This document shows, piece after piece, positions 1 to 64,000 of a DNA stretch of 64,000 nt. Every line of letters starts with the position of its first letter. Positions within the stretch are counted from its first letter, which is position 1. Below the pieces are notes generated by a model, which worked only from the letters and a program-made list of their open reading frames with translations, was not told where the DNA came from and ran no database searches. Made by a program: the position numbers and the translations under genes. The DNA is from Perkinsus chesapeaki ATCC PRA-425 (lineage: Eukaryota > Protista > Perkinsozoa). Where the stretch lies: positions 1-64,000 of the forward strand of contig JAAPAO010000056.1 in assembly GCA_013115145.1 (NCBI GenBank). Direction: 5' to 3'.

Positions 1-337
1 GTGGCCAATATCCCCATATCCATAATAACTCAACTTATTATCTGCATTGGAGACCTCTTATTGGGTTGTTACAGTTGTCTCGAGTGTTTGAGGGCGATTT
101 GCAAAATGCAGGAACTTGATTCTGCGCTTCATCTTGAAATCTTGCAAGCACTTCTGTGACAAAAAATATTGACTGTGCGCCGGCACGCATAAACAAAAAT
201 GCACAAGGCGTATCTTTCACGCATGACAGTGACGTTGAACAGTTTGGAGGAACAATCTATCTTATATTCCGATCTCATATATATTGTGACTAATTCCAGG
301 AATGCTCCGTTGCAGTTTCGTGACTGAGTAGGGCAGC

Positions 338-861
338 ATGGCCATCATGACGAGCACAGCAACCGGATCATCTACATCCCCTCGTTCGATTTTAACTCCT
401 TCTATACCTTCGTCCATTGCTGATAGCTTTTCACCTAAGTCGGTCCGGTCAGATAGAAGCGGTGAGATTCCTGGCGGTCGGCCATTGTAGAAGCTAGTTA
501 CTTTGCAGGTATTGAAATCGTCCGCCGTTCGAAGGTGCATTCTATATCCTTTGCGGATGAAGTCACTGATCACTCTGGCTGTCGGCAATCGTTGGAGTTC
601 GTGCATCCCGTCGAATGCTACAAAGTAAGGTTGATGGTGTATCCGGCATGCCGTACTGTATATAGTGGCAAGCAACTCACCTCCTTTGCTCCTCAGGATT
701 TGAATAGGTTGCACGGCTTTGGTCCACGCAGTACAGAGTTTCCTGCGAAGAAGAAAAGCTGTTTGATAGGCTTCAAAAAGTTCCTCTCCTCCCTCTTCAC
801 CGCGAACGACTGCAGGAATTCCTGCCACAGTGGTTATCGTACTAGTGTATATTACGCTTAA
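338..861 (+). CDS. Small RVxF-like (putative PP1-docking) protein, family copy 1; exons 338-461, 509-624, 697-861
   Basis: GT-AG introns join an open frame: MAIMTS..SPRSILTP..|GIEIVRRSKVHSISFADEVTDHSGCRQSLEFVHPVECYK|DLNR..SCLIGFKKFLSSLF..VYYA*. Exon 2 (116 nt) and exon 3 (165 nt) match copies 2 and 3 in length exactly. Confidence 0.85.
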
Positions 862-1643
862 GTTGTTTCACTTCCTCACAGTTGTACCTTCGCTTAGTCG
901 CTCTAGTCATGTCGGTTGTACAAAGCGATTTACGCTTCGCCAGGAAGCTATCAGGACACTGACAATTCCATGTCTGCAAGTTATCAACATAGATGTCTTA
1001 AGTTCTCTTTATTCCTTTTCTTTTGGTATAGTTCTCCACGTTATTGCCCTGCTGAGTGGCGCAAGTTGTGTCATTGTTTCCCTCTCTACAATAGAAGAGT
1101 CCACACCAAGTGAAGTATGCTGGGGTAGTTTTTTAAAAGTAAATGGAAATAGGAGGTAGCTCCTCTAGTATTTGTCATCTACCTGCAATCGCCGTGTATG
1201 CAGAAGGTCAAGGTTACCCGACCTCCAGCTCGGCCTTGTCAGTGATAGTTTGATCGGCTCGCACATCTTTTGATAGATTAGCTCGTAGGCTTAGCTCCCC
1301 GTATTATAAAAGTTAGTTACTGTCTCTATATCTAATGAGGTTTGCATATGAGTGTCCCCAGCCCGGCTGTGTTGCGTTATGATATTCTTGTGGACTTCGA
1401 TTATCTCTTTTGGTACTCGCATCTTGCCTGCAATTTGTTAATGAATTTTCTTTGTTATCACCTGTATCGTTGGAGGAAGGTTCTTCCCTAGCTGAAGTGA
1501 GTAGTTCAATCCCTACACAACGCTTCGTTGCGAGTCAAATATCTTTAGAATTTGCCGTGCTAGTGCGGCCTATGTATTTTCCGGTTTTCCTTGGTAAGTT
1601 TTCCTATCAAAGTCTGACTTAGTTTTTTCGTATAAATATTAGT

Positions 1644-2160
1644 ATGAGTGTCCCCGGTGCGCCAACTGCGTTATCTCCTCGGTCGATCTTGACGTCAACT
1701 GTAGCTTCGTCAGTTTCTGAAGATTCTTCGCCGCGATCGATACGCTCGGACAGGAACGGTAAGATTCTTCGCGTTTTTGGGGAGAATTCTTGGTGCTTCG
1801 AATCATCACGGTAACACACTCTTTTTAGGAAGAGAAATTGTCCCTCGTTCAAAGGAGCACTCCATATCCTTTGCGGACGAGATTCCCGACATTTCTGGTA
1901 GCCCGCAGTCTCTGGAGACGGTTTATCCTGTTGAATGTTACAAGGTGAGCTATGCCGACTATAAGCCTTGCTACATAAACGGCATCTTCTCGTAGGAGTT
2001 AAACCGTTGCGACAGCTTCGAAGCACGTGATACTGAGTTTCCTGAGAAGAGGCAAAGTTGCTTGGCTGGTTTCAAAGAGTTCCTTTACCTTCTTTTCACG
2101 GCGAGTGATGCCCCGGACGATACATATGTCGATTTTGCTCGCAATGCCTACTACGTCTAA
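1644..2160 (+). CDS. RVxF-like family copy 2; exons 1644-1758, 1829-1944, 1996-2160
   Basis: MSVPGAPTALSPRSILT..|GREIVPRSKEHSISFADEIPDISGSPQSLETVYPVECYK|ELNR..SCLAGFKEFLYLLF..AYYV*. Intron phases (1, 0) are the same as in copy 1. Confidence 0.88.
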
Positions 2161-3339
2161 GCTGTAGCCCTCCACGGAGAGAGATGGCGCCTTCAGTGCA
2201 TCGCGACAACGTTTATATTCGGCTGGTGAGGCTGAGGAAACTCCGCTTTTTATGGGGTCATTGTTTTCACTTTTGATCAACATGCACAATGGTTCAAAGC
2301 TATTGCCGATGCAACTGAAGGCGTCCTTGCTGGGCAGTTGTGATGTTATTTTCATTTGATATTCTGAATACCACCTGCACAGCTACAGTGATCACTAATG
2401 TGGTTTTAATTACCGTGTGCGGTGAATCGTCTATTTTATCAAGACAGTAACCGTTGTGCCAGCAACAATAGCAACATTAAATCTTGAAACTATTTTATCG
2501 CAATATTATATGTTTGAAGTTATCTCTATCCGCTTTGTATTTTAAGCCGTGCACTTAGTAGGAGTCCGTTCTTTACTCCTACGTTGTGATCACACCTAAC
2601 TACGACTGTCCTTCTGATAATGGAAGAGTCAGTCTCCAGCTTGCTTGAGAGCGTTCGTCTATTGATGTGCTATTCAACCAGAGCCCGTCTTGGGTATCTT
2701 CTTTTTTCCGCGGGAACGCGTTTTGATAATAAATCGCTAGAGGAGGTGTAACCTCCAGTCTGTTCTGAGCTGTCTTGTCATCTCTTTGCAGCTGTCGAGC
2801 TAGCGGTGAGCGACGGTTGTCTAAACTTACTCCTGCTTCACTTGTACCACGCAGTAAGTTATCATTTAAAGTAGCGCGTCGCTGAAGCATTGAATATTAT
2901 AATAATTGTGGTCATCCGTTCTCTCTGTATTTAATGAGATTAGCGTACAAGCTCTTTCAAGCTGAGCAGTGTCGAGTTGGCAGTTTGCGACGGCTTCCAA
3001 ACGTAGCTTAGCTGCTTCGCTCGAGGATTCCGTACAATGTGTTTTAGTGCGTTTGTTAGTTTCTTTAACGCGTTGCTTTGCGTGATCAGCTTTCGCATGA
3101 CGGGATTTGGAATTGAGTTTTGTGCGAGTACAGCACAGTTTTACACAATGCGTCCATTCGTAAAGCGTTTCGACTTAGCGCGCGCCCGGGGTAGTCAAAT
3201 TGTCTTCGTTGGACACAAAAACAGATCCTAATCACGAAGTTGGAAGATATTTCCTGGGATCGGAGGGTGTAATGTGGGAAGAAGTAGTGGTGTTTGCCAG
3301 GAAGTACATTAATATCCCCAATTTCCCCATTAAATAATC

Positions 3340-3891
3340 ATGGATAGATCTATTGATACCACATCCACCGAATCATCATATCCCCGTTCAATTCTGACGT
3401 CTCGTGGGTCGTCGTTGGACACGGCAGATTCGTTAAATTCCCCACGCTCGGCGCGCTCGGACAGAAACGGTAAGATTCTCGGGAAAACGTGAAGATATCT
3501 CGTCTCTACTGCGGGTTATCTGCCAGTAAAGAAGAGTTTAGGGAGTCTTTGTTTCAGGTAATGAAATCGTTCCGCATTCAAAAGAGCATTCCATATCATT
3601 CGCGGATGAAATTACCGATGAATCCGGAAGCCCGCAGTGCCTGGAAACCGTCTATCCCGTGGAGTGCTACAAGGCAAGTTTCATCGGTTGTGAGCCTCGC
3701 TGTACATAACACGGTTGCCTTTGCAGGAACTGAATCGCTCGCTTAGCTTCGAGCCTCGTGATGCGGAGTTTCCTGAGAAGAAGCAGAGCTGCTTGGGTGG
3801 TTTCAAGGAGTTCTTGCACCTTCTATTCACTTCGAGCGATCCTATGGAAGGCGACTATGCAGGCCTGCGGACCGAGTCTTACTATATGTAA
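3340..3891 (+). CDS. RVxF-like family copy 3; exons 3340-3469, 3558-3673, 3727-3891; intron 2 is GC-AG
   Basis: MDRSID..YPRSILT..|GNEIVPHSKEHSISFADEITDESGSPQCLETVYPVECYK|ELNR..SCLGGFKEFLHLLF..SYYM*. The donor AAG|GCAAGT sits at the position homologous to the GT donors of copies 1 and 2. Confidence 0.87.
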
Positions 3892-4082
3892 GCTATCTGC
3901 CCTGCCCAACCATACACCGCATTTTTATGAAGACGTAGTCTATTTGATGGAATTGAATTGAAGCGCTGAGATGTCGATTCTCAGTAGTTAGCATGTCACT
4001 TTTTCTCTCAATCAAACCGCTTTTAGCTGTCGTTTCGCATGCTATGTGCTGTCGATGCCATTGTATAACGTAGTGCGCTATT

Positions 4083-5380
4083 TCAAGTCAAATTGAGGGT
4101 GTCACTGGTGGTAATGTTTATCAGTGTTGCTGAGGTAGTGTCGTTAAAGCCTCCTATCTCGCGATGTTTTACATGTGTACCACTATGAATACCATGTGGG
4201 TTTCTCTTATGTCGATGAGGCGCACTTCGGCGTTGGTCTCTCGCATTGTTCCTGCATGTGCTTAGTGAGTGGCACTGTCCCCTTTTCCAGCTTCTGAGTG
4301 TTACATACGTCTCTATTGCATGTTTCTGAGCTCGTCTCGACTGTCCTACCGGTTTCTGTACAATGACGATAGTAAACATAATACTATCGCCTGTGTTGAC
4401 TCATTCAGTTTCCCATTGACGTATTCGCATGTTAGCATACATTGTTCTTGTGTGTTGTTGTACAGACGCTAATACTGCGGTTTTTTTCTCGAGAAAAGTG
4501 ACTGTCATGTTGCATGTCATTGCAACAACGTGTGCAATGCTGCTTCCATCACATTGTGTAGTAATGATCATAATCATACCAAAAAGTTTTCTTGTTGTTT
4601 CTCGTTATTGTTACGGTTGTTGATGAAGTTCCTATGTGGAGCGTCGCTCTCCCGTCTCCTTTTCATACCAGTACACCCCGTAATAGTTATAATACGCCAT
4701 AATGTATTATCGTAATGTGACGAGCAGTAGCGTCTAGCTCGTTAGAGCGCGCTTCTCTCAGTTATTCATAGTAATAATAATAATCTACTTAATATGTATT
4801 AGTCAGTGCCGTAAGTGGTACCGTAGTAGTAGTAGTAGAACTTCTGAACGTTATGTCATCTATTAGTCGGTGGTTGTTGTTATTGCAATTCAGTACTACT
4901 AGGCTGTCATGCGATTCGTAACTAGCCTAGCTTGGTATGTTGTAATACCTTATCATCATCAACGGCTATGCTTCCAGTAAGCGATGGTTATGGAACCTCG
5001 CTCCTGTTGTTTTTGTGCTACCCTCCAGCAAGTAGCACACTTATCTGATCTTATCACTGTTACATTTGTTGTTCTTGTTTAACTTATAGTAGCCGTTACT
5101 TGGTACGCTCGTTCCGCACGGTGGATTTGCCGGTTTCGGGCTATCTTTCATCTCTCCTATTGATGACGTCGATGTCGGTCTAAATGCTGCTGCTGCGGCA
5201 AGTGTTGAGTTTACTAGAGGAGTGGGGAGTTCTAAGGGATCAGATGTTACTAGCTTGAATTAGTCTTCGCTAGAGGTGTTCCATGGTCACAGGATTTCTA
5301 TGGATGGATGCATCGTTTTAGCTTTGTCTTCGTCAACTTGTTGGTTATTGGCTCTTTGTAGTTTGGTTGTAGCTTTCCGT
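4083..5380 (-). other. Low-complexity region with possible minus-strand exons (Asn/Thr/Ser-rich)
   Basis: The + strand is rich in gtt/agt/tag triplets. The minus strand gives short exon-like frames such as MKRRRESDAPHRNFINNRNNNEKQQENFL|GTATGA (~4590-4680). No family was recognised. Confidence 0.25.
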
Positions 5381-5381
5381 A

Positions 5382-6146
5382 ATGAAAGACCCGCTTGTCA
5401 ACCGCAAAGGTCAGAAAGTAAATCCGTCAGGAGGAATCCTGAAGCACAATGTTGACGATGATCAACACTGTCATTCCACTCTTGCGGAAGATACACCTAC
5501 ATACCGCAGTTTGGGATCAGCGTCAACGCTTGACAGTCTCTTTTTCGGTTCAATAGACGAGGATCAAGGTAACTTAACTCGATCTAATTCGCATTTCTAG
5601 TATATGTGCGTTTGTGGTAGAGAGTTGTAAAGCACAAATGACGCGCCTAGTAGGTTATGAACTTGCCGTTTTCCTATCACTCTTTCGTTCCTTTGTACTT
5701 CATATAACTTGATGACCTCGTTAAATGTGTATTGAAAGTATCGCTATAATATATCTCCTATTTTCGGCCACTTTCCGGAGCCTTCCTGGAAGTGTCGGTT
5801 TCCTCTGGTATCTGTATGTGCTGTTTCAGGTTTTGGTGATGTTGCTAGGAAGGGCAATACAAGTGACAGGCATGTTAGATTTGCGGACGAATGCCCCGGA
5901 TGCGAGCACCAACTCGAGGACGTGCGTAATGTACCCAGCGTGAAGGTGAGATGTACCCGATTCAATCGAGATTGCAGATGCAAGTTTCATCAGGACTTTA
6001 CCTACGCTACAACGTATCGTCCGCCGGAGTATGTCGATCCGTCCTGCGGTTCAACCTGTCTTACCGCGATGAAGCTGCTCTTCAATTGCATTGGCGGAAA
6101 AATGGACTCTCATACGAGCGCGGTTCCTAAATCTGCTATCAATTAA
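5382..6146 (+). CDS. RVxF-like family copy 4 (divergent; GILK + RHVRF); exons 5382-5568, 5830-5945, 5994-6146
   Basis: MKDPLV..SGGILKH..|GFGDVARKGNTSDRHVRFADECPGCEHQLEDVRNVPSVK|DFTY..STCLTAMKLLFNC... Exon 2 is again 116 nt with the same intron phases. The exon 1 link is inferred from phase. Confidence 0.75.
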
Positions 6147-6790
6147 ATGTATTTATAATCGTTAACCTGACGATGTCTTCAAAGTGATATAATCTGTTTG
6201 TAAGGAGCTCTAGTATGAGCAATTATATTCGAAAAGTGCGCTTCTTGCTGAGCGAGAGCGCCTTCCTTTCCCAGCCGAGTCGAGTCAGAGTCAAGCGGCT
6301 CGATCTCGCAGTATTTCAATTATATCTGTTGTTGCAACGTGCATTCCCGTCGGCGGCGATCATCCACGCTACTGCTGATGATGATTGTCGTAGCTGCCAA
6401 CACGTAGTGGCTGCTTGTCTATTATTATCTTTTATCTTAATCATCGTGGTCTCAACATTAATCGTTCTCGGTACTTGTAGTTAAGTAGAGTTCCGAGCAA
6501 CACGCAATACGTAACACCCGTAACGCCTACTGGTTCATCAAAGTTCCTTAACACTTCTGCTGCTAATAATAATACTGATCTTAATATCGTGCCACTAAGT
6601 GGCTATTGCCAAACCATCTCATGCAGCTTGCACCGTGCAAGTGAGGAGGAGGAAGTTGGGAATAACGACGTCATTGGTTAGCATCGCGCAGGCTGCGATG
6701 TCAATGGTCACCATCATACAGTATCTTACTATCCATGTTGCGTTTTTATATAATTAGCTGCTCAACTAGCCATCTGTTTTCTTCTCCGGC

Positions 6791-7319
6791 ATGTGCTCGA
6801 CCCGAGCGACATCGGCAAGCTCGTCAATACAAGAGCAAGGCTCAGTTGAGCAGGGCAGTCGCGATGCCGGTGGAATCCCAGGTTCAAGCGGGGAATCGTC
6901 ATTAGAGGAGACTAATAAGTGTAGCAGTACAGCTTCCGGACCACCAAGGAGAGACAGGTTTGGTAAGCTTTGTGAAGTATACGGTTCCCTCGGACCTCTG
7001 CACAGGCCGCCCAATAACGTCGCGCTCGAAGAACCACTCGTTGTGTTTTGCCGACGAGGTTCCAGGATCAGACCGCCAGCCGCTAGTATGCACGGTAAAC
7101 GTGGAAAGTTTCAAAGTAAGCTTCAATGAAGGATTTCCGGTACGGCGGCTCTCGTAGGCCCACAATCGCATTCACAGTCGGCCGCAGCCTGATGGTGCAA
7201 GCAAAGACGTTACCACTGCGATAGTTAAGGAATCAATGAATCAGTCCATGACTTCTGGCACCAGTATTGCCGATTCGGATTCAAGTCCTATACGTATTAA
7301 ATTTTATGTTTGCCTGTAG
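6791..7319 (+). CDS. RVxF-like family copy 5; exons 6791-6962, 7006-7115, 7158-7319
   Basis: ..GRPITSRSKNHSLCFADEVPGSDRQPLVCTVNVESFK|AHNR..; canonical 43- and 42-nt introns in phases 1 and 0. Confidence 0.78.
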
Positions 7320-7667
7320 TCGTAGTCATTTATAGTATTACATTGTCCCCCCCACTGCCACGGTTTGATTGCTTGCTCAGATTATTGTTGTTACCTAGCC
7401 TCACCCTCCACATGTTTGGCCTGGTCGCAGGGGTGTACGAGGTATTTTTTGATTTGTGATTCTCGTGATGTTATCATGATAAGACGTTGTAAAGGAGTGA
7501 GGCGCCTAGCGACGCCGCCGTCACTGCTCTTTGCTATATCACCAGTCATCAGTATGGATTATACACACAAGAGCGTCACGTTCTTGTCAATGCTATGTGT
7601 GAATCATCCCCTATGTTTGGTTCACATTCCGGTCTGCTGATGCATCACAGTAGTTGTTTATTATATA

Positions 7668-8097
7668 ATGTTCTCAGCTATCCCTTCACCATTATCCCCT
7701 TCGATTAGCAGGTCGGAGAGAACTGAGAGCGGCAGCACTTGTGATACCTGTAAGTCCGTCACTTGTCGCTTGTCTTTATTCTCAATCTGCATTCCCCTTA
7801 CATCCGTCCCCTGTATGTTTACCTGATCTCCCTATGCATCACCTTCGTGCTGTGCGTGTATGCCGATTAAGACCGTTACATTCTCTTTTGCTTTGAAATG
7901 TAGCCTCAAAGGGGTATTGCTGGTGTGTAATTGATTGAACTCTGTGCGATATGTCGACACGTTGTTTATATTCAGCGGTGTCGGATGACGATATCAGCGG
8001 ACGTAGAAGGTCAAAAACGCATTCTATATGTTTTGCTGATGAAGCTCCTGGAGGGAAGGGCGAGCTTGCTCACATTCGCTATGTGGAGAGCTTCAAG
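7668..8097 (+). CDS. RVxF-like family copy 6; exons 7668-7749 and 7976-8097, terminal exon unresolved
   Basis: MFSAIPSPLSPSIS..|SVSDDDISGRRRSKTHSICFADEAPGGKGELAHIRYVESFK|GT. The phase-1 junction is consistent with the family. No clear homologous exon 3 was found. Confidence 0.65.
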
Positions 8098-8829
8098 GTG
8101 CTAAAGAGAGGCAGTGGGGCTACTGGAATGGTTGTTCATCTTCAATTGTATTTTATTAGCTCAAAATGTGTTATAGGGTAGGAAGTATGTGATGTGAAAT
8201 AAGCGGTAGAAGATGGAGCTCAGCTCAGTGGTTGGTTCTTCCTAGAGAGTGTTATATAATGTAGATTTAGGGATTGGCTTATATAATAAAGATGAAATTG
8301 AAAAGCCGTAACCAACGGAGCTATACGACATATAGCATATATATGTCAACACTCCTGACTCTTTTATGACATCGTAGTAGTTCATAGGATTCTCAACTGG
8401 GATAGTGACGAGTACGACAACTTACTCCTGTTCCAGTATACCGTACCTGGGATGCCTTTCGCTATTTCGAAATTTTTTCATGCGTGCCACAGTTTTTTAC
8501 GTTCCATCTCTCCAACTCGCCGTACTTTTCCGGCGGTCTAGAGCACGTCAGCGTATCGTACCGTGTTTTTGCATTTAGGAACACAACAAGGCATTCAATT
8601 ACGAGCCTGAAGTCCCTGTAGCCTCCGAGTTCATAAACCGGCAGCGTCGCTACCGTCGCGCGCCGCGAAATATCTCACGTATCATGACTATGCCCTATAC
8701 TTCGCCCTCCTTTCGAGGCAGGGAGCTCTCGCTCGAGCTGGCATCCAGCTGCGCCTGGAATCGTGTGTAAATTCTTGGCGCATGTTGGGCAAGGATAACT
8801 TGTCCTATTTTGTCGTTGGATTAAAGTAC

Positions 8830-11800
8830 GTACCGCACTGATAGGGAGTATCATTCATTATCATGCTTCCTATACTATTTTATAGTCCTGCAATATTATC
8901 ACAGCGTTGCTTGAAAGCAGCTCTTCTTCTATGTAATAGACTAATTTCATGCACCCTTATTGACGGGAGTTCGAGAGGACCTTTTAGTGCTAGGATTCAC
9001 TAAAGGTTCTCTCCGGCGCTCGTAAATGCCCGTGGGCCAGGGCGTCGCCTGTTTGCAGTGTCATACCAGTGGTAACTACAATAGTAACACTTCTGACCGC
9101 TGCTCGGCAACTTGGCCGGTTTGAAATCGGTTGGCAATCTACGGACTTGGCCATCTCAGGAGAGTTGGTGAGTCTTTGGTGCTTCACTTACCCGGCGCAA
9201 GCTAGCTTCGTTGTCGTGTGCTGTTCCTCGGTTCCTCAATATTAGTTTCAGTGTGATGTCGTAAATTGCTATTCTACAAAGGCTGCAAGTTGCAGTCTGT
9301 TTCTGGCAAGCTATTCAGTGATATCATTTCTGAGCATCGGTCGAATGGCATGATCTTGCGTTTCAATCGGAAATGTTAACTCGGAGCCGATCGGAGAGAA
9401 AAGTGTGTGGGATCGCCTTGGGGGTACTTTGCCAGCGGAAAATCTAGGTTTGTGAGCTCAGGCTCTCAAATGGATAACTTTGTATACTTCAATATAGTAT
9501 ACGTGCAGTATGATATACATACATATTGATGTATAATGTGTCGTGCTCGTTCTCATAACCTTTTGAAGCTGCCCAACGCATCTTCCTGAAGATCGCTATG
9601 TGAGGAACCATGGATCTCCTTGGCGTGCCCGTCTCAGCATTTAATATCTTTTCTGAACTATGAATATCTGGCGTAGATCTCTTGTTGAATCTGGTGAATG
9701 GGAATGTGTATATTTCCATCGTTTGCCTCGATGGGTTAATAAAATATTAAGAGGATTGGTGGGAACTATGGTAGTATGGTCAGCGGGCAGAGAAGGGGAC
9801 AGAAATTGTGTCAGGTTCTGCGCACACTGCCGCGGTTTGTCTATGCTGGGACATGGTTTGTAATATCTGTTTTACTAGGGCTCATTGCCTCCCAACTCGA
9901 TTGTTTCAAAATATGCCTTAGAGATGTAAGTGGGCAATGGGCCAAGAATTCGTGAGCATTCCTATAGCAGGGGGGCATTCGTGTCACATTGCTATGTCGC
10001 GGAGCCTCAGAGTTTTCAACTATACGTGGGGTTCGAGGGGCCTTTCTCGGACCACTACACGAGATGTATCTCTGCATAGATTTTCGGAAGCTTGGTCGCT
10101 AAGAAGAGAAAGAAACGTACTCGTTAATCTTGTCAACAAGAGCTTATCGCCAAACAGCGTACGTACGAACGTACATCGAACGGGACGCGACGATGCCTTA
10201 CCTCGATAGACCTGTGGACATTGCATTCATTATTGTACTGCTCAGGCGGATGAAAGTACAAATCCGTCTCTGCTCGAATGTGAGCTTTGCCCCGTCTCGT
10301 GGATCGTTGTTGATATCCTATGGCTGGCTTATAATGGATTGGATGTATTGATGTGCTCGGTGGCTCTGGTAGCATGCGAGCTGGCTACTAGGAAAGCAAG
10401 ATGGTTCATGCGTAATAACAGTGGTGGGTCGGCGGAGCTTAGTGTGGTCGTTGAAGGGATGTACCGAATTTACGGAGTGGTACGGCGGATCTCTTTGCCG
10501 CAGGACACTTATCTGGCAGGGACCTCCCAAATTCTGGAGTATATTAAATATGGTACCCTCTCGAATGTACGCATGATGCTGCGTGTTGCCTATTGGATCA
10601 CCTTGGACCATCTAAACTTTTATTGGGGTGTAATCATACCACATTTCCGTCTCTTTCGATTAATGTGTTGCCTGGCGAAACAGCGAAGAGTATCGATAGT
10701 GGATAGCCTGTACGGAGAATGCTTGTTAACCTTTATTCAGGTTGTCATGTTTTATTGGGAGCTGCACTGTTCATCTGGGCTATATTGGTGGAATCTCGCT
10801 TGCCTGGATTTACGTGGATCTACCTAAATCTCAGGATGTTCACCTTCAGTGTGCAGCTACCCGGCTTCACTTCGACATTCGGAGCGATTTTTGGTAATAA
10901 GATAGGGGAGGAATATTAATAGGGCATGTGGTGCTCGCTGAAGGGATGGGAATTTGGTATAGAGAACGGCTTACAAGAATAAAACATGAATTCCGGAGAT
11001 TGCCTCACAAAAGGAACATGTATGTGGTTGCCCCCAAAAAATGCCGCCTTGTTAGGGCTTGTCGTCTTCGGCAAGGCTCAGTGTGGCTATCTTTGGGGGT
11101 TATTCCTATTTACTGCAGACTATTGAGGTCGGCATCCTTTTATCTCGAATGTTTATTCCTGGCATCGATTTCTTTATTCGCGAAATCTCCCTGCAAAATG
11201 TTCCTGCTCGTGAAGTTGAATTCCGGTCGACGGCCACTACCGCCAAATTGAGGTGCCTGGTCCTGAATGAGCTACCTCAGACCGCACAATAGGCTACTAG
11301 ACGATATGCTAGCAATAGTTCTCAGCACTCGGGTCGATTGCATTCACTTTTTCTGGTGCATCTCCAACATGATAGAGGTTACCAATTGTGGATTAGATTA
11401 TTAATAGATATTCAATCTGAGGTATTAGCTGATCGGAATGCTATATCAGATTCCCGTGGACCACGAGTCGTTGTGAGCTCCATTTCTCAGGCCAAGGTCG
11501 GACGGTGATATTGGCGTTCGTACCATTCTTTTCGATTTTGTATCTGGCTGCCAGTATTGGTTGGTTAATGTTTGCCAGCATACCCGGACATAGTAGAACG
11601 AATTATGGTACAGTCGGAGATGCGGTTTGGTCGACACTGCAGCTGTCGAGTGCCGATGCATGGTCCAGCGAAATTGCCAAGCCTATGTTCCAGGAAATAG
11701 GAACCCAAGATTCACCATTCTCATCATTCGTAGCGCGGATGTAGTATTGGGGAAGGTCACCACACCATAGTCCGTGGTGTAGAAGTATATTATCTTTATC

Positions 11801-12420
11801 ATCACGTTTGCGTGTTTAAGATTATTATAAGTTATCTCTGCATAGTTGGTCCGAATCAAGGTTTTGGATACGGTACGATATGGATAAAAATTCTCAATAG
11901 CAAACCGTGCATTGCGGTTTGCGTAACGGTCATTTTCTCGTCTATAATGTATCTTTTACGCAGAGAGTCCCATATAGATAATATAACTTTAGATGCTCCT
12001 ATAAGAAGTGCGAGTGACGCTTCCTTTTACTCTTGGAATATATTTCCAATCGCAATTCCCATCCTTCGCATTGAAAACAATTTTCGACCCTCTGCCAGGG
12101 GGCCTCTGAAAAGATATTTCTGTGAGACTAGACGACCACCTGTCTATATGCGTCATTACGGAGATCTCACTATAGCATTTGGGGACTCCTTTGATCCGAC
12201 ACGATACCGATATAACCCCTCTGTGTGATAGACAGTATATGGTCGTTTGGCATTGCTACAGTCGATCAGATACTTTGCCATCTGTATCATTTTATTCAAC
12301 TTCATATTGGTCAACGCATTTGTCGCACTGATGGTGGCCGCTATAGACAAAGCGCATTCCAAGGACGCTCTATTAATGGGACAATCCCTTACCAAAGAAA
12401 GCTCTGGCGCTTCGACGTAG
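8830..12420 (+). CDS. Ion-transport (voltage-gated-like cation channel) family gene, paralog 1; 5' part poorly resolved
   Basis: Exons encode S1/S2 (SWIVVDILWLAYNGLDVLMCSVALVACELATRK), S3/S4 (10741-10893, WIYLNLRMFTFSVQLPGF), S5-pore (11491-11740, STLQLSSADAWSSEIAKPMF) and S6 (12270-12420, YFAICIILFNFILVNAFVALMVAAI). The pore resembles the Cav/Nav/BacNav TLFQ..T.D/E.WS..I.RP pattern. Confidence 0.75.
9659..9849 (+). repeat. 191-bp near-identical duplicate of 13715-13905
   Basis: Direct comparison gives 3 mismatches in 191 nt, and the tract spans an intron. Confidence 0.95.
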
Positions 12421-12907
12421 TACACTGGGTTAGCGTTGAGGAAATATAAGAGAGCAAGATTTGCAAATGTCCTCTCACTGAGCATTCCTCCTTGTCAGGC
12501 TCAGCGTGGACGCCATGCAGTCATCGGAGATTTTGTCGTTACTTCACGCTCAGTCTAAAGCGATTCGAGAGCTCTCTGGAGAGGTAGTAGCGGCGGTAGA
12601 GCGGGAATAGAATAAAATGGAGCAACTTGAGGCATTTTGGATACGCCCGGAGAGCAGGATGCTATACTGCTGATGAATGGTGTGGAGATCTGGTGTGTGA
12701 TGCGTGAGTAGTTGCCGAGCATTGAAGAGCTGATGTTGATCATTGGCCATGCTATTTTATGCAGTGATGGCATGGCTATTCGGTGTCACAGTTCGCTGAT
12801 AGTTGATCTAGATTAATGAATGACCAAATAGTTCTTAAATGGGGATATAGGTATCGGTACTTACGCAAAATCAGTGGTCTCTAATAATTATCAAAATAGA
12901 AATAAGA

Positions 12908-15125
12908 ATGCTGCGACTTCCGCCATTTTTTAATGCTATATTATTCGGCTTCGTATACGCGACTTTGACAATTGGTTCGCCTGTTCCGATGTGTAGGTTG
13001 AGCTCTTGAGACATCAGCTACATAGCACGCTTGGTGAACATCTACCGAGCCCAGCATCCCTATCTAGACTCAAGTCGATGCAATAAATTTTCTATCAAGT
13101 GCAGCTTCCGCTCATTTCTAACTATATTTGCAATGTATTGCTCCTCTCTTTTCTTGTTGTGTGTGTTGCGTTGATTTTTAATACGGCGAGATGCTTTTCG
13201 GGAGGGCTCATATTAGCTGGTGCTGTGAGACTGAACTGGTCAGGTAGTAGCCATTCCGCCTTTAATTAGCATTGGCAGATTGTCAACATACAGAAGCAGT
13301 GGTGATAGACCTTGTTTCAGTGCTACAATTGAAAGCTGCATGCCAGGGAATCATATAGCCTCACAGGAATGTGTTGCTAGGGGGAGGGGACAAGTGTTTA
13401 TAATGCGGACGAGATAAGGAGCAATTTGCGTTCCTTAGCCAAAAGCAGGCATTATATGCTCTCGCTGGAGACATCTATTGCCTCTTCCCGATTCTTTTGC
13501 GTCTACTAAGGCTCACTGTAGGATTGGACAGCCTCCGCTTTATCTCGTTTCTTCCTCATGTAGTTGCGGTCAGTTCTTTATCGTATTTTGCAGCGAGGAT
13601 CCTGGGCGTTCTATTATACCTTTTGGTGGCGTCCACTTTTTATTGCAGTTCCTTTCTTCCTTGTATGGGTAACCATGTCACGCCTCATCGCGTTTCGCCA
13701 TCTGATTTCCGCGGTATGAATATCTGGCGTAGATCTCTTGTTGAATCTGGTGAATGGGAATGTGTATATTTCCATCGTTTGCCTCGATGGGTTAATAAAA
13801 TATTAAGAGGATTGGCGGGAACTATGGTAGTATGGTCAGCGGGCAGAGAAGGGGACAGAAATTGTGTCAGGTTCTGCGCACACTGCCTCGGTTTGTCTAC
13901 GCTGGTATTTGGTTCTTTATAGCCATCGTACTGGGACTAATAGCATCACAGCTGAGCTGCTTCAAGTCATGCGTTAGGAATGTAATAAGAGAGGGAACAT
14001 AGAATGGAGCTGGCTCCCCTAGAACTTCTCGTAGTAGCATGTTTAGGGTTTGAGATGGAATTGTGATTCTGAGATGATCCGTCGACGTTAATATACTAGC
14101 TATATATTAGCTCACTGAAATCACGTGTGTGTGTCAGAAACAGCTATAGTCACAATATACTAAGTGCATGATAGCAAATACGTTATATTTGAATTTTAAG
14201 ATCGAAAAAACCGTAGTTGATAAGAATTTGACGCGCAGTGTATTTGTCTCCCTATCCAGCTCGCCATGGCCCGTATTGTTACTGTTTAGTAAAGCATTCT
14301 AGATATCAATTAGTACAATGGGTTTCGTTTGCACACTATAGGAAAGCGATACGTTATAGTAGTTAGGAGTAGGTTGCCATCCGTCCACCTTGCGTTAGGC
14401 TTATCATTTCAATGTGTCTGCCCTCTCGAGATTATTCCTGCCGTCCGCTACTTTATGTAGGTTGATCGTTCCCCTGACGATTCCGTCCGAGTTTGCACAG
14501 CATGTCCCACTAGCTGGGTTGTAGTTGACACGTTATGGTTAGCCATCAACGGCCTCGATGTGGTCCTCTGTACTGTGGCTCTGGTGGCATGTGAGCGGGC
14601 GCTCAAGAGAGCTCGATGGGGAATGCGTGAGGAGTTTTGTGGCGCGCGGTCGGCTTAACTTCCGGTCAGGTCTTCATGTAGTGCTTGGCCTAGGTTTATT
14701 CATCTGGGCGTCCATCGAAGCATCGGAATCTTTCGGCTACTGCTGGATCTACCTCAACCTCAGGATTTTCACGTTTAGCGTGCAGCTTCCCGGATTCACA
14801 GCCACATTTGGTGCGATATTCGGTAATGAAAGAGTTAAAACGCTGGTAGAAAATGGGTAATTTATTCCGGTTACAGGTCTCGGATCCACACTAATATTCG
14901 CGTTTGTCCCCTTCTTTTCCTTCCTCTATCTCGGTGCATGTATTGGGTGGCTCGCCTTTGGTGCTATCCCCTCGAATGGGAGCGCGAACTATGGCACACT
15001 GGCTGACGCAGCGTGGTCGACATTGCAGCTTTCGAGTGCGGATGGCTGGTCAAGTGACATAGCTAGACCGATCTTTGGGGACATTGATGGTGAACGATCG
15101 TGGATGATGTCCCTTTTTGCAAGGC
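12908..15125 (+). CDS. Ion-channel paralog 2, apparently two-repeat; final S6 exon not found (truncated gene or pseudogene)
   Basis: Has an N-terminal hydrophobic segment (PPFFNAILFGFVYATLTIG), S4-like ILLRLLRL (~13490-13515) and S6-like VYAGIWFFIAIVLGLIASQL. The second repeat has exons ending 14626, 14670-14822 and 14877-15125 (LQLSSADGWSSDIARPIF), at the same intron positions as paralog 1. Confidence 0.7.
13715..13905 (+). repeat. 191-bp near-identical duplicate of 9659-9849
   Basis: Direct comparison, 3 mismatches. Confidence 0.95.
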
Positions 15126-15726
15126 TGTAATAAGAGGGATTTGGACGGGGCAAACTGGTTGGGGATCTCGATCCATCTGATTTCTGTGACAAGTGTTCGC
15201 CGCTTTGTAACGGTATCGAAATGAAAATAGGGAAATGGGAAGCATAGAGAGATGATGTGGGAGGAGCTTTTAGATGGTCAAGGGTTGTTTGGGTAGTGAA
15301 TTCGGGTCGCCCTGATGTGGGGGCCAGGACTCGTAGAGAAAGGGGCTGCGTCACAAAGAAAACGTAGAGGTGATATGGATTGTGCGGGGATTCCCCCGTC
15401 GATGAGATCCAGTGTCAGTGTTCAACGGAATCGCTGGGAGGCAAATGTATAATGGCGAAGGCTGTGGAGAGTAATGAAAAAAGTTGAGATAGCAGTGGGC
15501 TCCGCCTCGAAACAGCTGCTAGCGGCCGCTGCTTTGGACGGAAATTCTCGTAGTGGGCTTGAACGATACTCGCGTCACCAATAAAGGGGCGCGCGACGTA
15601 CGCGTTCCGAAAATAGGGAAAACGACGGCCCTATAGGGAGGGGTATTCAACTTACATTATCTCAGGTACTTTGGAGTTTCTATAATACTATTCAATTTCA
15701 TATTATTGAATTCCTTCGTCGCTCTG

Positions 15727-18700
15727 ATGGTGGAAGCTGTTCAAAACCGAAGCCATCGAGACGCTGAGCACTTTACTCAGATAACCTCCCGCAATGGTGA
15801 GGCTAATTCAATGTAGTGTCGCGCGCCGTGAAATTATTCACCCTGTTTGGGCCCAGGTTGGATGTGGAGTTCACGACAAGTGCGTCTTCGGACATAGGCC
15901 CGGCTTATCATGCGAATGACGATTTAGCGGCAACGTTGGCAGCGCAATCTGCAGCTATACGGGCTTTAACGGAGGAGGTAGTAAAAGGGCAGCACTGGGA
16001 GGGGCCATTGCGGCACTCCGTGTGGTCCACGTCTAAGGTGAAGGCCTACAGTACGGCCTTTACTGGGGGAATGTGCCTCACAGGCTAGCTCTGGACAATG
16101 ATAGGGAGCGTTGGTTCCTCCTGGGTTTGAAATTTGTTGGTCTTTCCCAGTCTTCCCCAGAGAAGGAATGGCCCACTTTTTCTCGGTTGTTACTGGCCTA
16201 CAGAGTTCTGTATCTGTCACTTGAAGTGGAGGAGTAAGCTGAATAGCCTTCCCTGGATTTTCCTATCTTTTGGTAGATCTAAGTTAGTTGGGTCTTGTTG
16301 CTATCACAGTGCAGGGGCAATTCTTCCGGGTGCGATTCCGCGTGGATAACTTTCTTTGTTGGACTTCAGATAGCTTCACTGAGAAGAGAGCTGCGGAAGG
16401 AGCCTCCTGATCCCTGTGCCGGTTGAGCTAAAAGTTCTTCACTTTAAATATTCTCTTCCATACGTATTTTGTGTCACCACTGTCCCCATGTGTGTACTTT
16501 TTTCTCGGTTCTACTGTTGCGCTTTCCGGTGGTGGGGTCGTCTGGCCAGCTCGTTATCTGTATAGATGTATTTGTAATGGGAAGTAAGAGGAGGAATCGA
16601 AAGAGTATCTTTGGGAATCTTCCGGCTGCGCGAACGCCCATGGTAGAACTCTGCTGGTCGCCATAGTACTAGCTGAGTAGGTGACACGGTTTGGTCTCGG
16701 AAGGCCTGGCGAGCGGGCTCTGGTGGCAGAGTACACGCTCGAGGATAGAAGTCTGGGGGAGGAGGGTAGTAATGAGGGATACACGTTGAGTGGAGGAAGG
16801 TCTTATAAGACATTTGCCGTTATCGTCATGTTGAGGATGATTATTAAACCACTGTATTATTATTATTATTGAAGTACTTCATTAATATCTACTTTATTAT
16901 TATTAAAGTCGTGACTGGATGAGCAGTTATATAGTCCAGTGGCTAATGCGATATATTTTGTAAGCGAGTCCAACTTAATTAGACGTCCCTTTGTAGATGA
17001 TGTTTTTCCGGAGTGGGTAGGAGATCTCAGGGTTGAGCCGGAACGGAGGAGCTTCCTCTGGCTTCTGGAAAGCCTGTCGACCAATGGTAGGCGATCCGGT
17101 CCTAGTGCGATGGGAGGCACTCCAGGTCGGTCGTCTGTTAAATGCCGCCTGTTGATACCGGAGACCTGCGCTGTGGGGGAAGCCGCTGTTGTTGTAGACG
17201 ACGAGGAGGTAATATCACAAAGAGAGAGAGTGAGGGTTCAAGATGGTTGCTATTTTAAAGATCATGATTGTTCACAGGCTTGTATGCAGTAATGCTGCTT
17301 TCAGTAATGTGTTATTCAGAATAATAAAGGCGCCTCCTCAAGCTCTGATGGACCAACTGTGCGTGTTGTTAATAGGATGTATTATACGGATAAGGACGGT
17401 GTAATAATATCAGTGGGGAGATCTCCATCCACCAGCCTCCTCTAGGTGGTAAGGCAGTGTAATGAGCCAGCTGAGTTGGACTTAATGAGGCTCACCGAGA
17501 AGCTTACGGATCTTGCTCGGGCACGGATGATAGCCTTTGCGATTGATGGTAATATTGGTGGCCACTCGGGGGTGATGGGGACTGTCCAGTAGCAACTCCC
17601 ACTTTCGCTGAATTTCGCGATTCCGGTGAAGTTATTATTATCGATTATCGGGTTATTACATTATATCAATAACGTTATCATTCCCTGACGGTCGGTCGGC
17701 ATTGAGGTACTCAGGTACGCCTCTGACTCACGCCTGTCTGGTGGGGTATCGTAGAGATGGCACGCGTGTCCTCTGGTATGGGTCACAGTCGTCTCTGGAA
17801 GGCCTAGACATGGTGCAATCGGCGGCGGTTAGTGTTGATAAATCAGCTCATCCCGCTATGGGGAGCATCGAGTACGAGTATGATTCCACACGCATTGGTA
17901 GAATGAAGGGAGGAATGCGTCCTTGTGGCACGTATGACACTGTAGCGGCTGCACTGAATATATATGACAGTAGTAGAGTGGCAGCAATGCAGGTGAGGGG
18001 AGGAGGGCAGATGGAAGAGGAACATTTTGTATATTACATGTAGTATAGTAGTCCCCTTTGTGCTAGAGTAGTAAGGGGTACTAATACTACTAATAGTACT
18101 ACAGCCTGCCAAAGAATAATATAATAGCGCGTTTTTTCGAAAATTCTCGTCTGTATGGGCTCGCCCGTGGTTCAAATTCGGACGGATATGTTCACATACC
18201 ACTAGAAGCCTAGTGTATTAAAGTAAAAATTTAAGTTCCAAGTTTTCCCCAAGTAGCATGTCTTCTATGAGTTTTCTTTGTAGTTTTTAAGTTGATGTTA
18301 TGAAATGCATCGATCTTACATATTGGTGAATTTCGATACGTTACAGTAGTACATATTTGTAATGTGGTAACTCTTTAATTTCTATCTATTTTTTTAATTT
18401 TGGGTTCTTTTCGAAAAAGCAAAAAGGCTTTAGGTTTTCATAAGGATGTTTTTCATCGATGTTCGTTGTATACCTGTACTGGAAGCTCGCGGAGATAATT
18501 TTGGTGAAGGTGGACGAACCGATGGTCGTAGATAGTAGCCTTGGAAATGAGTGCGGCTTAGCGTTGTAGAGAGACCTACTCTCCGTAGTGAGGAAAAATA
18601 TCCAATACTGTAGTACTAAACGTTCGTTGAATTTCAACGTGTTTTAGCCTCGGGCTTGTAAGGAATGAATATTGGTTATTTTTGTTATCTTATCATTGTG

Positions 18701-19911
18701 GTGTATAGTACCGCTATTATTGAGTCCATGGAGGTGCTGTTGTCAGGCTATTGTGGCACGGAACGCTGTTGCGCACATTCCACTGGTTATTTCCACGGCG
18801 CTGGGGGAATCTAGAGGCATGGAGATTCTCAAAGGGACCTTCGAGTTCGCTTTGGACGGGAAGGGTCGGTATTGGCTTTTGAATGTGAGGGGTTTGTGGG
18901 TGGTACCTAAGGAAATGCCAAGACCAAATAAGAGTAGGAATGTGCGCACGCGTGCAGAATGTGGGGGCAGATATCGTTCGTAAAGGGGATAGTGGTGCGT
19001 CGATGCTGGAACGGTACTGCTCGGAGGAGGTAGAGATCGCATAGGGTACTTGGGTAATAGAGGTTATCAGGCTTTGTTGAAATGTGGCGTGCCTGGAGAT
19101 TCGGCGGCAAGGGTGCAAAGGATTCTGAGGAAGCTCGATGAGTATTATGTTAAGGAGGTGAGAGGTTGAGGATGCTTTTAGTGGAGCCGAAGATTCGTTG
19201 CTCTTGGACAGCAGCATTGGTATAGTTAGAGGCTTAATTTCGGGGCTTTATTTCACAGCCTGATCCCAACATCTAACTTAAATGCTGACTTAAGCTTCTA
19301 AGGCAGTAGGGATGTATTGTGAGTAACCGTACCGATCTACGGCAATAGTGAAGGTTACGGTATGGATCTGCAAATCGCGCTCCTAACAAGCGCTTAGCTT
19401 TAAAGTGTGGCTATAGGTACGCGGAGGAGCGATTGGCGGGATGACTGAGCGAGGCGGGCAGCGGAATGGGGCGGTGGTTGTTACTAGGATACCCTTGCTG
19501 GAGGGAACAGATTTTAGGAAGCTTCTTAGGAAGTTCTCGGCTAAGAAGAGACCGGCTACGGCAGGCACCAGATGGACTGGGAAGAGTGAGAGAGAGGTGC
19601 TGCAGGTGTTGGCGAGGAGTGGGGTGCAGGAGGGTATGGTGAGGAGGTCTTTGGTGCCGACAAGCAGCAAGCCGTTGTGTCTCGATTTTGATGGAAAAAA
19701 GGGGAAAACTGTTGAAGAGCGGAAAGTGAAGAGGGTTTTGAGGGTCTTCCGGCCCAAACCGAAGACAGTGAACTCCCAAATACCCGAATATACGTGCCCC
19801 TTAGGGCGTTTAACAAGGAGCGTTAGTGCGCCAGATTTAGGTCAACAGCTGTCTGTGGTGGGAGGGAGGGGGACGAGGTCTTTATCGGAGGGAAGGCTGA
19901 CCATGCTTTAG
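15727..19911 (+). CDS. Hypothetical multi-exon gene(s), unknown function
   Basis: A series of + strand exon-like ORFs with GT/AG borders (15816-16088, 16939-17292, 17702-18000, 18750-18940 'GTFEFALDGKGRYWLLNVRGL', 19441-19911). Exon linkage is not resolved. Confidence 0.4.
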
Positions 19912-19941
19912 TGAGATGCTTGCATTTGGAGGCTGTTGAGT

Positions 19942-20512
19942 TTAGGAGTGATTTAATAAAGCATTTCCGTGGAGGTGGGGGAGAAGATTGATAGTCATAT
20001 TTCCAGTTGGATTCATTATGTGGACGTCGTCCGCTAGAACGTTGACGCAACTGCCTGGCCGTTCCAGACAGTCTCGGTCCGCGTCGGCCAGAAATCGGAA
20101 GCTCTGCACTTTTTTAACCAACAAGGCCCATGGGGTAAGTGGGCATGAGGGACCTACGGAAGCTAACTAGATTGGGCTACTCCACCCAAGGCAATAAATA
20201 CATCTGAATTTGGATGCGCTCCATAAATCTTATAAGCTCCGTTATGTGTTGGGTGGCATGGGGATCAGGAGGCTGATTAGGACCTATACCAATGCTTACG
20301 TGTTTTCGCGAACCTCGCGCGTAGACTCGGAGCTTACGAGCTGGAAGGAGCCCCACCCAATGCGGTTTTAGCCTAACGACACGTGGCCTGCCTTTGACGT
20401 TAATATAAGGGGAAGGCTCAGGAGGTGATAGTGCCAGGGAATGGCACTTGCTGGAATTTGTTTCGTATTTTTTTCGCTTCACTGGGAAGATGTTTCCTAT
20501 CAACCTGCGCAT
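19942..20512 (-). CDS. Small basic protein of unknown function, divergent from the AAA ATPase gene
   Basis: ATG ORF MRRLIGNIFPVKRKKY..HWVGLLPARKLRVYARGSRKH..HITELIRFMER with candidate GT-AG introns. Only a weak resemblance to organellar ribosomal proteins. Confidence 0.3.
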
Positions 20513-20677
20513 CTCATTTCTTAATGGGCGGTTAATCCTGGGGGTATGTCCCTCGAAAGATTGCTACAGCTAACAGCCGTTCTCCTCCTGGGTCCCCTAA
20601 GAAGGAGCACCGGTGAATCTCTATCAACCCGGGATTTCTTTGAATCATCAGCGGTGTATCTTCAGACATCCTCTTCA

Positions 20678-23600
20678 ATGGTGAAGTGCCTAGGTGGCCT
20701 GGTCTCGGCTGGGGCTGCCTTCGGCCTTGCTACCTCTTCTGTAGCGTTATGTGAGGAGGCACCAGACAAGAAGGTCAAGCTTGGTATTAAGGACGCTGAA
20801 AGATACATATCGAGCGTGGTGCCGCAGAGACCGCATGCGGCAGGGAGCAGTTATGATGTCATACAGCGAGGAGATGCCGATGTGCTGAAGTGAGCTGCTG
20901 GCGACCCGGTTCGATCCGCGGACAGGGCATTTTTAGATGGCAATATTATTCTGACAACGGCGCTGACCTCTTCTACGCCCTGGTAGATGTTTTGATGTGC
21001 ATAACGAGCGGCGATGAGGATGTCAAGTAGCACCGATGATGTGAAGTGCGAGGAGCGGATGTTTGATCAGAGTTTCCAAGATGGATGGATATTGCACGCC
21101 TCCCCCTCGGAAGCTCGCCAACATTCAAGTTGTTTTCGGGCAGCCCGATATGCCTCGGGCAACACTAGATGTCTACTCGAACTATCAAGGTGGAAGAATG
21201 ATGACCACTTGGGAGCTCAGTCGTCCTTCGGGGCAGCTGACTCGAGGTGATGCTGATGTAAGTGCCGCTATCAATTTGTTCTGTACTTTCACCAACTATG
21301 CCTTCAAGTGGTCTAGTTGATGAAAACTTAACACCGAAGATATGCCTACTTTTCTGGACGCTTCGATTCACACCGATACGCGCTTGTTTGAAATGCCTGA
21401 TTGCCGGACTTCTAAGCATCCTGTTACTTCTATTCGATTTTATGAATTCAAAGCTGGCGAAGTTCCGCTCGTACTTTCTACACAACTATGATAGCTGAGC
21501 TATCTCTTTAAGGTACTCTTGCGTGGGCTCACCGAGCATTCGCTGCCTACCTACAGACGAGGAGGAGCTCGACAGTATTCGGGTGGCGTTGTAGACCAGG
21601 ACTCTGATATTGGTAGGCCGCAGGGTAACTGTTATTGTTTGCACACGATAACAGTGTGAAACGCGCTTGAAGAGATTCTCGAAGGGTTATTTAGTGGTAA
21701 TGTCCGCGAAGACCTTGGTTCATAGACTATTTCTGCAGAGTAGCAGGTCCGGTGTCGAGACATTTCGATGCTTCTTCTTCAAGGTCGAGTTTCAGATGCG
21801 GGGCACTCTGCACATCCATGCTTTGTTTTGGTCTGATGATAATATCATCATGATATCGAACATTGTTTGCTCATAGAGCGTAGCCTACGTTCTATGAGCA
21901 TACAATGTTCCCACCCTGGCATGCTGCGTAGCAGGAAAGCCTTGCATTTGAGTGATCTGCAATTAGCGGCCTTGGTTCGTGTAATCCAGGTGGGAAATAG
22001 CATGCTCTCTACCGTACGGCGTACGCCGGTATTCTCCGTTGCGGCAACGGCGTTGCCCCTACGTGCCCTACGTTCTCATCATGACATTCAGTACGGTACT
22101 CCCAAATATATTTTGCTCTCATATGTTACGCATTATGTGTCTAAGAGTGCAGACGCTTTACACCTGAACAAGCGACTATCTACCGAAGGTGCCCACAAGG
22201 CTGTCATTGGTTGTTTGCAGCGACTTCATATTGCTTTACCTGAGATGGTGCATACCCTGTCCGATAATAAGTGCCTATTTTTCCGGTATGGGGAAAGATA
22301 TGACCGACTATCCTCCTGGTGACGCTCGTGATCGCAAGGTAGAAATATGTCTGTACCGCGAACGGGGAGATGCCGACGAAGAGATCTCGCTCTTATCCAT
22401 TTGGCGGCAGCACCGTATCACAAAGGTGAACAATGTACAGCGTGCAGTGCCGTACCAGAATGCGGATAAGCTTGTAGAGGTTGGTATTAATCCGCCTAAA
22501 CTGGATAGTGAACTCTGGTGGGAGTTCTTGGTCTTCTCAGAATTGCCACACCGTCGAGGTGACGACTTACGTTGCGATGACTTAGCCAGACTACCTAGTA
22601 CTGTCCGGTACTTTGCGTGCAGCGCACGCCGTGCGCGTATGACTTGTTCCCAGATTCCACTACAGAAGAGGTCCATGCTGGTATCCTGGCTAGCCTAGGC
22701 CAAACTGGTAGTATGGTACATATGTTGCGAATGAGGTATCGGTCAAAGGTTGCTCTTCTGAAGTACTGCCGTAGTGCCTATGGCCGAATTGAACGTCTCC
22801 GACTGAGTGATCGAGGCAATCTGATCGGATCTGCCATTGATCGAGGCCCTCGATCAACGGCAGACTCCTGAAGGGTGACCAACTCCGAGTCTACAGCGAG
22901 GCTTATCGACTGATCAAGTATTTCTGCGAACACAATACTGATGTCTTGCGCGAGGTGCTTGAAGATGCTGCTTATACACCTCCTATCGTTGAGGAAGACG
23001 AGGCGAACATAGCCGAGAGGCAGTTTCCGTTAGTGGTTACTGGGTCACCAGGTAAGAACATGTGGCTGTCCTGATTGAAGTGCCATATTTATAGGTACTG
23101 GGAAGACACTTCTTATGTTGCATATCGCTTTTCTGGCAATAGAACAAGGGATGCGTGTTAGCATAAACAGTCCCACTGGCCGACTTGCGTCCAACTTTGA
23201 GCAGATTCTCAATGACCCCTCATTGGAACAAGTAGTGACGGTTGATACATGCCATGCTACCTTTGGTTTTGGGTCAAGTCGTCACCTATTCGGGGAGATA
23301 CTGATATCTTCCTAATTGATGAGGCAAGTATGATCACGTACTTTAGCTGCAACCACGTGTTGAAACAGTGGGGGATTGAAGGTGATGAACGTCGGCGAGT
23401 AATTTTGCTCTTTGCTGACTGCTTTACCAAGATGCGTAGTGGTCGTGTTATAACTCTCTTGGTGCGGAGAGAACCAATCTCCTTGCCACGTATGGTGCAT
23501 TGACAGAATTGAATACAAATCACAGGTCAGGCGAAGACGGGGAACTGGACGCCTTTCTGACCAGTTGCCGACAACGAACTTTGACGAATACAGATTGCAA

Positions 23601-26347
23601 TGAGTTTCGGCGTGGTAAGACTTATGGTCATCAAGCGGTCCTTAACGAAGACTTTTGCAACTTCTTCAAGGACTGTCCAGATGGCATCATGTTGACTATG
23701 ACTAACGCCGCTTGCAACACCATCAACGCCGCGGCTCTGTCAGTTCTAACTGCAACCGCGCGTCCTGCTCTACGAGTTCCCGACGCGCTTATGGAGGATA
23801 TGGATATAATTCTGGGTTTGAAGGATAGATATGCTATGACTAGTCTTAGTCACTGAGAACATCGGCAAAGGGACTGATTTTGTGAAGTGCAAATGGGCAA
23901 CCGGTACATTTCAGCGAACCCGGGTCACAACAAAACTACATGCAGTTTTGTTGAATTGACTTCGTAAGGGCGTGGCAAGGGGGAAGCTGGTTGATGATTC
24001 AGGGAGAGCCTTCGCTGAGCTATTCGATCAAGTTTCGATGAATGAGGATGGTACAGCACAGAGCGGAATGTCGAGACGAGCACCACGGGATGAGAGCCCG
24101 AAGGAGAAGGCCAAGAGGGAGCTGGAGCAGATGGGGATAGATGTTATTTTACCACCAGAGGAGGGTGAGTGGGAACTATTGCCCATTTTGGTGCGTACTG
24201 TCGAATAGACGTGAATTCATGTTCCAATAGGGGATCGGGATAGGGGATCTAGTATGAGTTCAGCTGTCTTAAATTAAGACTCTTAATATAATAGAAATAT
24301 TACGGCTTCATCCCTACAGTATTTCAGTTTAGTGCTGAAGCGTGTTTTTATTTCACTGGGTATGGATCTGAGCTTCTTCAGATAAGACAGGAGATGACAT
24401 CTGGAAAGGGTTGGTAGGGTATCCACAGACGAAGGCCCGAGTGGAGGAGACAGTGCTGTTGCAGCTAAAGCATCCCGAGCTGTTCAAGAAGATTGCTGAA
24501 GGGACAAGAGGGGTACGCCAGACTTCTGATAGGCTTCTGGCATCGGCCTCTCAGAAATCTGCACCGGCGAACAGACCGAAGGTTGTGCTTTTTGAAGGTC
24601 CGCCTGGCACAGGAAAGACCTCTGCGGCGAGGTGAGGAAGGGGTGGTTTGAGTATCGAGTCCAAATTGGACTGTCCAATGTGTTGTCAGATGCATTGCTG
24701 CTGGATGCGGTATCCCTCTGGTGTATGTTCCGTTGGAGGCACTGCTGTCAAAGTGGTATGGAGAGAGTGAGAAGCAGTTGTCGAAGGTCTTTGAATTGTC
24801 GAGGGATCTAGTGAAGGATGGTAAGGGATCGTCATTATTATTATTAAATTGATGTAGAAGTAGTCTCGTGCACCAGAAAAACAATTGAGCATTTAAGACG
24901 CCAAAAGGGTTCGTTGGGCTCTTCCTGATGAGTTATGTATCATTTGATTATTCAATAGGAATCGATCTCCAAGGTCGAGTTCCGAGTTGCTGATGCGGAC
25001 AGTATATTTTGTTCACCCTGTATCATGGGCTATTCTGTATGTTATGGACAGATAAATTCATAATAGTTCATTTTGCCCAATGCGATTCACAGGGCTAGAA
25101 GCTCTGCGAGCCTCGCTCATCCGAGCACTACGACACCTAACTCAAAAAGACGTAGTGGTCGTAGTGCAACTTTTCATCCTCGCTGGTACATTCACAACCC
25201 AATACTGGTATTTCCGTTTGCTTTTCAGATTGTCAAGAGGGCTCCGGTGTGATCATATTTGTTGATGAAGTGGATACCCTTGCCTCTAGCAGAGATGATC
25301 CCAACGGGATGCACGAAGCCAGCAAACGTGTGCTCTCTGTTCTACTGAGGTACGGCCAGTGTGACCAAGCCTATCATCGGTATACGGTGCCTGTAGGGAG
25401 CTTGATGGCTTCAGTACGCCAGGGAAAGCGAACGCAATGCTTATTGCTGCTACGAATCGGAAACAGGACTTGGATCAGGCCTTCGTCAGCCGGTAAGCAT
25501 CCCGAATGCCGGAAAGGGTTCCTCGCAAAGTTTTGGTTATCGAACTGTGCGTTCCGACAGGGAGTCATAGAGGAACGTCAGGTGCTGCCAGAAGGGATGG
25601 ATTCTATGTTCCTTCTTGCGCTAGGAAATTTTTGTAGAGAAGAATTTTCATCTTATATCCGCACTAGGAACGCATCTTCGTGAAGTCAGAAGACGTACTC
25701 CAATTGCAGCCTTTGTCAGGATTGATACCTCTGTAGAGTTTGCCTTACCAGACACATCCAGCAGGGCTGACATATTCGGCTTGTATGCCAGGCAGCTGTC
25801 AAAGGAAGACTGTGAGCAGCTGGCTAAGATTTCGGCAGGTATGGTGCGGAAGTAGCCGATATTTCGTTCACATATGGGCCGCTCGGGTCCCCATCCCAGA
25901 CGCCTTGCGTGACTTGGCAATTTCACCCTGGATCTCACAGTGGCCAGCGTTAGCTTATAAATGAAGGCAGTGCACTTGGAAATTCTACCTCTGATAGTCT
26001 TCTGTGTATTCTAGACTTGTTGTGGCGATTATGTCAGGTTTGAGTGGTCGTAACATCAAGGATGCCTGTCAGGATGCTGAACGACGCTGGGCGGCCGCTA
26101 GGTTCAGGCAGCTATCTAAGGAGAACGTAAGCTGAAGATGCAATGGTTCGTTAGTAACGTCGATTCCACGGCTTCCACCTGGTCAAGATGCTTTTTCTAT
26201 CAGAAACCTCTGGACGAGACCACAGTGGGCCTCCCGGACCGAGCAACGTATGAGGCATGTGTGAAGGAGAAAAAACAACAGCAACGGTCAGCCAGGCGGG
26301 CAAGTGGAGACAGGCCCCAAATACCGATACTATACACCGCAAATTGA
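20678..26347 (+). CDS. AAA+ ATPase (single AAA module, At4g04180-like), probably mitochondrial or membrane-anchored
   Basis: Walker A VLFEGPPGTGKT (~24590-24620), SKWYGESEK, Walker B IIFVDEVD, SRH AATNRKQDLD and GLSGRNIKDAC. N-terminal exons include MVKCLGG..ATSSVALCEEAPDKK and ..GQLTRGDAD|(21257), which joins in phase 0 to |GVARGKL (23969). The start codon is uncertain. Confidence 0.88.
21300..23960 (+). mobile_element. Decayed Helitron-like RepHel fragment (HUH Rep + PIF1 helicase), with stops and frameshifts
   Basis: Rep motif 2 FFKVEFQMRGTLHIHALFW (21781-21831), motif 3 YVTHYVSK (~22122-22145), Walker A VTGSPG|TGKT, PTGRLAS, Walker B LIDEASM, LNTNHRS, and TNAACNTINAAAL. Termini were not identified. 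Confidence 0.88.
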
Positions 26348-26720
26348 GATGCTGCGCAATTGTTGCAGACAACAGTTTCTGAGATGGAACGTCTTAGGTT
26401 TGGATGCCTGTGCAAGTTGTCAGCTTGAGCAAATTAGGATGAGTTCTATGCTTCCATTTGTCACATGTTTTTACAGTAGGGCAACGTTTGTTTCTGCACC
26501 CATTAGGCGTGCTACTCTTTTGTACTCCATTGTTACTATTTTACGGTTGTGGGGACACGTATTGTGCAATCGAACAAGAATCCTATACTACTTCAGTGTA
26601 TAGTAGTTTTTATACTAGTTTAGTTTTTTATACTACTTAAAGTGAAATAGGGCATCTACTTTAGAGGGCCCCTTGCAGTAGATATATTAGTACATTACAC
26701 AGTGTGATGCAATAAATGTC

Positions 26721-28370
26721 ATGGCAGTGTCACTTACACTTCACTTGAGCCATCTACGGGGCTCCTTGTCGCTTAAAGGAAGGCATTCCTTAACCGAAGA
26801 GCTAAGTAACCTAGGTGTCTTGCCCTTTTAATGTCATTTTTTATACGCAAACCTGCGGCTAAGCTGCTGCCGGAGAAGGAATGTTTGGTAGGGAGGAACT
26901 ATCCCATACCGAAAGCGCCTTCAAAGGTGGGCGAGGCATCACCAGCGATGTCGTTGTATTCGAGTTGCTCAGGACACGGTTAACTTCGTGACTGGAAATC
27001 CTCTGTATGGGCCCTGGCCAGTGGGGATGGCGCAGGCCATGTTCGGCATGGGTTGCTTCTGGTGCTCGGAGAATCTTTTTGTTAAGATGAAAGGCGTCTT
27101 TTCGACACAGGTAAGAAGCTGGAACCATCGCGTTTGAGTTCAACGGGAATCGGCTGACGTTTTAAAAGATTCCTTCGCAGGTCGGTTACGCGCAAGGCAG
27201 CACGCAGAACCCGACCTATGAGGAGGTTTGTAGCGGTCAAACGAATCATGCTGAGGTCATCAGAGTTGTCTATGACCCGAAAACAGTGGCCTACAGAGAT
27301 CTGCTGAAGGTAGACGGACGGGTGATGAAGATGCAACAATCGACGGGTTGAGCAGGTCTTCTGGAGCAGTCACGATCCTACAGTTCCCAATGCACAAGGG
27401 AACGATCGTGGATCACAGTAAGAAGTGCTGCCACTCTGAGGGAGGGAGAGCTTGTCGATTCAGGTATAGAAGTGGTATATACTATTTTAATGAGGCTCAA
27501 AAGGAAGAGGCAGAGAAGAGCAAGTAAAGGAACTGGCTCGTTCACATGCGTTCGGGGGGCTCAATCGCTTTGTTGTTGAGCTTATTAAGGCGTTTTAATA
27601 TTAATTAGGATATGGATGCAATGGAAGTTCATAAGCTGCCTTAAAATGACATTGACGGGATCTAACATGAGGCTCTAGTGCCTTCTCGTTTAATATCTTT
27701 TATAGATTTGGTGACCTATGAGGAAGTACGTGAATCGCTATTCCCTCGGCTCATAAGCCATCGTGGCCACCTTTAGTGTGGCACCCGTCGCCAATAGCAA
27801 AGGAGCTATCGTGTAGTTCTTTGATGTCGTGTTATTGTCGACTACAGAGCCCGAGACTCTGTGGCGTGTGGCTAGAAGACGTAAGTTACGTCTTAATTAC
27901 GTCACGTACTGAATTAGCATACCCAAATCGATTGATCGTATCATACTGGATATCTTGCACGCATACGCCGACGTGCGTGCTAAGGAAGGGTGTACGTTTG
28001 GCAAGTATGCGCAATCTTACTGTGGTTGATAAATCCTCACACTTGTGATAGTTAGCTGATAAAAATATAGAAAAACCTGCGATGGTGCTGGCTCGGTGGC
28101 GCTGTCGAGTCTTCCGGGTGTCCGGGTATCCATTTACCTTTTCGTAGGCAAGAGTATCAAGATGCCCTGGCTAAAGCAGGTGTAACTAAAACGATAGTGA
28201 CAGAGATTGAACCCGCTGGAGAATTCTTTTATGCTGAAGACTATCATCAGCAGTATGTCTACTTGCGCTCGACTATAGGTGACTTGGTTAATATCAGATA
28301 CGATGCCAAGCCTGGATCGCGGCAGTACTGCGGGCTTAGGCCTTTGGGCGTGGAGTACCCTGAGAATTGA
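26721..28370 (+). CDS. msrA: Peptide methionine sulfoxide reductase MsrA
   Basis: Spliced exons give [64 protein letters not shown] and YCG. The start codon is tentative. Confidence 0.95.
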
Positions 28371-28533
28371 CAAGCATCTTAAATAGAGCCGTCATACCTC
28401 ACCTTTGTCGTTTGTATATGACTACCCTTTCTGTCTGCGGGTGTTTCTCTTGTCATCTCTGCTGAGTTGGGATGATAGGTTATGGAGCTTCTTCATTGCA
28501 GGGCGTTCCGTATAGTAGAATGGCCCTTGAGTG

Positions 28534-31500
28534 ATGTCGGCAGAATCATTACTAGATAACCAAGCTGCTGAAGCCGGCACGCCTACCAGAGAAAAAAAGA
28601 AGCCTGCTCGCCCGCATGAATTTGTGTCCAGGGTCTTCATAGTGGGCTTGGACACCTCAGATGGACATTTGCATCCGCTGTCGGGCTCACCTCTGCCGGT
28701 AGGAAAGCGCCATTGGCTGCGATTCTCGATTTCTACCTCAGGATAACGGTAAAGTGGAGGAGACAGAAGTGTCCAGCAAACCACTCGATTCCTTCGTGTA
28801 AGCCTCCGGTAGCCCACGACGGTGGCGAGGTCATGTGTTAAATTCAGCGCGGCTGTCCGAAGTACCTTTAAGCGAACTTTAACAAGAAATACCAAGGAGA
28901 ATAGCAGGGAGCGTGACGGGCTCGGTAAAGCTATGAAACTCGGCCGGATTGGTATTTTTGTTGAAGCAGATACCTCCCTCAATCAAAGCAGAACCTCAGC
29001 CGGAGGGGAGAGCACGACGAGCGAAAGCGCGGCCATTCATGTGTTGACAAGCCACCGTTGGAAAATGGCATTGCGAGCCAGCTACCCTCCGAGTCAGTCT
29101 GGCAGAACAGGCGACAAAGTTGCCGATTATTTCAAGTAAGCCTTTCTAGGCGTCAGAATGGCCATTTTTGCCGCTCTTTTCAGTGCGGAGCAAGTGCAGG
29201 ACGTGATTGCACGAACCTTGTACCCTTTGGGGGGAAGGATACTAACAGACCTAGAGAAGGAGAAAGCCGTCTTTGAGTTTGGCAACTTTGTAAGTGGCCG
29301 GGGCTGTCGCTTCACCCGTCTTCGTTTGTCCGTTCTTCTGCATTCGGTATTGGCATGCCCGTTGGGCCCTAAGTTTTGTCACTAGATTATATAAAGAACG
29401 GCACTTTTTAACGAGTGAATGGTGAAATTTCTGGCACTGTCCCCCTACAGGTGCTTGTTGATCTTGGCTACAGTATGTTCTATGTTACAGCCACGCTGGG
29501 CTATGAGCCATTGGACTCGAAGACGCTGTACTTGGATTCATATGAGACTCGACTGTAGAACGTTAATGTTAGTGATAACTGAGATGCTCACCGTCAGATA
29601 CACGCCAATCGGCATTGGCTTTTTTTCGACTCTACCCTGCCTTACTGCTCACCGAAACCTTTTAGGGAGGCTTTTCAATATATCGCTCGAGCGCTCGGAG
29701 GCCCTGAAGCGCTTCGAGTGAGCTCCCAAGTTGAACGGTCTCTAAAGATATTTTCTTCCCTCAGGCCTGAGACTGCGCTGACTCTCCAGCGGGAGTTTGT
29801 GTCGGCACTTTATCATTCTGTAAGGCTTCTATAACTTGTTCATCTATTTCCGTTTTGATAGGTCAACAGTCTCCCTGTGATGTACCCTTACCTGCCTTCT
29901 GCAATAACATCTACGTCCCTCCTTGGGAATGTTGGTAGCACCTTTCACCTGCACTTTCCCAGTATCCATTCCGTTTGCTGCTTAGGCCCTTTGTTAACCT
30001 TGCAGGGTGGTTGCCTTGGCTTTACTAGAGATGTCGACTTCCTCCCACTTTTTGCCCACCTTTCAACACGTAACCCCACCAATATATCCTCCTGCACTTT
30101 TCTACCTACTTAGAGTCTATATTATTCATCTTGGAGCGACTTCTACTTGACCAGCGACTGGTTATAGTCTCACGGAAACGCGGCGGTACTTTGCTCACCA
30201 CCGTGCTGGAGAGCCTCCGTGTCATGCTTTTTCCTTTTGACTGGAATGATGTGTAGGTGGCGGCTGCTTTTTCTTCGTTTTCACCTTTCCTAGGTACCTG
30301 CCGTACGCCCCAGTGTCGGCGGCCAAGAATTTAGTGCAAGGTCCTTACCCATTATTTTTCGGTACATGCATTCCTACAAGTGAGAGCACTTCGTGGCTCG
30401 AGAAGGTTCCTGATATCAATATAGTGTAGAGCGACTTTTCGACTAACGTCCTTGAACCAGCTGCTTAGGTATCTGGAAGAGGACAAGGTGATTCCAGCCA
30501 GGAAGCGTCCTGATCGCAGCGACAACGCGCCCCTCCCGACTCTGCCTTTGGCGATGGCCAGTGTAACATTATTTCCTGACATTTACTTTGGCATGGGGTT
30601 TGCAGGTCTTAAGACGGCAGCTCCCACCACTGTGCTCGGATGCTTGTCGGGTACTTGGTCTAGATGCCCTACGTGAGCAGTACAATAGCAATAATAGAAG
30701 CCGAAGCGAGCGAGCTTCGGTGGACCTCAATGCATCAACCTATTCACTCATCAGTGAGGAACAGTCAATTATTAGTCAAGAGGATCCAGGTGACTTCCTA
30801 TCACAACCAGCTCTGTCCGTCCTATGCTATTCTCTCCGTGCAGGCCCGAGCTCTCTAGAGGCCGCCCTAGATGAGTTCTGGTCCTCGTATTTCAGCCCTT
30901 ATGACACGCAAGCTGGCCCGGTCCCTGCTGTCCGATGGTCTCAAGGCGTAAGAGGACTGTTCGGAGATAATGGCCGTATATTTATTTCTCCTAGACTCTT
31001 TCCAGCACTAATAGCTCTGACTATCGGCCCATTCGTCGGAAAACCCGCCCACCTCGTCATCATAGCAAGTAAGGCGCCAAAGGCATGTCGTAGGTTACGA
31101 CTGGTAACATATAACGTTATACTATATTTCCCCTGGAATTGATCTTGTCTTAAGAGTCTCGAAATCACTACAGTTTGCTCCTTCAAAAGTAACTATAAGT
31201 TGGAGGCCAATAGCCTCTCGTGTGATCAGTAGTATTTCCATCTCTGTGTGATATTAGTGGATACTTCTATGCAATTCTCAATCAACCATAGGGCCGTTAC
31301 ATATCTACAATTGCCATTCCGAAACGGCATTAACGTTCGAATCTAGGTTCCAGTTCAAGCTACGTGTGCAGGCAGCATGCCTCGAGGCGATGACCAGACA
31401 GTTTGCTAACTACAAAAAGTACGACCTGTTACCTCCTACCCAGCCTACCCACCACTACCGCTTGTTAGATACGTCAGACGGAACGATCATGAAGAACGGA

Positions 31501-33200
31501 CCTTTGACGTCTCTGGCTTCCTCGGTAAGATTTTGCGCTATGCCGAGCTGCTCGGCAATGCGGTGCTATGCAGGTCTTTCGCGATCGGGCAAAGAGAACT
31601 CCAGGAACTTCGTGGAGCCTTTTCTCGACCTTTTCCTAGACCAACATCGAACGCATTCATTTGACCTTTTCCTCCTCAACACTGTCGACACGCCTAAGGC
31701 TTGGGTCTTCGACAAGGGGTGCCAGATTTGGTCTGCGATGGATGGGGATATGGCGGCTGGGACAACAGAGTGAGCACTTCGCGTCTGTGGTTTTGGAGAG
31801 TTCTCGCTCAGAGACGACAACGGAAAAATGGCCGCTCTTCGAATTTCAAATCAAATCCTTCTACTCGTGAAGAGAGCCTATGAGCCAGTGGTCATCGACG
31901 TCGCTCCTCCAGTACCCATCAGTACGCCTGATCCACCGGTCCCCGAATCTCCAATTGATGCCAAGTCTAGGCCTACAGAGTGGCTCTTGAGGGCTACTCA
32001 GAGCTTGCAGGTATGGACCGCATAAGGCTAACCCAATCGCATCTTGTATTCTAGGTTGAGCCGGAATCAAAGATCGTTCCCACTGTGCCAAACTGCGGTC
32101 TGGTATCGGTGGCACACCGTCGAGCACGAGGAGTGCTGGTCAGTGCGACAGTCACTCACCTTAGAGCTGGTCGAGCTAAATCCCATATCCTCTGGCGAGT
32201 CCTCGATCGCTTTGCTGCTGGCGGCTCAGCCACAGATGAGATATCTCTTCGAGGTCCTCATGTTCTCGGTCTCTGTGATATCGGCGGAAACTGTCCCGAT
32301 TGCGGCATGCGTGTAACTGACTTTTGGCAATGCGCAAAATACTGGTGGGGCCACGACCGAGTTGAAGTGACCTGCCCCTCTTGCGACGGGGCCTGGACGC
32401 CGACCTTCACCACCTGCGCGGCTGACCATCCGATGCTAGCTAATCACCTGGAACGATCCGGTGTCCAGATGGATGAGGAGCTGATACAGACAATGCACCA
32501 TCGCCGTATATGCAACTTCAGAACCCTAACAGAAATGTATACAATTGCCCACCAAAGAGGATCTGACCGCGACACCGAATTAATGTATAATATCGAACTG
32601 TTCTTGGGTGTCACGGTATCGGTCAAGGGCATCGGTCAGCCGGAGACCATGTTTGAGCTGGTTAAATCTTACGTACAAGATGCGGCTGCCGAGCAGCAGG
32701 CAGTCACCGGCACGCCATTGCCTTCTGGCACACCGCTACGTCACAGGCGTATGCGTAGTGGGGAGAAGGCGCTGCCCCATCCACCGGCATTGAAGGATTT
32801 CCAGAGAGAAATGGACTCTAGGTCTTCGAGCTCGCTGGAACAACTCGTGCCTCCTTCCCCTGCGGAAAGCTGGCCTAGCCGAAGTGACAAATCAGGCAAG
32901 TTCCCGGCCGTTTTTGTGGCCACTAAGATTTTCGGCGTGCAGGCACAAGAGATTCGGATGCTGGGCTGGACGATCGGAAAAGGACTTACGAGCGAATACG
33001 GCAATATCGGCGAAAGCAGTCTAACCATTTAGCACCTACTGTGAACCTAGCAGGACCAAGGCCTCGGCCAACGAAACATATTACAATTAATCTTGGACAA
33101 GTAAGCCGATATGGGAGGAGGTATCAGATTATAGTCATCTTGTCAGACTGATCCTGATGAACCCCGACAAGACTATTCCCACAGGAAAGGTAAGGAGTGC
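28534..33200 (+). CDS. DENN-domain Rab-GEF, DENND4-like, with C-terminal CxxC..CxxC module
   Basis: uDENN-like EFVSRVFIVGLD and LRASYPP; DENN core DVDFLPLFAHL, LLLDQRLVIVS, LFPFDW and YLPYAP; dDENN-like FLDLFLDQHRTHSFDLF; large exon with CPDCG..W..TCPSCDGAWTP. The 3' end is uncertain. Confidence 0.8.
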
Positions 33201-34980
33201 CAAGGACTAGAATGAAAAACTTCTGATGACTTGCGCTTTAAGAAAGCGTTTTGGAATGCACTATGCGTTCGGTTTCATTCGGCAATATGTTTTAGAATAC
33301 ACCATTTCGCGAGCCTAGTACGATCTGGTAGATGCAATCTTTCAGGTTCTGACTCGCTCCATATTACCATGAGAAAGGTCAAGGTGACCTCTGCGAGTTC
33401 TCCCTCCCCTTCGTGATCTTGTGCATATCTCAATAATAATAATAATCTAGAGAACCTCTACATCTTTCCTGTACCATATGCGTAAAATATCGTGTTATAC
33501 GCTTCTGCTAGTTCAATCTGATAACAGCTGAGTTGTCTCTCAGTTTTGCCCACTATACAGTATTGCGTTCGCCGTTTCGCTGTCAATATTTTACAACGTG
33601 ATACGATACTTTATTCAGTGTGAAATGTAGCCTGCGTTCCACTCATCCCAGTCCGAACACATAACTCTACCTTGACATATCCGAGGCAGATCAGGGAGCT
33701 CAACGGGAACTTTCCACAAAGAAGATTTCCAAGCTGGTATGTCTTACACTGCGAAACGTCGAAAGGATACTACACTGCGCTGAGGAGAATTGCAGCTTGG
33801 TCCTTTTATCTCAGTTACTAAATCTCCGCACCTTGCACTGTTTGAGATGTGTGACTTACGTTAGATCGCATAGGAGATTCCCCTCAGTTGCACAGAACCT
33901 CTTATGAGTCAGGAAATCGTTCGATCACAATGATAGTTCGTCACGTGTTTGAAGAGCAATGGCGATTTCTGAAGCCAAGTATCAAAGGCTTCAGACATGC
34001 CAACTGGCACACCAGGAACTGCCTCATATGCTAGATATTGGTAACCTTGTTAAATAAGATATGCAGCACTCGACGAAAAGCGCGACCTTTAGTTGTGTGG
34101 CAACCTCACGTAAGCAGCTTGCTTACTAGGTATAGCGAAATCCGCCGCCTCCGACATGAATGTAAACCTAGCTTGTATTTCCCGTTCAGCTGCCTCAAAG
34201 CAAAACGAGGTCAGTACTATCGGCCTGAAATCCGCAGCTCTGATAGTAGCCGAGATCGTTCAGATGTATGACCGTAGCTAATACACATGTGTGACTTCTG
34301 GCTGGGAAGAATCATGATATTTAAAGCAAGCTATGTACCGTCCACTTGTCTAGTCAGGACAACTCTGTTCGACATACCGCTACTATTCATGTTAAATTCT
34401 ACATTCCTGAATTTTAGTGGTAAACTAGGCAGATACTCCCTACCAGCAGATGTGTAGTGAATCTGCAGGTGAATAGGAATGTCAGCGAGGCCGCGACGAC
34501 TGACGAACACAACACGCCATTATGCCTGATTGCGAAGAATGCTTTGCGCAATGGTTTTTTACATACGAAGACCGACTAGCTAACCAATATAAGCAGTGAA
34601 GAGCGACTCTCGGCTCTGAGCACTGCTCTTTGGGCCTTACTGACAGGAAACCTTATATTTCCTTCATGAGAGAATATCCTTTGGATATAGGAGAAGAACA
34701 TCCTCAGATGATATCCTGTTGTCTCTGATAGCTGATCGGACCAACAGAAAGAAGTCTTTTCACATTGTATTAGTGACATAGAAAACATATCTTCGACATG
34801 AGAGAAGCAAAGGAACGTTGGGTTCCTGCGATGTTACATCACCGATGTAGCTATCGTTGCCGAGCACTTGCATTAGGCGACCTGCTCGGTGCAAAAAAAT
34901 AACTGAAGGGTTTCGTGAGCACGTCAACCCCGGCTAGTAGGCATTAGCTGCCACTTAGATAGAGACCGAACCAGAGCGAG

Positions 34981-35313
34981 TCATTCGCTGCTAGGCTCTG
35001 AAACGAACAAGTAATCGCAGAATTTGTACATCCTCAGGTCTTCGTCAGGCCCTCGATAGCAGCAAGCATCGTGAATCACACGAAACTCGCCATGTGAAGC
35101 ACATTGATAACATATCTTGGATACAGTGGCGTCTGTGCAGCAAGCATAATGGTTTGCCAGATAGGGCGTTCTGCAGATCGTCAAAATCTTCTCAGTACCA
35201 CGAATCTCTTCCAGAGGAGTAAGCGATGTTTGTCTGGATACCTGGGCGTCAACCGGTTCGTGAGCCTCAATTCCATAGGAGAGTAGCAGGATGAGAGCAA
35301 GAGACGAGTTCAT
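34981..35313 (-). CDS. Intronless small secreted cysteine-rich protein (110 aa, 8 Cys)
   Basis: MNSSLALILLLSYGIEA signal-peptide-like leader followed by C-x10-CC-x8-C-x2-C-x12-CC-x13-C. Confidence 0.6.
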   Translation of the reverse strand: MNSSLALILLLSYGIEAHEPVDAQVSRQTSLTPLEEIRGTEKILTICRTPYLANHYACCTDATVSKICYQCASHGEFRVIHDACCYRGPDEDLRMYKFCDYLFVSEPSSE

Positions 35314-38310
35314 ATGAGAGGAAAAGGTCAATGATAAAACTCTAAAACAGCAATCAATTGCCCAATTGTTGGACCCGTTCATTGCCATATACAGCTGAGA
35401 GTGTGATATGGAGCATCCTGGCGCATGACATCGATTCCACGAGGTACAGCTTCAGTAGTAATTTCACATGTAAGCACTCGCTTAAATTTTGGCATCCAGA
35501 ATCTGGGCCTCGGATTTGACCATCAGTAACGATTACTGTTGCGATGAATTTCTGTATCTGACCTCACGAACAAGGAGAATTGCTCGTTGAGCCTCGCCAA
35601 CTTTTCATTCCATGGAGCGTAGCTTCCGATGGCCCCAGACACTGTCTGGCAGACAGGGATATTAAAGTAGGCATTTAAGTTACTGAAGTCGCAACTGACA
35701 CCGTAGAAGCAGCAAGAATATAACTGCATGGTCGTCAAGAACTGAACAATTTATTTCTGAGCGTGTCCGTATCTTACTGAGCATCCCGTAGAATTTCGGC
35801 GCCCTCGGATTCACAAATGTGCTTCATGCGCCTACGAATAGGGGTACAGAGGCAGATATCCACTTCAGGCCGTCATGGACCGCGGTTTCCACTCGGCTTG
35901 TCGTCGATTGCTAGGGATCGCCGATTGCTTATGCTGAGTAATTTCTGGCGGTTCCGGCAATCCGGCTTGGTATTTGTGTCGCTTGTACTCAGCCGAGGCT
36001 GTGACAGCATCGTTGTCTATCCCCGAATTTCGTCAACCAGTTACGTTTCGGCCCGAGACTTCTGGGTTAAGATTTCCCGCATGTGGCCTGGTGTTGCCGC
36101 CGAAGCGAGTAGCTAAAAGCGAGAAGAACCAGATTCGGCTGTCGCCCTTCACAGAGGGTCAGTGAGCTACGGGGGTGTTTTTCCTGACGTGATCGGAGAA
36201 CCCTTCTCCTCCTGCCTCTCCACCGCTTGACCTGGCGTGTTTCCAGAAATGCAAAAGTGTGTTGAGGTCCTGAGCTCATGTGCAGAGGTTTTGTACGTAG
36301 GGAGTGCGCTATACGACCTTTGTGAGTCGTGAATCGTGACTATGACAGCCGGTCAAGCATGTCATAGTCACGGTTTGCGACTACCTGTCAGTGACAGGTG
36401 CTTCGGGCGTGGTTGCAAGCGCCGTAGAAATTTTCAGTTATGCCGCTGGGCAGTGATGGATATGATGGTTGAGTCGCATCCGAACCTTGGAAGCCTCGAG
36501 CTTCCTTTTGGAGGAATCCTCCAAGTAGTGCAATATACGGTCTATGGTGCTCCGTGTTTTGGTGCAGCAATTTCTTCTTTTTTGTTCGACAGGCATTGCC
36601 TGATGAATCCTACTTATCTGTCGGTGATCTCTAGATGTTACAAGTAGAGCAACAGCACTACCAGAGCTTCCAGCCCAAGCATGACCCAAGGCCAGGTTTT
36701 CCTGGTTAAATTTGGATGGCGTTGGGCTTCGGCCAGTCCTTAAAGTTTCGTACCAGATTGATGAGAATATACTAGTAGCTTGATAGATCTTAGCGTCCTC
36801 GAGCCTGGGACCTTGAGAGAACTTGGGAAGTAACCATATTTTATCTCGAGGAATTGGGACAGTCATACTCTTTTACCGGAGGGCGACAAATTGGCTCCAG
36901 TAAGGCGTCCGAAGCTACGTTTGCATAGGCTCGGACCTAGCTTTTCTTTAATGTCCACCATTAGCCCATTCAAAGCACGGGACGCTCACGGTAAACCACA
37001 GAGTTACGTGGAGCTTCTCAGTATGGCTGGGACAAGGCCAGCCCTCAACTGGACCGGACTCCAGGCCGTCGGGGGCGCACGACGGGAATATGATAGTGAT
37101 GCCAGGTAACTCGACATCGAATTGCCGAGCAAGTATCAGCAGATTGTAGGTCTTACGTTTTATCGTTGATGCCTAAGAGTTGCGACTGGGGGAAGAAACC
37201 AGTAGTCGGATATCCTCCTCAACAAACGAAGTCTACCCGCACGTCAAACAGCGCCATGCAGACGGGAATGCTACTGCCTTCACGAATGCCAGTAGTACTT
37301 CTGCAGGTCAGTATTCTACGCTTGGGACACATCTCACAAGTTTACGTCGGTAAGGTTCGTCCTATCGCAGATCCAGAGCAACATTCGGGCAGTCAAGGAG
37401 TGTTAGCTCACCATCAACCCATAACCGTATCCCTTATTGTTCGCCTTAATACTAAACGGAGGTCACCTTGGAACCTATATCTCCTTCGCATAAGCTGCAG
37501 TAACCGTGCAGGTTGAGTATCATCTGCAGCACCGCCTTCCGTGAGAAGGCGCATCTCTCCCAGAAATCCAAGGTCGCCAGCACGAACAGCACCAGCCTGC
37601 AGTACGTGGCAGTTGCTTTTTGACGATAACTACTTCGAAATGGCTTTACACGGCCACTCAAGAGCGTTGTGGCCAATAGAATAGGACGATGGCACGAGCC
37701 TGTTTGTTAGGGTTGCTCTCTCTGAAGTCACAAGTCTTCGCACATGGGGTAACATATTCATTGACCTCGGCGCCTTGTGCAACTGGCACTTGAACAACCG
37801 TGAGAATTATGAAGCACTAGAGAATATATGCCTTTCGGGCCCATGCCTGGTAAGTGTACGTAAATAATGACTGTGACACGTTGATACGGTATGATACATA
37901 TGATATAGGCGATCCTGTCATCTAATTCGGACTGCAGGTACGGAGAGTGGCAATGTGTCAGACTATTCCCAGGGAGCTCAACCGCGAGACAATTGAACTG
38001 CCTTCCAGTCTGGCATTCCACACAGGTGAAGGAGAGCCCACGTGCCAGATGGCAGTATGGCACATGCATGCTCTAATTCATTTCAGCTACTCCGGTATCA
38101 ACTATACAAATTGGCGTACCGTGTTCGAAAGAGCAAGCACGCCCCAGGAACCCCGCGGTTCCTTCCCACAGACTGGAGGACCGAAGAAAAAATTCAGGCC
38201 CCGAAGAGCGCCACGGAACTTTATCTCTACAAGTTTCTGGGGGGCCGGCTGCTAGGGCTTGCATCCGGAGCGGGAAGGCTCCGCAGGGCAGCTCTCGAAT
38301 TCAAGAAATA

Positions 38311-39648
38311 ATGAACAACATGGAGAACTCCACAATAAGATATGGGCGGGACAGTTCGACACTACTGGACGCCTGCAGATACCGATCCGAACATACAAAT
38401 CCCGCTGAGCCACGCGCCGCGGGAAATACGCCACATTCTGGAGTGAGGCGAGGGATACTAAATGATAATGCAACACCTAAAGTTCACAGACATGTTGGAG
38501 GGGAAATGCAGATATCGACTGAGCAGGAGGCGAGTGTGGGGACATCAACGGCACCGCTGGTGCGGACTCGGGACGCCGCAACGTCATTATTTTCTAATAG
38601 TGGATCTGGTCAGCTCTTGGAAAGCATTGAACAAAGCAGTGGCTCAAGTGGCCGGGATTCGGTTGCTGGAACGCCACCACGGGCTACACCGAAGTCTACG
38701 CGATCGCCAATTGACCCCAATATTACCGCGGACTACAACACCGTTGATGAGGAGGCATCGAAGTTCGTTCATGGCTACAAGAAAACAGACAGTCTCACAA
38801 AGAGTGCATTCAATGGAACAGCTGGGAAAACATCACAGGTTCGAGACACCATAGAAGCAACTGGCGGTGAGAGTGAGGAAATAAAACCACGTGAGGGTAC
38901 CGCAGATGAATCAAGTGAAGTGTCGGTAGAGCAGCATGAAGGCAAGGTGATGACATGCAACACTGCAGAGAGCGAACGACAAAACAACCAAGAGACTACC
39001 GTTGTTGTACTATTTGGGAAGTGTGGGCAGCCAGAAATACACGCGGGCACCTCGGATACAATTAAAAGGGATGTCGAAGAAGCCGAATTGCACGAAGGTA
39101 GCGTAGATGGTGGTCATACCGACGAGAAGGGTTTAAATCACAACAGCTGTTGCGATAATGACTGCGAGATAGAGGATGAAGAATCTAACCTTGAAGATGC
39201 TCCACAAGTGGTTGAGTGGATACCCGCCTCATCTGGTGCACAGTGCATGATCGATCCCAACTCCACCGTAAAAGAGCGTATTCCTGTAGAACGGATTCCC
39301 GAGTCTCCCCGAGCATCTGGAAAAGTACGTGTCCCGAAGATCGCAGAAGAGCCAGAGAGCGACACGCGAGACGGTCGCTCCACAATGACGGACATCGCAC
39401 AAGCTTCAGCCAGGCAGGGTCCTTCGCAAGGAGCAGTTCTTTGGAAGGCTCACGCTCGCGAGTCCATCCACATTGAAGCCTCGTCAAGTTCGAGCAGCGA
39501 AGATCTGAAATGTATTGACGATTTATTTGCATCACTTCATGCGGCTATGCGTGCAATCGATGGATTCGAGAATAAGAGCCCCAGTCGCGCCCTTCGCGAA
39601 AGCGATGGAAATGTTAGATTCTCTTTGAGCAGCTGCGAGGGAATTTGA
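38311..39648 (+). CDS. 445-aa uninterrupted acidic, Ser/Thr/Glu-rich (probably disordered) protein or large exon
   Basis: A 1338-nt open frame, too long for chance. A short predicted helix near the C-terminus reads DLKCIDDLFASLHAAMRAIDGF. Confidence 0.65.
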   Translation: MNNMENSTIRYGRDSSTLLDACRYRSEHTNPAEPRAAGNTPHSGVRRGILNDNATPKVHRHVGGEMQISTEQEASVGTSTAPLVRTRDAATSLFSNSGSGQLLESIEQSSGSSGRDSVAGTPPRATPKSTRSPIDPNITADYNTVDEEASKFVHGYKKTDSLTKSAFNGTAGKTSQVRDTIEATGGESEEIKPREGTADESSEVSVEQHEGKVMTCNTAESERQNNQETTVVVLFGKCGQPEIHAGTSDTIKRDVEEAELHEGSVDGGHTDEKGLNHNSCCDNDCEIEDEESNLEDAPQVVEWIPASSGAQCMIDPNSTVKERIPVERIPESPRASGKVRVPKIAEEPESDTRDGRSTMTDIAQASARQGPSQGAVLWKAHARESIHIEASSSSSSEDLKCIDDLFASLHAAMRAIDGFENKSPSRALRESDGNVRFSLSSCEGI

Positions 39649-39777
39649 TGCAGATCGCTGCCGAATGTAGCAAAAGTTTACCGTCAACCTTTGGATGTTG
39701 AGCTCAGAGTTGCCGGAAGTATAATATTGGTTAACAGTATAAATTGGTGAGACCGTCTCACTGAGTCGCACTACGTT

Positions 39778-41659
39778 CTAACTTTAACCCGTGAGATTTC
39801 CGTTCCCTGTATTATAGCGAAGCCCAGTCGGCATATTGGATCGCAGACTGCGACTCGCAGTTTCGTTTAGGTCAGTTTACTGGCAGTAAACAAACTTGTC
39901 CCACCATTTTGGACGCCAATTTCGATCCCCGGGACTACAATCTGTTCAGCTTTGACAGTAAGCAAAGTTTGCTTAAACTACGGATTCATTGTAGTAGCTG
40001 TAGTCCAACGTCTTCAAATGCTCTACATTAACGACTTCGTTGATGAGCATGACAGGGGCATAAAGATGAAACACGAGGGTCTCATACCAACCGCCTCTGA
40101 CTGAGTGGCAGTACATGCGCACCTGAAAGACTACTTCCCCCGTCGTTGTTGAAAGATTGACAATGAAGACGAACAGAATAGTTGGAAAAGTCATGCCTGG
40201 AATAAGCCTGGACAAGAAAGTCCACAGAGTTGAAAGCATTAGTATCTAGTCAGCAACCTAATAGCTTCAGGAATTATAGCTATAATAGAATACAGCTTAG
40301 CGCTTTATTAGGTAACAGACTGTTACAGTCAATCGCGCAATAAATCACCATAGCAATAGCACAGCCGCCTCCTCAGAATCAAATATACAATGATTGATGC
40401 CATAACCAAATATATCTCGAACCACTTCGAGAAACTTGAGATATGTTTGTTTCTCCTTGTTAGGAAGAACGACAAGAATAACAGGAATCATTCTACCAGA
40501 ATAATGTCTCTATAAAATAGTATATTGTTGATACCAAAACGTAGGCGCTTTCTCGAAAGTTCCATCACCGAAATATGTATTTCCGGAGTTGACGACACGA
40601 CACTATCGACAGTATTTTGATCACACCAGACTAAAATCCGGTCTGCATCCTCGGATCCGGAATCGAATACAAGAGTCTGACGGATCTCAGAACCCAAGAA
40701 AGCACAAGAGTATCTTTCCGGGATGTCGAAACCACAGCGAGACTTCGGATTTAGAGGGGCGTCCAAAACTCTCAACTCGTACTGCACCAGCCTTTCAATC
40801 ACAGAAACTGATTTACCCAATTCGACCACATGTGGCTCAGGCACTAGACCCCACAGAGGTCACCTCATCGTATGCATCACACGGCTTCCTCTCAGACTGA
40901 GATACTGAGAGTCTCAGTATCCGACGCAACCAGTGCTTCATTCACATGAATCATTACCACTCTTGCCAATGCATTACACGGACCACATGAGTGACGAACA
41001 ATCTTCACGGCATTGTTCACCACCAGGAGGAGCCGTTCAGGCTGCCGGCAACCACTAGCCTGCCCTTGTAGTCCGGAAAGGCTGCTTTTTGGCTGCCTTT
41101 GAGGGCACAGCGCCAGTTGCTCACTTGCTTCTCGGCATCATACCTGTCCTTTCGATAGGTGTATCCATTATAGATGATCATGGGGTAACCACAATTGGTA
41201 GGAGCGAAGTGAAGTCTGTGATCTGTCATGGCTTACTGCGAGAGATTGCAGAAAAAACAACACTACCTAGACCATATATGAATACAGGCTGTATTATACA
41301 GGTTATTTCCCCAGTGGGGAAACCCCACATTAAATTTTGCGAATGAAATAATAAATACGCAAAGATTTTATTGCGGCAAGTATGTTTGACATACTATTAT
41401 GGCTATTATGTTACTATGACCAGCATATTAACCTACTAGCACACAACGGCGTGATACAAAATCCCATACCCTGATAAAGCCTATTCACTGGTCTAATGTA
41501 TGCCTATATATATATCGATGTCTATCTTGTGCCGCTGATATATTGATATGTTAAGCGGCATCTGTCTGTCACGAATCGATCCGCTTAAATCAGAAGATTT
41601 ACCCATGTACTCGTAAGCGATATTACAGTTCGAAAATAAAAGTTAGCGGTTAGGGTTAG
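39778..41659 (-). mobile_element. Decayed MULE (Mutator-like) DNA transposon
   Basis: FLYWCH-like IIYNGYTYRKDR..NWRC..GRL (41017-41229); LVFDSG..DRILVW, then frameshifted DGTFEKAPTFWYQQYTI (first catalytic Asp at ~40555-40566); many stops. Possible degenerate terminal motifs at 39778-39790 and 41648-41659. Confidence 0.78.
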
Positions 41660-42069
41660 ACCACCGGAAATTTTCTAAAGCTTGGATTTGGAGTTACCCA
41701 CAAATTTCTGATCGATGTTAAGAATCATATTCGACCGAAAACTCATTAAGATCGTCGTTTTGACCAGTCGGCATCTTTCAGAGTTCCTTCCGCAAACACT
41801 GGGAAACTCAACATTATTTGACTAGTGGCGTGCCTGAAACCATCAACTGCTATACCTAACATCCCTGTGATATACAATTCCTACTACACAATAACACGAG
41901 GATAATAGAGAGCAGGAGATTGAAGAGAAACAGAAACGGCAATGATGCAGGAACAGCCAATGCTAGATACGACGAAGTGTACCAAATTCACAGAGATGAA
42001 CACTCGGCTTGCGAGGGGTTTGACGGACTACTGGGGACAAAGACTAGATAAAGGAATAGAGAATATGGC

Positions 42070-43550
42070 CTAGAAAGTAACAATAGACTCATAACCACCC
42101 ACTACGATCATCAATACACTCAAGGCCATCATGGCGAAGAGAATAGTAAGCTCTATCCTACTGGACTTCCACACAGTCATAAACGAACCTTCATTGAGGA
42201 CACGCATTCTTATATAGAAGATACCAGGAAGTATGCCTGCCATAGCTGTCATAGTGAAAACACTTAGCAGGTCTATGAGCTTCTGGACACTAGGAACAAC
42301 AATAGCGATAACAAGAGTAATCAACACTAGTATAGTGCGTACAGTGATACGCTTGATAGTCGGTACCATTCCCTTGGCCTCCTCTGGGTCATCTACCCGG
42401 TATGGAAGAAGTGGTAATAACAGATACTCCAACGAGGCGGCGATAGGGAACAATAATACAATGTAATGAGGAAAGCATAGACATATAAGTGAAATGACAC
42501 ATGTGTATCCCCAACCATCTAAACCTCCTGTAGGGGGTGCAATCCGATCAATAATGGGAACATTCACCAACGAGTTGCCGTAACCGAAATAGCCACATCC
42601 AGCAATGCCGCCGTAGATCACAAAAATGCACAAGTACGAGACAGTGGCAACTTTCGGTAATGCACTTGGTGTTTTCATATCCCGAATGAGGGTAGCAAGC
42701 ACGTTGGTGACATGGTATGAGAGCATCGCATTGCCAAAGGAAACGCCGAATTCTAGAGGATTCCATATCCACCAGTCATAGTCGATCTCTTCATCGGTAG
42801 TGACTCCATTGGTGATACCGTTGACAACGATAAGAATGAACAAGACAATAAGGGCCGCCATGCCGAATGCGGATACATAGGAAACTTCATTAAGCGATTT
42901 GAGCCATGTTAGAGGCCAGCAGATCGCTGCCCATATGCAGCACCACACCTTACTAGACAGACCAGCCATTGGAATTAACTTCTGAGTGTTTTCTCCCAAC
43001 AGCAACAATAAAGTAGAGCAGCAACCAGTCATAGTAATATGAACTATTCCAGCAGTGAGAACAGCGCCTATGGGACCAAAGCATACATAACCAAGCTGTT
43101 CATAGGTGTTGATGGGTTCTCCTTTAGGGTGACTTGTATAAGCTACATAAATCTTTCCTACCATATGGTTGGATATTACAGCCACAATAAAGAGAATAAG
43201 TAAACCACCAAACCAGCCGCAGTTTGCGAATGTAGTAGGCAACATAATAACGCCAATGCCTAACAAAGATACATATCAAAACCACCTTTGAATGGGAGAT
43301 GCTTACCAATTGCCGTTAGAATTAGATTAAATACAGATCTTATATTACTGCACTTCCCTTGAGGTGCCGTTGAAGGATTAGTAGTTTCTAGATCAGCAGA
43401 AGTAGCCTTAGAGGTAACGTCGGTGGTGTCAGTATTGGCGGTGGTAGTAGTGGCACTAGTCTCAGAGAGTGTCACCTCCTGGGTGAATATCTCCGAATCG
43501 CTTGAAGCATGATGCTGTTTTTTGAAGTACCCAAGACACGTACCGGCCAT
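42070..43550 (-). CDS. Amino acid transporter (AAAP/Aa_trans family) copy A; exons 43550-43307 and 43259-42070
   Basis: KCSNIRSVFNLILTAIG|IGVIMLP..CGW.GG, INTYEQLG, SFGNAMLSY, GYFGYG; about 10-11 hydrophobic segments; single phase-1 intron. Confidence 0.95.
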
Positions 43551-43994
43551 ACACAAAGAGAGGGGGAATCAGCGTTCCCACCGTTATTCGTCTCAACTAA
43601 AAAGTCAATATCATCTTCGAGCTCGCAAGAGACTCCTATGGCTCCAGAGCACAAAATGCCGCTAGCTCCAGAAGGTGGTGAAGGTGAACTCAAGACGTGG
43701 GGTGGATATTAGCTATAGAAACGATACCTGATATCAAACTTGAAAGGAACGTCAGATGGTGCCCGCACGGCATCGTCTAGGCTATTCGCTAGCTAGCTGA
43801 TAGGAGACATGAACTTTTAAGGAGTATAAACAGCAGTAGATAGGATTCGTCTTCAGTTCGTGAAGTCGAGGAAGTAAAATGCTTCGCTCAAATCGCCAGC
43901 ACAGCGAATGATCTTCGTACTTGAAACGGAACAAGAGGCAGAACGTTCCGTCCCGGAACATGGGGGCCAGTTCTGCCATAAATGAGATTGAAGA

Positions 43995-45392
43995 TTAGAA
44001 ATCAACAATCGACTTATAACCACCGGCTCCCATAACTAATAGACAAAGGAGAGTGAGAGCACACAGAAGGCACATTTCCAGTCGATGAGCCTTCCATACA
44101 GCCTTCAATGAACCCTCGTTGTATACACGTATCTTTGTATAGAACAGAGCAGGGAGGACTCCAGCCATAGCGATCATGGTAAAGACACCCATAAGATTTA
44201 TCAACTTGTCTACACTTGGAACGACAATAGCGATAACAAGGGTGATGGCTACCAGCACAGTGCGTGCTACGATTCTCTTTATGAGATCGCGCTTTGCCGT
44301 GCTATCGACATCGATGTTAACAGCGTACTCGAGAGAGGCAGCAATAGGCATGAGGATGACCAGATAATGAGGGAAGGCCAGTAGGAGCATGGCGATCACT
44401 GCAACGTAACCCCATGCATCTAATGGCTGACCAGCCGGAGCAATACTGTTCATGATTGGAACTTCAATCAGATTCCGTCCATATCCGTAGTAACCACAAG
44501 CTCCAACGCCAACGTAGATAACGAAGACGATCAGCAAGCCTGCCGATGCGGTCTTCGGGAAGGCTGATGGGGTGATCATCTCACGGATGAGGGTGGGTGT
44601 AGCACTAGCCATCTGGTAGGAGAGAATAGCGTTACCGAATGACACAGCCCAAGTGAGGGCGTCTCCGTTGAAGAGATCATACTGGATGACCTCATCAGTG
44701 GTGATACCGTTCTCGATACCTTTGGCGGCGATGATAATGAAAAGCGCAATGACGCCTATCAAACCAACCATCGCAACATAGGAAATCTCCTTTAGAGATC
44801 TCAACCAAGAAAGGGGGAGGCATATGCAAGCCCAAATGACGCACCATACAGTAACAGAGAGCTGCGGTGCTAGCTTTTGGGTGTTCTCGCCTAATAACAG
44901 AAGTAATGTGGCGCAAACACCAGTCATAGTCACGTGCACTATAAGGGCGGTAACGATCTGGCCAACACGACCGTAGCAAACTCTGCCGAGCTCCTCGTAT
45001 GTATTAATAGGATCACCTTTTGGATGATTCGTAACAGCTTGATACAACTTGCAGACCATATAGTCCGAGAGAGCGGCGGCGACAAATAAAACCAAAATAC
45101 CACCGATCCAACCACAAGTGGCCATAACAGTAGGCAAAGTAATAACGCCCAAACCTGATAGGAAATTACCATAACAAGCGTACAAATGAGGAAAGCACTT
45201 ACCGATAGCCGTGAGCACAATGTTGACGATGGAACGAATGTTGGAACACTTATGGGAGTTGTCTTCCTCATTCGATTCTCCGGCGTTGGCCTTGGAATCA
45301 GACCAATCGCTGCTGGTAGTAGAGTCCTCTGAAAGATTTAAAGAAGCCATAGAGCCTTGGTGATGTTGTTGTTGCTTATCAGCGAGGCTCAT
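43995..45392 (-). CDS. Amino acid transporter copy B; exons 45392-45203 and 45154-43995 (48-nt in-frame intron)
   Basis: Same motifs and the same intron position (TAIG|LGVITLP) as the other copies. Confidence 0.95.
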   Translation of the reverse strand: MSLADKQQQHHQGSMASLNLSEDSTTSSDWSDSKANAGESNEEDNSHKCSNIRSIVNIVLTAIGKCFPHLYACYGNFLSGLGVITLPTVMATCGWIGGILVLFVAAALSDYMVCKLYQAVTNHPKGDPINTYEELGRVCYGRVGQIVTALIVHVTMTGVCATLLLLLGENTQKLAPQLSVTVWCVIWACICLPLSWLRSLKEISYVAMVGLIGVIALFIIIAAKGIENGITTDEVIQYDLFNGDALTWAVSFGNAILSYQMASATPTLIREMITPSAFPKTASAGLLIVFVIYVGVGACGYYGYGRNLIEVPIMNSIAPAGQPLDAWGYVAVIAMLLLAFPHYLVILMPIAASLEYAVNIDVDSTAKRDLIKRIVARTVLVAITLVIAIVVPSVDKLINLMGVFTMIAMAGVLPALFYTKIRVYNEGSLKAVWKAHRLEMCLLCALTLLCLLVMGAGGYKSIVDF

Positions 45393-46049
45393 ACGGCCAC
45401 GAAGCAAAAGAAAAGAAGAAACGCTCAAACTGGAATGATAGCCCACTACTAACCAGAAGTTCTGGTCCAGAACGACAAGTGACATCTAGCCTGGACAAAA
45501 CCATATCTGCTAGGAAGTTGACGACGGGAAAACACCAAACTTTGCCCCCGTGAGGTATTTATTGATTTTGCTATAAATGGCAAAACTTGTACGAGCGATT
45601 AGTGGGACACAGGTGCACCAGTGGATCAGTCCCCTCAGAACATCAGGCCTAACGCGAGACGAATAATGGAGTAGAGTTAATGTAGGAAACGGTAGCTCAG
45701 AGGAAGGAGCATGAAACCCGCACGGTAACACTCTCGATGGCTCAGAAAACCGAACCGGAAAAGGAACATTATGGTACGAGCAGCCCTCCTCTATGGCTAG
45801 CTACTCGAAGGATAACGTAAGAGGAGATGGAGGCTACACGCAGAAAGGGATTAGATAGGCTGCTATCGGCCCCGCTAGAGCTAACGAGATCTGAATGAAC
45901 AGGAACAGAACTGTGAACCGGGATCGCAAGGGACGCCGGCTCGAGAGTATATAACATAGGGATCTGGTTAGTTCTCCCTCGCGGAACTTATTAGCTGTTA
46001 AAAGACTTGGTCAAAGAATGAGAATATCGAGGACGGCGGCCTTTTCGCC

Positions 46050-47458
46050 TTAGAAGTTAACAATAGCGACGTAGCCTCCTGCTCCCATTAGTAGTAGGCA
46101 GAGGAGGGTTAAGATAAGCATAGTAGACATTTCAATCCAGTTGGACTTAATCACAGCCATTAGAGATCCTTTATTCAGGACTTTCATCCTAACATAGAAG
46201 AGGGCAGGCAGAATAGCAGCCATAGCGATAACGGTGAAGACGCTCATAAGGTCGATAAGGTTGTTTACACTAGGAACAGTAATAGCGATAACAAGGGTGA
46301 TAGCCACCAGAAAAGTTCTAGCCAGCGCTCTCTTAATGAAGTCGCGCTTTGACGAGCTGTTAATATCCACCTTAATAACGTACTCAAGTGAGGCAGCAAT
46401 AGGCATTAGTAGGACGAGATAGTGGGGGAAGGCCAGAGCTAACATGGATATCACCAGAGCATAGCCCCAAGCATTCAGAGGCTCATCGGCTGGTGCAATG
46501 CTGTCGAGAATCGGCACTTCGATAAGGTCCCGTCCGTAGCCGTAGTAGCCACATGCTCCTACACCAACATAGATAGCAAACACTATGAAGAAACTCACAG
46601 TTGCAACCTTGGGAAAGGCCGACGGGGTCTTCATTTCTCGTAGCAGATTAGGAGTGGCACTGGCTATCTGGTAGGAGAGAACCGCGTTACCTATCGATAT
46701 AGCCCAATTGAGGGGGTCATTGCTGATAAGGTCGTACTGGATGTCCTCATCAGTGGTGATGCCGTTCTCGATACCTTTGGCGGCGATGATAATGAAAACG
46801 GCAATGATGCCGAGGAGGCCAACCAGCGCAACATAGGACAAATCCTTCAGAGATCGAATCCACGACAGAGGCGTGCAGACGGCAGCCCAGATGACGCACC
46901 ATACAGTAACAGAGAGCTGCGGTGCTAGCTTTTGGGTGTTCTCGCCTAGTAACAGAAGTAGCGTGGAGCAAACACCAATCATAGTGACGTGCACTATAAG
47001 GGCGGTAACGATCTGGCCAACACGACCGTAGCAAACTCTGCCGAGCTCTTCGTAGGTATTAATAGGATCACCTTTTGGATGATTCGTAACAGCTTGATAC
47101 AACTTCCAGACCATATAGTCCGAGAGAGCGGCACCAAAGAATAGGACAATAACGCCACCGATCCAGCCACACTTCGCCATGACGGTCGGGAGGGTGATGA
47201 CGCCCAAACCTGAAATAAAACGAAATCGAACCCGATACCTCGCGCAAGAAAGTCCAACGACTAAACCACTACGCCGTTCATCTTACCGATAGCTGTGAGA
47301 ATGATATTCAAAATTGATCGAAGGTTAGAGCATTTTCCCTCATCAGGATCGTCCATCACGGGAATGCTAGGCTTGCTGTCCAGGCTGTCCTCCTCAGCTA
47401 CTGAGGATGCAGTCCGAATAGTAGTAGTAGGAGAGTCAGATAGATTCATCTGGCTCAT
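46050..47458 (-). CDS. Amino acid transporter copy C; exons 47458-47287 and 47209-46050
   Basis: KCSNLRSILNIILTAIG|LGVITLP; full transmembrane core. Confidence 0.95.
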
Positions 47459-47705
47459 TATGGCCGTTAATAAGAACAACTACCGATATCTACTTCGCAA
47501 ATGCACTGCAACGCAACAACATCCTAATTTGATAAAACCTATAATTGTCGGGCCTCCACGTGGTACCGATTGCACCGAAGTTATAGCAGACAGAAAGATA
47601 CGATCTTGGGTAATGTATAAGGCCTAGTGGAGGTTTCGGAAACATATTGGAGAAGCGTGTTGACGCTACCAGTAATACGGGTTAGAACATTCTAGGGAAT
47701 CGGAC

Positions 47706-49031
47706 TCAGAAATTTTTTATTGCTGAATAGCCACCAACTCCCATGATAACGACAGCTAAAAGTGTCAGGAAGACCAATAGTACAAACTCTGCTGTACGGT
47801 TCTTGAAGACTGCCATGAGCGAGCCTTGATAAGTGAGAGCCCGCATGCGAAGGCAAAGCAGAGCTGGTAAAATCATGGCAATTACAACCATGGTGAAAAC
47901 GCCCAGTATGTCGACTAACTTTTCGACCGATGGAACTACTACAGCCACTATGAGAGTGACTCCAACGAAACAAGTACGAATGACAATCCTCTGTAGAGTG
48001 CTCCGCACAGACGTACTTAACACGTCTACTTTAAAAGCGTATTCGACTGAAGACACGATCGGTAAAAGCATAACGAGGTAGTGTGGAAAACACATAAATA
48101 ATATAGCAATTACCAGACAATAACCCCAAGCATCCAAGGCCTTTCCGGCCGGAGCGATACTATTAATAATCGCATTATTTATCAGACTTCTACCATAACC
48201 GAAGTAGCCACAGCAACCAACTAGAAAGTAAATAACAAAAGTCAGTCCAAGCCCGATTGACGCCACCTTCGGGAACGCACTCGGAGTCCTCATATCGCGG
48301 ATTAGTGTCGGTGTGATGTTAGCTATTTGATAGGCCAATATAGAGTTACCAAAGGACACCGTCCAAGCCAGAATATCTGAGCCTAGCAGGTCATAGGTCA
48401 CATCACCGTGCTCTTCAATGCCTTGCACTATGCCTTGTGCGGCGATGATAACCAGCACGGCAATAATGCCCACCAGACCAAGCGACGATACATAGGTTAT
48501 TTCCTTGAAGGACCTCAACCACGAGAGGGGAGTGCAGACAGCCGCCCAGACGCACGTCCAGGCCTTAGCGGAGATCTGTGGAAAAATCTTCTGTGTATTC
48601 TGACCCAGCAAGAGCAGCATCCCCGAACAGGCCCCGGTCATGGTCACGTGGACAACGAGTAAAGTGATGACCTGCCCGACTCTGCCGTAGCAGACTTTGC
48701 CCAGTTTCTCGTAAGTGTATATAGGTTCCCCGGTAGGATGGATGCTGACTGCGGTATGGAGCTTGCAAACGAGATAATCAGTAATAACGGCTCCTATACA
48801 AAGTATGATAGCACCGCCGATCCACCCACACCGGGCGACCACGCTTGGTAATGATACGATTCCCAAACCTGAAAAAGGTAAACATGAATTGTTTCGCTCC
48901 GCTCAAGACTTACCAATGGCTCCCAGTATAACGTTTATAACCGCGTGCATGTTGCTACATTTCTTACTGGCCTCTGCATCAACTTTCGCCTCAACCGCAT
49001 GGGAAGCATTTCCGACGCTGACGTTGGCCAT
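47706..49031 (-). CDS. Amino acid transporter copy D; exons 49031-48914 and 48868-47706
   Basis: KCSNMHAVINVILGAIG|LGIVSLP; full transmembrane core; most divergent copy with a short N-terminus. Confidence 0.93.
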
Positions 49032-50975
49032 TAAAGGCGCTTAAACGTCGAGAATCCTAGCACACCGTCGACGGACTTTGGCGACCCGAACTCGACTCCG
49101 GGGGCAAAGTGAGAGGCAATTAGTAATTTCAATGACACACAACAACGCCGAGACGCGGTCCCGTCGACTCTGAAGAGTTGAAAACAAAAACATAGACGGC
49201 CGTACAGTCCAGATGCCGCATCCAGGAATTGAACCTGCGCGTCTATACGCCACACCAACAATTCCACTACCCCCTTCCCGTCCGGCCATCTGAGCACAGC
49301 ATTCATAGTTCAGTAACACTGCTATGATGGGCAGGCGAGGTCGATGACGTACTCGGGCTCGAGAAGCTCGCCGTATGTTTCCTGCCGATCGCGCCCGATC
49401 CATCCAGGCTCCGGATAGGTAAGGAAGGTATCTCTTCAAGCATATGATTATGAAGATGGTTATCCTCATTGAATGTCAGTTCTGTCTCGGCTTCCAAGGA
49501 CGCTGCTATGGACGTAGGGGTGTCTCGACTGAGATCAGAACGAAGTGCGGTATGAACCGGTTTACTCATAGCTTCAAATTCACCTATAAATCGAATACAG
49601 ACCACCACCACAACAACAATAACAATGACGTGACTATTGAAATTGCGCCATTCAAAAGTCATTTCCGGCGACCTGAATCAGGCCGTCTTTACAGAACACA
49701 GTGGGACTAACTTAGCAAGCGAGACAGGAGGTTCATGATTGCACTTGACAAGGTCTAAAGATTCCACCAGACCAAGCTTTTACCATCATCTATGCGAGCA
49801 CCCTAACATTACCCAGAGCAGCAACTGTCCGTCACCAGGCCGTCACCGCGTGGCGTGTTATTAGCTGCTTTCCGGCTCACCGCCCGAATTCGCCTTGCAG
49901 CTTGCTTGTAAGAATAAGGTTGAGGTCTGCACCAAGAATCCAGTCGGCAAAAAGCCATCATTCTATTACAGCTTTTGTTTTAAAGAATTATAGGTAGCAC
50001 ACTCCAGCTCCACCCTCGGGCCCAATGTAGCTCTAACTAGTGTGTAGGCAGCTGTGATGTAAACTGAGGAGTCATCATCACAGACAAACATTACTCTAGG
50101 TAAAGGGGCATTGGACGGGTGGGCCGATGCTAACCTGAGCGAGAGGGGGAATATCTATGAAGATTCGAATACGTTACGAATAAGGAAGAGACATTGCAAA
50201 ATACCATAAACTTAATACACTTTTTGCGAATCTATTATTAAACAAAGCAGTCACTATAACAGTAATCCACAATCTCGTACCGTCTTCCGCAAAAAACACT
50301 ACTTTGGATATTCTTCAGAGTGCGATAGTTTCATATTCGATCGTATTTTTAACATGCAAAAGCTCTACACCCCAACCTACGTAATTAGCTCCTGTATTGC
50401 TGAGAGGACAAACTTGCAGCGAGCTGCCTTAGCAGAGGCAGCTGGCTGGAACTTAACTGGATCATCTTGGGCGAGGGAAGTGTAGACGCAATCCACCATT
50501 ACCAGGTTAACATCTAAAATGCATATGACAGAATGCGAAACGTTCGAGCGAGAGGTGAACAGAAGTGTTGATAGAATACTAATAGAAATATAGTAGTAAA
50601 GAGGGAGTGTGAAGATCGATCCGTGGCCATAATTAAGGTAATAATAATGATTAAAAATGTTTATTTGATATTGTCATTTATAATTTATTATATACCAAAC
50701 CGTATAATACCGACAACACCGAAAATTCAGCATGAACTAACTAATCGTATGAAAATTAGTTGAAGTCCGAGCATTGAGGAGCATAGGACAGAGCTAAACA
50801 AGCGAATTTAATGTGTGGTAAGTGGTAATAATAAGGCTCCCGAGAAGGGCTGCTGCACTGGGACCGGCGGCAGAGGCGGGCTACTCGTAAGAGTAATTGA
50901 ACATGACAATATTTATTATAGGATTTTAGTATCGAAATATAGTCGGTTCTTCGAAAACAGCAAATTGCGAAAAGT

Positions 50976-51206
50976 TCATGATAATTTCCTACTAAAATTT
51001 GCAAGGATAAAGGGGAATACAGCCCACTCGAGTCCCAATAGCCATTGACCGAGAAATCCGTGGATACCACACTTAAAATGACTACCATCCCAGTCCTGTA
51101 TAGGAGCTGACGCAGCAGTAACTATCCCACGAAGATGCACACGCTTCCTTAGGGACGTCTCGCGAAGGCTTCTGGCCAGGTAGGAACTGCCGGGATCATT
51201 TGTCAC
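50976..51206 (-). pseudogene. Possible cytochrome-b561-like membrane protein fragment
   Basis: RKRVHL..GSHFKCGIHGFLGQWLLGL has a His spacing reminiscent of b561 haem ligands. Only one fragment is recognisable. Confidence 0.25.
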
Positions 51207-51749
51207 CAGTAGAACTTCGGGACGACGAGATTCGGTATCTGAAAAGCTGCGAACTATGGCCAGCTAGAAGCCCTTTGAAAAAACAAAGAGGGTGATCGAT
51301 GAAAGATTCATTCTAATTAATTCGAAAAGCACGAAAGCCACTACGTGATTAGTCATTATATTAAACCTGCGTAAGGACACTCCGGCGAGGTTTGATTTTT
51401 CCAATTACCTTCAGTGGGCCCAGATACGAGCCATTCAAGGAGGAAGGTCTCAATGATGTTCTGAAGGAAGTCTGTGATTTGGGAAAGTTGCGGTATGATA
51501 AGGAGTAGTAGTGATGCCCAAAACTTAACCCAGTAGGCTGACCAGTAGAATATAGAGTAGAGCCAATAGGTAGCGATTGAGACTACCTGAAGGGAATTAT
51601 TAATATATAAATGTAATAAAGAGGTGACATAGAGGTCTTATTTTTAAAATATTAATGTAAATACAGTGAATATATAAGCAGCTCTCCAACATAAGGAGCT
51701 TACAGAGGTAGCCCATCTAGCCATTACTTCAATTAAGGACGTATCATGG

Positions 51750-52290
51750 CTGAGGAACTGACACAAGTAGCATCTTAGGACCAATGTAAGGCTGAACCTA
51801 CGTCTCTCGAACTTATATAGGCATCAACCACAATCTGCTCAACGCATCTTTTGCCCGAGAACAAATCGATAATCTCAGTGGGGAAGATTCCCTTACAAAG
51901 GAGGCCCCAAAAGGATGGGGACGAACTCTGGGAAGAGGACGTCATTTATAGAGACAAACTGCATAGGCAGGCGCTATTTTGATGAGAATCTGCGGAAATG
52001 TGGTATGAATATCCTGCAATGAGGCGACAAAGAAGCCCTATTCGGCAGAAACCTTAGGAAAATGCCAAAACATGAATGGGCTCCGAAGTCAGTGAAGAAA
52101 TAACTTTTCCTAATCGCAAGCAATCAACATTGATTCCAATTGGGCCTGCAAAGTAAGGTGCCAGTAATTGCCCAACGAACCACTTCGCAAACGTGTTATT
52201 CATTTTAGGAAGGTTACTAATTTTTGTCCAGACCGAGTAGACCACTGGCGGCAGTCCCCTAGACACTCACAAGTTTTCTGTAGTAATCGG
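51750..52290 (-). pseudogene. Possible hot-dog-fold/DUF4442-like thioesterase remnant
   Basis: VWTKISNLP..FAKWFVGQLLAPYFAGPIGINVDCLRLG resembles the DUF4442 N-terminus. Downstream frames contain stops. Confidence 0.3.
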
Positions 52291-53063
52291 CGGCTTGATG
52301 AGAACGGAGAGCGCTAATCAACTTTTTGATAGAATACAAAGCCATAGAGTAATAATTCTAGTTCAGATTAACAAAAGGCACGTGTGGGCCCAAAAGGTGT
52401 AAAGGTATTGCCGAAAAATATGCGGAAATGATTCCCTATGGTCGATGAAAGGAAAATATAGGCAATTTTCAAATAGGGTTAGAGCATGTATCACAATCGG
52501 CTGCCCTCATCAAACGCAGAAATAGCTTGAGAAGATGAACGTTCGGAGACACGAACTATCTGTGACCGAGGCGAGCTACAGTACCATTTAAAACCCGGTG
52601 TGATGAGTAGGCGAAGGTTCGAATCCAGGCGAGAGTATTTTTCCTTGGAAAATAGCAGCAGCGCCTTTTGGCGATGGTAGATCTTGCCGAAGGTTTTTGA
52701 GTACTGCGAAAGCAGACCAACTTTAATGCATTTTGAGCTTGCCCGGAGGGTCCCTAGAATGTATCCTAATATTGGCGGTATCTCACGAAGGCTCCGAAAA
52801 GTGGTGATCGAAGTGATGATGATTTCGTGAAGTGTTTTCGGCATCCTACGGTGATTACAAATTATAATTTTTGATTAAAACGAGCCGGCTATAACAGTAC
52901 AATAACAGTCGAATGATATAAGCTTTAATCAACGCGGGTCGCTACTTACCATTTACTGGCCTTTTCAAGACTACCGTCGTTAACGTCTTCCAAATGAGCT
53001 CTGGAGAATCTTTACACTCTTCGAGCTAAGATACTTCTTCTCAGGCTGTTACTTTGTGATTTG

Positions 53064-55832
53064 ATGGCTGCTCCGAGGACATATAAAGTTACCAGAGAAG
53101 TCGTCCATCTTTTGGCCGGGAAGATGATTCGTGACGGTCGCACTGTAAGGCAGCAAACGGTATCTTGGGTCGGAGCTGGTGTTCAAAGATCTGCTCGGCA
53201 TATCATAGTCAAACTCTGGACTTTTCTGACCCGGACGCCCGTCAGGATTTTCCGAAATTTGCCAGCAACTACTGGCGTTGTAACTCCGTATAACTCGACC
53301 GAAGAGGCACATCGAATGTTCTCAGAAGGAGATTCATTTAATGTCTCCTTCTGGTCTACGTTCTGAGCTTTATAGCGAAAATTCCGTTGTGTCTTTTCCT
53401 CATTAGGGAAACTTTTTCATCCCAAAGATCACACTACTGTGAGACTAGACTCGCCAGAACCTTCGAAATGGCGATGGCTTCCCAGGTGACCCCGGACGAC
53501 CGTCGTGGAATGCTCCGTCTAGTTGAATGTGATGATGGTTGCATGCGAGTTGAGTTTGTCATACGGTAATATAAGAAAATACCACAAAGTAAGATAGGAA
53601 TCTTTGTCAGATCGGATGGAAATGATGTTGATTCAACGACACCTGAGGAATCTTTCGTGGCTGATAAGGGCGACAAGTAACCTCTGGGGTATCTTAGCCC
53701 TCGGTCAGTTTATCCTCGGCTTGCTGTTGTCGAGTCTCGAAAGAAGCGGGTTGTCAAAAAACTACGGCAGATTTTCCTCCCAAAGAATTTTACTATTACT
53801 ACGAGAACGTCAAAATGCATCTTGTCGAGCAGATACACAGAGATTCGCTAAATTAACTCTTCCCCCAGAATTGGCGTCTGTGAATGGGTATCATTTCAGA
53901 TTGGACCCTGTCCCGCAGTGCACCACCGGTAGAGTATATGTGCTCCGAGTGAAGGATGAGAAGCATCTGTAGGTTATATGTTCCCCTCCTCCTCCTCCGG
54001 TACGTGATCTCATCGATAGGTATTGGATGCAAGCTGAGGATGATACAGATGAAGCTAGACTAGTTGTTAAATTCAATAAGGCTCTTGATAGGGCGCAGAG
54101 TGAGCCTGATCAGGAGGATGCTGTGATGGAAGGTAGGTTCGGTGGTGCATGCTCAACTAATAGTAATTGGAATCCGAGGAGAACCCTCGTTAGAAATAAA
54201 GCAACTCCTTATGTCTTTCGAATTCGGCTGTTGCCTGTCTTAGTCTTGCAATATCCCTCGCCTCAGATGCTGCCCCACCACCTCCCACTAGCGCGCCGTT
54301 CCCGTCTAGGTGAGCTCTCAGATATCTTCATCTCCCCTATTTAATCTTAGGTCTACATCTTCCCGACCTCGGAGGACATCAGGGCCTAGTGCCGTTGAAA
54401 GGATACTAGGAGCCGATGTGGCTGAGGATTTCAGGCCTACCGAAGAACAGTAGGAAGGGAGGGGTTGTGAGCGAGGTGGGTTGTACTCTGTTTGGGACTT
54501 GTTCTTATCACACACGAAAAGTGTGTATGTTACTACGGAAATCTTTTAATATATATTCCTTAACCTTAAGACAGTAAGAAGGCAAAGAAGAACATCAGGT
54601 ATTCTCTTTTGGAGCTTTTTTCGGTCTAGGGAATTATTTCCCAGAGAAATTTCCATTGTTACGATGAATGTTCATTAGGAACATCTCTGATTAACACGTT
54701 TCCATGAGGGCAGATGAGTCCCTGTTCGAAATTTCGCTGAAGTCGGGACTCCGATAATGCACGATATAATCCACAGGGCGCTAATTTTCTAGGTATCATG
54801 CTCAGGTTCGCCCAGGCCGCCGCGTTTTGGATCCTGTCGCACCAACTAGAAGAAGCTGGAGTCCGTGTTCGCCCTAGGGTAGTAGTACAGGGGAACTTGA
54901 AGCGTGTGATAGTGGGTATCGTTGCGCATGCGTGCAGAACGCAGCATACGGTTATTGTTTTTCCTTCCTTCAGATACACCCAACGCCTCTAAGGAACGTA
55001 TTAACCAAGGAAGTTCTATTGAAGCTAGCTGGAGACGATGATTGTAATATATGAACGGGAAACGAGATTTTACTGTTGCCGGATTAGGCAGTAAACAGTT
55101 GAAGGAGCAGATACCAGAGGAGCATAGTTTAGAAGATACTATAACAAGTGTACAGCTTAGTCAGGCAATGGGGAGAATGGATGAGGCGATGTAATGATGA
55201 TAGGAGGGGCGGGGTGATGGGTGGTGTATAAATTATAATAATATGCGTTGTTCGGCGAAGGATGTGCTGTCCCTCGACTTCGTATTATGAAAGTAAACCG
55301 CTTACAATGCACCACTTTCTATCTTTTCCAGTCATTTGATGTGATATCCTCGGTCCCTTTGAGGCATGCCTTCACTTTAATTTTTCATTGTTTCACTTAT
55401 TTCTGAAGGTGATATATAAAATAACAAGTCTCTCGGTAAATATACAAACCATATACTATCTTTGTATCCTTTTTTTATACATGAACTTTTATAGTATTAT
55501 TATATGCCATCGGATATAGTATTATTAAATAGCACTGTATTAGAGTGAGCAGTCGTATACATAATAATTACCACGTCAAGAGAGAGTTTATGGTATTGTA
55601 TTTCCATCATTAGTTACTCTGAGAATGTCCTGGCTCTGTTCCAGGCCCTTGAGTTGGACCCTACAGTACTGGACACCAATCCCGACCGTAAGTGGTACAT
55701 TATTATTTCGCTTATATGTCCGCTTTATCAGCTTTCCAATGTCTTTGCGAAGCTCTTGAAAAAAAGTATAAAAAGGAAGGTGGCTCTTCCGGCGCTGATA
55801 AAGAAGATGAGGAGATGCCGAGTGCTGAATGA
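53064..55832 (+). CDS. RPN13: Proteasome ubiquitin receptor Rpn13/ADRM1 (Pru + DEUBAD)
   Basis: Spliced Pru domain HLLAGKMIRDGRT|VTPDDRRG..VPQCTTGRVYVL..L|YWMQ (exons 53064-53144, 53486-53565, 53611-53676, 53900-53968, 54020-54132). C-terminal exons LRNVLTKE, LKEQIPEEHSLEDTITSVQLSQAM and DPFQCLCEALEKKY fit the UCH37-binding domain. Middle exons are unresolved. Confidence 0.9.
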
Positions 55833-56519
55833 ATAAAGTGTTTCTAGTACCATGTCTTGAGTAAAGTCACGCATCCGGTGGAGTTGGCCCGCCCCAGTAT
55901 TTCAGACTTGTCTTGGTGGATGGTCGTTGGTCCAGTATGCGGCGTGTGTATTTAGGTACGGAGCACCACTGTGTCTCCTGGAGAACCGGTGTCCTCGAGT
56001 AGCCATCGGGTTATAACAAATAAGAGTAAGGGGGGTAGGAAATGACTCGTGCTCTTATCTCCTTGGATCCTGAGGAAGCAAATCCTATAGTATAACCGTC
56101 TTCCGAGGTATCTTCTGGGTTCATCATCTGACAAGGTCAGGTTTTGATTTCATGGTCGGGTGTTGTTTTTTCCAAACGACAAAATCGGGATTACGTTTTA
56201 GCACCAGAACCGTACTGTAGGTTTTAGTACATTATTATTATATCCTGAGAGAAGGGTATAATCATTGAAAATGAATTTATGTATCTATTATGTAAATTAT
56301 TTGAATGTATTATTGAGCATTAATATACTATTGACTGTAATACTAAATGTACTTCTTCCACCAGGCTATACATGCTTTTATCAGCGTGGTTGAAGGATAT
56401 AGTGCTACCTATAAAATGCTAACTAATGAATATGTATACTGTATTTATAATTAAAACTACTAAGATATGTCCATGTATGGATATCCAACAAGGTATCTCA
56501 CTATTTTTTTGCGATTCAC

Positions 56520-57811
56520 GGTTCAAGCATATGCGGCCGAGAATAATGATTCGGATTCGGAATGTTGATTTCGAACCTGAGAACCACCCGGGATAAACCA
56601 CAGATAACTGCTCATTGTCAGATCTCATGGTCTGTGATGGCATGGAAAACTTAACGTGGAAGCTCAGAGTCAGTAACCTAGGCCTTTGAATCGATTAAAT
56701 GTCAAGGTTCAGATTCGGGAATCAATGTCGCGCGTCTCACAGACATATATGACTCAGATATCAAGATGGATGCGTGGATCGGGTCTCGCATCCCTCTCTC
56801 CCTGTTATCAGCTCAACAATGTTAATAATATCAAACCAGATACTCTTTGGCTATAGTCTACCAGACCAAGCTACTATTGGCTAAAAAGGCCAGTGGAGAT
56901 AAAAACAGTCTGAACGAGCCGGCTTATGCTCTGAAGAGAGCAATGCTGGCGCCGAGGCTGGGTATATGAGCGTGGATCTCCTGAGGCTTCTCGCTCGAGA
57001 AATCAAACTCCGAACCTGAAAAAGCGCTTGCTGCTTAATCAGCGCTGCTGATTAAGGACTCGTTATCTGACTCACCTTCCAGGTATGTACCATTGGTCAT
57101 GCCAGTTAAACTGGTTAAGTGCTCTCCATCAAACTCGTACCCTATACCCCACTCACGGTGCGCCTTTGTGCCATTACCCGCGATGATCCTGAAAATGAGC
57201 AGCTTCGTAGAAGGACTGCTCCGGGGAGTCCTACACTTCCTGGACGGCATAAGAGAAGCGATCGAACGTTATAGTGATCTTAGTGCCGCTATCAGTGGTC
57301 TCACCGGCGAAGGTACCAACAGGAAATGTCGGGTCTGAAATGCAAGTAGGCAGACTGAATGCAAAGACTTGTTGGAATTAGGAAGAGAAAGAACTTGTCA
57401 TCATGGGGCATTTTGTGTCCTCACCTCCACATATGATAGGGAACACTTTACGCTTCTTGTCAGAAGCGCGCTTCTTCTTGGAGTATCTAACGTCTGCCCA
57501 CCTGCGACGGATGATTCTGTACCTATCATCAAAGAAGTACTCAATGGCAGTACAGAGATGGATGCCAACTCACAGATTCTCGCAGACTGGGGCAGCGGTT
57601 GAGCTTTCCAGACAACGAGACGTACGGGAGCCACATCTAGCTTCGCCCTTACACACTAAGTTGCAGAACATCTAAACAGAAAGTACACCCTGGACGCTTC
57701 CACTGGCGGAATGTAGCTTACATCCCCGTCCGAAGCGCCAACTGTCCAGATTATGACCAAAATACTGAAGGTCATTATAGTTATCAGGCGACCGCTCTGG
57801 ACTTGACTCAT
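56520..57811 (-). CDS. Uncharacterised secreted protein, paralog X1 (multi-exon; 3' end approximate)
   Basis: Leader MSQVQSGRLITIMTFSILVIIWTVGASDGD|GTAAGC; exons FPVGTFAG..ITITFDRFS and HREWGIGYEFDGEHLTSLTG are homologous to X2. Confidence 0.6.
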
Positions 57812-58238
57812 TTTTTAGAAGTATGGAAATACCGAACAAAGCTATTCTTAGATTCCTCATATGCACGCGAGCACAAACCCAACGCGTGCGTAACTGCTAC
57901 GGACTAGACTGTTACTGGCGCAGTGGGTCCCCAAGTTCGGAACGGGTTCGATCGTCACTGAAGCCGACCGCTCGCGCTTTAGGTCTCACGTTATTATTCG
58001 TCTGTTGTAGGCTCTATCAGTACTGTTTGATCATCACACCAATAAGATTGTGACATTTTTGCAGACATGGGCGACACGTGTCTCTTACTTGCCAGCAGCC
58101 TATTTCAACATCTCTTCGCAAGAACTGCTTTCTGAGCGATAAGGACCTATTATACGAGGCAGTTCAAAGGGCATGACAGGTTTCAAGAGGTATTGTCGTG
58201 TCGCAAGGTGTTTGCTCTTTGATTAGTCCTCAATCTTT

Positions 58239-59883
58239 AGTAGCGGGAAATCCGAAATTCGAATGTCTTCTCGAGTATTCGAACCTTCGTATCCTCATTG
58301 GCGAAGCTCAAAGTTTGTTCTTGAGGAAACCCGAGATGGATCCTAAGTGAGAAGTCCCGCGACCTACAAGCATCAACTCCGTATTACTATGGCATTCGCG
58401 GACCTTAACCCCATTTCCCTCGAATTTGAGGCCCTTAACGGGCCGTTAACTTCCCAACCTACTATCTGTGTTACTGGCTAACTTTCAACGTGTTATATTT
58501 TACGATGGCGGTTCTACTGTTTTGGGGAATGTGGATGGATCGTGGAGAAACTTAGTGCATTTGGTTCTGATTTCAGCTGGTGAAAGTCAGCCCCCATCCC
58601 CGGTCTCCTGATACAGCTGTAGGTACTGAAAAACCTATATCCACTCGGTCGTTACCTAGCGGTTAAGTGGCGGTATTTGTTTGGGCTGGAAGTAAGTAGG
58701 GCAAGGGTCTGGAATGATCCGTATTCTAGTTTGCTCATCATGCCAGGCTCCGCAGTGCGGGGTCCGCACTGCGGGATGGTATTCGTCTCACTGAAATTTG
58801 CGCAACAATGGTAAAGTAATAAACGTAATAACAATCTTGTTAATCTAGGGTCACGGTCTACTAGGCCGCCACATCATTATCTAAAGAGTATATGGGGATG
58901 AGTTGGGATGCTTGGAGCAGCCGGCTTATTGCTTAACCATCGTCTCGTTGTAGGCGAAGGCCGGGATATAGGCGTGGATCTGCTTTGGGTTCCCTTGTGA
59001 GAAGAAGAACTGTGAGCCTGAACAAGGAAACACTATAAATATGTCGCTTCATTAAACAAGACCGAAACCGCTGAGGCTATATCATAAACTCACCATTGAA
59101 GTACGCATAACCTTCACGGTCGTGGAAGCCGCTAAAATTGGTGATGTAGTTTCCGCTAGTCGCGTAGCCTATCCCTGTATCACGGTACACTTCTTCGCCG
59201 TAGAACTCCATGGTCCTGAAATGAGACCCAACTTGGGTCACCCGAGGCATGCTCGGCTCATTCAAGGAGCCTCGTTGCGCTGAGAGTCCGTCCTTACACA
59301 AAATCTATCCCACGAGAGTAGTGATCAAACTTCATTGTTATGCGGATCATGTCCTTGATGTTGGGGTCGAAAGGATCAGCCATTAGTCCGATGAAAGTGC
59401 CAATCGGAAAGACCGGACCTGCAAGGGGAGGAGGCACACGGTACAGCCACAAATGCGTAGAGACCACGAAAACCAGTTGAGCTTGAGCATGACAATTGTG
59501 ATTCATACCTCCACACGGAATGCGATAGACTCCACTGTACTTGGACATGTCTTGGACGGAATACAAAGTGTATGGATTCTCGGCAGGGAAGACTCTGTAC
59601 CTAGCTGGTCCAGCATTACTCGATGGCGGGGTGATGAGAGGCTATCAACGCACAGGTTCTCGCAAGATGGGATCGATGAGAGGTTGGTTAGACAGCGGGA
59701 GCCCGGACAGCCGCTAGCCTGCTTGCATATGTAGTCGCAAAAGACCTGAATAGGAATTGTGGGTCCATTGTGCGCCTTGCCCTGGCACTGGACGCTTACA
59801 TCCCCTGGAGCAGCGGTTCCTGTCCAACAGATGACCAGAATCGGGAAGACGATTGTTAGTTGGGCACTTGGGACTGAACGCAT
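58239..59883 (-). CDS. Uncharacterised secreted protein, paralog X2 (multi-exon; 3' end approximate)
   Basis: Leader MRSVPSAQLTIVFPILVICWTGTAAPGD|GTAAGC; exons FPIGTFIG..ITMKFDHYS and YRDTGIGYATSGNYITNFSG. Confidence 0.6.
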
Positions 59884-60182
59884 CGTATTCAACAACTGAA
59901 GATCGACTAGTGGTCGCAGCCTAATAGGATTGAGCGTGAACCTGGCTGAGCCAGGGTGGCTACGTATTCGATAATTATGGATCCTCATAGAGATAATCCC
60001 ACCTAGTCGCGCAATTAACAGAATTACGTCACCGCAGCTAAAAGGTGTACGCATGCGCGATCGTCAAGATCTCAGGTTTTTTCCCGGGAAAATGATCGAT
60101 CGACATTCAAGGCATGACATGTTAAGTAATCCAGTACAGCTCAAGAGTAGTGATACCACGATGGTCATCTTGTCACTCAACG

Positions 60183-60905
60183 TCAACATGACTGGGGCAC
60201 GAACCGCCACCATTTTCCCCTTATAACATCGCTCGTGTGGTCTCTTGCGATTCGGGACAGCAACATCATTATAATATCATCATATGGTACACTAAGACGT
60301 ATACCGACTAAGCTCGGAAGTATATTAGCATATGGGTTTGCAGTACTATCAGCCCGATATAGCACGTGAGCCATTTACGTGTATCCTCAACTTGCCGTGT
60401 ACGTGCGAATTTGGTGCACCCGGAGCCGCACCCGTCAGTCACCATCTGTGACGCCATGAGGTTGGGCCAGATGCGACCGCCCCATTGCTTAGCGCAGGGT
60501 AGCGCAACGGCGGTGCTCATCACAGTCCGTCGTACCTTATGGGGAATCTCATCGATATAAGGTCTAAATACATAGGTTGTCAAATACGGTGAATGTATTT
60601 AATGCATCGCGTATTTAAGGCAGAAACCGTTCCCCTGGGTTCCGGGGAATCCCGAATGTTGAAAGGCCACGTATGCACGTGAGGTCGCATGGAGAAAATG
60701 AATGAAGTTTCATCGGCCACCTGGATGCTTGTACCGCATGGCATGTTGAACCTTCGCCAATGATAGCCGATATGGTCAGAAAATCCGTAATTAGGGCTAT
60801 ATTCGAATTCCGGTAGGGCGAAATACTAGCCGCCTCAACGGAGGACTCTATACATGCGCTTCTATGGGAGATTTGTTCTTCTTGTTGTTGCTGAGAAAGG
60901 GACAT
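60183..60905 (-). CDS. Possible small gene or remnant (weak lysine-methyltransferase-like motifs)
   Basis: ATG ORF MSLSQQQQEEQ..; downstream frame IDEIPHK..QWGGRIWP..GCGSG. The spacing is shorter than in Methyltransf_16. Confidence 0.25.
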
Positions 60906-60942
60906 GCGATAGAGAGGGGCCGATTATTTCAGTATTTTGACA

Positions 60943-63900
60943 ATGGACCAACAGTCCTGCAAGACATGCCCCGGTGAGGATATCCCCGATGAGAACAGCG
61001 TACGGGTTAGGGTACCGGCAACAACAGTGAAGACTGAAAATACGTGGCGGAAACGGAAAAATTTCACGCCCATGCGGGTAGGTATTTCCAATCCCACTCT
61101 GGCGAATTATTCTCGTCAGAGAGAGCAACCGTCGAAGCGTGGCAGAACGAGTCCTCGCAACAAGAGCAGTGGTAGCTGCTCACGCAACATGTGTTTCATT
61201 ACTCTCGTCATTCAGGCTCGCAATCGATCAGGAAATTCCTAGCACCGGTTTCGAAACCGAACAGCACCATAGGTGTAAGCCGCATTCTCAAGGGGTCACA
61301 CGTCGATTCGATTTCGATCAGACTGCCCCGAGCTCGCCGTCGATGGAGCTGGTGGAATTTCCGTGGACAGAATGCAGTGACAGTGCGGATGCCTCGGACT
61401 CCAAGAGCTCCGAGGATCTCGCTATATCAGCTCTGGAAGTCCAGAAGTATGTTGCCAAGATATCTTACTGGGATGAGTGAGTTGAATTTATCAGGTTACG
61501 CAGGGAGTTACTCGACTGCCAATCCTTCAATGAGAGTTTGATGAGCGAGCGAGAAAGGTATCACAGAAATCTGGGTATGGTCCCATAGTGTAACCAATAG
61601 GCATATAAAGGAAGTCAAAGAGTTTAAGGATACCCTCAAGCGTGCAGCAGCTAACATGCGGGAAATCCTCAAACATATGTCACAGTAGCCACAGTGAATG
61701 TTCGAGTCCTCCTAGATCACCAAGCTTGATGTCAGTACGATGCATTTGGAGAATAAGAAAGATCTGCAGCAGCAAGCTGAGCGTCTTGGGAAGCTCGTGC
61801 CATCAACGAGGAGGTGGGTGGTGCAACCCTCCGACTTGCCATCTCAGCCGCTGAGACCCAGCGTTCCACAGTCTGGCATTGCTCCTCGACGCTGCGGCCC
61901 GAAACTTTGCAGAGATTATTATCGAGTGCTTCCCTCAGTGCTACTGGCCACCACTGGAAGGGAGGTACGGAAGAAAAAAGCATTCTGGACGCACACAAAA
62001 GGCTGCAGTCGTTCAAGGCCCAGCTCGACGAGGAGAAAGCTCAATATAGAAAGTTAGTCAGCTGTTGACTTCGTCCCACAGAGATGAAACTCCTAGGCTA
62101 TTACGGATCCGTCGGGCCAGGGCAAATGCGGAGGGACAAGCCGGGCCGGAGTCTTCGACGTCTGTGTTCCAGGATGATGATACCAATACGAAGTTCCCTG
62201 GACCCTCGGATGTGAGTTACCACTCAACGAGATGTCGACAAAATCGATTGCGGTTGTTCTTGCCAAGAGTTGGTCTCCAGAAGATTTGGGATGTGCTGTT
62301 GAACCCAAAATGGAGATGTTCTATACGCAATCGTAACGATGTAGATTTTTCGAGCCCTTGACTGCCCAGGCTGCGAGCGCTTCTTTCTTTGACGATCCAC
62401 GGCTTCCCACTTTACCGATTGACAATTGTATTTTGACATTCCCCTGAGGGGCTTGCAGGAGGTTTCTATATGCATTCAGCTGATGCCCGCGGATGAGGCT
62501 GAATACCAAATACACGAGGCAAAGGAGAATATCCAAATGATGGAAATGACACTGAAGAAAGTGAGCCAAGCCGTGTCCCACTGCGGTGGCATGTGGAAAT
62601 CTCCGAGTAGACCGAGGCGGATCTGGTGGAGAGAGAAAATCGTCTGCATGCTGAGCGGACTCTCTTCAACAAGGAACTCAGAACTTGCAATTCCCACGAG
62701 CAGAGTGCATTCGGGAATTACCCGTGCCTAGGGAAGAGCACAGATGGACTACTTCCCGGGAGGTATGTCGACGCCTGGGGGTCTTGGTCAGGGCAAATTG
62801 GTAGGTACCAGCTTATGACCATGATTGGCAAGGGGGGCTTCTCGGAGGTGTTCAAAGCTTACGATTTGGAGACACACAGGTAGGGGGAAGCTCTTGGTGT
62901 TAAGTTGTATTATCCCTACTATTGTCTCCGTGTGAAGGTGATTCTGCGCGTAGTCCTGTCAACCCAGGCAAACACATTGGGTATTTCTATCAGAATGACG
63001 CTCTTCTAAGAGGGGCAACCGAATACTTTTTTGCCTCGCTGCGGTTGATTCTTTGTACTTTTATCGAGGCAACTTAGCAGACAAGGGTATAAATCACTTC
63101 TAAAACTTCAGCTCGCGCGAGCCGGCAAACGTCTTCTCGATTGTTCCCATTAATCCATTGCCCGCAGTTACGTCGCCGTGAAGATCCATCAGATCCGGCC
63201 TGACATGACTGAGATGGCTCGAGAAGCATACGTGAGACACACTTGGCGAGAGTGAGCACCGCGCTCCCTCTCGGCCTCGACTTCCATTCAGATACGGGAT
63301 CCACAAGCGACTTAAGCACCGGCGTATCATTCAGCTGTATGACTACTTCCCCATCGATTGTCATTCCTTCGGAACTGTGCTTGAGTGCGTATAGACTCGC
63401 TCAGGCTTAGTAAAGCTCTGCGGTTTCAGATTCTGTGAGGGAGTCGATCTTGACACTTACCTGAAGGCCCATGGTCCGATACCGGAGAAGGAAGCCCGAG
63501 GGATCATGGTCCAGGTCTTCAGCGGTCTCAAGTCAGCGAGGAGCCGACAGCCGGTGGCAGCCTTTGTGTGTAGATACATGAACAGTGGCGGCCATAAGAT
63601 AATACATTACGACCTGAAGCCCGGGAATCTAATGTGGGTCACCTTCGGTTGTAGTTAAAGGTCCATACACCCTTACGAAATATGGATGGGAGTCCCATCA
63701 TGGGACAAGTAGTACTGAGTGATAGGAAATAGATTCCAAATGGGAGAACTTCAAATGCATTGCCTCCTGGAAAATGAATTACCTGTTGACACTAGGCTAC
63801 AGGTACCACGAGGGGAACATCAAAATCACAGACTTTGGGTTATCGAAGCAAGTGGATCAACAGCAAAACCACGACACTGTCGAGCTCACATCTCTCGGCA

Positions 63901-64000
63901 CAGGAACGTAGCGATGGACCTTTACTGGCTTGGCGTCATCATCTAGATGATCAGTTATTGGTATCTTCCACCGGAGTGTTTCGACACGTCGGCTGCGAAG
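60943..64000 (+). CDS. TLK: Tousled-like Ser/Thr kinase (incomplete, runs off window)
   Basis: Coiled-coil N-terminal half, then [66 protein letters not shown] and GTGT|YWYLPPECF, which are diagnostic TLK motifs. Confidence 0.93.

What the first reader, a model, noticed from the sequence alone, without database searches (positions are those of the whole stretch)
338..8097. Tandem cluster of six small, catalytically empty proteins built around a PP1-docking-like module
None of these genes appears intact in the ORF track because each is split by two introns. Spliced, all six share the exon-2 module [K/R]xH[S/V][I/L/V]xFADE-x8-10-L-x-x-[VTI]-x-x-V-[E/P]-[C/S]-[Y/F/V]-K. They also share intron phases (1 then 0), and exon 2 is exactly 116 nt in four copies. 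The module resembles the RVxF + phi-phi-xF docking string of PP1 glycogen-targeting subunits (recalled as RRVSFAD..LVSVKEF in PPP1R3A/GM), but no CBM21 or other folded domain is present. Copies 1-3 also carry a SILK-like 'PRSILT' upstream. Inference: this is a lineage-expanded family of ~120-150 aa PP1 targeting or inhibitory subunits with variable N- and C-termini, a combinatorial phosphatase-routing system I do not recognise as described.
Basis: partly seen in the sequence, partly recalled or inferred. Interest (0 to 1): 0.8.

Follow-up and report, generated by a model that had tools for sequence, protein, structure and literature searches.

The report
Small PP1-docking-like protein gene cluster
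Six neighbouring, expressed three-exon genes of the oyster/clam parasite Perkinsus chesapeaki encode small disordered proteins that belong to an unnamed family found across alveolates, whose conserved core looks like a string of docking motifs for protein phosphatase 1, though binding has not been tested.

Summary
The window is Perkinsus chesapeaki contig JAAPAO010000056.1. It carries exactly six three-exon genes (338-8770, + strand) that share the K-x-H-S-[IL]-x-F-A-D-E ... L-x-x-V-x-x-V-E-[SC]-[FY]-K core.

- **Gene models.** Four copies match GenBank models exactly. Copies 3 and 6 are unannotated. All eight introns of copies 3-6, including a GC-AG intron, are confirmed by transcript contigs.
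- **Family range.** The family is not Perkinsus-specific. An exhaustive profile search found 193 small proteins, including Vitrella and the ciliate Stylonychia. None is named, and none has a Pfam or PDB match.
- **Family core.** Family-wide the core is R-x-D-R-x-G-x-x-I ... K-x-H-[KR]-[IV]-[TS]-F-A-D ... L-x-x-[VI]-Φ-x-V-E-S-Y-K-x-Y-N, which contains a canonical RVxF.
- **SILK motif.** A SILK-like motif occurs seven times more often than chance, mostly exactly 32-33 residues upstream.
- **C-terminus.** 85% of complete relatives end in a CaaX lipidation box. The six window genes lack it.
- **Structure.** AlphaFold finds no fold.

The PP1-docking reading is therefore strengthened but still unproven (about 0.5). 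Descent from PPP1R3 is not supported. This is a new variant of a known kind, of moderate interest. Two first-reader notes on other pieces of this genome describe similar SILK+RVxF micro-proteins.

The parts
338..861 (+). Copy 1 (FOL47_008590). Exons 338-461, 509-624, 697-861. 134 aa. SILT at 386-397, HSISF at 538-552.
   Evidence: Model. Identical to GenBank protein P0001. HMM E 9e-19.
1644..2160 (+). Copy 2 (FOL47_008591). Exons 1644-1758, 1829-1944, 1996-2160. 131 aa. SILT at 1683-1694, HSISF at 1858-1872.
   Evidence: identical to P0002. AF2 model.
3340..3891 (+). Copy 3, not annotated in GenBank. Exons 3340-3469, 3558-3673, 3727-3891. 136 aa. Intron 2 (3674-3726) is GC-AG. SILT at 3388-3399, HSISF at 3587-3601.
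   Evidence: Both joints are seen in transcript contigs of runs X1/X2. 80% identical to P. olseni P0003.
5382..6146 (+). Copy 4 (FOL47_008592). Exons 5382-5568, 5830-5945, 5994-6146. 151 aa. GILK at 5433-5444, RHVRF at 5868-5882. Spliced-leader acceptor AG at 5360-5361.
   Evidence: Joints and the SL-like 5' loose end. Motifs.
6791..7319 (+). Copy 5 (FOL47_008593). Exons 6791-6962, 7006-7115, 7158-7319. 147 aa. HSLCF at 7035-7049. Spliced-leader acceptor AG at 6768-6769.
7668..8770 (+). Copy 6, not annotated in GenBank. Exons 7668-7749, 7976-8097, 8579-8770. 130 aa. HSICF at 8020-8034.
   Evidence: Joints 7749>7978 and 8095>8577 in transcript contigs. Exon 3 matches P. olseni P0008 (73%) and P. 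marinus P0009 (69%).

Best explanation
SHOWN
- The six genes are old, expressed paralogues under purifying selection.
- They encode about 130-150 aa proteins without a predicted fold.
- They belong to an unnamed family of small proteins present in perkinsids, chromerids and ciliates.
- The family core is R-x-D-R-x-G-x-x-I-(4)-K-x-H-[KR]-[IV]-[TSC]-F-A-D-E-V-(6-9)-L-x-x-[VI]-Φ-x-V-E-S-Y-K-x-Y-N.
- Most complete relatives end in a C(C)-a-a-X lipidation box. The Perkinsus copies do not.

INFERRED
- The core is a multi-motif docking string for the PP1 catalytic subunit.
- [KR]-[IV]-x-F would sit in the RVxF pocket, and the invariant Asp at F+2 would pair with PP1 Arg261 as G(M) Asp70 does.
- The invariant Leu would act as the 'lid', and [VI]-Φ-x-V would act as phi-phi[xF].
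- In some members a [GS]-I-[LIM]-[KR] motif 32-33 residues upstream would sit in the SILK pocket.
- Canonical members would hold PP1 at membranes through prenyl/palmitoyl anchors.
- The six anchor-less Perkinsus paralogues, with their different N- and C-termini, would act as soluble targeting or competing/inhibitory subunits.
- Ser at the RVxF 'x' position (copies 1-3) would allow release by phosphorylation.
For: - Genes and splicing.
- Selection: pN 0.19-0.30 against saturated pS 0.75-0.78 among copies 1-3. DNA similarity is limited to exons.
- Family breadth: 193 hits at E<=1e-3, including Vitrella CEM03583.1 and Stylonychia CDW80255.1.
- Column frequencies: F 94%, D(+2) 95%, [IV] 89%, K/R before it 67%, S/T at x 65%, L 74% (96% aliphatic), V/I 98%, E 91%, S 91%, K 96%, N 91%.
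- SILK-like motif in 29/236 members against 4.0±1.9 in shuffles. In 22 of them it lies exactly 32-33 residues before the Phe, in two divergent subgroups.
- Match to the G(M):PP1 contacts RVSF65-68, D70, L76, V79-K80, F82 (PMC6235537).
- Definitions of phi-phi[xF] and SILK from PMC9813921.
- More than 50% of RVxF motifs have S/T at x (PMC10066265).
- Disorder: Atlas model pLDDT 0.56. AF2 gives only isolated bridges in the core. No fold match, best Z 2.8.
- CaaX: 153/180 complete relatives have Cys at -4, and a2 is I/L/V in 148/153.
Against:
- RVxF-like strings are common by chance in single proteins.
- Five of the six window copies have His-Ser in place of the basic pair, and copy 5 has Leu at the Val/Ile position.
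- 'SILT' lacks the Lys of SILK.
- The RVxF-to-phi-phi spacer (13-16 residues) is longer than in G(M), which was already called the longest known.
- The strongly conserved R-x-D-R-x-G-x-x-I and E-S-Y-K-x-Y-N blocks match no known PP1 motif.
- AF2 gives pLDDT of about 90 to the copy-2 core, which could mean a small autonomous fold that buries these residues.
Confidence: 0.5

Rival explanations
1. The conserved 45-residue core is a binding module, or a small autonomous mini-domain, for a partner other than PP1. Its likeness to RVxF/SILK/phi-phi would then be coincidental. The proteins would be adaptors of unknown function, membrane-anchored in most alveolates.
For: - Invariant positions go beyond what PP1 SLiMs need: R-x-D-R-x-G-x-x-I, His at -2, and E-S-Y-K-x-Y-N.
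- AF2 pLDDT is about 90 over residues 31-75 of copy 2.
- The Perkinsus copies relax the basic RVxF position but keep everything else.
- There is no homology to any solved PP1 regulator.
Against: - Canonical [KR]-[IV]-[ST]-F-x-D occurs in two thirds of members.
- SILK-like motifs are enriched sevenfold at a fixed spacing.
- The L-x-x-V-Φ-x-Φ register is identical to G(M).
- The models show no regular secondary structure and have no fold match.
Confidence: 0.33
2. They are degenerate glycogen/starch-targeting PPP1R3-type subunits that lost the CBM21 domain, that is, true homologues of PPP1R3.
For: There is motif-level likeness of F-A-D ... L-x-x-V-x-x-Φ to G(M) 65-82.
Against: - None of about 250 family members carries CBM21 or any other Pfam domain.
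- Profile searches of PDB sequences, which include PP1:G(M) entries, return nothing.
- The family has its own conserved blocks and a CaaX tail that PPP1R3 lacks.
Confidence: 0.03
3. A sub-variant of the PP1 reading: the proteins are inhibitors of the Inhibitor-2/Inhibitor-3 type rather than targeting subunits. The segment after the docking string (K-x-Y-N, or the terminal Cys pair in canonical members) would reach the PP1 active site. This would resemble I-2 HYNE, or the I-3 CCC motif that lies 17 residues after KVEW.
For: - The order SILK then RVxF is as in I-2 and I-3.
- Canonical members end in CC/CxC-I-F, reminiscent of I-3 CCC-I-Y.
- K-x-[YH]-N is nearly invariant.
Against: - Cys sits exactly at -4 with an aliphatic a2 in 85% of complete relatives. 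Some members replace Cys by Trp-Trp, which fits a lipid or hydrophobic anchor better than a metal ligand.
- There are no Pfam hits to the I-2 or Ypi1 families.
- The six window copies lack the Cys pair.
Confidence: 0.1

Closest known systems
PPP1R3A (G(M)) PP1-anchoring segment, residues 64-85 (structure paper PMC6235537)
   Same: - [IV]-x-F-A-D, with Asp at F+2.
- A Leu followed three residues later by a [VI]-Φ pair and two residues after that by another hydrophobic residue. This is the same register as L76 / V79-K80 / F82.
- Ser at the 'x' position in copies 1-3.
- Disordered when free.
   Different: - No CBM21 domain and no detectable homology.
- The spacer between Phe and Leu is 3-6 residues longer.
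- There are extra conserved blocks before (R-x-D-R-x-G-x-x-I) and after (E-S-Y-K-x-Y-N).
- The proteins are only 130-150 aa long.
Inhibitor-2 and Inhibitor-3 (PPP1R2, PPP1R11/Ypi1): small disordered PP1 inhibitors
   Same: - Small size and disorder.
- A SILK-type motif N-terminal to an RVxF-type motif.
- The I-3 Cys cluster followed by Ile-Tyr resembles the CC-x-I-F ends of canonical family members.
   Different: - No Pfam match to either family.
- The Cys pair of the relatives is strictly C-terminal (CaaX geometry) and is absent from the window copies.
- The spacing and flanking blocks differ.
TIMAP / MYPT3 (PPP1R16B/A): prenylated PP1 targeting subunits (recalled from my own knowledge)
   Same: A K-V-x-F motif combined with a C-terminal CaaX box, which is the logic of a lipid-anchored PP1 targeting subunit. 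This would apply to the canonical alveolate relatives.
   Different: - Those proteins are large ankyrin-repeat proteins and are unrelated in sequence.
- The six Perkinsus genes have no terminal CaaX.

Membership tests
Unnamed alveolate small-protein family (defined here by profile A4) | Significant match to the 48-position core profile | tested here: met
   All six copies score E 1e-17 to 3e-21 in the six-frame scan. 193 library proteins score E<=1e-3.
Unnamed alveolate small-protein family (defined here by profile A4) | C-terminal C-a-a-X (Cys at -4, aliphatic a2) | tested here: not met
   153/180 complete non-Perkinsus relatives have it. The six window proteins end in YYA, YYV, YYM, AIN, VCL and NRV. 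Copies 1-4 keep an internal C-L-x-x that aligns with the CaaX Cys.
PPP1R3 glycogen-targeting subunits | CBM21 carbohydrate-binding domain | tested here: not met
   No Pfam hit at E<=10 on any exon product or on 10 relatives.
PPP1R3 glycogen-targeting subunits | Sequence homology to PPP1R3 chains | tested here: not met
   Profile searches of PDB sequences return only chance hits, E 0.5-0.8.
RVxF-class PP1-interacting disordered proteins (a functional class) | RVxF motif, [RK]-x(0,1)-[VI]-{P}-[FW] (Wakula consensus, recalled from memory) | tested here: inconclusive
   Met by copy 4 (RHVRF) and by about two thirds of the family. Copies 1-3 and 6 have H-S-I-x-F and copy 5 has H-S-L-C-F, which fit only looser definitions.
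RVxF-class PP1-interacting disordered proteins (a functional class) | SILK motif, G/S-I/V-L/V-K (PMC9813921) | tested here: inconclusive
   Copy 4 has GILK, which meets it. Copies 1-3 have SILT, which lacks the Lys. Copies 5 and 6 have none. Family-wide there is an enrichment at a fixed spacing.
RVxF-class PP1-interacting disordered proteins (a functional class) | Intrinsic disorder of the docking region when unbound | tested here: met
   AF2 pTM is 0.27 and 0.34, with only isolated beta-bridges in the core. Atlas model pTM is 0.19. There is no fold match.
RVxF-class PP1-interacting disordered proteins (a functional class) | Physical, motif-dependent binding to PP1c | not testable with these tools
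Inhibitor-2 (IPP-2) and Inhibitor-3/Ypi1 | Match to the Pfam family models | tested here: not met
   No hit at E<=10 or E<=1.

The most novel reading that the evidence does not exclude
Alveolates possess a previously undescribed, ancient family of small PP1 regulators. Their docking string combines SILK, RVxF and phi-phi[xΦ] with two new conserved elements, R-x-D-R-x-G-x-x-I and E-S-Y-K-x-Y-N. These proteins are normally lipid-anchored. Perkinsus has converted them into a syntenic cluster of anchor-less paralogues with varied termini that route or titrate PP1 in the cytosol.
Probability: 0.4. Interest if true: 0.65.

Novelty: new variant of a known kind. Interest (0 to 1): 0.5.

Why it matters
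PP1 gets its specificity from hundreds of unrelated docking proteins, and very few are known outside animals, fungi and Plasmodium/Toxoplasma. If this family binds PP1, three things would follow.

- It would be a conserved alveolate regulator class in ciliates, chromerids and perkinsids, mostly membrane-anchored.
- Its two unexplained conserved blocks could reveal new PP1 surface sites.
- It would give a handle on phosphatase control in Perkinsus, a major shellfish parasite.

If it does not bind PP1, it is still a widespread, unnamed and strongly conserved 45-residue module that deserves a Pfam entry and a partner search.

Tried and rejected
- **Pfam** on every exon product and on 10 relatives found nothing.
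- **PDB sequence profile searches** with A2 and A4 gave only chance hits, a GGDEF protein and ribosomal protein S9.
- **Foldseek and VIA-align** on the copy-2 model gave nothing. The best Z of 2.8 fell on the C-terminal helices only.
- **ESM Atlas look-alikes** were unnamed ciliate-dominated clusters at 0.89. A PP1c_bdg (PF10488) cluster appeared only at rank 38 with score 0.83, below significance.
- **First word search**, using the copy-1 read-through (intron 2 is in frame and has no stop), found only the protein itself. Fragment-row alignments were needed to reach the paralogues.
- **First fragment alignment (A1)** misaligned the divergent termini and was discarded.
- **My first regex-based SILK count** was unreliable. 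It was replaced by an HMM-anchored count.
- **Literature searches** for the motif strings, and for prenylated RVxF proteins in alveolates, found no description.
- **Other phosphatase motifs**, checked by eye: calcineurin PxIxIT/LxVP and B56 LxxIxE patterns do not fit the invariant positions.
- **Possible seventh copy or pseudo-exon** at about 1348 and at 107-129: similarity is weak (48% and 74% over short stretches) and there is no HMM hit.
Full report
**Origin and gene models**

A word search with the copy-1 read-through peptide hit one protein, FOL47_008590 of Perkinsus chesapeaki. Its contig is JAAPAO010000056.1 of GCA_013115145.1, and the window starts at position 1 of that contig.

Six-frame motif scans and a six-frame HMM scan find exactly six copies of the module. 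All lie on the + strand between 338 and 8770. Nothing else in the 64 kb scores better than E 5.

I modelled each gene as three exons:

| Copy | Exon 1 | Exon 2 | Exon 3 | Length |
|---|---|---|---|---|
| c1 | 338-461 | 509-624 | 697-861 | 134 aa |
| c2 | 1644-1758 | 1829-1944 | 1996-2160 | 131 aa |
| c3 | 3340-3469 | 3558-3673 | 3727-3891 | 136 aa |
| c4 | 5382-5568 | 5830-5945 | 5994-6146 | 151 aa |
| c5 | 6791-6962 | 7006-7115 | 7158-7319 | 147 aa |
| c6 | 7668-7749 | 7976-8097 | 8579-8770 | 130 aa |

- Intron phases are 1 then 0 throughout.
- Exon 2 is 116 nt in c1-c4, 110 nt in c5 and 122 nt in c6.
- c1, c2, c4 and c5 are letter-for-letter the GenBank proteins.
- c3 and c6 are not annotated in that assembly.

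**RNA evidence**

I laid transcript contigs on 3300-8800. They came from two runs of the same organism code (X1, X2) and from a spliced-leader-primed 454 metatranscriptome (X3).

- They show every modelled joint of c3, c4, c5 and c6.
- This includes the GC-AG intron 3674-3726 of c3.
- Loose 5' ends that read as the dinoflagellate-type spliced leader abut AG dinucleotides at 5360-5361 and 6768-6769. These lie 21-22 nt upstream of the c4 and c5 start codons (SL sequences in PMC3101222). That library was SL-primed, so the leader letters themselves may come from the primer.
They rest on the GenBank models and on homology.

**Age and selection**

- Among c1-c3, synonymous sites are saturated (pS 0.75-0.78) while pN is 0.19-0.30.
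- DNA similarity is confined to exons.
- Each type has its own orthologue in other Perkinsus species:
  - c3 with P. olseni P0003, 80%.
  - c4 with P0109, 62%.
  - c5 with P0007, P0010 and P0011, 47-51%.
  - c6 with P. olseni P0008 (73%) and P. marinus P0009 (69%).
- P. olseni locus tags are adjacent: FOZ61_000888/889, FOZ60_011842/843 and FOZ63_030515/516.

The cluster therefore predates the split of these Perkinsus species. The genes are maintained by selection.

**The family is much wider than Perkinsus**

I ran an exhaustive HMMER search of 1.84 billion representatives with a 48-column core profile (A4). It returned 193 proteins at E<=1e-3.

- Nearly all are 50-210 aa, and nearly all are environmental.
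- Named members are Vitrella brassicaformis CEM03583.1 and Stylonychia lemnae CDW80255.1.
- One EukProt entry (P0167) I believe is from Oxytricha. That attribution is from memory of the GI range and is unverified.
- None has a name, a Pfam domain or a relative in the PDB.
- Literature searches found no description.

HMM-anchored column statistics over 247 members give this core:

R(79%)-x-D(82%)-R-x-G(81%)-x-x-I(82%)-x-K-G-x-K(80%)-x-H(65%)-[K 53 / R 14 / S 12 / H 9]-[I 55 / V 34]-[T 35 / S 30 / C 12]-F(94%)-A-D(95%)-E-V-(about 6)-L(74%)-x-x-[V/I]-Φ-x-V(83%)-E(91%)-S(91%)-Y(78%)-K(96%)-x-Y-N(91%)

Of 180 non-Perkinsus members with at least 12 residues after the Lys:

- 153 end with Cys at -4.
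- The a2 position is I/L/V in 148 of those 153.
- 100 of the 153 have a second Cys one or two positions upstream.

This is the geometry of a CaaX / CCaX lipidation box. A few members replace the Cys with Trp-Trp.

The six window proteins have no terminal CaaX. In c1-c4 an internal C-L-x-x aligns with the CaaX cysteine of the relatives. It is followed by a predicted helix, residues 99-112 of c2. This hints that the box was internalised by a C-terminal extension, but that is inference from a single aligned column.

**Does it look like a PP1 docking string?**

That paper reports:

- 65-RVSF-68 in the RVxF pocket.
- Asp70 salt-bridged to PP1 Arg261.
- Leu76 as a lid.
- Val79-Lys80 as phi-phi.
- Phe82 in a further pocket.

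The family has the same register: [IV]-x-F-A-D, then Leu, then [VI]-Φ three residues later, then Val two residues after that. The Phe-to-Leu spacer is 3-6 residues longer.

Further points from the literature:

- PMC9813921 states that phi-phi is often extended to phi-phi[xF], and that SILK can be G/S-I/V-L/V-K.
- PMC10066265 notes that more than half of RVxF motifs have S/T at 'x'. Here the figure is 65%.

Independent support comes from a motif count. A [GS]-I-[LIM]-[KR] motif lies upstream of the core in 29 of 236 members, against 4.0±1.9 in composition-preserving shuffles (maximum 12 in 2000). In 22 of those members it sits exactly 32-33 residues before the RVxF Phe. These fall in two divergent subgroups, the perkinsid-like G-I-L-[KR] group and the 'S-I-[ILM]-K-G-G-x-R-P-R' group. 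From memory, the SILK-to-RVxF distance in Inhibitor-2 is about 34.

In the window, c4 has GILK 62 residues upstream. c1-c3 have S-I-L-T 39 residues upstream, counted by hand from the sequences.

**Structure**

- The Atlas model of c1 has pTM 0.19.
- AF2 with family alignments gives pTM 0.27 for a canonical member.
- AF2 gives pTM 0.34 for c2.
- The core shows only isolated β-bridges, although its pLDDT reaches about 90 in c2.
- Foldseek and VIA-align find no fold, best Z 2.8.

This pattern suits a region that folds on binding. It does not exclude a small autonomous fold.

**Weaknesses of the PP1 reading**

- Nothing here measures binding.
- Five of the six window copies have H-S-[IL]-x-F, not a basic pair.
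- c5 has Leu at the Val/Ile position.
- S-I-L-T lacks the Lys.
- The two best-conserved flanking blocks, R-x-D-R-x-G-x-x-I and E-S-Y-K-x-Y-N, correspond to no known PP1 motif.

I therefore put motif-dependent PP1 binding at about 0.5. An unrelated partner or mini-domain gets about 0.33. Descent from PPP1R3 gets about 0.03, because no CBM21 is found anywhere in the family. Within the PP1 reading, targeting and inhibition cannot be separated. The I-3-like reading of the terminal Cys pair is disfavoured by its strict -4 position.

**Verdict**

- The cluster is a Perkinsus-specific, anchor-less branch of an unnamed alveolate-wide family. It is not a lineage invention.
- Novelty: a new variant of a known kind (SLiM-based PP1 regulators), pending a binding test.
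- Two first-reader notes on other pieces of this genome (s1-215586, s1-218236) describe SILK+RVxF micro-proteins that may be further members. I did not test them.

Noticed in passing
window 3892-5000: Transcript contigs cover about 1.1 kb downstream of the copy-3 stop codon, at depths equal to or higher than over the CDS. The region holds no convincing ORF (the longest is 98 aa, on the minus strand). It is either a very long 3' UTR or a separate non-coding transcript.
   Followed up: partly
window 3674-3726: The second intron of copy 3 is GC-AG and is confirmed by two transcript contigs. This non-canonical donor is the likely reason the gene is missing from the GenBank annotation.
   Followed up: yes
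window 5360-5361 and 6768-6769: Spliced-leader-like 5' ends of cDNA contigs abut AG acceptors 21-22 nt upstream of the copy 4 and copy 5 start codons. This suggests SL trans-splicing and very short 5' UTRs. The library was SL-primed, so the leader letters may derive from the primer.
   Followed up: partly
window 42070-48866, minus strand: There is a tandem array of four long ORFs, each matching the Pfam Aa_trans (PF01490) amino-acid transporter family at E 1e-47 to 6e-54.
   Followed up: no
P. olseni proteins P0004 (FOZ60_011842) and P0253 (FOZ60_011843): P0004, a P. olseni gene model, fuses the orthologues of copies 5 and 6 into one 232-aa protein with two core modules. P0253 is 246 aa, against 141 aa for its cluster mates. 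Both look like annotation read-throughs, and they confirm the conserved gene order.
   Followed up: partly
window 3730-3935 and 7978-8719: Some contigs differ from the window by 5-8%: 16 differences over copy 3 exon 3 in run X1, and 6-11 over copy 6 exons in runs X1 and X3. They may represent a second haplotype, a close paralogue or a related strain in the marine sample.
   Followed up: no
library proteins such as P0040, P0054, P0056, P0061, P0078, P0083, P0088, P0137, P0154: Many environmental family members stop right after ...S-Y-K-K-Y-N, where complete relatives often continue with Gln. This would be expected if they are ciliate genes with TAA/TAG read as stop instead of Gln by the gene caller. 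This is inference only.
   Followed up: no
L002 6001-6363: The closest CaaX-bearing relative of the Perkinsus GIL[KR] subgroup (P0018) is encoded without introns in a gene-dense 93.6-kb environmental eukaryotic contig, next to THOC2 and an enoyl-CoA hydratase-like gene. The organism is unknown.
   Followed up: partly
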